From the NCBI GenBank assembly GCA_964244895.1, contig CAXTKV010000161.1, positions 1 through 12,465 of the forward strand: DNA of 12,465 nucleotides. The letters run 5' to 3'. Numbering within the stretch: the first letter of the stretch is position 1; each line of letters starts with the position of its first letter. Both the position numbers and the translations under genes were made by a program. Shown one piece after another: positions 1 to 12,465 of this stretch. Source of the stretch: an uncultured Deinococcales bacterium. Lineage in GTDB: Bacteria > Deinococcota > Deinococci > Deinococcales > JAAFIG01. A model generated the notes under the pieces. That model was not told the origin of the DNA. It was given only the letters and a program-made list of their open reading frames with translations, and did no database searches.

Positions 1-21
1 GAGGATCGGATGCCGGTGTGA
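1..21 (+). CDS. Possible 3' end of an upstream gene (tnsC/tniB expected from context; only 6 codons visible, EDRMPV*)
   Basis: Frame 1 is open from base 1 to TGA at 19-21. That stop overlaps the tniQ GTG start as GTGA, the same 4-nt coupling used by the next two junctions. Identity is inferred from position only. Confidence 0.35.
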   Translation, partial: EDRMPV

Positions 22-977
22 AAGCCGTTAGCCACACTTCGCTTGACACGCCCGAGCTGTTTGAGTCATGGATCATGCGGCTGGGTCAAGCAAACATGAT
101 TCCAACGCCTCGGCTGGTCGAAGTATTGCAGCTTCGTCACGCGTTGTCGTCCTCGAATCATGTTTCTGCAGACGCTTTCCAACTACTCTCGAGTGTGACA
201 GGCGTATCGGATGTCCGAATCCGCGAGTCTCACCTGACGACTTTCAGTCGATACACGGAGTCCGTTTACAATGTCAAGTATGTCATTCCCGCCCGTACCC
301 AAGCTAAGTATTCAATTCCTTTTAAACCTTGCCCTCGCTGTCTAAACGAGTCAGATCGACCATATATTCGTCTGCATTGGGCGCTGGATCTCAGCTGCTT
401 TTGCGCCGTTCATCATTCGGTCCTGCTGGCCCGGTGTGTCAAATGCGGCAGTTTCTTTTCTCTCAAAGTGACCGAACCTGAGATTCCAATCCACCAATGC
501 CGCAAGTGTGGGTTCGATCTGCGCAACATCACCCCACGCGCTACGCCAGGGTTCGCAGAAGCCATCACTTTCCAAACGCGCCTCCTCGAGATGAAGCGAG
601 ACGCTGTCGTCAATTGGCCTGGAATTCGCTTGAAGGAACCCGCTGCGTTCGCTCAGATCGTTCAACGCCTCTTCCGAGCGCTTTGTGACACTCCGAGCCA
701 TCACGCACTCAGCGAGTTTACAGAGGAGTCATTCCGCTCGAACGTCCATCTGTTGGACGACCGATTCTCCTTTGAAATCAGAAGAACCAATGCGCTTTCC
801 ATGACAGCTTGGTTCCTGAGTAAACCAAGCTCGCATTGGGCAGCGCTCGGCCCACATCTCAGGCGGAATCTTCCATTGGAAGTGAGCGACAGGATCGCGG
901 TGGCCATGTGGCACGCTTTCAACGCTGCAGCAGCTTCAGTCGGTGTGCTCGAGCGGTCGAACGCGCTGACCTCGTGA
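18..977 (+). CDS. tniQ: TniQ family target-selector protein (319 aa)
   Basis: N-terminal PELFESWIMRLGQAN matches the TniQ E-x-x-SW-x-x-RL-x-x-x-N pattern. The Zn-finger cluster CPRCL...PYIRLHW...CAVH...LLARCVKCG...CRKCGFDL is characteristic of TniQ/TnsD. The length fits TniQ rather than a long TnsD. Confidence 0.9.
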   Translation: MKAVSHTSLDTPELFESWIMRLGQANMIPTPRLVEVLQLRHALSSSNHVSADAFQLLSSVTGVSDVRIRESHLTTFSRYTESVYNVKYVIPARTQAKYSIPFKPCPRCLNESDRPYIRLHWALDLSCFCAVHHSVLLARCVKCGSFFSLKVTEPEIPIHQCRKCGFDLRNITPRATPGFAEAITFQTRLLEMKRDAVVNWPGIRLKEPAAFAQIVQRLFRALCDTPSHHALSEFTEESFRSNVHLLDDRFSFEIRRTNALSMTAWFLSKPSSHWAALGPHLRRNLPLEVSDRIAVAMWHAFNAAAASVGVLERSNALTS

Positions 978-3688
978 AGCAGTTCGGACTCGAAGTTTGG
1001 GGCGATTTTGCGTGTTTCTCTCGGCCCGAATTGAAAGTCGAGCGTTACACATATCCGGTCATCACGCCGAGCGCCGCTCGCGCCATCTTCGACGCGATTT
1101 ACCTCAACTTTGATGGCGGTACGCCAAATCGCCCCACCTTTCGCTGGCAGGTAAGACGCATCGAGGTGGTCGAACCCGTGCACTACATTGCGCTGTCCCA
1201 GAACGAGGTCAAAGGGAAAATCCACACTGACAAAGTAGCGCTGTGGATGACGCACTCGGAGCAAATCGAACCTTTGATCGCCGACGCACGAGGCAAAGGA
1301 ACGGAAGAGTACGGTCGGACCCAGCGCCAAACGATTGGCCTGCGACGGGTGCGCTACCGGTTGTTCGCCGAGGCGGTGCTGTACGAGGAGAATCACACCC
1401 TGAGGCAGCTCATCGAAAAGATCTTCGCGCGACGCGCCCGCGCCGGCCAGTGCTACCACCAGCCGTGCCTCGGGCAACGCGAGTTCGGAGCGTACTTCGA
1501 GCTGGTCGAGACGCAAAGTGGACGCTGCGCCGCCGTCAACGAGGACATCGGCTGGATGGTCTACGACGTGTTCGACCTGTCCCGACCGGGTTCGAGTTCG
1601 GACCCGTGGAGTATCAGCACATTTCGCGCCCACGTCCGGGATGGCGTACTCGAGGTTCCACCGTACTCAAGCGAGGACGTCCACAAGTCAGGTTTGGCGC
1701 AATCGTTGCGCGAGCGTGGAAGTCCCCAAGTCGGGTCTGGCGCAACTGGGATGTTCGAAGCGCTCGTCGAGTACGCTCGGCGTACGGGGCTGGCGACCGA
1801 ACCGGGGTTCAGCGAGAAGGTCGTCCGCTGGATAGCGAACGTGAATCTTGATGGGGTGATCACGTCGGTCGCCCCTGCTGATCCCCTCAAAGGCCGTGCG
1901 GTCGTGTTCGCGTGCTGCCCAGATTTGCAACTCCCCGCGATCAAGGCGCTACCGGCGGCGCTCGGGAGGATGGAAAATGGGATCGCCGTTAAGCAAGGTG
2001 CGCACTTCCTCGCGGACACGTGCAGCACGGTTGGTCTGTTCCCGAACGGGTTGGACAGCAATCACAAAATCCTCGACAAGCACCGAGTTTTCACCCATCT
2101 AATCGAGCGGGCGAGTTGGATCATTCCCGAACTTCGACCAATTCATAGCGCACTGTCTGAGGCGAGTTTCCTCGTTCAGATACACGCCATGTTAATCGGG
2201 TGCGGGGCGAAACCAACGGATCGCCTGTCGTTCTCAGTCGATGGAGTTCCGGTGCCCGACATGAACGTCTGGCATTCTTGGTGGCGGGCATTCCGTGAAG
2301 AGGCATCCCCACGCAAACTGGAACGCAACATGGTGTGCCTCGCCACGGGAGAACGCGTCGTTCCAGCGAGAACGCATCCAAGACTCACCTCGCTGGGCGT
2401 GGGCGCTTCGAGTGTTGGAGCCAGCCTGATCGCCTCTGGCAAAGAAGCGTTCAGCTCGTCGAGCTTCCGTCAGGGTGAAAACAGCGCGCTCTCGGAGGAC
2501 GCCGCTTCGGCCTACACATCCGCGCTCGATCACCTGTTGCGCAGAGCGCCCGTCATCGACGGAACAAAAGTTGTTCACTGGTACAGCACCGATACGTCGA
2601 CGAGCCTCGATCCGCTCGCGCTGCTGTTTCAGCCCAGCGAAGTGCGCGAACTCGAAAATTTTTCATCTCGAACGTCCCTCACCAGCAGCGAAATTCGCGC
2701 GTTCGCCGACTGGCCCGGTTTACCCAATGCGCAATACCACGTCATGGTCGTGCGAGGCGCGAAGGCGCGCGCCCGCGTCAGGTTTTTTGCCTCTGGCACA
2801 CAGGAGCAGGCGGTGGCGGCGGTGAGCGCATGGTTCGCTGATTTAGAGGTCTGCACCATCTCTGGCGACGGCTCAACGAGCGCAACGCCCGCCAAACTCT
2901 TGGCGTCCATCAAGAAACCCATTGACAACGACAACGCGGAGGGGAACCGGAACAAGACCTTGCATTCCCTGCACGTTCGGCTCTGGCAGACTGCCCTTGA
3001 CCCGGCGGTTCCGGTGCCGATCTCGGTCGCGAACGACATCTTGACAACTCTCTACCGCAGTCTGGCGAATCGAGACTTCCAGAAAGCCGTGGCGTACACG
3101 CCCGCAACGTGGAATTCCACGTTGCGAGACACGTTACACGCTTGCATGGGGGGCCTCAAGGGGTATCTCGTCCGCGCTGGCGACCACGACATCACTGTCA
3201 ATCTGAACCCAAACCACCCGAGCGCGAATTATCAATCCGGTCGCTTGGCGGCGCTTCTTCATCGGATCGAGGAAATCGCTAACTCAAACCCGAGCAGTAA
3301 CAGTCACCAGGTATTTGCAGCGTCCATCGCAGGATTGATCGAAAGGCTTGATCGGCAGACGCGAACCGTCAAACGCAGCTTGGATTGGATCGCTGCCGCA
3401 CGTCCGTGGTTGGCCTTGGCGCTCGAATCGTATCTCGAGCGCATCTGGGAAAGCCTCGGCAGTGCTGTGCCCAGAAACAACAGTCCCAAAGCTCGAAGCC
3501 TCTTCATCCTCGGGTACTACCAGCAGCTCGCGTTCAACAATTCGAAACGTACCGCCAATCCAGCAGCTGAGTTCGATCTCGAAGACGGGGACGACACGAA
3601 TGAGGAAATGGATGACCTGTTTGAAACTATCGCAGACCAATCGGGGATGTCAGTCCAAAGTGATGACAACAAGGAGAGACACGAATGA
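974..3688 (+). CDS. cas5c-cas8c: Fused type I-C Cas5c (Cas5d) - Cas8c (Csd1) protein, about 904 aa from GTG 974
   Basis: The N-terminal part has Cas5c motifs (LEVWGDFACFSRPELKVERYTYPVITPSAARAIFDAIY, GQCYHQPCLGQREF). After a G/S-rich linker, MFEALVEYARR at 1751 begins Cas8c, with MVCLATGE...ARTHP, GASLI, YQSGRLAALL and FILGYYQQ motifs. No stop lies between the two parts. GTG 974 overlaps the tniQ stop (GTGA), so it is preferred over the ORF-track start at 836. Confidence 0.9.
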   Translation: MKQFGLEVWGDFACFSRPELKVERYTYPVITPSAARAIFDAIYLNFDGGTPNRPTFRWQVRRIEVVEPVHYIALSQNEVKGKIHTDKVALWMTHSEQIEPLIADARGKGTEEYGRTQRQTIGLRRVRYRLFAEAVLYEENHTLRQLIEKIFARRARAGQCYHQPCLGQREFGAYFELVETQSGRCAAVNEDIGWMVYDVFDLSRPGSSSDPWSISTFRAHVRDGVLEVPPYSSEDVHKSGLAQSLRERGSPQVGSGATGMFEALVEYARRTGLATEPGFSEKVVRWIANVNLDGVITSVAPADPLKGRAVVFACCPDLQLPAIKALPAALGRMENGIAVKQGAHFLADTCSTVGLFPNGLDSNHKILDKHRVFTHLIERASWIIPELRPIHSALSEASFLVQIHAMLIGCGAKPTDRLSFSVDGVPVPDMNVWHSWWRAFREEASPRKLERNMVCLATGERVVPARTHPRLTSLGVGASSVGASLIASGKEAFSSSSFRQGENSALSEDAASAYTSALDHLLRRAPVIDGTKVVHWYSTDTSTSLDPLALLFQPSEVRELENFSSRTSLTSSEIRAFADWPGLPNAQYHVMVVRGAKARARVRFFASGTQEQAVAAVSAWFADLEVCTISGDGSTSATPAKLLASIKKPIDNDNAEGNRNKTLHSLHVRLWQTALDPAVPVPISVANDILTTLYRSLANRDFQKAVAYTPATWNSTLRDTLHACMGGLKGYLVRAGDHDITVNLNPNHPSANYQSGRLAALLHRIEEIANSNPSSNSHQVFAASIAGLIERLDRQTRTVKRSLDWIAAARPWLALALESYLERIWESLGSAVPRNNSPKARSLFILGYYQQLAFNNSKRTANPAAEFDLEDGDDTNEEMDDLFETIADQSGMSVQSDDNKERHE

Positions 3689-4725
3689 ATCCGATCCAGA
3701 ACCGATACGAATTTCTAATCATTTTCGACTGCGAAAATGGCAACCCAAATGGCGACCCCGACGCTGGGGATCTGCCCCGTATGGACATTGAGGACGGGCA
3801 CGGTCAAGTCTCATCTGGATCAATCAAGCGACGAATTCGCGATTACGCTCACCTGCTCGGAGAAGCCATCCTCATTCAACGCTCGAGCAACATCAACAAA
3901 TCGATTTTTGAGGCTCGCGAGCAAACCGGCGATCCAAACGCCACTCCCACCATCAAACGTACGCAGGACGCCACCGCCTGGCTCTGCGAGAAGTTTTTCG
4001 ATGTGAGAACCTTCGGTGCAGTGCTGAGCACCGGCGCGAACGCGGGTCAAGTCACCGGCTCCGTGCAAATCAACTGGGCCAGAAGCATCGATCCCGTCCA
4101 CGTGATAGAAGCCACCATCACCCGAGTCGCTGTCACGGACAAGGCCGATGGAGCCAATTCCGTCGCGGACTTTGAAGATTGGGAGGCTGGGGAGGCCAGC
4201 GGTAGACTTCAGACGATGGGCCGCAAAAGCTTCATTCCCTACGGACTTTTTGTGGCCCCTGGCTTTGTGAGCGCGTTCCAGGCCCAGAGAACGGGCTTCT
4301 CGGAAGGCGATCTTGAGATTCTCTGCGAGGCCATCATGAATATGTTTGAACACAGCCGAACGTCGAGCAAAGGCATGATGTCAACCCGTCGGCTGATCGT
4401 ATTCAAACATTTGGGAACGAGAAAAGACCCTGAGCAGCAGGCACAGCAAGCCAAACTGGGCTGTGCACCTGCCCATAGGCTGCTCACGCTAGGACAAGTG
4501 GTCAGGATCCTTCGCCAAGATAAAACGCGACCGCCGAGAACCTACGCTGACTATACGGTGTCAGTGGATCAGAGCCAACTTCCAGTAGGCGTAGCCATGC
4601 TCGACCTCACCGTTTGGGATGCCGACGAGTTCCACAATGGATGGGTAGTGAAGCGCGAATCTCCAGTAGAGCCCGAAATCCGCAGAGGTTCGCGGAACAA
4701 GAGGACACCGTCAGGAACGAAATAA
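3685..4725 (+). CDS. cas7c: Type I-C Cascade backbone Cas7c (Csd2), 346 aa
   Basis: Motifs NRYEFLIIFDCENGNPNGDPDAGDLPRMD, IKRRIRDY, FFDVRTFGAV, TMGRKSFIPYGLF, AQRTGFSEGDL, MFEHSRTSSKG and LGCAPAHRL are typical of Csd2. There is an AAGGAG RBS and an ATGA overlap with the cas8c stop. Confidence 0.96.
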   Translation: MNPIQNRYEFLIIFDCENGNPNGDPDAGDLPRMDIEDGHGQVSSGSIKRRIRDYAHLLGEAILIQRSSNINKSIFEAREQTGDPNATPTIKRTQDATAWLCEKFFDVRTFGAVLSTGANAGQVTGSVQINWARSIDPVHVIEATITRVAVTDKADGANSVADFEDWEAGEASGRLQTMGRKSFIPYGLFVAPGFVSAFQAQRTGFSEGDLEILCEAIMNMFEHSRTSSKGMMSTRRLIVFKHLGTRKDPEQQAQQAKLGCAPAHRLLTLGQVVRILRQDKTRPPRTYADYTVSVDQSQLPVGVAMLDLTVWDADEFHNGWVVKRESPVEPEIRRGSRNKRTPSGTK

Positions 4726-4820
4726 ACTGGATTTTGACGAGTACGACGTGGCCCTTCATTAGCCAATAATTCGGAGTCCGCGTTTCAAGGTCGAAGAAAC
4801 TCGTGCTTTACACATTGGAG

Positions 4821-4826
4821 TATGAT
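4821..4826 (+). promoter_or_regulatory. Possible -10 element (TATGAT) for the CRISPR array
   Basis: TATGAT lies 4 nt before repeat 1, in the 105-bp gap between cas7 and the array. No convincing -35 was seen. Confidence 0.3.
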
Positions 4827-4830
4827 CGCT

Positions 4831-5078
4831 GTCTTCACGGCTTTATCGCCGTCGAGATGATTGAAACAACCCGCAACTCGCCGGACCGGCCATCGGTTCG
4901 ACCGCAGACCGTCTCCACGGCTTTATCGCCGTCGAGATGATTGAAACTGCTGCGAGGTCAGCAGCACCGTCCAGCCTGCGCCGAGTCTCCACGGCTTTAT
5001 CGCCATCGAGATGATTGAAACCGCAGCGAACTCGCGCTCTACCGGGGCTCCGAGCGTCTCCACGGCTTTATCGCCGTC
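4831..5078 (+). CRISPR. Mini CRISPR array: three full 37-bp repeats, one truncated terminal repeat, three spacers (43, 37, 34 bp)
   Basis: Consensus GTCTCCACGGCTTTATCGCCGTCGAGATGATTGAAAC at 4831-4867 (one change), 4911-4947 and 4985-5021 (one change), with a 23-nt partial copy at 5056-5078. The repeat has an ACGGC/GCCGT hairpin and a 3' ATTGAAAC handle. Spacers are 4868-4910, 4948-4984 and 5022-5055. Confidence 0.95.
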
Positions 5079-5249
5079 TATACGACTGGCCCCCGCTGAA
5101 ATCATCGCGCTGACGGCAGGTCTCAAAGTCTTCATAAGGTTTTGATTATCAGTCGAAAATTTACTGGGCATTTGTCGAAATTGGATCAAGATTCCAATCG
5201 TTCTGTTGGATGTATGCTCTTCTCGTTTAAAACGCTCAATCCATTGAGC

Positions 5250-5309
5250 GCCTCTACAACCCTTGGTTGTCGAGATGATTGAAACCACCGACAGATCATC
5301 GAAGGCGTG
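5250..5309 (+). CRISPR. Delocalised atypical repeat (5250-5285) plus putative homing spacer (5286 to about 5309)
   Basis: GCCTCTACAACCCTTGGTTGTCGAGATGATTGAAAC shares its last 17 nt with the array repeat and keeps the hairpin as ACAAC/GTTGT. The following CACCGACAGATCATCGAAGGCGTG matches minus-strand 5617-5594 at 17/24 positions, next to TTC. Confidence 0.85.
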
Positions 5310-5400
5310 TTTTTATGGATACCCAGATCTTGCATCTTCCAAAAAGCACAAAAGCTAAACCGCAGAATTGTTAAACGTTTCAAAACTAACCATGATTTAT

Positions 5401-5550
5401 TGCTGACGTGGCTAACGATAAAATCCTTTAGGTTCACGAATCAAATTGACGTATAGAACGGAGATGTTTACGATTCCCAAGATTACTGACGTGGCAAACG
5501 ATACTGACACGTCAAACGATCATTGCTGACATTTTAAACGAAAAGCCACA
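5401..5550. repeat. Transposon end: five TnsB-binding-site-like direct repeats and terminal ACA (5'-TGTGGCTT on the minus strand)
   Basis: The motif CTGAC-N5-AAACGA occurs at about 5403 (ctgacgtggctaacga), 5446 (ttgacgtatagaacgg, degenerate), 5486 (ctgacgtggcaaacga), 5504 (ctgacacgtcaaacga) and 5526 (ctgacattttaaacga). The last copy is about 9 bp from terminal ACA at 5550. This fits Tn7-family TGT...ACA end architecture. Confidence 0.85.
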
Positions 5551-5555
5551 CGATG
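5551..5555 (+). other. Predicted 5-bp target-site duplication (CGATG)
   Basis: These are the five bases right after the terminal ACA, and Tn7-family elements make 5-bp TSDs. The second copy cannot be seen in this window. Confidence 0.45.
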
Positions 5556-5569
5556 CCTGACTCAGCACC

Positions 5570-6421
5570 TCAACCCTTGACGCCCGTCAGAACGACACCC
5601 TCGATGATCTGCTTCTGGAAGATCACGAACACCGCCAGCACGGGAATCACGGCCAAACTGGAAGCCGCCATGATCAACTGCCATTGCGAGCCCGTCTCGC
5701 CGCTGAAACGCGCGATGCCGAGCGGCAAGGTGAACAGGTCAGCGCTGGTCGTGACGATCAACGGCCACAGGAACGCGTTGTAATTACCCAGGAACGTGAA
5801 GATCGCCAGCGCCGCCAGCGCGGGCCGCACGAGCGGCAGGCCGATCTTTGAAAACAAGCCGAATTCGGAGAGTCCATCCAGGCGCGCGGCATCGAAGAGC
5901 TCGTCCGGGATGCCCTCGAAGAAACCCCGCATCAAAAAGACGCCGAAAGCCGAAATCAATCCCGGCAGGGCGATCGCCAGATACGAATTGTTGATGCCGA
6001 GCTTGATCGCGCCGACGTACCACGGGATGACCAGCATTTCCGTGGGGATCATCAGCGTTGAGAGGATCACGACGAAAATGATTTCCTTGCCGGGGAATTT
6101 CATTTTGGCCAGCGTGTAGCCGACCAGCGAATCGAAGAACAGCACGCTGGCGGTCGTGGCCGCCGCGACCCCGATGGAGTTCAGGAACCAGCGCGGGAAT
6201 TCGGTTCTGGACAGGATTTCAACGTAGTTGCCGAGCGTCGGCACGGCCCGCGCGGGCCAGATGCCGGGTTGCAGCGCGTCCGCGTAGCTTTTCAGGCTGG
6301 TCAACAGCATCCACACGAACGGGAAGGCCGTGACGATGCTGCCCGCGATCAAGAGCGCGTAGACCCACCACGGCCCATCGCGCCGTTTTTCTCGAGGTTG
6401 CTTCATCGCACCCGCCGCCAT
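5570..6421 (-). CDS. Carbohydrate ABC transporter permease (MalG/UgpE-like), 283 aa
   Basis: Multiple TM helices, PFVWMLLTSLK, the EAA-loop variant IPDELFDAARLDGLSEF, NYNAFLWPLIV and C-terminal FQKQIIEGV. Start is 6421 or the ATG five codons later. Confidence 0.95.
   Translation of the reverse strand: MAAGAMKQPREKRRDGPWWVYALLIAGSIVTAFPFVWMLLTSLKSYADALQPGIWPARAVPTLGNYVEILSRTEFPRWFLNSIGVAAATTASVLFFDSLVGYTLAKMKFPGKEIIFVVILSTLMIPTEMLVIPWYVGAIKLGINNSYLAIALPGLISAFGVFLMRGFFEGIPDELFDAARLDGLSEFGLFSKIGLPLVRPALAALAIFTFLGNYNAFLWPLIVTTSADLFTLPLGIARFSGETGSQWQLIMAASSLAVIPVLAVFVIFQKQIIEGVVLTGVKG
5594..5620 (-). other. Putative protospacer (5617 to 5594) with 5' TTC PAM (5620-5618) inside the 3' end of the permease gene
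   Basis: The minus strand reads TTC|CAGAAGCAGATCATCGAGGGTGTC versus spacer CACCGACAGATCATCGAAGGCGTG. TTC is the established type I-C PAM and is exactly in register with spacer position 1. Confidence 0.75.
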
Positions 6422-6449
6422 CCGCTCACCCGCCTCTCGAGCGAGAGAA

Positions 6450-6493
6450 CACCGTCCTGGACGCGGTACTCGAACACTGCGTCCAGGACGGTG
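6450..6493. repeat. REP-like palindrome copy A
   Basis: Perfect 15-bp arms CACCGTCCTGGACGC (6450-6464) and GCGTCCAGGACGGTG (6479-6493), between the two permease genes. Confidence 0.75.
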
Positions 6494-6504
6494 GTCTCGC
6501 CCTT

Positions 6505-6539
6505 ACCCGCGACCCGTGACCCCTGACCCGTGACCACTC
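6505..6539 (+). repeat. Short heptamer tandem repeat (about 5 x ACCCGTG)
   Basis: acccgcg acccgtg acccctg acccgtg accactc, directly after the stop codon of the upstream permease. Confidence 0.7.
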
Positions 6540-7467
6540 AGTACTCCACCCTTCGCCTCGAGAACCGCAACTGAACGACCGTGATCACCAGAATGATCGC
6601 GAACAACAGCACCGTGATCGCGGCGGCGTAACCCATGCGCGATTCCACAAAACCCTGGCGGTAGATGTACAGCGCGACCGTCAGGGTGCTGTCCAACGGC
6701 CCGCCCTGATCGGAAGGCGTCAGGTTCACGACCTGCGCGAACAGTTGCAGGAAGCCGTTCGTGGCGATCACCAGGCTGAATACGATGGTCGCGTTCAACA
6801 GCGGTACGGTCACGAAGCGGAATTTCTGCCACGGGTTCGCGCCGTCCAGTTCGGCGGCCTCGTAGTACATGCGAGGCACGCCCTCCAATCCCGCCAGGAA
6901 GATCACGATCTGAAACCCGAGCTGCTGCCAGATCACCAGCGCCGCCGCCGAGACGAGCGCCTGATCCGGCGAGGCCAGGAACGGCTGGGCGGGCAGGTGC
7001 AAGAATTCCAGCAACTGGTTGACCGGGCCGATGTTCTTGTTCAGCAACCACTGCCAGACCCAGGCGCTGGCCACGATCGGCGTGACGAAGGGCGCGAAGT
7101 AAATCGCGCGGAACGCGCCCCTGGCCTTGTTGACCGATTGCAGCAGCATGGCCACGCCCAACCCGAGCGCGAGCTGCGCGGGCACGCCGATCAGCGCGTA
7201 CAAAAGCGTGTTCGTGAGCGCCCGCCCGAGGGTCGCGTCGGATGCCATGTCGCGGAAATTTTCAATCCCCACGAACGGGCTGGGCGTCAGCGGCGAACGG
7301 TAATCGAGCAGGCTCAATCGCAAACTTTCCAGCGCAGGGTACAGGCGCACCACCAGAAAAAACGCCAGCGGCACGATTAAGAAAATGTACGCCCAGAGCG
7401 CCTGGCGTTGCGCCAGCGTCAAGCCTTTGCGCCCGGTTGGGGACGCGTTCGCTCGGGTCGTGGCCAT
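6538..7467 (-). CDS. Carbohydrate ABC transporter permease (MalF/UgpA-like), about 309 aa
   Basis: FVGIENF, FRAIYFAPFVTP, IFLAGLEGVPRMYYEAAELDGANPWQKFRFVTVPLL (EAA loop) and MGYAAA. ATG 7467 (MATTRA) is preferred over 7557 because TAAACT lies 5 nt upstream and the extra 30 codons look non-conserved. Confidence 0.95.
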   Translation of the reverse strand: MATTRANASPTGRKGLTLAQRQALWAYIFLIVPLAFFLVVRLYPALESLRLSLLDYRSPLTPSPFVGIENFRDMASDATLGRALTNTLLYALIGVPAQLALGLGVAMLLQSVNKARGAFRAIYFAPFVTPIVASAWVWQWLLNKNIGPVNQLLEFLHLPAQPFLASPDQALVSAAALVIWQQLGFQIVIFLAGLEGVPRMYYEAAELDGANPWQKFRFVTVPLLNATIVFSLVIATNGFLQLFAQVVNLTPSDQGGPLDSTLTVALYIYRQGFVESRMGYAAAITVLLFAIILVITVVQLRFSRRRVEY

Positions 7468-7472
7468 GCGAA

Positions 7473-7478
7473 AGTTTA
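7473..7478 (-). promoter_or_regulatory. -10 box TAAACT of a probable leaderless promoter
   Basis: The minus strand reads TAAACT-ttcgc-ATG with no SD sequence. Confidence 0.5.
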
Positions 7479-7591
7479 ACCCCGAACCGAAGTTGTACAC
7501 ACCGAACCGAGCGGACTCGAGCGCCAGACCTCGCTCGTCTTTGGGGTGAAGCTCCAAAGAAGCCCGAGCCGATCTCGTTATGAAGGGGGAA

Positions 7592-7650
7592 ACCGTTCAG
7601 GACTCATTTTCTCGAGCATCCGATGTTGCGTCCTGGACGGTCTTCTCGAG
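7592..7650. repeat. REP-like palindrome copy B
   Basis: Arms ACCGTTCAGGACTC (7592-7605) and GCGTCCTGGACGGT (7628-7641) with 2 mismatches, followed by CTTCTCGAG. The loop resembles that of copy C. Confidence 0.65.
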
Positions 7651-7921
7651 CGTCGAGGGCTTCGCGCCCTGAGCTTCAACCGACGCCGATCTGAACGGTT
7701 TGCGCGAAGGACGAGCCGTGCGCCCGACCGAGGATCGTCGAGCAAAATGCGATCCGAGAACAGCGGATCTGTCTGCAACGACAAAAATGTTTGGTAGCGC
7801 ACGTGAAGAAAGCCGAGGGAATCCATAATTTTTTGACATCGAAGGCTCGAGCGAGCACCTGAAAAGCGCCCGTCCACATCGAGATACCGCAACTCCTTCG
7901 AGGAATTCATCAGGGGGCGAC

Positions 7922-8866
7922 ATGAAAAAGGCTTTGATTCTGACGGCGGCATTCTTTCTTTCGGCCTGCAATACCACGCCAGTGACGGGTTCAGACGCGG
8001 TTCTGGCGGTGCAAAGTGCTCCCGGTCATACCGGGGTTGGACCATCCGGTTGGATCATGGCGGGCGCTGGTGATTTTGATGGCGATGGCAAAACCGATGA
8101 TCTGGTCTGGCGGAACTACAAATCCGGGCAAAACGTCGTCTGGTTGATGGAAGGCTCGAGCATCGTCGGTTCAGGCTGGCTGCCCAGTGCGACGCTGGAT
8201 TGGGTGATCGGGGCGGTGGGCGACATGGACGGCGATGGTCGCCGCGATGACATCGTCTGGCGCAACCGCAGCAATTTCTCAAACGCGATCTGGTTCATGG
8301 ACGGCTACACCATCACCAGTGCGACAGGCTTCACCGACGGCTCCACGCTCGGTCACTTCAACAACGGTGTGCGCGACGACCCCGAAGGGCCAGGCTGGGA
8401 AATCAAAGGGGCGGGCGATTTCAACGGCGATGGTTACGGCGATGTGCTTTGGCGTCACGGCCCACACGGCGAAAACGCCATCTGGTACATGAGGGGCGCC
8501 ACCTTCTTAGGGGCAGCCGCGTTGCCACGAACCACTGATCCACAATGGGACATCGTGGGCGTGGGAGACATGAACGGTGACGGTCAAAGCGATATCGTCT
8601 GGCAGCACTGGCCCCAGCCCATCCCTGGAACCCCAAAAATAGATCGGGTCAACAGCATCTGGTTCATGAATGGTTCCTCGGTGACGAGCTACAGCCTCGC
8701 CGCGTCCGCAGGAGATCCGGGCTGGGTCATTCAGACGATCGGGGAAAACAATGGCGATGGCAAAGGGGACATGTACTGGCGCTATGACCCAACGGGCGAT
8801 TGCGTGTACTGGAACATGAACGGCACGACACCCATAAGCGGCGCGTACTTTGCTACAGTTTTCTGA
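7922..8866 (+). CDS. Lipoprotein with FG-GAP/VCBS-like repeats (probable Ca-binding beta-propeller), 314 aa
   Basis: Signal peptide and lipobox MKKALILTAAFFLSA-C. Five repeats of W-x-I-x-G-x-G-D-F/M-D/N-G-D-G-x-x-D-I/L-V-W-R followed by N-x-I/V-W-x-M-x-G. A G-rich RBS (CAGGGGG) precedes the start. Confidence 0.9.
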   Translation: MKKALILTAAFFLSACNTTPVTGSDAVLAVQSAPGHTGVGPSGWIMAGAGDFDGDGKTDDLVWRNYKSGQNVVWLMEGSSIVGSGWLPSATLDWVIGAVGDMDGDGRRDDIVWRNRSNFSNAIWFMDGYTITSATGFTDGSTLGHFNNGVRDDPEGPGWEIKGAGDFNGDGYGDVLWRHGPHGENAIWYMRGATFLGAAALPRTTDPQWDIVGVGDMNGDGQSDIVWQHWPQPIPGTPKIDRVNSIWFMNGSSVTSYSLAASAGDPGWVIQTIGENNGDGKGDMYWRYDPTGDCVYWNMNGTTPISGAYFATVF

Positions 8867-8919
8867 GCTTCAGATCGAAACGCGTTTCGAGTCGGGCAAT
8901 CCCTGCGGGCGACCTTTGA

Positions 8920-8983
8920 AGAAGACCGTCCGGGACGCGTTTTTTCGAGCATCAAACGGGGCGTCCCGGACGGTCTTCTCGAG
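8920..8983. repeat. REP-like palindrome copy C
   Basis: Perfect 19-bp arms AGAAGACCGTCCGGGACGC (8920-8938) and GCGTCCCGGACGGTCTTCT (8961-8979), ending in CTCGAG. Confidence 0.75.
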
Positions 8984-9030
8984 GCCGGCCTCTGGAGCGC
9001 AGACGCGCAGAACAGCTTTCTCGAGATGCG

Positions 9031-9057
9031 AAAAGGGCGACCACTGGGTCGCCCTTT
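9031..9057. terminator. Probable intrinsic terminator between convergent genes
   Basis: AAAGGGCGACC-actg-GGTCGCCCTTT hairpin with short A/T tails, about 15 bp past the stop of the solute-binding protein gene. Confidence 0.75.
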
Positions 9058-9072
9058 GATTCAAGCTGAAGA

Positions 9073-10347
9073 TCAATTGCGCTTGAAGTAATCGCTCACG
9101 AACTTTTGCTCGCCCGCCACGGCATCCGCCAGGGCTTTGGCCGGATCGGTCTTGGTCAACCAGACGCTGTACATCGCGTCCGTCAGGGCCTTGCGCTGGC
9201 CAGCCTCGTTGACGAAAAAAGTAGCGTGCGCGAACGGCAAGCTCGAGAAGAACGGGCCGTAAATGGGATCGTTGCGCAGCTTCGCATCGCGCGAGAGCTT
9301 CGTGTTGGCCGGAATCTCGCCGACTTTCTCGAGCCAGCGGCGCTGCACGGGTTCAGAGGTCAGGAACTTCAACCAGGCCACGCTCGCGGCCAATTTCGGG
9401 CCGGTGGCGTTCTTGGTCAGGCCGTGAACCCAGTACGAACCGAAGTTCGCCTTCAGGCCGCCCGAAGTTTTGGTGGGCAACTCGAAGGTGCCCCAATCGA
9501 ACTTGGCGGCGCTGCGAATTGAGCCGATCGCGAAGCTGCCGTCCACGATCATGCCCGCCTTGCCCGCGATGAACGCGTCGCGGTACTCGTTGCCGGACGC
9601 GGGCACCAGATCCTTGCCCTGCGTGGCCGCGCCGCGCTCGATCAGGCCCGTGTACCACTTGAAGGCCTCGAGCCCGGCGGGGCTGTTGTAGGCCATGGTC
9701 TTGAAGTCCGTCGTGTAAGGCTTTCCGCCCCACTGGCGCACCAGCACCTCGCGGAAAAGCTGGTGATCCTGGCCCTCGGGCTGGATCGCCCAACCGGCGG
9801 TCACGACCTTGCCGTTGTCCACCTTCTGAATCTTCTTGGCGATGGCCTCGAGTTCATCCCAGGTTTTGGGCAGTTTGGTGACGCCCGCCGCCTTGAACAA
9901 GTCCTTGTTGTAAAAAATCGCCAGGGCGCGCACGGCGGTCGGCACCGCCCAGTATTTGCCGTCCACCTTGGAAGCCTTGATCAGCGGCCCGACGCTCTCC
10001 TCGAGATCCTTGGGCGCGAACGCGTCCGTCGGTAGGGGCTGCAAATACCCGCCCCCGGCGAAATCTGGAACCCAGCCGTAGAACATGTTCAGCACGTCCG
10101 GGCCTTGCCCCGCGCCGACGGCGCTCTTGGCTTTGGCGATGAAATCGTTGTACGGGAAGTTCTCTTGCTTGACTTCAATGTTGGGGTTGGCGGCGTTGAA
10201 TTCCTTGATCAGGTCGTTCACCAAACTGACCTTGGAATCGAACTGGTACTGCCAGTAAGTGATCTGCACCTTCTGGTTTTGCGCCATCGCGCCCAGCGTG
10301 ACTGTGGCGGCGAGCGCGGCGGTAGCGATCAGGTAGCGCTTTTTCAT
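9073..10347 (-). CDS. Sugar ABC transporter extracellular solute-binding protein (family 1), about 424 aa
   Basis: Signal peptide MKKRYLIATAALAATVTLGAMA preceded by an AGAGGA RBS (start 10347, not 10485). Motifs FNAANPNIEV, GQGPDV, DGKYWAVP, IFYNKDLF...PKTWDEL and FIAGKAGMIVDGSF. Confidence 0.95.
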   Translation of the reverse strand: MKKRYLIATAALAATVTLGAMAQNQKVQITYWQYQFDSKVSLVNDLIKEFNAANPNIEVKQENFPYNDFIAKAKSAVGAGQGPDVLNMFYGWVPDFAGGGYLQPLPTDAFAPKDLEESVGPLIKASKVDGKYWAVPTAVRALAIFYNKDLFKAAGVTKLPKTWDELEAIAKKIQKVDNGKVVTAGWAIQPEGQDHQLFREVLVRQWGGKPYTTDFKTMAYNSPAGLEAFKWYTGLIERGAATQGKDLVPASGNEYRDAFIAGKAGMIVDGSFAIGSIRSAAKFDWGTFELPTKTSGGLKANFGSYWVHGLTKNATGPKLAASVAWLKFLTSEPVQRRWLEKVGEIPANTKLSRDAKLRNDPIYGPFFSSLPFAHATFFVNEAGQRKALTDAMYSVWLTKTDPAKALADAVAGEQKFVSDYFKRN

Positions 10348-10569
10348 GCGTTCCTCTTTCTGTGAGCGGTGCTGGACATCCGGGCCGACGGCGCAGTCTA
10401 ACAAGCAATGAGAATCTGCTCGAGTTGCCTGGATCGCTTTTGAATCGCGTTGCGGTGATCTTTGGAGCATCCCGACGCGCCGCAATCAGGGATGTTTCCT
10501 CGAGCTTGGCTGGAGGATCATTGCGTCTGCGAGGGCATCAAATGTCTCAATCTCGAGAAACACCGTCAT

Positions 10570-10639
10570 CTCGAGGAAAACCGTCTGGGACGCATTTCTT
10601 CGAGATTCAGATTTCGCGCGCTGGACGGTATCTCTCGAG
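10570..10639. repeat. REP-like palindrome copy D (degenerate)
   Basis: CTCGAGgaaaACCGTCTGGGACGC ... GCGCGCTGGACGGTatctCTCGAG, immediately after the stop of the kinase gene. Confidence 0.6.
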
Positions 10640-10643
10640 GCCG

Positions 10644-12101
10644 TCAGTTCTGCGCCGTCTTCTGCGTCTCCACCCGCGACCCCAGAACGCGGTTGGCGAT
10701 GACTTCAATCGCGCCCTCGGCGGCCCGATCCAGGCTCTCGCCGTCGATGATCGGCACGCCGACGGTCTTGGCCATCTGCTCGACGTAATTTTGCAACTCG
10801 CGAATGGACGCGAAATGATCCAGGTAGCGCTTCATCGGGCGGTGCTGGCTGGTTTCGGCATCGCGCAAGTAAAAGCGCTTGCGGTGCTCTTCCTCGTTGC
10901 GCACCATCACCACCATCGGCACGACGATGGCGTCTTTGAAGGCCTCTATGGGCAAGAATCCGGGCACGATGTGGACGCCTTCGAGCACCATCGACGTGTG
11001 TTCGTCGCTGCCGCGCTCGATGATCGCGCGCAACCCGACGCTGACCTGCTGCACCTGATCGCGGAAGCCGTCGAGGAGTTGATCGGGCGTGGGCTTGATG
11101 TCCGTGCCCTTGAGTTGCGCCAGCTCGTGCGGGTGCAGGGTCGTCATCCACGCATCGAAGCTCGAGGCGTGCAGGGTCGGGATCAGATCCTTGCTGACCA
11201 TCGCGCGCATGACCTGACGCACGCTGTCGGTCGATTCAATTCGGGTGATGCCCAGCCGGTACGCGACCTCTGCGGCCAGCACGCTTTTGCCCGTGCCAGT
11301 CACGCCGCCGATCAGGATGTGCAAGGGCTTGTCCGGGCGACGCACGCTGCGCAGCAGTTCATAGCGTCGCGCCACGTCCTCGCCGAACTCGAGGTGCAGG
11401 ATCGCGTTGACCTTCTCGCGCAAGCTCTCGCGCGGGATGAACGGTTCGGCGTCCGCGAAGAGCTTCATCTCGACCTCGCGCGCCACGCGGTGCGCATCGT
11501 TCGGCGAGAGTCCTGTGGCCATCAAAGATTGCGCCAGGATGCCCTTCGAGTACGGGAACGAAACCCCGTTGTCCTCCAGCACGTTGACCTGCGCCGCGCG
11601 GCGGTAGCGCTCCAGGTACGCGTCCTTGGCCTCGCGCCCGAAACGCCGTTCGACCTCGGCCAGCACGCGCTGTTCCAGGCCGCCGCGTTCAATTCTGGTG
11701 ATGCCCTGAATCCGCAAGGTGCGCTCGATGTCCTTTGAGAGTTCGTAGGCGTCACGGATCGGCAAGCCCGCCAGTTCGAGCGACCTTGAGAGGATGCCCT
11801 TCGAGAACGGAATCCGCGCGTCCCCATCGATCACCACGACATCCTCGAAGGCTGGCGTCTGCGCCTCGAGCCGATCCGCGACCGCATCGCCCAGCACCGT
11901 GCGGGTCTCTTGGGCCACGAAGATCTTGAGCGTGCCCGGATCGACCACGCGGCGGTTCTCGTCGAGCAGACGCTGTTCCACGCGGCGCGCAATGGCGATG
12001 GCGGGCTCTCGTTCGATGTCTGCGTTCAGCAAGGATTCCACGACCAGACCCTTCGAAAAGGGCCAGGCGTGATCACCGCTGGCGACGGAAATTTCCCGCA
12101 T
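10644..12101 (-). CDS. ATP-cone-repeat / 2-phosphoglycerate-kinase-like P-loop protein, about 485 aa
   Basis: Three N-terminal ATP-cone-like repeats (PFSKGLVVESL, PFSKGILSRSL, PYSKGILAQSL), Walker A ILIGGVTGTGKS, and STDSVRQVMR, LHASSF and LEGVHIVPG typical of the 2-PGK family. ATG 12101 was chosen because TAGACT lies 6 nt upstream; GTG 12107 is the alternative. Confidence 0.88.
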   Translation of the reverse strand: MREISVASGDHAWPFSKGLVVESLLNADIEREPAIAIARRVEQRLLDENRRVVDPGTLKIFVAQETRTVLGDAVADRLEAQTPAFEDVVVIDGDARIPFSKGILSRSLELAGLPIRDAYELSKDIERTLRIQGITRIERGGLEQRVLAEVERRFGREAKDAYLERYRRAAQVNVLEDNGVSFPYSKGILAQSLMATGLSPNDAHRVAREVEMKLFADAEPFIPRESLREKVNAILHLEFGEDVARRYELLRSVRRPDKPLHILIGGVTGTGKSVLAAEVAYRLGITRIESTDSVRQVMRAMVSKDLIPTLHASSFDAWMTTLHPHELAQLKGTDIKPTPDQLLDGFRDQVQQVSVGLRAIIERGSDEHTSMVLEGVHIVPGFLPIEAFKDAIVVPMVVMVRNEEEHRKRFYLRDAETSQHRPMKRYLDHFASIRELQNYVEQMAKTVGVPIIDGESLDRAAEGAIEVIANRVLGSRVETQKTAQN

Positions 12102-12107
12102 GCGCAC

Positions 12108-12113
12108 AGTCTA
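12108..12113 (-). promoter_or_regulatory. -10 box TAGACT of a probable leaderless promoter
   Basis: The minus strand reads TAGACT-gtgcgc-ATG with no SD sequence. Confidence 0.6.
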
Positions 12114-12224
12114 GCGCTACCGTCATGTTTGCAACGGGCTTTTACGACGTTTGGTCAGGCGCAGATTCTCGAGATTCGCCCGGCAGAGGCTTCCTGGCTG
12201 GGTCAATCGGAGGGTTGAACAGGC

Positions 12225-12251
12225 AATAAAAAACGCGCCTTGCTCAGGCGC
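12225..12251 (-). terminator. Intrinsic terminator-like hairpin
   Basis: The minus strand reads GCGCCT-gagca-AGGCGC-G-TTTTTTATT. Confidence 0.6.
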
Positions 12252-12261
12252 TGATAGATAA

Positions 12262-12290
12262 AGAGTAGCACCGTATGCGCTATTCGTCAA
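12262..12290 (-). promoter_or_regulatory. Sigma70-type promoter, leftward
   Basis: The minus strand reads TTGACG (12290-12285) - 17 nt - TACTCT (12267-12262). Confidence 0.55.
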
Positions 12291-12334
12291 GCGTATTCGT
12301 TTGAGACGCGGACGAAAGTCTGCATACTCAGTCC

Positions 12335-12465
12335 ATGACGCGTTTTTTCGACCCCCAATCGGCCCTTGAGTCCTTCACTTCTGACTACCGCGATCTCTTT
12401 CATGACCAGCGGTTGTTCAAGGGCTTTCAAGCCACCATCACTGGCATCCTCGCCAGTGGAACAAC
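12335..12465 (+). CDS. 5' part of an ORF running off the window; possibly a DDE (IS4/IS701-like) transposase
   Basis: Open frame MTRFFDPQSALESFTSDYRDLFHDQRLFKGFQATITGILASGT, preceded by TTGAGA-16-CATACT-6-ATG. The transposase call rests only on a remembered resemblance of LFxDxRL...GIL to IS4-superfamily N-termini. Confidence 0.45.
   Translation, partial: MTRFFDPQSALESFTSDYRDLFHDQRLFKGFQATITGILASGT

Follow-up and report, generated by a model that had tools for sequence, protein, structure and literature searches.

A candidate type I-C CRISPR-associated Tn7-like transposon in an uncultured Deinococcales bacterium, with its ends, guide and attachment site

The DNA analysed here (12,465 nucleotides, contig CAXTKV010000161.1 of assembly GCA_964244895.1, hereafter the window) very probably represents the CRISPR-side arm of a Tn7-like transposon in which a type I-C Cascade without Cas3 has been co-opted. 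The anatomy of this element, both of its ends, its target-site duplication and a geometry of guide and target that recurs in three elements were read directly from the assembled contigs. The original prediction of an RNA-guided transposon gained support from this anatomy, from the recovery of the other end and from the geometry of the relatives; the guidance itself, with every biochemical step behind it, is what we infer from them. The features of the window, in which the other end of the element is referred to by its contig, C202, were as follows.

1..53, no strand assigned: outward-facing terminus of a multi-copy repeat, which interrupts tniQ; the contig begins here
54..977, plus: tniQ, with about 13-25 N-terminal codons missing (Pfam TniQ, E 2.6e-12); stop codon TGA at 975-977
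974..3688, plus: cas5c-cas8c as a single reading frame, with Pfam Cas_Cas5d (E 5.9e-22) and Cas_Csd1 (E 1.3e-48) within one ORF
about 974-1690, plus: Cas5 part of the fusion, followed by a linker of about 20 residues and cas8c's own ATG at 1751
3685..4725, plus: cas7 (Csd2; Pfam Cas_Cas7, E 9.4e-82)
4831..5092, plus: mini CRISPR array, with 37-nt repeats at 4831, 4911 and 4985 and a degenerate repeat at 5056
5248..5285, plus: atypical (delocalised) repeat, its 3' half as in the array repeat, its inner stem different and still pairing
5286..5319, plus: putative homing guide behind the atypical repeat, matching the flank in reverse-complement orientation
5401-5418, 5484-5501, 5502-5519 and 5524-5541, plus: four direct transposase-binding-type repeats (motif CTGAC-N5-AAACGA)
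5540..5550, no strand assigned: CRISPR-side terminal 11 bp, the tip reading inward TGTGGCTTTTC, identical to the first 11 bp of the C202 end
5551..5555, no strand assigned: 5-bp target-site duplication CGATG; the same pentamer stands directly before the other end (C202:8394-8398)
5570..6421, minus: ABC-transporter permease gene (Pfam BPD_transp_1), whose conserved 3' end is the attachment site
5584..5620, minus: protospacer, base 1 at 5617 down to 5584, with PAM TTC at 5620-5618

Anatomy of the element and its pieces

Pieces of the element were located on at least three contigs of the window's genome (C202, C198 and C161, the last being the window). Positions 54-5550 of the window held tniQ, the cas5c-cas8c fusion, cas7, the array, the atypical repeat with its guide, the binding-type repeats and a TGT/ACA end. 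Contig C202 carried the opposite end and the beginning of a tnsA-tnsB fusion gene, in an ORF that was 47% identical to residues 13-200 of TnsAB from the related genome G129; the remainder of tnsAB (residues 533-816, 45% identity), a small TniB-type tnsC (46% identity) and cargo were carried by C198. The middle of tnsAB, about 330 residues or about 1 kb, was not found in the window's assembly. Across the three contigs, the core genes of a CRISPR-associated transposon (CAST) were thus accounted for: a TnsB-type DDE transposase, a TnsC/TniB AAA+ protein and TniQ. The original prediction had called for a search for TnsA, TnsB and TnsC and had staked itself beforehand on a matching end preceded by CGATG; this end was found, on C202, together with the TnsA-TnsB gene, and the operon has no cas3 of its own, which the prediction had named as a refutation.

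The CRISPR-side tip (...CCACA) ended at 5550, and the window contig was the only one in the genome with at least two CTGAC-N5/6-AACGA sites. Two ends with inverted termini, several binding-type repeats and a 5-bp duplication were identified for the window together with C202, and likewise for the elements of G129 (CCTAT) and of a further relative, G130 (TTGGT).

The cas genes formed a type I-C set of Cas5d family, Csd1 and Csd2 (Pfam PF09704, PF09709 and PF05107) with no Cas6, and the closest named relatives of the proteins were type I-C proteins. The chaining of tniQ, cas5c-cas8c and cas7 by overlaps, claimed at the outset, was confirmed at 974-977 (GTGA) and 3685-3688 (ATGA). The Cas5 part matched solved Cas5c/Cas5d endonucleases with E values of 1e-31 to 1e-37, and Cas7 fell within a 23-row Cas7 clade that also contained the other transposon-linked copies (SH-aLRT 99). 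The fusion was limited to the window copy, as the three relatives had separate cas5, cas8c and cas7 genes; to their separate proteins, its Cas5 part showed 51-59% identity and its Cas8c part 31-40%, and the junction contained no stop codon. The earlier description of an effector made of two cas ORFs plus tniQ therefore holds for the window copy and fails for the relatives. Between cas7 and the end of the window element, no genes for Cas3, Cas6 or adaptation were present among the scanned ORFs, as the original prediction had stated; the only ORFs in that stretch were two minus-strand frames overlapping the array, which were left out of the domain scan. In both the window and G129, Cas effector genes thus lay inside transposon ends without an interference nuclease or adaptation genes, and in the G129 element 0 of 34 ORFs of at least 110 aa matched Cas3, Cas1, Cas2, Cas4 or Cas6.

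Bases 1-53, which had been taken as part of a tniQ-led element, proved to be the terminus of a repeat common to eight oriented contig ends of the assembly (seven besides the window), the sequences diverging afterwards. This multi-copy repeat, of which no internal copy was found in the bin, is probably an insertion sequence (IS). A search for sequencing runs containing the start of the window listed none. The first residue of the window TniQ aligned to residues 14-26 of the subfamily matches, and the alignment showed the N-terminus to be absent. The 5' piece of tniQ was sought by a motif scan of the six-frame translation, which returned only noise and an unrelated TniQ on contig C191, and the ORF listing of the other contigs bordered by the repeat contained no obvious start of tnsC or tniQ. 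Of the 362 other genomes of the order, just 3 carried a close TniQ relative. No match was obtained in a word-index search with TniQ, no relative in either of two collections in a locus search with a 4-row TniQ alignment, and none among metagenome contigs with the TniQ relative P0012 as sole query. Against plasmids, the similarity was N-terminal only and to generic TniQ genes, and 0 of 18 records covered 80% of the query.

Repeats, guides and attachment sites in the family

The mini-array, the delocalised guide and the Tn7-like end announced in the original prediction were all present. The three array spacers measured 43, 37 and 34 nt, and none of these ordinary spacers gave a convincing match in genome, plasmids or phages. 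The array repeat was predicted to fold as a two-tier hairpin followed by a 9-nt tail (z -3.9). In the atypical repeat, the hairpin was kept through compensatory changes of the stem (-10.1 kcal/mol, equalled by 1 of 200 shuffles); the repeat hairpins were conserved in the family, and such changes maintained pairing in the atypical repeats of both the window and the relative G138. Each repeat consisted of the hairpin and then a tail ending ATTGAAAC, nearly identical to that of the canonical type I-C array of the host. An 11-nt rule holds for the type I-C 5' handle, and the tail ending ATTGAAAC is presumably what becomes the 5' handle of the crRNA. No Rfam family was matched in a scan of 4600-5700.

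In a comparison of the inner 900 nt with the outer 200 nt, the guide gave the only strong match, and the same held for G129; in both, this match began immediately behind the atypical repeat. The window guide was identical to the protospacer at 21 of 34 positions and, within the first 22, at 16; its seed mismatches fell at positions 3-5, and its 22-nt score was reached by 3 of 5000 shuffled flanks. The PAM-flanked match claimed earlier thus stood as regards the TTC site in the permease gene; the match alone was not unique, since three other sites in the genome matched the guide at 18/22, with PAMs GCG, CAA and CCC. The protospacer lay in frame within the last 16 codons of the permease gene, and the insertion 15-19 bp past its stop codon. 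Permease orthologues with 72-79% identity were present in 17 of 18 other genomes of the family, and in all 11 orthologues examined the C-terminus read FQ(K/R)QIIEGVVLTG.KG before the stop codon. When compared with the orthologous gene, the guide matched at 20/22 in G143 and 19/22 in G142, and it reads like a diverged copy of the permease C-terminal codons. In a search for an empty site, nothing corresponding to the DNA and gene to the left of the C202 end was found in 11 relatives over the 1.5 kb downstream of their permease orthologues.

Three related genomes (G129, G130 and G138) carried elements of the family with the same layout; all four elements come from one bacterial family and are therefore not independent. 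The most complete was that of G129, a 48,819-bp element between CCTAT duplications in the order tnsAB, tnsC, cargo, tniQ, cas5, cas8c, cas7, array and guide, with tnsAB, tnsC and a single tniQ all complete; its TnsAB found no match among solved structures. A homing spacer with a PAM at fixed distance and orientation was identified in three of the four elements. In the window, G129 and G138, respectively, the targets were the permease gene, tRNA-Met and tRNA-Leu, the PAMs TTC, CTC and TTC, and protospacer base 1 lay 67, 69 and 66 bases beyond the tip; the tip of G138 was an inferred one, its best left-end candidate being flanked by ACATT and not ACAAA. These PAMs agree with that of type I-C, which is 5'-TTC (YYC-type). 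In the 22-nt test, 0 of 5000 shuffled flanks reached the score for G129 and likewise 0 of 5000 for G138; for all three elements, the 22-nt score, and an option to skip positions 6, 12 and 18, had been picked after the alignments had been seen. With 34-nt scoring, the G129 and G138 matches were not significant, being reached by 295 and 220 of 2000 shuffles. The mismatches to the tRNA targets in the first 20 nt fell at positions 6, 12, 18 and 19 in G129 and at 6, 9 and 18 in G138; type I Cascade leaves positions 6, 12 and 18 unpaired. The fourth element, in G130, sat at a tRNA with the TTGGT duplication shared by both its ends and carried an IS between cas7 and the array. It had no detectable guide, and a more sensitive search there gave an internal tRNA copy only.

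Proposed mechanism and competing readings

Based on this anatomy, the cas operon and the array would be transcribed as a first step, and Cas5c would cut the CRISPR repeats, so that no Cas6 would be needed. Cascade loaded with the crRNA from behind the atypical repeat would then bind the YTC-flanked site in the conserved host gene, and TniQ at the PAM-distal side would recruit TnsC and then TnsAB. Insertion would place the CRISPR-side end toward the target, with the tip 66-69 bp from protospacer base 1 and a 5-bp duplication. Ordinary spacers, or crRNAs of the host type I-C array, would steer the element into other mobile DNA.

The window copy itself is probably no longer able to do this. A refinement of the reading above, which we consider rather probable, holds that the family is RNA-guided and that the window copy is a decaying relic inherited only vertically. 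The terminus at bases 1-53, shared with seven other contig ends, replaces the first 13-25 codons of tniQ, the stop codon of cas5 has been lost in a fusion missing from the three relatives, the guide fits the target of other genera better than that of its own host, and G130 likewise bears its IS between cas7 and the array. Because the repeat element removed the 5' end of tniQ, the present copy is probably inactive, its guided movement lost. Against decay speak the downstream reading frames, all of them intact, and the fusion, which is in frame and keeps cas8c's own ATG; Cas8-Cas5 fusions are moreover normal among I-F3 CASTs. As the genome was assembled from a metagenome, the repeat junction may also stand for part of the population only, and the lineage is not unique to the bin, since a 90%-identical Cas7 was present in another metagenome.

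The two other readings deny the cas genes their role in insertion. The cas genes could be passive cargo or the remnant of a defence system, with TniQ, read as a TnsD-like protein, choosing the site and the guide matches incidental. Tn7-like elements are described as carrying many defence systems as cargo, and PMC9881144 describes I-B2 and I-D CASTs with TnsAB fusions that find tRNA sites through a TnsD protein; the G130 element, too, is at a tRNA without a detectable guide. This reading is nevertheless improbable. The stop codon of tniQ overlapped the start codon of cas5 in the window and in G138, and tniQ was followed directly by cas5, cas8c and cas7 in 4 of 4 elements; the TniQ proteins of the four elements were short (about 320 aa), with the zinc-ribbon core alone resembling solved TniQ or TnsD, and the complete element of G129 held no second TniQ. 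Moreover, the four elements occupied four different sites, the sequence of three of which recurs after an atypical repeat of the element, with a YTC PAM and at a fixed distance, and cas3 and adaptation genes were absent. Less probable still is that the Cas3-less Cascade is an RNA-guided DNA binder, active in repression of the flanking gene or in competition between mobile elements, and only a passenger on the transposon. PMC10910872 proposes DNA binding for a type I-C system that lacks Cas3 and has Cas8 fused to Cas5, and the window protospacer does lie inside the permease gene, but this reading accounts neither for the constant distance of 66-69 bp from protospacer to tip and the constant orientation nor for the tie to tniQ, and the last 16 codons of a gene or tRNA genes offer no obvious regulatory logic as binding sites. 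A Cascade that guides the transposon thus stays the preferred reading.

Relation to known systems and meaning

That the association of type I-C with Tn7 genes was known only bioinformatically, as the original prediction held, agrees with the literature searched, where a 2021 sequence survey is the sole source of type I-C CASTs: Rybarski et al. 2021 (bioRxiv 10.1101/2021.08.16.456562) listed nine putative systems from metagenomes. In that survey, tniQ stood beside tnsABC, and the systems came without any detected CRISPR array, homing spacer or attachment site; their lack of recognisable arrays is stated again in a 2024 paper. As described there, the 2021 systems resemble the present family in a Tn7-like core with Cas5, Cas8c and Cas7, without Cas3 or adaptation genes, and in being known from sequence only. 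They differ in that tniQ is here linked to the cas operon and lies far from both tnsAB and tnsC, and in that an array, an atypical guide, a PAM, the spacing and the attachment sites can all be seen here.

The layout resembled that of the I-F3 CASTs (Tn6677/VchCAST and relatives), in which the tniQ-cas operon is likewise separated from the transposase genes by cargo, arrays are very short, an atypical repeat precedes a homing spacer directed at the conserved end of a host gene, and insertion, with a 5-bp duplication, turns the CRISPR-side end towards the target. I-F3 differs in having Cas6, a Cas8/Cas5 fusion and separate TnsA and TnsB, whereas the present family is type I-C with no Cas6 gene, and its TnsC was only distantly related to VchTnsC (E 3e-7). 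The V-K CASTs (ShCAST) share the small TniB-like TnsC, tRNA attachment sites and a short guide delocalised from the array, but use a single Cas12k with a tracrRNA and no TnsA, and similarity to their TnsC and TniQ was remote only. Canonical type I-C loci (Cascade PDB 8DEX; host contig C36) share Cas5c, Cas8c and Cas7, a repeat ending GATTGAAAC and a TTC-type PAM; they have a Cas1 gene and long arrays, of which the transposon version has none. On C36, Cas1 stood with an array of at least 11 repeats and flanking ORFs that fit Cas3 and Cas4 by size only. According to PMC9881144, the I-B2 and I-D CASTs with TnsAB fusions (PmcCAST and McCAST) also have tRNA attachment sites, but home via a TnsD-like protein and use a second TniQ for the guided route as well as Cas6, and McCAST ends in TAC/GTA; here one TniQ, TGT/ACA ends and apparently RNA-guided homing were found. 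The system of Altae-Tran et al. 2023 (PMC10910872) is similarly an incomplete type I-C without Cas3 and with Cas5 and Cas8 fused; it is presented as a possible DNA binder, and no tie to a transposon is described for it.

Taken together, we lean towards regarding the present elements as a type I-C CAST lineage distinct from the nine of 2021, as far as these are described, and as the first whose full working anatomy can be read from sequence. Such a lineage would use a Cascade of Cas5c, Cas8c and Cas7 only, one short TniQ, a TnsA-TnsB fusion and a small TniB-type TnsC; its homing guides would measure about 20-22 nt, follow atypical repeats and lie on either strand, and, with a YTC PAM, insertion would leave 61-64 bp between protospacer base 1 and the near edge of the 5-bp duplication. 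Because its repeat handle hardly differs from the one in the host's type I-C defence array, the element may borrow host crRNAs for its spread into other mobile DNA.

RNA-guided transposons are used for inserting large DNA without double-strand breaks, and to our knowledge all tested type I CASTs (I-F3, I-B and I-D) require Cas6 and at least four cas genes. As the 2021 survey is described, without array, guide or attachment site, it gave no way to design an experiment. For such an experiment, the present family offers both ends, the repeat in its typical and atypical forms, the PAM and the length of the guide, as well as spacing and orientation, and complete gene sets are available in G129 and G138. 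It would represent a fourth independent marriage of a TnsAB-type transposon with Cascade, and it raises the structural question of where TniQ docks on a Cascade that has no Cas6.

Organisation of the CRISPR-side arm

The window was one complete contig (C161) in a bin of 328 contigs. The genes, gene overlaps, array, end and neighbouring gene listed in the original prediction were each located in it, therefore the list was real, as follows.

3-977, + strand: open-ended frame with a TniQ domain (Pfam)
from 974 (GTG, true start), + strand: 950-residue frame with Cas5d and Csd1/Cas8c domains (Pfam), the fused cas5-cas8c gene, its start overlapping the tniQ stop (GTGA)
from 3685 (ATG), + strand: cas7 gene (Pfam), its start overlapping the stop of the preceding gene (ATGA)
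between cas7 and the array: leader of 105 bp
4831, 4911 and 4985: three 37-nt repeats of the CRISPR array, with a degenerate fourth at 5056
5248-5285: partial (atypical) repeat, about 155 bp past the array, its 3' half shared with the array repeats
5401-5541: four CTGAC-N5-AAACGA direct repeats, with the terminus ...GAAAAGCCACA at 5550
5570-6421, - strand: ABC-transporter permease gene (Pfam), adjoining the element

The flank (5570-12107) was an ordinary sugar-type ABC transporter operon with further genes, all assigned by Pfam.

5570-6421 and 6538-7557: two permeases
7922-8866: FG-GAP repeat protein
9073-10485: solute-binding protein
10644-12107: ATP-cone/AAA protein

A transposase, an ATPase and a matching end, the absence of which would have spoken against the original prediction, were all present on contigs C202 and C198 of the same bin. 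C202:8394-8409 reads ...GGAG CGATG TGTGGCTTTTC..., in which CGATG is the pentamer also found directly behind the element end in the window. The 11 terminal bases of the two ends were identical, with the C202 copy inverted, and sites resembling the window's binding-type repeats came next on C202. An ORF 250 bp inward of this end ran off the contig and showed 47% identity to part (residues 13-200) of a protein of 821 residues in the related genome G129. This protein matched TnsA-N, integrase-core and Mu-transposase-C weakly and in this order, which identified it as a TnsA-TnsB fusion (TnsAB). The start of C198 corresponded to residues 533-816 of TnsAB (45% identity to G129); next came a TniB-type ATPase, 46% identical to its G129 counterpart, and then cargo. 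About 330 TnsAB residues fell in the assembly gap between the two parts.

Bases 1-53 of the window were identical to the starts of seven other oriented contig ends (C5, C115, both ends of C187, C215, C225 and C297), and the eight sequences diverged completely thereafter. Since this pattern is typical of multi-copy element ends in short-read assembly, these bases were taken as the outward terminus of such an element, most likely an insertion sequence, whose body was not in the bin. Three more contig ends (C173, C240 and C246) started with another terminus that was related to it. The native tniQ started at base 54 (ELFESW), and its first residue in the window aligned to residues 14-26 of full-length relatives, past the conserved W..HPQP..G motif, which indicated that the start of tniQ was lost; the lost 5' piece was not found across the contigs of the bin. 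This copy of the transposon is probably inactive.

Related elements and their probable homing guides

Scanned in full with HMMER, a set of 1.84 billion representative proteins contained a small TniQ subfamily, with 10 matches at E < 1e-30 and 11 full-length proteins of about 300-330 residues at E < 1e-26. Close relatives were found in 3 of 362 other genomes of the order (G138, G129 and G130), all of the same family, in which tniQ preceded three separate genes, for Cas5 (238-244 aa), Cas8c (605-637 aa) and Cas7 (about 341 aa), with a short array behind them. The G129 element was complete, with 48,819 bp and a CCTAT duplication on each side, and was arranged as end, tnsAB, tnsC, about 40 kb of cargo, tniQ, cas5, cas8c, cas7, array, atypical repeat with guide, and end. 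Among its cargo were a GTPase-associated defence system that has SIR2 as effector, an RHS toxin together with immunity proteins, and genes for a subtilase and a secretin, and none of its 34 ORFs of at least 110 aa matched Cas3, Cas1, Cas2, Cas4 or Cas6.

The two ends of the G130 element, on two contigs, had a TTGGT duplication in common, and an IS lay between cas7 and the array. No guide was detected in G130. At locus L036 (contig C136), a tRNA-Arg(CCT) gene inside the element and a tRNA-Arg abutting it were located at 367-443 and 19-95; the internal gene, with its own promoter, lay 22 nt past the last array repeat, between array and end, in the same orientation as the abutted gene. In G138 no matching duplication was found at the left-end candidate, and the right-end tip is a predicted one. 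A left-end-like terminus at locus L058 (G138 contig C421, 2533-2549), identical to the G138 right-end tip at 16/17 positions, sat 2 bp from the apparent right end of another Tn7-like element, which suggests two Tn7-like elements in tandem at one site.

The 900 nt just inside the end of each element were compared, on both strands, with the 200 nt outside. The window and G129 gave one strong match apiece, in reverse-complement orientation and beginning with the base that directly follows the atypical repeat, and the same arrangement was found in G138, but with atypical repeat and guide on the opposite strand. The PAM-distal side was toward the transposon end in all three.

Targets of the putative homing guides, with the position of protospacer base 1
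Window: 3' end of the ABC permease gene; PAM TTC; base 1 67 bases beyond the tip, which was confirmed by duplication
G129: 5' half of tRNA-Met; PAM CTC; base 1 69 bases beyond the tip, which was confirmed by duplication
G138: 3' end of tRNA-Leu; PAM TTC; base 1 66 bases beyond the tip, which was without matching duplication

Over the first 22 nt, a scoring length picked after the alignments were seen, the guides of the window, G129 and G138 matched at 16/22, 18/22 and 17/22 positions, scores reached by shuffled flanks in 3/5000, 0/5000 and 0/5000 cases, respectively. Over 34 nt the corresponding counts were 2/2000, 295/2000 and 220/2000, and the window alone stood out. The significance of the G129 and G138 matches at 22 nt and not at 34 nt indicated that in these two elements the homing guides are effectively about 20-22 nt long. 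Within the first 20 nt, mismatches to the tRNA targets were at positions 6, 12, 18 and 19 (G129) and 6, 9 and 18 (G138). In Cascade structures the crRNA of type I systems flips out each sixth base, which stays unpaired, so most of these mismatches would cost nothing.

The window protospacer lay in frame over permease codons QKQIIEGVVLT, and the guide in the same frame read HRQIIEGVFLW, the differences being mostly third-codon positions and conservative replacements; the guide thus resembles a copy of the permease gene end that has since diverged. The C-terminus FQ(K/R)QIIEGVVLTG.KG* was nearly invariant in the 11 orthologues examined, with PAM TTC in 4 and TTT in 7. The guide had 3 seed mismatches to its present host target, and matched the orthologues of genomes G143 and G142 at 20/22 (mismatches only at positions 3 and 6) and 19/22. 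The conserved C-terminus and the better fit to orthologues of other genomes indicated a guide tuned to conserved sequence at a gene end and not to this host, the same pattern as in other homing CASTs. Three unrelated sites in the host genome scored 18/22 with PAMs GCG, CAA and CCC. The argument for the candidate guide comes from the position and orientation of the match, its PAM and the recurrence in several elements rather than from match score alone. Reconstruction of the empty attachment site from relatives did not succeed.

Effector, repeats and crRNAs

The original prediction of an effector encoded by two cas ORFs held for the window (fused cas5-cas8c, and cas7) and not for the relatives, all three of which (G129, G130 and G138) had cas5 and cas8c as two genes. 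The window cas5 had no stop codon and ran through a linker of about 20 residues into the cas8c's own ATG at 1751 (MFEALVEY). The linker (1690-1750) contained two near-identical 18-nt segments, AAGTC(A/G)GG T(T/C)TGGCGCAA, about 40 nt apart, and this near-duplication may be a trace of stop-codon loss. No other protein of the fused length was found in a 5.8-billion-protein index, which gave just ordinary Cas8c proteins (33-34% identical). A 2023 paper (PMC10910872) mentions a type I-C system that lacks Cas3 and has Cas8 fused to Cas5, with no link to a transposon.

The window Cas7 showed 51-57% identity to that of the relatives, 55-62% to ordinary Deinococcota type I-C Cas7 and 90% to the metagenomic protein P0159. 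The names carried by the closest Cas8c and Cas7 proteins fit a Deinococcota host. In a quick maximum-likelihood tree of 122 sequences, built after removal of 3 database rows identical to named rows, the four transposon-borne Cas7s fell in one 23-row clade (SH-aLRT 99), itself placed within the ordinary Cas7s of type I-C, together with P0159, P0167, P0246 and 16 further rows. P0167 and P0246 came from contigs equal in size to those of the TniQ relatives P0009 and P0010. Against solved TniQ and TnsD, the TniQ subfamily profile matched only in the zinc-ribbon core (best E 3e-9); G129 TnsC matched VchTnsC (E 3e-7) and, less well, ShTnsC (E 6e-4), and G129 TnsAB matched no solved structure.

The typical repeats of all four elements had the same two-tier hairpin and 9-nt tail (z -3.3 to -3.9), the tail ending in (G/C/T)TTGAAAC or TTTGAAC. 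The inner stem was ACAACC/GGTTGT in the window's atypical repeat versus ACGGC/GCCGT in the array repeat, with pairing kept; G-C pairs were changed to A-U pairs in the G138 atypical repeat, and that of G129 folded weakly (70/200 shuffles equal). The Cas5 part of the fusion matched solved Cas5c/Cas5d pre-crRNA endonucleases (E 1e-29 to 1e-37). The host's own locus at C36:22873-32156 carried Cas1 (Pfam) and an array of at least 11 repeats, with flanking ORFs sized as expected for cas3, cas5, cas8c, cas7 and cas4, an assignment by size only. Its repeat tail AGGATTGAAAC differed by one base from the transposon tail ATGATTGAAAC, which makes it conceivable that host crRNAs are used in trans by the transposon Cascade; such use has been shown for I-F CASTs, according to a 2024 paper.

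Relation to known CASTs

The host genome was rich in Tn7/Tn5053-like transposons. Outside the window, a second candidate CRISPR-transposon occupied C102:10779-18256 and C235:1-1222 (loci L053 and L054), in the order tnsB (703 aa), tnsC (422 aa), tniQ (447 aa), cas6e, a 4-repeat I-E-type array, cse1/cas8e, cas7e and cas5e, and no Cas3 or Cas1 match was found among ORFs scanned in the next 6 kb or so. In the literature searched, I-E CASTs were just the Streptomyces telomeric TnsBC elements, which have no TniQ and keep cas3, whereas TniQ is present in the C102/C235 candidate, a form that may be distinct. Further Tn7/Tn5053-like fragments, unrelated to the type I-C element, were on C191 (TniB and a 470-aa TniQ) and C327 (TnsA C-terminus and TnsB N-terminus).

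A 2021 survey (bioRxiv 10.1101/2021.08.16.456562) reported nine type I-C CASTs in which tniQ adjoins tnsABC, and found in them neither an array nor a homing spacer nor an attachment site; a 2024 paper repeats that recognisable arrays are missing from these putative systems. The full-text literature searched, in which subscription journals are mostly outside the coverage, contained no type I-C CAST beyond this survey and no experimental test of one. Among known systems, I-B2 and I-D CASTs have TnsAB fusions and use tRNA attachment sites (PMC9881144).

The original observation was confirmed, and its interpretation as a type I-C CRISPR-associated transposon was supported with comparative evidence. 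These results supported the view that the window holds the CRISPR-side arm of a type I-C CAST of a lineage other than the one already in print, and the comparison of elements argued strongly for RNA-guided homing of this family.

Follow-up and report, generated by a model that had tools for sequence, protein, structure and literature searches.

In type I-F3 CASTs (Tn6677-type), the whole family carries a Cas8/Cas5 fusion, and the crRNA is processed by a separate Cas6. Rybarski et al. (bioRxiv 10.1101/2021.08.16.456562), in whose naming the I-F3 effector is TniQ-Cas8/Cas5-Cas7-Cas6, also described putative type I-C CASTs in 2021, comprising nine systems with the genes Cas5, Cas7 and Cas8. The passages of that paper on I-C systems mention no fusion; they report that no CRISPR array or homing spacer was found and that TniQ lies beside TnsABC. 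A 2024 paper, in its passage on putative I-C CASTs, again describes them as lacking a recognisable array (PMC11300857). Altae-Tran et al. (2023) mentioned a fusion of Cas8 and Cas5 in an incomplete I-C system without Cas3, which they proposed to be a DNA binder (PMC10910872). The main-text passages of that article give neither the sequence nor the organism of the fusion. An I-C Cas5c-Cas8c fusion as such is not unprecedented.

Cas5c and Cas8c sit at the 5′-handle end of the I-C Cascade. Their stoichiometry there is Cas5c1:Cas8c1, and the N-terminus of Cas8c is flexible (PMC7684278, structural passages). Cas5c (Cas5d) is the pre-crRNA endoribonuclease, with a Tyr/Lys/His catalytic triad whose Lys is called invariant in the relevant passage of PMC8524198. 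The PAM of the Desulfovibrio vulgaris I-C system, as given in the abstract of bioRxiv 10.1101/2022.06.15.496202, is TTC, the same as at the candidate target described below.

The locus described here lies in the window, which is the whole 12,465-nucleotide stretch of DNA that was analysed, from the metagenome-assembled genome (MAG) of an uncultured Deinococcales bacterium. Its features are as follows.

1..55, unstranded: end of a multi-copy (IS-like) repeat abutting or replacing the tniQ 5′ end; 6 or more other contigs carry the same 50–55 nt at an end and diverge right after it
18..977, + strand: tniQ, 319 aa from GTG 18, frame open from nt 3 (Pfam TniQ, 2.6e-12)
974..1687, + strand: Cas5c moiety, aa 1–238, ending ...EDVHK (Pfam, NCBIfam and PDB sequence matches)
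1670..1702, + strand: duplication copy 1, which the cas5c frame translates as SEDVHKSGLAQ, the Cas5c C-end now in use (33-nt repeat search, translation)
1688..1750, + strand: linker SGLAQSLRERGSPQVGSGATG, 21 residues, aa 239–259, predicted to be disordered (low pLDDT)
1713..1745, + strand: duplication copy 2, 43 nt downstream, read in its own frame as SVEVPKSGLAQ(LG) and abutting ATG 1751 (repeat search, translation)
1751..3688, + strand: Cas8c moiety, aa 260–904, from the ancestral Met, its C-terminal part with a Cas11c-like fold (phmmer, Foldseek)
3685..4725, + strand: cas7c, overlapping the fused gene as ATGA, with the SD AAGGAGA (Pfam Cas_Cas7, 9.4e-82; NCBIfam Csd2, 2.7e-79)
4831..5092, + strand: CRISPR array of three 37-nt repeats and a degenerate fourth, with spacers of 43, 37 and 34 nt
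5254..5322, + strand: atypical repeat (different 5-bp hairpin, same 16–17-nt 3′ handle), followed by a candidate homing spacer
5399..5550, + strand: transposon right end, with three 22-nt TnsB-type sites at 5399, 5482 and 5522 (span 5399–5543) and the terminal 11 nt ending at 5550
5551..5555, unstranded: 5-bp target-site duplication CGATG, with its second copy next to the left end (G000:C202:8394–8398)
5581..5620, − strand: candidate protospacer (5581–5617; 21/37, ungapped) with a 5′-TTC PAM (5618–5620), at the 3′ end of a gene for an ABC permease

The fused Cas5c-Cas8c frame in this DNA is real and natural. A single, stop-free reading frame of 904 codons runs on the + strand from GTG 974 to TGA 3688, between tniQ and cas7c, and its start overlaps the tniQ stop as GTGA. 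Pfam places Cas_Cas5d at aa 6–229 (5.4e-22) and Cas_Csd1 at aa 268–852 (1.2e-48), and NCBIfam places Cas5c at aa 6–236 and Cas8c/Csd1 at aa 412–859. With cas7c, the effector shows the I-C order cas5-cas8-cas7 (PF09704, PF09709, PF05107); TIGR01876 scores 105 bits (cut-off 85) and TIGR02589 266 bits (cut-off 182), while TIGR01863 (Cas8c), at 138 bits, falls short of its cut-off of 218. When 1.84 billion representatives were searched with phmmer, stand-alone Cas5c proteins were found to span query residues 1–241, and residue 1 of stand-alone Cas8c aligns to query residue 260, which is ATG 1751. The Cas5c moiety matches I-C Cas5c chains of the PDB over aa 5–236 and, in an alignment of 12 Cas5c sequences, keeps each of the 28 invariant columns. 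An AF2 model of the fused protein has a mean pLDDT of 82 and a pTM of 0.75, with values below 50 only for aa 241–256 of the linker and a few loops, and its best PDB matches in Foldseek are the Cas8c, Cas5c and Cas11c chains of I-C Cascade. The C-terminal region of Cas8c matches Cas11c chains in fold; as to a small subunit Cas11c made from a start inside cas8c, aa 706–788 contain no in-frame start with an SD-like motif. The expected product would be one polypeptide of ~100 kDa. The preliminary description, made from the sequence alone, had called the in-frame fusion, a linker of roughly 20 residues and an ancestral Cas8c Met at 1751, and all three hold up under these searches. It had also said that reads with a stop or indel in the linker would count against it; the assembled sequence has no stop there, and since all three + frames are open across 1680–1833, no stop is masked by a frame error.

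The linker region suggests how the fusion arose. It contains an imperfect 33-nt direct repeat (28/33 identical, spacing 43 nt), and because a repeat of more than 23/33 appeared in 0 of 2000 Markov-1 resamplings of the region, the junction is beyond chance. Copy 2 reads ...VPKSGLAQL in its own frame, followed by GGA; in the actual fused frame it reads (E)RGSPQVGSGA. This GGA (1749–1751) sits exactly where relatives carry the TGA of a TGATG stop/start overlap. Their Cas5c continues for six residues past the K (LGLGVI, LGIEVL, LGMVML or LGIGVF) and then stops, and across the related loci 4–13 residues follow the aligned Cas5c end before the stop. Copy 2 appears to be the former Cas5c C-end, now out of frame, which suggests that one 3n+1 duplication shifted cas5c into the cas8c frame. 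A search for an origin of the linker elsewhere in the genome returned only chance matches of 13–18 nt. The five mismatches in 33 positions argue that the duplication is not very recent.

In the ancestor, cas5c would have ended about six codons past ...VxK, and its TGA would have overlapped the cas8c ATG (TGATG), an arrangement that every close relative shows. The cas5c 3′ end would then have been duplicated in tandem over ~43 nt (3n+1), bringing the upstream cas5c frame into that of cas8c. The older Cas5c tail, read out of frame as a Gly/Ser-rich stretch, would together with the new tail form the 21-residue disordered tether. The repeat, the frames and the low pLDDT are direct observations, from which we infer the order of events.

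The two genes are separate in all 44 evaluable related loci, including three other tniQ-linked elements of the same family (G007, G008 and G018) and the canonical I-C defence operon on contig C36 of the same genome. This agrees with the earlier statement that canonical I-C systems encode the subunits separately; it is also the outcome that the preliminary description had set against its own reading were it to hold for close homologues, and the nearest relative is only 65% identical in Cas5c (nearest Cas8c, ~41%). One sequence only is available from the window lineage, and a word-index search with the whole protein returned the window's own entry only. The fused gene is lineage-specific and known from one MAG. 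Since the three other tniQ-linked elements are split, the fusion would by parsimony post-date capture by the transposon. That part of the proposal of a convergent fusion after capture stands; a trait of I-C CASTs it is not, with one of four tniQ-linked loci fused, and selection for transposition is unsupported.

The search for homologues with the same fusion, also suggested earlier, succeeded in other lineages and failed among the other tniQ-linked loci (0/3). By profile search, in-frame Cas5c-Cas8c proteins include P0159 (NCBI MDI1495089.1, Cenarchaeum symbiont MAG), P0161, P0170, P0174, P0173, P0177, P0179 and P0193, among the 16 of 27 two-domain matches that were inspected by eye. These proteins share the N-to-C order of the window protein; the Cas5c C-end and the Cas8c N-terminal helix are intact in them, and their linkers are shorter than the window's, so that in several lineages the frame can stay open across a short tether. 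None of them exceeds 31% identity to the window protein, which is closer to split Cas8c proteins (38–40%), and the fusions are therefore independent. The P0165 cluster (at least 90% identity) contains 4 fused and 11 split-length forms side by side, so such fusions can be errors or short-lived polymorphisms.

Seven of the 16 inspected proteins resemble frameshift or deletion products and were discounted, five for an out-of-frame-looking stretch (P0184, P0194, P0195, P0172, P0182) and two for a junction deletion (P0163, P0175). P0035, a 592-aa NCBI MAG protein that runs from the Cas5c C-end into Cas8c, is ambiguous; it starts inside Cas5c on a 3.2-kb contig and may be a frameshifted gene.

As had been proposed, the module is transposon-borne. 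It lacks Cas3. TniQ adjoins an effector without nuclease or adaptation genes, as in a CAST, and no cas3, cas1 or cas2 lies between tniQ and the right end. The repeated TnsB sites, terminal inverted repeats and 5-bp duplication are likewise those of CAST ends. The right end of G008 shares this layout of three sites, with spacings of 82 and 40 nt, and window positions 5540–5550 form a perfect 11-nt terminal inverted repeat with C202:8399–8409. On C202, the left end is followed by a TnsA_N match where the contig ends; TnsB-type matches occur on C327, C198 and C102, none of them linked to the window element. The candidate homing spacer matches the − strand of 5581–5617 at 21/37 positions, with a core of 15/17 but only 2 matches in the first 6 positions, and the target duplication lies ~25 bp past the PAM-distal end of this candidate protospacer. 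The window CRISPR repeat was not found elsewhere in the genome assembly, but arrays often go unassembled. The window tniQ is 32–41% identical to the cas5c-adjacent tniQ of G007, G008 and G018, and its N-terminus before ...ELFESWI is non-homologous to theirs; the WAIHP motif, present in 3/3 of these relatives, is absent from it. The element shows signs of damage here, the tniQ 5′ end being replaced by the multi-copy repeat.

Of the Cas5c catalytic residues, Tyr43 is present at the end of helix 1, and Leu146-Ile147 occupies the position of the KH/KY dipeptide, as mapped by alignment to the F-x-R-R-A anchor and not by structure superposition, so that the catalytic Lys is missing. This dipeptide is KH in 7KHA_A and 3KG4, KY in the C36 Cas5c of the same genome and KI in Deinococcota relatives that are not tniQ-linked. 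Split relatives also lack the Lys, with Q in G007, G008 (K one residue earlier), P0224 and P0225, and V in P0014 and P0226; its loss is thus a clade trait and not decay special to the window copy.

The reading that we favour, at a probability of roughly 70%, is a genuine lineage-specific fusion, born of a duplication, that would yield one polypeptide serving a Cas3-less Cascade and is likely tolerated or neutral. The fused polypeptide would provide Cas5c, which binds the 5′ handle, as well as Cas8c, the large subunit that reads the PAM. By analogy with the other type I CASTs, it may assemble with Cas7c and the crRNA of the neighbouring array into a Cascade without Cas3, from which targets would pass to TniQ/TnsABC. 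Because split genes serve the sister elements, the fusion is most likely not required but tolerated or neutral.

It is unlikely that the fusion, though real, lies in a decaying, immobilised element as a neutral or mildly harmful lesion that has yet to gather stops, rather than as a working Cascade subunit. The replaced tniQ 5′ end, with the loss of WAIHP, and the Leu at a Cas5c position whose lysine the literature calls invariant mean that the module may no longer be under selection. The presence of the fusion in one of four tniQ-linked loci points the same way, as does the recovery of the left end and tnsA only (on C202), with tnsB and tnsC unlinked to the element. However, the 904-codon frame is intact, as are cas7c, the three repeats, the atypical repeat with its compensatory hairpin and all three TnsB sites; the frame is open even though the duplication copies have diverged at 5/33 positions; and the lysine loss is shared with split relatives.

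A genuine fusion accompanied by free Cas8c from internal initiation at ATG 1751, so that the cell has both forms, is quite improbable. The ancestral start codon is kept, and I-C cas8c genes are described as using internal initiation for Cas11c in a passage of PMC7684278 (see also bioRxiv 10.1101/2020.04.18.045682). Yet, as the preliminary description had remarked, no obvious SD precedes ATG 1751, where there is just a GGG at spacing 0; cas7c and a number of host genes do have an SD at working distance, and the stop/start coupling of the split ancestor is gone.

Least probable is that the organism truly has split genes and that the fusion stems from faulty assembly or sequencing, or from a minority variant in the MAG consensus: the MAG is fragmented (328 contigs, 91% complete, 2.3% contamination), several database “fusions” resemble frameshift products and P0165 mixes both forms, but an assembler error is unlikely because the copies differ at five positions and the 33-nt repeat, spaced at 43 nt, falls short of the 55-nt overlaps between contigs. 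No single substitution restores the split pair, and a 1-nt indel in the linker would extend cas5c to 1835 or 1851, overlapping cas8c by 85–100 nt, which is seen in 0/44 related loci.

A genuine fusion would matter in several ways. If the protein works, Cas5c and Cas8c tolerate an N-to-C tether of ~20 residues without loss of Cascade assembly, and such a tether would aid the shrinking of multi-subunit type I and CAST tools. The locus also offers a clean natural example of one 3n+1 duplication that would convert a stop/start overlap pair into a fusion, the old tail being reused as linker. This origin by a single duplication is apparently what is new here. The fusion alone leaves the understanding of CASTs unchanged, because sister elements do without it, it is known from one MAG and there are precedents. 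The surrounding element matters at least as much, with an array, a candidate homing guide and exact ends in an I-C CAST family.

A wider reading is possible but doubtful: that these loci form an undescribed, array-bearing I-C CAST family in Deinococcota (4 of 364 genomes searched), with defined ends, a 5-bp duplication and an atypical-repeat homing guide, in one member of which the PAM-end of Cascade is a working single polypeptide. Its Cas5c would lack the catalytic lysine, and crRNA would mature by another route, e.g., through the host's own I-C Cas5c. If so, tniQ and two cas genes, with no Cas6, would be the most compact type I CAST effector known.

Like the I-C CASTs of Rybarski et al., the window element is Tn7-like, with TniQ and an I-C effector (Cas5, Cas8c, Cas7) that lacks Cas3 and Cas1/2. 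Unlike them, its tniQ abuts the cas genes, it has a small array with an atypical repeat and a candidate homing spacer, and its Cas5c and Cas8c are one gene. The fusion of Altae-Tran et al. joins the same two I-C subunits, also without Cas3, but the passage on it names no transposon link (PMC10910872). Both window moieties match canonical I-C Cascade (D. vulgaris and N. lactamica; 7KHA, 8DEJ, 8G9T) in fold and sequence, whereas the canonical system has separate genes, Cas3 and adaptation genes, and the catalytic Lys of Cas5c. As in I-F3, the large subunit and Cas5, neighbours at the 5′-handle/PAM end, form one polypeptide in a transposon-borne type I effector, but the likeness is functional only, as the window protein matches only I-C families. 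The I-F3 fusion runs from Cas8 to Cas5, following I-F gene order, with no sequence relation to the window protein. The opposite order noted in the preliminary description is thus correct and simply follows the gene order cas5c-cas8c, in an effector without Cas6 and in a single lineage.

The cas5c and cas8c genes of the window lie in one reading frame, and we put the probability that this fusion is real at about 0.9. The window is the entire contig G000:C161 (12,465 nt), from a genome in 328 contigs that related records assign to Deinococcales, and holds the features listed below, together with host genes past the right end of the element for a sugar ABC transporter, an FG-GAP protein and a 2-phosphoglycerate kinase.

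Features of the element in the window
18-977, forward strand: tniQ (Pfam TniQ)
974-3688, forward strand: fused cas5c-cas8c, a single 904-codon frame
1688-1750, forward strand: linker SGLAQSLRERGSPQVGSGATG, 21 residues between Cas5c and Cas8c
3685-4725, forward strand: cas7c
4831-5092, forward strand: small CRISPR array
5254-5322, forward strand: isolated atypical repeat with spacer-like sequence
5399-5543, forward strand: three 22-nt repeats typical of TnsB binding sites

The 904-residue product matches Cas_Cas5d (residues 6-229) and Cas_Csd1 (residues 268-852) in Pfam, and Cas5c (residues 6-236) in NCBIfam. The junction peptides predicted for it are ...DVHKSGLAQSLR and ...GSPQVGSGATGMFEALVEYAR. 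An exhaustive phmmer search against 1.84 billion representative proteins gave 3355 matches at E <= 1e-3, of which the alignments of the best 150 were used. Among these best 150 of 3355, stand-alone Cas5c proteins cover query residues 1-241, and residue 1 of stand-alone Cas8c proteins corresponds to query residue 260, encoded by ATG 1751. The in-frame fusion of the preliminary description is confirmed, together with its linker and its placing of the ancestral Cas8c start at Met 1751. As had also been noted, no SD-like motif is found at a working distance upstream of ATG 1751, while the cas7c start is preceded by AAGGAGA. Between 1680 and 1833 none of the three forward frames contains a stop, so a frame error cannot be hiding one. 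The fused frame is probably translated as one protein.

An AlphaFold2 model of the fused protein, built from a 40-row alignment that included natural fusions, has a mean pLDDT of 82 and a pTM of 0.75, with pLDDT below 50 at residues 101-113, 241-256 (the linker), 490-498, 557-568, 868-876 and 891-904. The top Foldseek matches comprise Cas8c chains of I-C Cascade (8dfs_I, 8g9t_K and 8dej_I), Cas5c chains (8dej_A, 7kha_A and 3vzi) and, at the C-terminus, Cas11c chains. According to passages of PMC7684278, I-C Cascade has a single copy each of Cas5c and Cas8c, and the N-terminus of Cas8c is flexible. This 1:1 ratio means that a 1:1 tether is sensible in stoichiometry.

The junction contains a 33-nt direct repeat (1670-1702 and 1713-1745; 28/33 identical, 43 nt from start to start). 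In 2000 Markov-1 resamplings of the 251-nt junction region the identity never exceeded 23/33, and the only higher-scoring repeats in the window are the CRISPR repeats. Copy 1, read in the cas5c frame, encodes SEDVHKSGLAQ, the true Cas5c end. Copy 2, read in its own frame, encodes SVEVPKSGLAQLG, a second Cas5c C-terminal end that reaches right to ATG 1751. The closest stand-alone Cas5c proteins end in a lysine and six residues (K-LGMVML, K-LGIGVF, K-LGIEVL and K-LGLGVI), and in the Deinococcota loci whose junction was read, the TGA stop overlaps the cas8c ATG as TGATG. In the window, copy 2 reads K-SGLAQL, followed by GGA exactly where the TGA of TGATG sits in relatives.

The simplest reading of this repeat is that one small duplication made the fusion. 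Tandem duplication of some 43 nt, a length of 3n+1, would have brought cas5c upstream into frame with cas8c, and the former Cas5c tail would now be read out of frame as (E)RGSPQVGSGATG. The linker looks like a designed Gly/Ser tether, which out-of-frame translation of the old Cas5c tail would explain. The T-to-G change at 1749 is placed relative to the duplication by inference. The copies differ at 5 positions and the repeat is shorter than the 55-nt overlaps between contigs, which makes an error of the assembler, or a very recent origin, unlikely.

The window's relatives do not share the fused state. Of 46 related loci (15 from genome contigs, 20 from metagenome contigs and 11 from genomes related to the window's), 44 contain both cas5c and cas8c, and every one of these 44 is split, in a set that contains duplicate or near-identical records (for example L009/L025 and L013/L037/L038); L035 and L053, which have no Cas8c match, were left out of this count. 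The stop in the split loci lies 4-13 codons past the aligned Cas5c end. In three genomes of the same family (G007, G008 and G018), tniQ lies directly upstream of cas5c, and all three have split genes with the TGATG overlap. Among 364 genomes of the phylum searched for TniQ, only these three and the window's genome have this short tniQ adjoining cas5c; in five more, the TniQ match lies in open frames of 492-528 aa. Each of the best 120 shorter proteins is a Cas5c of 233-264 aa with at most 65% identity to the window protein, and the top Cas8c matches among the best 150 of 3355 are 41-42% identical. With no close relative, the fused lineage is thus known from a single sampling. The window's genome also carries a full defence-type I-C operon (cas3-cas5c-cas8c-cas7c-cas4-cas1) with split cas5c and cas8c on contig C36 (L076 4916-12344), which could act in trans as a source of crRNA processing or arrays.

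Fusions of Cas5c are found elsewhere in public proteins. A search with the Cas5c profile among proteins longer than 448 aa gave 48 at E <= 1e-5, and 28 of these (the window's own and 27 others) contain PF09704 and PF09709 together. Junctions were read in 16 of the 27, and nine are clean in-frame fusions of Cas5c followed by Cas8c (P0159, P0161, P0165, P0170, P0173, P0174, P0177, P0179 and P0193), with shorter linkers than that of the window. The other seven have the look of a frameshift or deletion and were discounted as fusions. P0159, P0161, P0170 and P0174 form one clade, all fused, with 44-90% identity; five of seven members of the P0161 cluster are 827 aa long, and the P0165 cluster has 4 fused, 7 Cas8c-length and 4 Cas5c-length members. 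The window protein is 38-40% identical to split Cas8c and 31% or less to any fused protein, so its fusion arose independently. Cas3 helicase domains occur with a Cas5c domain in nine of the 48 proteins (P0164, P0166, P0167, P0168, P0176, P0178, P0180, P0183 and P0192), so Cas3-Cas5c fusions recur in public data too.

The right end of the element stops at 5550, and its last 11 nt (5540-5550) form a perfect terminal inverted repeat with C202:8399-8409. This second contig of the genome carries the left end (in the stretch 8394-8552), with 3-4 inverted TnsB-type sites followed by a TnsA_N match. CGATG at both flanks (window 5551-5555; C202 8394-8398) is a 5-bp target duplication. The three-site layout of the window is identical to that of the G008 end, and small arrays are also present in G007, G008 and G018. 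The end of the related element in G018 (L065 1-450, G018:C136) lies beside a duplicated 100-nt stretch, which could be an attachment site other than the ABC-permease site of the window. Further out, short intergenic repeats (6445-6498, 7586-7651, 8916-8983 and 10570-10640) recur in many other contigs, on either strand, and fit the REP-like palindromic type.

The atypical repeat keeps its 3′ handle and has a new, compensatory 5-bp hairpin (CAACC/GGTTG). Its spacer is 21/37 identical, and 15/17 in the core, to 5581-5617 on the reverse strand, a site within the 3′ end of the permease gene. This candidate protospacer is preceded by TTC, the I-C PAM, with just 2 of the first 6 positions paired, and the TTC-flanked site (5581-5620) lies some 25 bp beyond the right end. 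The repeat and spacer are a candidate delocalised homing crRNA.

Two points, a replaced tniQ start and Leu146 in Cas5c, speak against full function of the module. Nucleotides 1-55 of the window recur at the ends of six or more other contigs, and the sequences diverge directly after. They belong to a multi-copy, IS-like repeat, of which they form the end; its body is absent from the assembly. The tniQ homology begins exactly at the edge of this repeat, which takes the place of the conserved tniQ N-terminus; the WAIHP motif present in all three tniQ-linked relatives is missing. Leu146 occupies the lysine position of the catalytic KH/KY dipeptide (nt 1409-1414, residues 146-147), a lysine called invariant in passages of PMC8524198. 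This dipeptide is KH in 7KHA_A and 3KG4 and KY in the C36 Cas5c, and the lysine is present in nine distinct Deinococcota Cas5c, eight without a tniQ link within the flank examined and tniQ-linked G018. The residue is Q in G007 and also in G008, where a K stands one position before it. In the nearest stand-alone Cas5c proteins that share the window's tail type, it is Q (P0224, P0225) or V (P0014, P0226). Since Q and V also occur in split relatives, the loss of lysine is a trait of the clade and not decay special to the window copy, and Cas5c may be RNase-dead in the tniQ-linked clade. The element is a real transposon that may be damaged, and the fusion may either be functional or just persist in an element without an intact tniQ.

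The fusion adds a new variant to known kinds (I-C CASTs and Cas8/Cas5 fusions) and is not a new principle. Passages of Altae-Tran et al. 2023 (PMC10910872) mention a Cas8-Cas5 fusion (Cas3-less I-C system), and in the literature searched on I-C CASTs and Cas5-Cas8 fusions, no description of a Cas5c-Cas8c fusion in a CAST was found. The most valuable by-product is a family of I-C CASTs that bear arrays. The nine I-C CASTs of Rybarski et al. 2021 are described as carrying Cas5, Cas7 and Cas8 and as lacking an array. Published I-C CASTs were reported to be devoid of both arrays and homing spacers; the element in the window has an array and a candidate homing spacer.

Follow-up and report, generated by a model that had tools for sequence, protein, structure and literature searches.

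The window (the whole stretch of DNA analysed, 12,465 nucleotides) is the right arm of a Tn7-like transposon with a co-opted type I-C Cascade, a rare type I-C CAST, followed by the gene beside which it has inserted. Its features are as follows.

18 to 977, plus strand: tniQ (319 aa); the contig begins just upstream
974 to 3688, plus strand: cas5-cas8c fusion; the likely start is a GTG at 974, overlapping the tniQ stop
3685 to 4725, plus strand: cas7 (Csd2, type I-C); Pfam Cas_Cas7, E = 9.4e-82
4831 to 5092, plus strand: CRISPR array of three intact 37-nt repeats and a degenerate terminal repeat
5250 to 5285, plus strand: atypical delocalised repeat, 36 nt and full length, a diverged copy of the 37-nt array repeat
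5286 to 5320, plus strand: putative homing spacer, complementary to the target in positions 1-23 (5286-5308)
5399 to 5420, 5482 to 5503 and 5522 to 5543, plus strand: three candidate TnsB-type binding sites, direct-repeat family D9
5544 to 5550, plus strand: transposon terminal bases, ...GCCACA; the element ends at 5550
5551 to 5555, no strand: 5-bp target-site duplication CGATG, repeated before the left end, on contig C202 of the assembly (G000)
5570 to 6421, minus strand: attachment-site gene, a carbohydrate-type ABC transporter permease (UgpE/MalG-like); Pfam BPD_transp_1
5584 to 5620, minus strand: protospacer with TTC PAM; position 1 is 5617, running down to about 5584, and the PAM is 5620-5618

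TniQ was recognized by Pfam PF06527 (E = 2.6e-12). The reading frame of the cas5-cas8c fusion is open from position 836 (950 aa; the stored gene call is of 904 aa), and along the 950-aa frame Pfam places Cas_Cas5d at residues 52-275 and Cas_Csd1 at residues 314-898, the latter with E = 1.3e-48. With the NCBIfam models, the fusion scored 104.9 bits for Cas5c (cut-off 85) and 137.7 bits for Cas8c (Csd1), which is below the equivalog cut-off of 218.65, and Cas7 scored 266.5 bits as type I-C Cas7/Csd2, above the cut-off of 182.25. The best PDB relatives of the fusion were Cas5c pre-crRNA endonucleases (E = 1e-37 to 1e-29). The fusion and cas7 are the sole genes between tniQ and the array, and no cas6-like ORF was found in the window's cas operon. 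With signatures of Cas5c, Cas8c and Cas7 present and Cas6 lacking, the predicted system is assigned to type I-C. Type I-C Cascade is the smallest, consisting of three proteins with no Cas6, and through the fusion the Cascade of this element comprises two proteins in the window. Judged by gene content, Cas3 and the adaptation genes are absent from the window, the middle of the element being unassembled; cas3-core matches in this host and in the three hosts of related elements described below were all on other contigs, next to canonical operons.

The inverted copy of the terminal bases, TGTGGCTTTTC, constitutes the other element end and lies on contig C202 of the same assembly, where it was located by way of the TnsAB protein. 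A TnsA/TnsB-fusion-like gene is split across the ends of contigs C202 and C198, and C198 carries a tnsC of the short, TniB type. The element is spread over at least three contigs (C202, C198 and C161); the matching ends and the CGATG duplication indicate that the parts belong to one element. The spacing of the TnsB-type sites is 83 and 40, and spacings of 82/83 and 40 are also found in two of the related elements (L013 and L048); no further copies of the window's three sites were present in the assembly at 17/22 or better. Of the features of a CAST, Tn7-type genes (TnsAB-like, TnsC and TniQ), inverted ends with TnsB sites and a 5-bp duplication were each found.

The intact repeats of the array (4831-4867, 4911-4947 and 4985-5021, with spacers of 43, 37 and 34 nt) read GTCTC-C-ACGGC-TTTATC-GCCGT-C-GAGAT-GATTGAAAC. 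Their hairpin is followed by a single-stranded tail ending in ATTGAAAC, as in type I-C repeats, and in the folding of repeats 87.5% of cells were paired compared to 27-60% in slid controls. The terminal repeat (5056-5092) retains the hairpin half and has lost the 3' handle. A covariance model trained on 13 typical repeats from four elements, the atypical ones being excluded, gave 50-53.5 bits for the intact repeats of the window and 19.8 bits for the terminal one. A search of the host assembly with the three ordinary spacers returned no convincing target (best 24/30), and spacer 1 had no match in a plasmid collection; these spacers would be kept apart from the homing guide, presumably for other targets.

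The lone repeat reads GCCTC-T-ACAAC-CCTTG-GTTGT-C-GAGAT-GATTGAAAC. A preliminary description of the locus had reported two G-C pairs replaced by A-U pairs, an altered loop and 3' 17 nt identical to those of the array, and re-reading of the sequence bears this out: the pairs concerned are 9-20 and 10-19, changed on both strands of the stem, and the loop is both different and one base shorter. The conserved 17-mer, GTCGAGATGATTGAAAC, has exactly three copies in the 5.12-Mb assembly (4851, 4931 and 5269). In addition, the lower stem loses its second pair through U2 to C, and an unpaired position is altered by C6 to U. The 10 substitutions are confined to columns 1-20; for none of 10 to fall in the 3' 17 of the 37 columns, the chance is 5e-4. 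The covariance model matched 5250-5285 with 25.7 bits (E = 5e-6), just above the terminal array repeat. The gap between array and atypical repeat measures 157 nt with 5092 as the array end and 228 nt with the last intact repeat, and the earlier figure of about 170 bp past the array is true for an array ending at 5078, the point at which the similarity of the terminal repeat stops. No repeat following the homing spacer was detected downstream by the covariance model in any of the four elements, and a search for short repeats around the lone unit found nothing other than its hairpin.

Typical and atypical repeats fold to the same hairpin, with energies of -14.6, -12.8 and -9.2 kcal/mol for the former and -10.1 kcal/mol (z = -2.95) for the latter. 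The covariation had been taken in the preliminary description as a sign of selection, and a signal in favour of this was seen in half of the elements. Among 5000 random mutants with an equal number of changes, as good a fold was obtained in 135 for the window and 155 for L013, such that these two hairpins are kept better than in approximately 97% of random mutants. With L048 and L049, in which the hairpin is weak, 2250 and 1601 of the 5000, respectively, folded as well and there is no signal. That the compensatory changes reflect selection on the hairpin is modestly supported, in two of the four elements.

Position 1 of the lone spacer directly follows the repeat handle, and its match in the flank lies within the last codons of the permease, the C-terminus of which reads FQKQIIEGVVLTGVKG followed by the stop. 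NCBIfam UgpE/MalG-like matches of this permease were below cut-offs; orthologues at 72-79% identity are present in 16 of 18 genomes of the family. Spacer and flank agree at 17 of 24 bases, or 16 of 20 outside every sixth position, with bases 7-17 exact, and position 1 of the target is 67 bp from the element end. The adjacent TTC is the usual type I-C PAM. A TTC PAM of type I-C is stated for Xanthomonas in the portion of PMC8406640 available. Across the 10,234,780 positions of the assembly, 29 others reached the same score, and a TTC PAM accompanied none of the 24 listed among them; at that rate, about 1.4e-5 chance matches would be expected in the five offsets of 65-69 on one strand. By plain identity, the flank match (20/32) equals two chance matches elsewhere in the window, and its weight derives from its place, strand and PAM and from the related elements.

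With up to three mismatches allowed, the same spacer was found in 51 of the 363 other genomes of Deinococcota, compared to none for a backwards-read control. At seven of nine loci that were fetched, the match was the C-terminus (FQRQIIEGVVLTGVKG and stop) of an orthologous permease, with the PAM being TTC (six) or TTT (one). From these orthologous permeases the spacer usually differs at positions 3 and 6 and at one wobble base, and from the host copy at 3, 4, 5, 6, 18, 21 and 24. By alignment, the spacer fits the permease family better than it does the host copy, where the match has consecutive seed mismatches at 3, 4 and 5, plus one at 21; such a pattern would not be accepted by canonical type I systems. 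The possibility that these are escape mutations against self-targeting was ruled out: a Lys codon (AAR) occupies the mismatched position in 9 of 13 orthologues read in the host's family, including relatives without the insertion, and the host site is consequently lineage-typical rather than an escape mutant. The same observations lend themselves to the view that the guide is real but a relic, tuned to a Gln-Arg-Gln permease site and incapable of directing insertion at the host's Gln-Lys-Gln, as many orthologues depart from the spacer only at 3, 6 and the wobble base, the host copy departs at seven positions, and the host's own family commonly has the Lys codon. This we consider unlikely. The distance of the element from this site is exactly as expected and its 5-bp duplication is clean, which implies that a guide of this kind acted on the host site or a very similar one; the cas genes are intact, as is the repeat handle. 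Furthermore, I-F3 elements transpose efficiently despite 10 mismatches to the attachment site, according to the part of the report available (bioRxiv 10.1101/2020.07.02.184150).

A TniQ profile identified close relatives in only 4 of 364 Deinococcota genomes, the window's own included. The other three elements, L013, L048 and L049, have TniQ matches of E = 1e-59 to 1e-190 and come from the same Deinococcota family; the TniQ of L013 and that of the window are 38% identical. At E <= 1e-30, this TniQ family comprised 13 clusters, those of the four elements included. Scanning of species genomes with the fusion protein gave 15 loci, of which L013 was inspected and recognized as a related transposon, and the other 14 were taken as ordinary I-C operons from their lower cas5 and cas8c identity. 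A word-indexed homologue search with the fusion found itself and three distant matches only, and none of 314 pattern matches from a metagenome scan with a two-sequence TniQ alignment was confirmed. One metagenome locus with a degenerate repeat pattern (L063) was judged a chance match, being a single copy inside an ORF with no array. The element of genome G008 is complete, with 48,819 bp between TGTGAATT and AATTCACA and CCTAT on both sides; all element genes are on one contig between its ends, Cas5 being a separate protein there, and approximately 40 kb of cargo separates the tniQ-cas part from tnsAB-tnsC. In genome G007, TnsA_N and Mu-transpos_C matches were found in a single transposase protein of 824-866 aa; a PDB sequence search with the 837-aa G008 transposase gave no match. 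L049 holds an internal copy, 88% identical, of its own flanking tRNA region.

Each of L013, L048 and L049 has one atypical repeat outside its array, and the next-best matches of the covariance model after the typical repeats were the four atypical ones (36.6, 29.9, 25.7 and 20.2 bits). The location of the guide unit varies: after the array on the same strand, after the cargo on the opposite strand, or upstream of tniQ on the opposite strand. In each related element the lone spacer matches the element's own flank, the targets in L013, L048 and L049 being the 3' end of a tRNA-Leu gene and the D-arms of two other tRNAs, one with the anticodon CAT and one a tRNA-Arg, with PAMs of TTC, CTC and CTC and distances from target position 1 to the element end of 66, 69 and 65 bp, respectively. 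Guide-flank matches at 65-69 bp, the footprint to be expected of RNA-guided insertion, are found in four of four elements, and in all of them the match is limited to about positions 1-23. Within these positions, mismatches occupy 10 of 12 bases at 6, 12 and 18 and 13 of 80 at the remaining ones (Fisher p = 8e-6); when only the tRNA targets are counted, the values are 8 of 9 and 9 of 60 (p = 2e-5). The Cas7 backbone flips out every sixth base, and mismatches at the sixth positions are its expected signature.

These data bear on two readings in which the lone unit would not guide insertion. In the first, 5250-5285 is a decaying remnant of a longer array and the resemblance to the flank is either chance or a captured scrap of target. 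CAST arrays do decay, as the terminal array repeat without its handle illustrates, the internal tRNA-region copy in L049 shows that attachment-site DNA can enter such elements, and by identity alone the flank match is no better than two chance matches in the window. Decay is, nevertheless, extremely improbable given that the substitutions avoid the 3' 17 nt, that the match begins exactly at spacer position 1 with the PAM adjacent, and that register, distance and sixth-position pattern repeat in four elements with four different targets. In the second, the site is picked through recognition by a protein of the TniQ/TnsD type, with the repeat-spacer unit uninvolved, and prototypic Tn7 as well as the I-B1, I-B2 and I-D CASTs do use a TnsD-type protein, as described in the available text of PMC9881144 and PMC11406308. 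However, all four elements have a single short TniQ (approximately 320 aa) beside the cas genes, where no second TniQ was seen, and the related TniQs are found at four different sites, each matched by the element's own lone spacer; protein choice of the site is accordingly very unlikely. The proposal made in the preliminary description, that of a delocalised homing guide, is instead upheld by a spacer that matches the insertion flank with a type I-C PAM at a fixed distance, likewise in the three related elements.

Several features bear on how the guide RNA would be produced. A promoter-like TTGNNN-N16-19-TANNNT motif ends about 5 nt before the atypical repeat in three of the four elements (offsets -33 or -34), a recurrence with a chance of 1.5e-5 by a generous estimate. 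In the window itself, the atypical repeat is not preceded by the strict form of the promoter motif, and a sigma-70/terminator scan of 4700-5570 returned no terminator and a single promoter-like site located within the transposon end, which does not exceed the yield of shuffled sequences. Cas5c enzymes are reported to recognize the stem base and 3' tail of the repeat, and among their catalytic residues only the Lys is said to be invariant (PMC8524198, as far as its available text goes). The conserved part of the atypical repeat is this stem base and 3' tail. Mapping of the catalytic triad onto the fusion is ambiguous, with a 2-residue gap at the Lys-His position, and the Cas5 domain of the window shows no clear equivalent of this Cas5c pair; the residues found there in the four CAST proteins are R..QL, LQ, KQ and KK, and three of the four have Tyr at the first catalytic position. 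The canonical Cas5c of the host (contig C36) is likewise off the textbook triad (L, then K-Y).

The window's host possesses a full canonical I-C system with Cas3, and the 37-nt repeat of the one host array read is identical to the element's repeat in the final 9 nt. Canonical I-C systems with Cas3 are present in three of the four hosts, the fourth genome being 57% complete. It is conceivable, then, that the guide 5' end is supplied by the host's Cas5c in trans, or by a transcription start near the repeat followed by trimming, the hairpin being kept for other reasons or only in part. In accord with this are the host system and its shared 9 nt, the unclear conservation of the Lys-His pair in the four CAST Cas5 proteins, the promoter-like motif that puts the start at about the first repeat bases in three of four elements, and the weak hairpins of L048 and L049. 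Nonetheless, we regard it as doubtful: Tyr is present at the first catalytic position in three of the four CAST Cas5 proteins and the host Cas5c is atypical too, the invariant residue of these enzymes is said to be the Lys only (PMC8524198, same portion), and the unchanged parts of the repeat are those that Cas5c enzymes need.

The lone repeat and spacer are very probably the homing guide of a type I-C CAST that directs insertion beside the permease gene. Established are the anatomy of the element, the guide-target match with its PAM, the geometry common to four elements, the target duplication and the sixth-base mismatch signature. As proposed, the repeat at 5250-5285 would supply the 5' handle of a stand-alone guide RNA; after transcription of the unit and cleavage at the foot of the hairpin, 11 nt would remain as the handle. 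It is somewhat questionable whether the Cas5 domain of the element, and not the Cas5c of the host, would make this cut. The guide spacer, from 5286, would pair with the permease gene at its conserved 3' end, along about 23 nt beside the TTC PAM, and the target-bound Cascade with TniQ would then recruit TnsC and the TnsAB transposase, leading to insertion 60-64 bp downstream of the first protospacer base with the CRISPR-side end nearest to the target. That the altered repeat and short match serve to exclude the guide from the Cas3 pathway of the host is a tentative suggestion, and more doubtful than not.

Taken together, the four elements might represent an undescribed clade of I-C CASTs that solves guide categorisation without Cas6, although as a joint reading this is put forward with considerable reserve. 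Such a clade would combine a TnsAB-like fusion, a short TniB-type TnsC and TniQ with Cas5, Cas8c and Cas7, and it was seen in one Deinococcota family only among the species-representative genomes searched. Its homing guide would be a promoter-driven single-repeat unit, with the stem base perhaps deliberately loosened (repeat position 1 or 2 is altered in four of four elements) and complementarity ending at about 23 nt, often followed by an unrelated hairpin. Cascade-TniQ could use this guide, and the co-resident I-C Cascade-Cas3 could not turn it on the chromosome; the canonical I-C system and the element share the 9-nt handle end and the TTC PAM. For those members that target tRNA genes, the PAM would be the T-loop TTC itself, which is universally conserved.

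Specially marked homing guides are established for the I-F3 and V-K CASTs. The likeness to I-F3, as portrayed in the available part of Petassi, Hsieh and Peters 2020 (bioRxiv 10.1101/2020.07.02.184150), extends to an attachment-site spacer separated from the array by a gap, a diverged heading repeat with changes that keep the stem (here in the window and L013 only), tolerance of target mismatches that are partly at every sixth position, a target at the 3' end of a conserved gene or in a small RNA gene, and a related canonical Cas3 system that may share the host. The I-F3 analogy drawn in the preliminary description is sound as regards a diverged repeat heading an attachment-site spacer but fails in that a single repeat is found here, with none after the spacer, whereas in the text available atypical repeats stand on both sides of the I-F3 homing spacer. 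The I-C elements differ further in that the effector is of type I-C without Cas6, leaving Cas5 as the sole candidate processing enzyme; the gap is about 160-230 nt, or the unit lies kilobases off on the other strand; the match is only about 20-23 nt; and the attachment site is at the CRISPR-proximal end of the element.

V-K elements insert at a distance from the PAM of about 60-66 bp, which is near the 60-64 bp of these I-C elements. Shared too are a single repeat-spacer unit outside the array, a usual aim at the tRNA gene adjoining the element, short complementarity to the attachment site and a TniB-type short TnsC, according to the accessible portions of the V-K reports (bioRxiv 10.1101/2021.02.06.429022; Rybarski et al.). 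In contrast to V-K, the effector is a Cascade and not Cas12k, there is no tracrRNA, the PAM is TTC or CTC, and the repeat is of full length (36 nt) as opposed to the truncated one in the V-K descriptions available. The I-B2 and I-D elements with a TnsAB fusion resemble those described here in their TnsA-TnsB-fusion-like transposase and in favouring tRNA genes as attachment sites; in the cyanobacterial elements the tRNA site is reached via a TnsD-type protein, with Cascade reserved for other targets (PMC9881144, in the part available), whereas in the present elements a guide matches the site, be it tRNA or permease.

The nearest comparison is that to the nine I-C CASTs of Rybarski et al. 2021 (bioRxiv 10.1101/2021.08.16.456562), which are, as far as the available text describes them, also Tn7-like with I-C Cas5, Cas8c and Cas7 and without Cas3 and Cas1/2. 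They are reported there to lack both a CRISPR array and an atypical self-targeting spacer, each of which is present here, and their TniQ adjoins TnsABC, whereas here tniQ heads the cas operon and tnsAB-tnsC is at the far end. Within the accessible parts of the literature searched, I-C CASTs were found with neither array nor self-targeting spacer and their targeting was unexplained. The four elements described here give this subtype a guide, a PAM (TTC/CTC), an insertion distance of 60-64 bp and attachment sites in three tRNA genes and one conserved permease gene, with complete ends available and the target duplication in two cases. The single-repeat homing unit beside a canonical I-C Cas3 would permit a direct test of how a self-targeting guide is rendered harmless, and an I-C CAST, if functional, would be a candidate of small size for programmable insertion of DNA.

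The window, which is the whole of its contig (12,465 bp, in an assembly of 5.12 Mb and 328 contigs), is the right arm of a Tn7-like transposon that carries a Cascade of type I-C, as established by its tniQ and cas genes, the two element ends, the CGATG that they share, and a TnsA/TnsB-like gene with tnsC. The tniQ and cas genes lie upstream of the array, and no cas6, cas3 or adaptation genes were found within the window.

Features of the window
18-977, tniQ
974-3688, Cas5c domain and Cas8c/Csd1 in a single long frame
3685-4725, cas7/Csd2
4831, 4911 and 4985, intact CRISPR repeats of 37 nt
5056-5092, terminal array repeat, hairpin half retained and 3' tail gone
5250-5285, atypical repeat copy beyond the array
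5307-5349, hairpin starting in the homing spacer (z = -1.9)
5399, 5482 and 5522, three 22-nt direct repeats (spacing 83 and 40) downstream of the lone repeat
5550, end of the element terminus ...GCCACA
5570-6421, minus strand, ABC-permease gene

The inverted terminus TGTGGCTTTTC was located on another contig of the assembly, C202, with CGATG directly before it; the same bases directly follow 5550, a 5-bp duplication. A gene resembling a TnsA/TnsB fusion is split between C202 and C198, each of which ends within one half, and on C198 its part is followed by a TniB-type tnsC. The insertion, with its 5-bp duplication, is situated approximately 20 bp beyond the permease stop codon.

The preliminary description had drawn attention to a diverged repeat with compensatory stem changes, and its account of the sequence was confirmed: at 5250-5285 two upper-stem G-C pairs have become A-U, the loop is changed (and also one base shorter), and the 3' 17 nt are the same as in the typical repeats. 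Two further changes had escaped that description, U2 to C, which disrupts the second lower-stem pair, and C6 to U. The copy folds to the typical hairpin (-10.1 kcal/mol, z = -2.95; typical repeats, -14.6, -12.8 and -9.2 kcal/mol) and was matched at 25.7 bits (E = 5e-6) by a covariance model trained only on 13 typical repeats of the four related elements. Its 3' 17-mer occurs three times in the whole assembly, each time at this CRISPR locus. The atypical repeat is genuine, beyond chance.

Counting from the base directly after the repeat (5286, position 1), the adjoining spacer aligns ungapped to the minus strand, running down from 5617 over the final permease codons, and TTC directly precedes this protospacer. 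Guide and flank are identical at 17 of 24 bases, exactly so at positions 7-17, with mismatches at 3, 4, 5, 6, 18, 21 and 24. On identity alone the match is weak, with 20/32 also reached at two other sites in the window. When positions 1-24 were scored across the assembly with every sixth base omitted, 29 other positions of 10.23 million scored as well as the flank; none of the 24 listed among them had a TTC PAM. Of 363 other Deinococcota genomes, 51 contained the spacer at three or fewer mismatches (backwards-read control, 0). Seven of the nine matching loci fetched proved to be the C-terminus of the orthologous permease (FQRQIIEGVVLTGVKG*), preceded by TTC in six and TTT in one, where the usual differences were positions 3 and 6 and one wobble base; the remaining two were unrelated places. 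Given these matches to orthologous C-termini, the guide is directed at a conserved gene end. It is closer to the permease family consensus than to the host copy, which has Lys instead of Arg at a guide-mismatched codon, as do 9 of the 13 orthologues read in the host's family (a count leaving out three further loci at which another place was extracted).

A TniQ profile search of 364 Deinococcota genomes identified close relatives in only four, all of one family: the window's own, and G007, G008 and G018, whose elements lie at loci L013, L048 and L049, respectively, L013 being on a contig of a Deinococcales MAG. This TniQ family is small, as a search of 1.84 billion representatives gave 13 clusters at E <= 1e-30. 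Every one of the four elements has tniQ, cas5, cas8c, cas7 and a short array, and exactly one atypical repeat outside that array. The L048 copy is placed much like that of the window, on the same strand 176 nt past the last array repeat; those of L013 and L049 are on the opposite strand, beyond 3 kb of cargo and upstream of tniQ, respectively. In all four, the spacer beside the atypical repeat matches the flank past the TnsB-site end. The proposal of a delocalised homing guide was thus upheld by a spacer that matches the insertion flank with TTC and by the same layout in three relatives, and the lone repeat and its spacer very probably constitute such a guide.

Homing targets (distance from position 1 to the terminal base) and features of the related elements
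Window target, 3' end of the ABC-permease gene, PAM TTC, 67 bp
L013 target, 3' end of tRNA-Leu, PAM TTC (the T-loop TTC), 66 bp
L048 target, D-arm of a tRNA with CAT anticodon, PAM CTC, 69 bp
L049 target, D-arm of tRNA-Arg, PAM CTC, 65 bp
L013 1187-1921 and 1918-3831, separate cas5 and cas8c
L048 6796-7530 and 7527-9344, separate cas5 and cas8c
L049 4638-5354 and 2788-4638, separate cas5 and cas8c
L013 8447-8418, minus strand, promoter-like -35/-10 pair
L048 10719-10747, promoter-like -35/-10 pair
L049 6415-6444, promoter-like -35/-10 pair
L013 8349-8307, minus strand, hairpin starting in spacer (z = -3.2)
L049 6512-6552, hairpin starting in spacer (z = -3.4)

The complete G008 element, bounded by TGTGAATT and AATTCACA and flanked by a CCTAT duplication, measures 48,819 bp; its TnsAB-like gene and tnsC are at the far end, separated from tniQ by approximately 40 kb of cargo. 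Cas5 and cas8c are separate genes in the three relatives, sharing or overlapping by a few bases where they meet, and the one uninterrupted frame of the window could reflect either a genuine fusion or misassembly at that point. Decay of the G018 element is possible, as an IS4/5-family transposase gene lies between its cas7 and array (L049:848-1636, minus strand) and its tnsC (G018:C3:11239-12014) contains three stop codons. Just inside its end is a 100-bp copy of the flanking tRNA-Arg region (L049 1-100 and 349-448, 88% identical); this internal copy and the guide disagree at positions 3 and 4 of the seed. A Cro/C1-type HTH gene (6656-6919, minus strand) adjoins the L049 homing unit, reminiscent of how I-F3 elements control their homing guides through Xre regulators.

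Guide-target matches in the four elements are limited to about positions 1-23, within which 10 of the 12 cases at positions 6, 12 and 18 are mismatches, compared to 13 of 80 elsewhere (Fisher p = 8e-6). The sixth positions of the window coincide with codon third positions; the tRNA targets, which are free of this confound, alone give 8/9 versus 9/60 (p = 2e-5). In type I complexes one base in every six is flipped out, which leaves these positions free to drift. The I-F3 homing guides are described as having the same pattern (bioRxiv 10.1101/2020.07.02.184150).

With all three relatives, a promoter-like TTGNNN-N16-19-TANNNT ends approximately 5 nt before the atypical repeat (offsets -33 or -34; generous chance estimate for the shared motif, 1.5e-5). 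The strict motif is absent before the window's atypical repeat, and a weaker version lies about 10 nt further upstream. No repeat was detected after the homing spacer in any of the four elements by the covariance model. An unrelated hairpin starts about 22-30 nt into the spacer in three of the four, none being found within that of L048; it could serve as a terminator, or as a substitute for the missing 3' repeat hairpin.

Over 17 repeats the hairpin has good support, with 87.5% of its cells paired, compared to 27-60% in slid controls. Random mutants bearing the same number of changes folded equally well in 135 of 5000 cases for the window, 155/5000 for L013, 2250/5000 for L048 and 1601/5000 for L049, and the atypical repeats of L048 and L049 fold no better than shuffles. 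Selection on the hairpin, as the covariation had been taken to indicate, is accordingly supported to a modest degree, by the window and L013 and not by L048 and L049; decay of the G018 element could lie behind its weak hairpin. Whether selection for processing maintains the hairpin is evenly balanced. The stem-base 3' strand and tail are consistently retained across the atypical repeats, and position 1 or 2 is altered in all four, opening the stem base. This retention fits the reported reliance of Cas5c enzymes on the cut site and downstream tail, not the loop (PMC8524198). The first position of the Cas5 triad is Tyr in three of the four CAST (CRISPR-associated Tn7-like transposon) proteins, and R..QL, LQ, KQ and KK stand opposite the Lys-His pair, where the alignment is gapped; the host's canonical Cas5c has L and K-Y at the triad positions. 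By alignment, the catalytic residues of the CAST enzymes are not clearly kept, and for this reason processing of the homing repeat by the element's own Cas5 is plausible, but cutting by that enzyme is put at slightly below even odds.

A canonical type I-C system is also encoded in the window's assembly (C36:23700-32150), comprising a cas3 core, cas5 and cas7 together with 19 or more array repeats that, like those of the transposon, are 37 nt long and have the same last 9 nt, GATTGAAAC. Canonical I-C cas3 and cas7 are likewise present in G007 and G008; the G018 genome is 57% complete. With such a Cas3 system in the same host, a guide that matches the chromosome beside a TTC PAM is a real hazard. 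Candidate safeguards are the shortness of the match, its mismatches in the seed, the presence of one repeat only and the loosened stem; privatisation of the guide by its atypical form is considered less likely than not.

A second Tn7-like gene set was observed at C102:12297-16100, in which a frame of 703 aa matches Mu-transpos_C and one of 447 aa is TniQ-like. Beyond them, with no cas genes seen between, is a mini-array whose four repeats (28-29 nt) are of another type; the set may represent a further transposon that carries a guide, or an element that inserted next to an array. In the host flank of the window, and unconnected with the homing guide, a 314-aa FG-GAP repeat protein (7922-8866) accounts for periodic direct repeats of 150-195 nt. 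A family of 32-59-nt intergenic repeats (…GTCC.GGACG…TTCTCGAG…), which may be a host REP-like element, lies between the flank genes.

Copies of the intergenic repeat family
7592-7650
8925-8983
10580-10638
12331-12362

In I-F3 CASTs the guide for the chromosomal site is specially marked and kept separate from the array (bioRxiv 10.1101/2020.07.02.184150), and a guide likewise marked and off the array is known from V-K CASTs (Rybarski et al., bioRxiv 10.1101/2021.08.16.456562). According to the latter preprint, its nine I-C CASTs lack both a CRISPR array and an atypical self-targeting spacer, and TniQ adjoins TnsABC; the window, in contrast, has an array and a self-matching spacer. A 2024 paper states again that putative I-C CASTs lack recognisable arrays (PMC11300857), and 'I-C' is absent from the main text of a 2024 review (PMC11406308). 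A homing guide of an I-C CAST was not found described in the literature searched, which consisted mostly of open-access articles. The principle is already known; the variation on it here is a clade of type I-C CASTs that have an array of their own and, very probably, a delocalised homing guide built on one repeat.

Follow-up and report, generated by a model that had tools for sequence, protein, structure and literature searches.

The window, the whole analysed stretch of 12,465 nucleotides, is an entire contig (C161) of a Deinococcota assembly (5.12 Mb in 328 contigs) and carries that part of a type I-C CRISPR-associated Tn7-like transposon (CAST) in which the cas genes and the array lie; very probably the element finds its insertion site through a homing guide of its own. 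The guide is encoded in a small repeat-plus-guide unit outside the CRISPR array and matches the last codons of the sugar-ABC permease gene next to which the element ends. Based on sequence comparison, RNA-guided homing of this element appears well supported: the second transposon end and the duplicated target site were found on another contig, three related elements share the same geometry of guide, target and transposon end, mismatches between guides and targets are concentrated at every sixth position, and the guide fits permease orthologues of other Deinococcota better than the one beside it. Features of the window are collected in Table 1.

Table 1. Features of the window in the neighbourhood of the array-side transposon end
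Feature	Position	Strand	Remarks
Contig-start stretch	1..56		~52-57 bp common to five contig ends: C161, C225, C115, both C187 ends
tniQ, short form, 5' end missing/replaced	57..977	+	Pfam TniQ E=2.6e-12
cas5c-cas8c, single-frame fusion, 904 aa	974..3688	+	Pfam Cas_Cas5d, Cas_Csd1
cas7 (Csd2, type I-C)	3685..4725	+	Pfam Cas_Cas7 E=9e-82; NCBIfam TIGR02589 over cut-off
Short CRISPR array	4831..5092	+	37-nt repeats at 4831, 4911, 4985; degenerate fourth at 5056
Atypical repeat	5249..5285	+	diverged array-repeat copy; handle GAUGAUUGAAAC unchanged
Homing guide CACCGACAGATCATCGAAGGCGTG	5286..5309	+	24 nt right after atypical repeat
Array-side transposon end	5399..5550		four transposase-binding-type repeats, terminal ...GCCACA
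Target-site duplication CGATG	5551..5555		second copy C202:8394-8398, just ahead of other end TGTGGC...
CUT1-family ABC permease gene (UgpE/GlcU/MalG-like), intact, 283 aa	5570..6421	-	stop 5570-5572
Protospacer CAGAAGCAGATCATCGAGGGTGTC, codons Q K Q I I E G V	5594..5617	-	17/24 match
PAM TTC = Phe codon	5618..5620	-	directly 5' of match

The tniQ, cas5-cas8c and cas7 genes are contiguous, and the effector set recognized with Pfam and NCBIfam profiles, Cas5c, Cas8c (Csd1) and Cas7 (Csd2) with no Cas6, is that of type I-C. In the fusion protein, the Cas5c model of NCBIfam scores over its cut-off, while Cas8c with 137.9 bits stays under the NCBIfam cut-off and passes that of Pfam; in all three relatives described below cas5 and cas8c are two overlapping genes rather than a fused one. 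The short TniQ of the window can be aligned with those of the relatives (~320 aa) at 29-38% identity. The stretch preceding it probably represents one tip of an insertion present in several copies, by which the first ~17 codons of the gene were cut off. Because tniQ starts within this repeated stretch, right at the edge of the contig, the gene is probably interrupted, in which case this copy of the element may have lost its mobility. Third-position GC is 0.59-0.70 in the genes of the element versus 0.85 in the permease genes, so the codon composition of the element looks foreign.

Spacers of the array are 43, 37 and 34 nt long, and its repeat is predicted to fold into a 10-bp hairpin followed by UGAUUGAAAC. 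The spacers had no matches in plasmid and phage collections, and those obtained in the host genome were short and at chance level. Between the array and the end repeats there is an AT-rich stretch. The end repeats themselves (5399-5420, 5482-5503, 5502-5519 and 5522-5543) have spacings of 82-83 and 40, which recur in the relatives. The permease gene beyond them is the last one of a minus-strand CUT1-family sugar-ABC operon.

The opposite side of the element was located on other contigs. At C202:8399 there starts a sequence that agrees at 18 of 24 positions with the tip of the element in the window, taken in inverted orientation, and a TnsA-type gene follows it; the CGATG immediately before this end is the same as the five bases after the end in the window. 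C202 contains the tns-side end and the start of a tnsA-tnsB fusion (the TnsA domain), and C198 contains the C-terminal part of TnsAB (Mu-transposase C domain), a TniB-like TnsC and then cargo. TnsAB and TnsC of C198 are 45-51% identical to the 850-866-aa TnsAB fusion and TnsC of the relatives. The element is spread over C202, C198 and the window, and ~1 kb of tnsAB plus some cargo are absent from the assembly. It displays the hallmarks of Tn7-like transposons, namely, TnsA/TnsB together with a TnsC/TniB ATPase, TGT.../...ACA ends, internal repeats and a 5-bp duplication. As far as it is assembled, it has neither cas3 nor cas1/cas2, as is the case for CASTs; cas3 and cas1 are present in the assembly only on C36, in a separate canonical type I-C locus. 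The cargo on C198 includes a caspase-STAND-WD40 gene.

One more contig, C327, which carries the end of tnsA and the start of tnsB, was considered as a part of the element and rejected, because its TnsA domain overlaps that of C202 without being similar to it. C198 is the true continuation, and C327 belongs to a different Tn7-like element. A search for the empty site, made with the left flank (C202:7400-8398), did not recover it: among the 18 genomes of the host's family the flank had a match in just one, the nearest closed genome, where it lies 3.2 Mb from the permease orthologue. Two soil sequencing runs (6% of sampled words) yielded coverage only of an ~88% alike permease from position 5570 on, and none of the element.

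The guide unit is located 157 nt past the last degenerate repeat of the array and has an atypical repeat on its upstream side only. The hairpin of this repeat is retained through changed base pairs, the inner stem in the predicted folds being ACAACC/GGUUGU versus CGGC/GCCG, and the handle, ...GATGATTGAAAC at 5269-5285, directly precedes the guide. Neither a repeat nor a clear hairpin was detected 3' of the guide; there is a T-run after it, and pairing with the target fades beyond approximately position 24. A promoter/terminator scan of positions 4600-5700 revealed no terminator and no convincing promoter, and an Rfam search over the same region returned nothing useful. When the units of all four elements are aligned, weak conservation of a TTGA...TAnnnT stretch is seen ahead of the atypical repeat. 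Repeats with a hairpin plus handle and a TTC-type PAM typify type I-C systems, and these elements have the repeat hairpin, the ...AUUGAAAC handle and a PAM that is TTC in two of them and CTC in the other two. The DNA of the guide itself is flanked by AAC, not YTC, and thus the guide locus is not a target.

An earlier note on this DNA, made from the sequence alone, had described a 17/24 match of the guide with an 11-nt identical run at positions 7-17 and a TTC in register, had placed the end of the element 67 bp from the PAM and 19 bp beyond the stop codon of an intact permease gene, and had proposed RNA-guided insertion behind the permease codons. Recomputation reproduced the match in all these details. 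The coordinates of the transposon end (5550) and of the stop codon bear out the two distances, that from the PAM being ~67-68 bp. The permease is encoded by a whole open reading frame, with its tail kept as in nine orthologues, and the proposal itself is supported by the computations reported here. Read in the frame of the target, the guide encodes H R Q I I E G V. Since the PAM is a Phe codon, each sixth guide position corresponds to a codon third position. Guide positions 3, 4 and 5, within the seed, are mismatched at the target, and seed mismatches normally weaken Cascade binding badly.

To collect related elements, we searched 364 genomes of the phylum for TniQ. Relatives with the short TniQ were found in three genomes only, all of them in the host's family. 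One of these relatives is identical to the sole TniQ-bearing locus among the 15 Cas8c loci of a genome collection. Each relative has tniQ, cas5, cas8c, cas7, an array of 2-4 repeats, and an atypical repeat with a guide. The guide unit is placed differently in each of them: G138 has it on the opposite strand, close to the end, G129 has it behind the array, and in G130 it precedes tniQ. The best flank match of each of the four guides lies on the strand that reads towards its element, with the PAM 66-70 bp from the array-side end. The targets of the relatives are tRNA-Leu in G138 (PAM TTC, 67 bp to the end), tRNA-Met in G129 (CTC, 70 bp) and tRNA-Arg in G130 (CTC, 66 bp), as compared to the permease for the window element (G000). 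Second-best flank matches in the four elements reach 12-13/24. In the case of G130 the protospacer was first predicted from the 66-70-bp rule, and only then was the guide found through the repeat handle; it matched the predicted site. All four elements are flanked by 5-bp duplications, CGATG in the window and ACAAA, CCTAT and TTGGT in the three relatives. The earlier note had asked whether homologous elements would sit at the same distance downstream of orthologous permeases. The distance is indeed shared by all four, but the relatives reside at tRNA genes, and permease targeting is confined to the window element among the four members of the family.

The distribution of mismatches between guides and targets is far from even. 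Over guide positions 1-20 the four elements have 18 mismatches in total, ten of which fall at positions 6, 12 and 18; mismatched are 10 of the 12 cells at these positions versus 8 of the 68 elsewhere (Fisher p=1.4e-6). This is the pattern expected if selection keeps the paired positions while the flipped ones drift. In type I-C complexes themselves every sixth base of the guide is flipped out. For type I complexes in general, the accessible text of a preprint describes the same arrangement and states that pairing is not required at the flipped bases (Petassi et al. 2020).

Outside the phylum genomes, a metagenome scan with the TniQ alignment produced 218 pattern matches, none of which was confirmed, and a scan with the Cas8c alignment produced 65 loci, none with a TniQ detectable by a profile of the four TniQs. 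As no TniQ is present at these 65 metagenomic loci and at 14 of the 15 Cas8c loci in the genome collection, they appear to be ordinary defence systems.

Selection of the permease site by a protein might be considered instead of guide-directed homing. TniQ alone, or an unseen TnsD-like factor, would then recognize the permease end, and the guide would be a bystander or a relic. Such a factor could be encoded in the part of the element that is absent from the assembly, the host does have two longer TniQ-family genes (on C191 and C102), and the seed mismatches count against efficient RNA guidance at the window site. However, C191 (TniB and a 470-aa TniQ) and C102 were rejected as sources of a second selector, both being separate elements: their TniQ-family genes adjoin TniB/transposase genes of their own, and the TniB of C191 is merely 21% identical to the TnsC of this family. 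Moreover, the G129 element is complete (48.8 kb) and has a single TniQ gene (320 aa) and no TnsD-like second selector. Its left end was not convincingly found within 10 kb upstream of tniQ and was located 43 kb upstream, with ~40 kb of cargo between tnsC and tniQ. A protein selector also leaves unexplained why four guides match the flanks of their elements with the same geometry and with mismatches at sixth positions. Taken together, we consider it quite unlikely that the site is chosen by a protein.

The seven differences between guide and target raise the question of where a guide of this sequence fits best. We searched for TTC followed by the guide with at most three mismatches, and found matches, with 2-3 mismatches, in 44 of the other 363 phylum genomes, and none with the pattern reversed as a control. 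No matches came from the 18 genomes of the host's family, while two other families contributed 8 of 68 and 35 of 128 genomes. In the best-fitting genomes only guide positions 3 and 6 are mismatched. All nine inspected matches correspond to the same codons of the permease orthologue (63-67% protein identity), 48 nt before the end of the stop codon. Permease orthologues are present in 17 of the 18 genomes of the host's family. The arginine form of the site occurs in two of these, both members of a sister genus: one with mismatches at positions 3, 6, 18 and 24 and PAM TTC, the other with mismatches at positions 3, 6 and 24 and PAM TTT. The lysine form of the host is common to seven genomes from two other genera of the family. 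From this distribution we infer that the guide took its shape in other Deinococcota hosts, on the arginine form of the site (FQRQIIEGV). The direction of transfer would have been from such hosts: the element would have reached the present one horizontally, landing at the best available (lysine) site despite the seven mismatches.

Alternatively, the insertion may be old, the pair of guide and target having once been well matched and the seven differences having accumulated later, so that no tolerance of mismatches could be deduced from the present pair. Signs of decay in the element, namely, the interrupted-looking tniQ and the degenerate last repeat of the array, would be in line with considerable age. 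Against this, orthologues from the two other genera also have the lysine codon and agree with the host at the remaining third positions that differ from the guide, which indicates that the host form of the site is itself old. In addition, the codon composition of the element has not drifted towards that of the host, and the paired positions of the guide fit the arginine form found in the 44 other genomes. These observations make an old, formerly well-matched insertion very unlikely and favour transfer of an element whose guide had already been shaped elsewhere.

It is also conceivable that the guide serves regulation rather than homing, with Cascade bound at the end of the permease gene altering expression of the transporter operon. 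The target does lie within a gene, and nuclease-free Cascade is able to block transcription. However, a block within the last 16 codons would have little effect, and the guides of the relatives target tRNA genes at an equal distance from the transposon end, which fits the choice of an insertion site. Regulation is, in our view, highly improbable.

Guide-directed homing further presumes that the match itself is not accidental. At least 17 of the 24 guide positions are matched at 134 places on both strands of the assembly, target included (119 with 17, 13 with 18, one with 19, and the guide itself with 24). At the resulting rate of 1.3e-5 per position, ~0.003 matches are expected in a 150-bp flank, both strands counted, and the next-best match in that flank reaches only 12/24. 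There are four TTC-flanked sites with at least 17/24 in the assembly, and a run of at least 11 occurs only at the permease site. Among the tails of 32 permease paralogues of the host, the adjacent one alone reaches 17/24 with a TTC. A scan of the host genome for better TTC-flanked matches, suggested in the earlier note, brought up none that surpasses the permease site. Chance likeness of a spacer-like stretch to the neighbouring gene, to which the 133 other places reaching 17/24 or more might lend some colour, is hardly credible in view of the low expectation in the flank, the same peptide motif encoded by the guide, the same orthologue codons matched in 44 genomes as opposed to none for the reversed guide, and the geometry repeated in three relatives.

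Based on the anatomy of the elements and on knowledge of type I-F3 and V-K CASTs, the following mechanism may be envisaged. The guide unit, atypical repeat and guide, would be transcribed on its own. Cas5c would cut the transcript behind the hairpin, so that the guide, pairing over ~20-24 nt, keeps the ...AUUGAAAC handle. Cas5, Cas8c and Cas7 together with TniQ would then bind a YTC-flanked site within the last 16 codons of the permease gene, a step that would depend on the guide RNA and would have to tolerate the seed mismatches. TnsC and TnsAB would insert the element with the array-side end leading, ~65 bp past the PAM, producing the 5-bp duplication and leaving the permease gene whole. The array of the host's canonical type I-C locus on C36 has the same handle as the element, so the two systems might share guides. 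One may speculate that the chromosome is shielded from Cas3 either by the atypical repeat or by the mismatches in the seed.

A more far-reaching reading may be considered, though we regard it as less likely than not. Type I-C CASTs may be an RNA-guided transposition system in their own right, very compact and unusual in three respects. First, homing might be driven by a free-standing repeat-plus-guide gene with no 3' repeat, used by a shortened Cascade that pairs in four 6-nt segments and leads to insertion ~65 bp from a YTC PAM. Second, attachment sites might be changed simply by swapping the unit, the sites so far being tRNA-Leu, tRNA-Met, tRNA-Arg and, in the window, the first protein-coding one, the permease. 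Third, seed mismatches might be tolerated by the transposon complex and not by the Cas3-armed type I-C system of the host, which uses the same repeat handle; the mismatches would then allow the element to exist beside that system without self-destruction.

Type I-C CASTs are the least understood class of CASTs, and their earlier descriptions, in the accessible texts, include no array, homing spacer or attachment site. The window and its three relatives supply the parts that had been missing: both ends with the 5-bp duplication flanking them, the guide unit, the PAM with its spacing to the end, and an attachment site for each of the four elements. With these parts the system can be rebuilt and tested. 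It is also small: besides the TnsAB fusion it needs TnsC (~270-300 aa), TniQ (~320 aa) and three cas genes, which are two in the window owing to the cas5-cas8c fusion, and no Cas6. A system of this size is of interest for programmable DNA insertion. Finally, the family offers a natural case of attachment-site switching through guide replacement.

Nine putative type I-C CASTs were previously reported from metagenomes in a preprint (Rybarski et al. 2021), as restated later (Hu et al. 2024). According to the accessible text, those systems likewise combine Tn7-like genes and TniQ with Cas5, Cas7 and Cas8c and are devoid of cas3 and cas1/cas2. They are described there as having tniQ next to tnsABC and no CRISPR array, self-targeting spacer or recognizable attachment site. 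By contrast, and with the comparison being one of descriptions, the elements analysed here possess a homing guide, ends that could be defined and arrays with 2-4 repeats, and in the complete G129 element ~40 kb of cargo separates tnsC from tniQ. The main texts of two surveys (Benler et al. 2021; Faure et al. 2023) and of a 2024 review from the Peters laboratory contain neither 'I-C' nor 'permease'. A full-text search of the openly accessible literature found no ABC-permease attachment site for Tn7-like elements, in agreement with the earlier note, which knew of no such site. Within the accessible literature, the arrangement deduced here from sequence would be the first time that a homing design has been worked out for type I-C CASTs, and the permease would be a new attachment site.

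Type I-F3 CASTs, as far as they are covered by the accessible text of the corresponding preprint (Petassi et al. 2020), are similar in being Tn7-like, in having tniQ beside the genes of a nuclease-free Cascade and in commonly showing mismatches at host sites. The logic of their homing guides is also alike: an atypical repeat, a target at a conserved gene end and a register in which sixth positions coincide with wobble positions. Compared with that description, the effector in the present family is of type I-C (Cas5c, Cas8c and Cas7c without Cas6), and the guide unit is detached from the array, may lie on one strand or the other, in one element even precedes tniQ, and has no downstream repeat, whereas the homing spacer of I-F3 systems has atypical repeats on both sides and lies within or at the end of the array. 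Complementarity in the present family extends over just ~20-24 nt, and the PAM is TTC or CTC. The transposon end lies 66-70 bp from the PAM, as opposed to ~48 bp in I-F3, where the distance is counted from the far edge of a protospacer of 32 nt (Petassi et al. 2020, accessible text). Again relative to the I-F3 systems as described there, the target-side end of the present elements is the one far from the tns genes, and the attachment site of the window element is a sugar-ABC permease gene.

With type V-K CASTs, the family shares a short guide apart from the array and, in the three relatives, tRNA targets. Delocalized, truncated repeat-spacer units of V-K systems reportedly home to tRNA genes. 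ShCAST inserts 60-66 bp from its PAM, which is similar to the distance in the present family. However, V-K systems rely on a single Cas12k and a tracrRNA, whereas here there are only type I-C cas genes, which encode a multi-subunit Cascade, and TnsA is present, fused to TnsB; the resemblance is restricted to the layout of the guide.

Known homing sites of Tn7 and CASTs include tRNA genes, ffs, yciA, guaC, rsmJ, glmS, parE and comM. The end of glmS is recognized in Tn7 by TnsD, a DNA-binding protein. The window element resembles this pathway in that a conserved 3' coding sequence is recognized, insertion takes place shortly after the stop codon and 5 bp are duplicated, but the part played by a DNA-binding protein in Tn7 would here be taken by a guide RNA.

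TnsA and TnsB form a single fused protein of ~850-866 aa in the family to which the transposon belongs, and this fusion is followed by a short TniB-like TnsC of 268-300 aa. The cargo of the host element and of the element in G129, a relative from the same Deinococcota family, looks like conflict or defence genes. The internal tRNA-Arg(CCT) gene in the element of a second relative, G130, and the target tRNA in that element's flank share 88% identity across 100 bp, 18 bp of which lie upstream. Xre-type genes adjoining CAST arrays, as the one in the element of a third relative, G138, does, are mentioned in the preprint of Rybarski et al. 2021.

Features of the transposon, of related elements and of the neighbouring host DNA (C, other contigs of the host assembly, G000; L, loci extracted for analysis)
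Feature	Location	Remarks
cas5c-cas8c	window 974-3688	single uninterrupted 904-aa frame
Three array spacers	window 4868-5055	lengths 43, 37 and 34 nt
FG-GAP repeat protein gene	window 7922-8866	strand opposite to ABC transporter genes
2-phosphoglycerate kinase gene	window 10644-12107	NCBIfam equivalog above cut-off; ATP-cone domain
Separate canonical type I-C system	C36, about 23700-32156	cas3, cas5, cas8c, cas7, cas1
TnsA-TnsB fusion / TnsC region, host	C202 8650-9243 and C198 9416-8553	
TnsA-TnsB fusion / TnsC region	L165 3313-5862; L167 2717-5314; L168 7046-9592 (minus strand)	
Host cargo	C198 2-2860	caspase-nSTAND1-WD40 gene
G129 cargo	L165 8654-15327	GTPase-associated system (GAP1-N1, DO-GTPase1/2, GASH) and SIR2-EAD1 gene
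Second tRNA-Arg(CCT) gene	L043 367-443 (G130 contig C136)	G130 element, between array and end repeats
IS4/IS5-type transposase gene	L043 851-1651	G130 element, between cas7 and array
Small Xre-type helix-turn-helix gene	L001 5391-5672	G138 element, immediately after array

The three array spacers are far richer in GC than the remaining non-coding DNA of the element; no targets were found for them in plasmid and phage collections, and in the host only short, chance-level matches were seen. The host also encodes a type I-C system of its own on C36, with cas7 at 39% identity and an array whose 37-nt repeat ends in a handle (...GGATTGAAAC) identical to that of the transposon's repeats. Because both sets of repeats have this handle in common, their sequences make guide sharing or self-targeting conflicts between the host system and the transposon conceivable.

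Hairpin-forming REP-like repeats are present at about 6440-6500 of the window and at 8257-8312 of C202, the contig bearing the tns-side transposon end; the latter copy has about 30 look-alikes across the host assembly. Farther along the window, the FG-GAP gene separates the two permease genes of the ABC transporter from its substrate-binding protein gene.

At the contig edge, window positions 1-56 stand in place of the first ~17 codons of tniQ. These ~52-57 bp are common to five contig ends of the host assembly (the start of the window, both the start and the end of C187, the start of C225 and the end of C115), which diverge beyond them, and appear to be the outer end of a multi-copy insertion sequence with an unassembled body.

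The cas5c-cas8c frame either is a genuine fusion or results from a frameshift introduced in sequencing or assembly. In all three relatives, by contrast, cas5c and cas8c are two overlapping genes.
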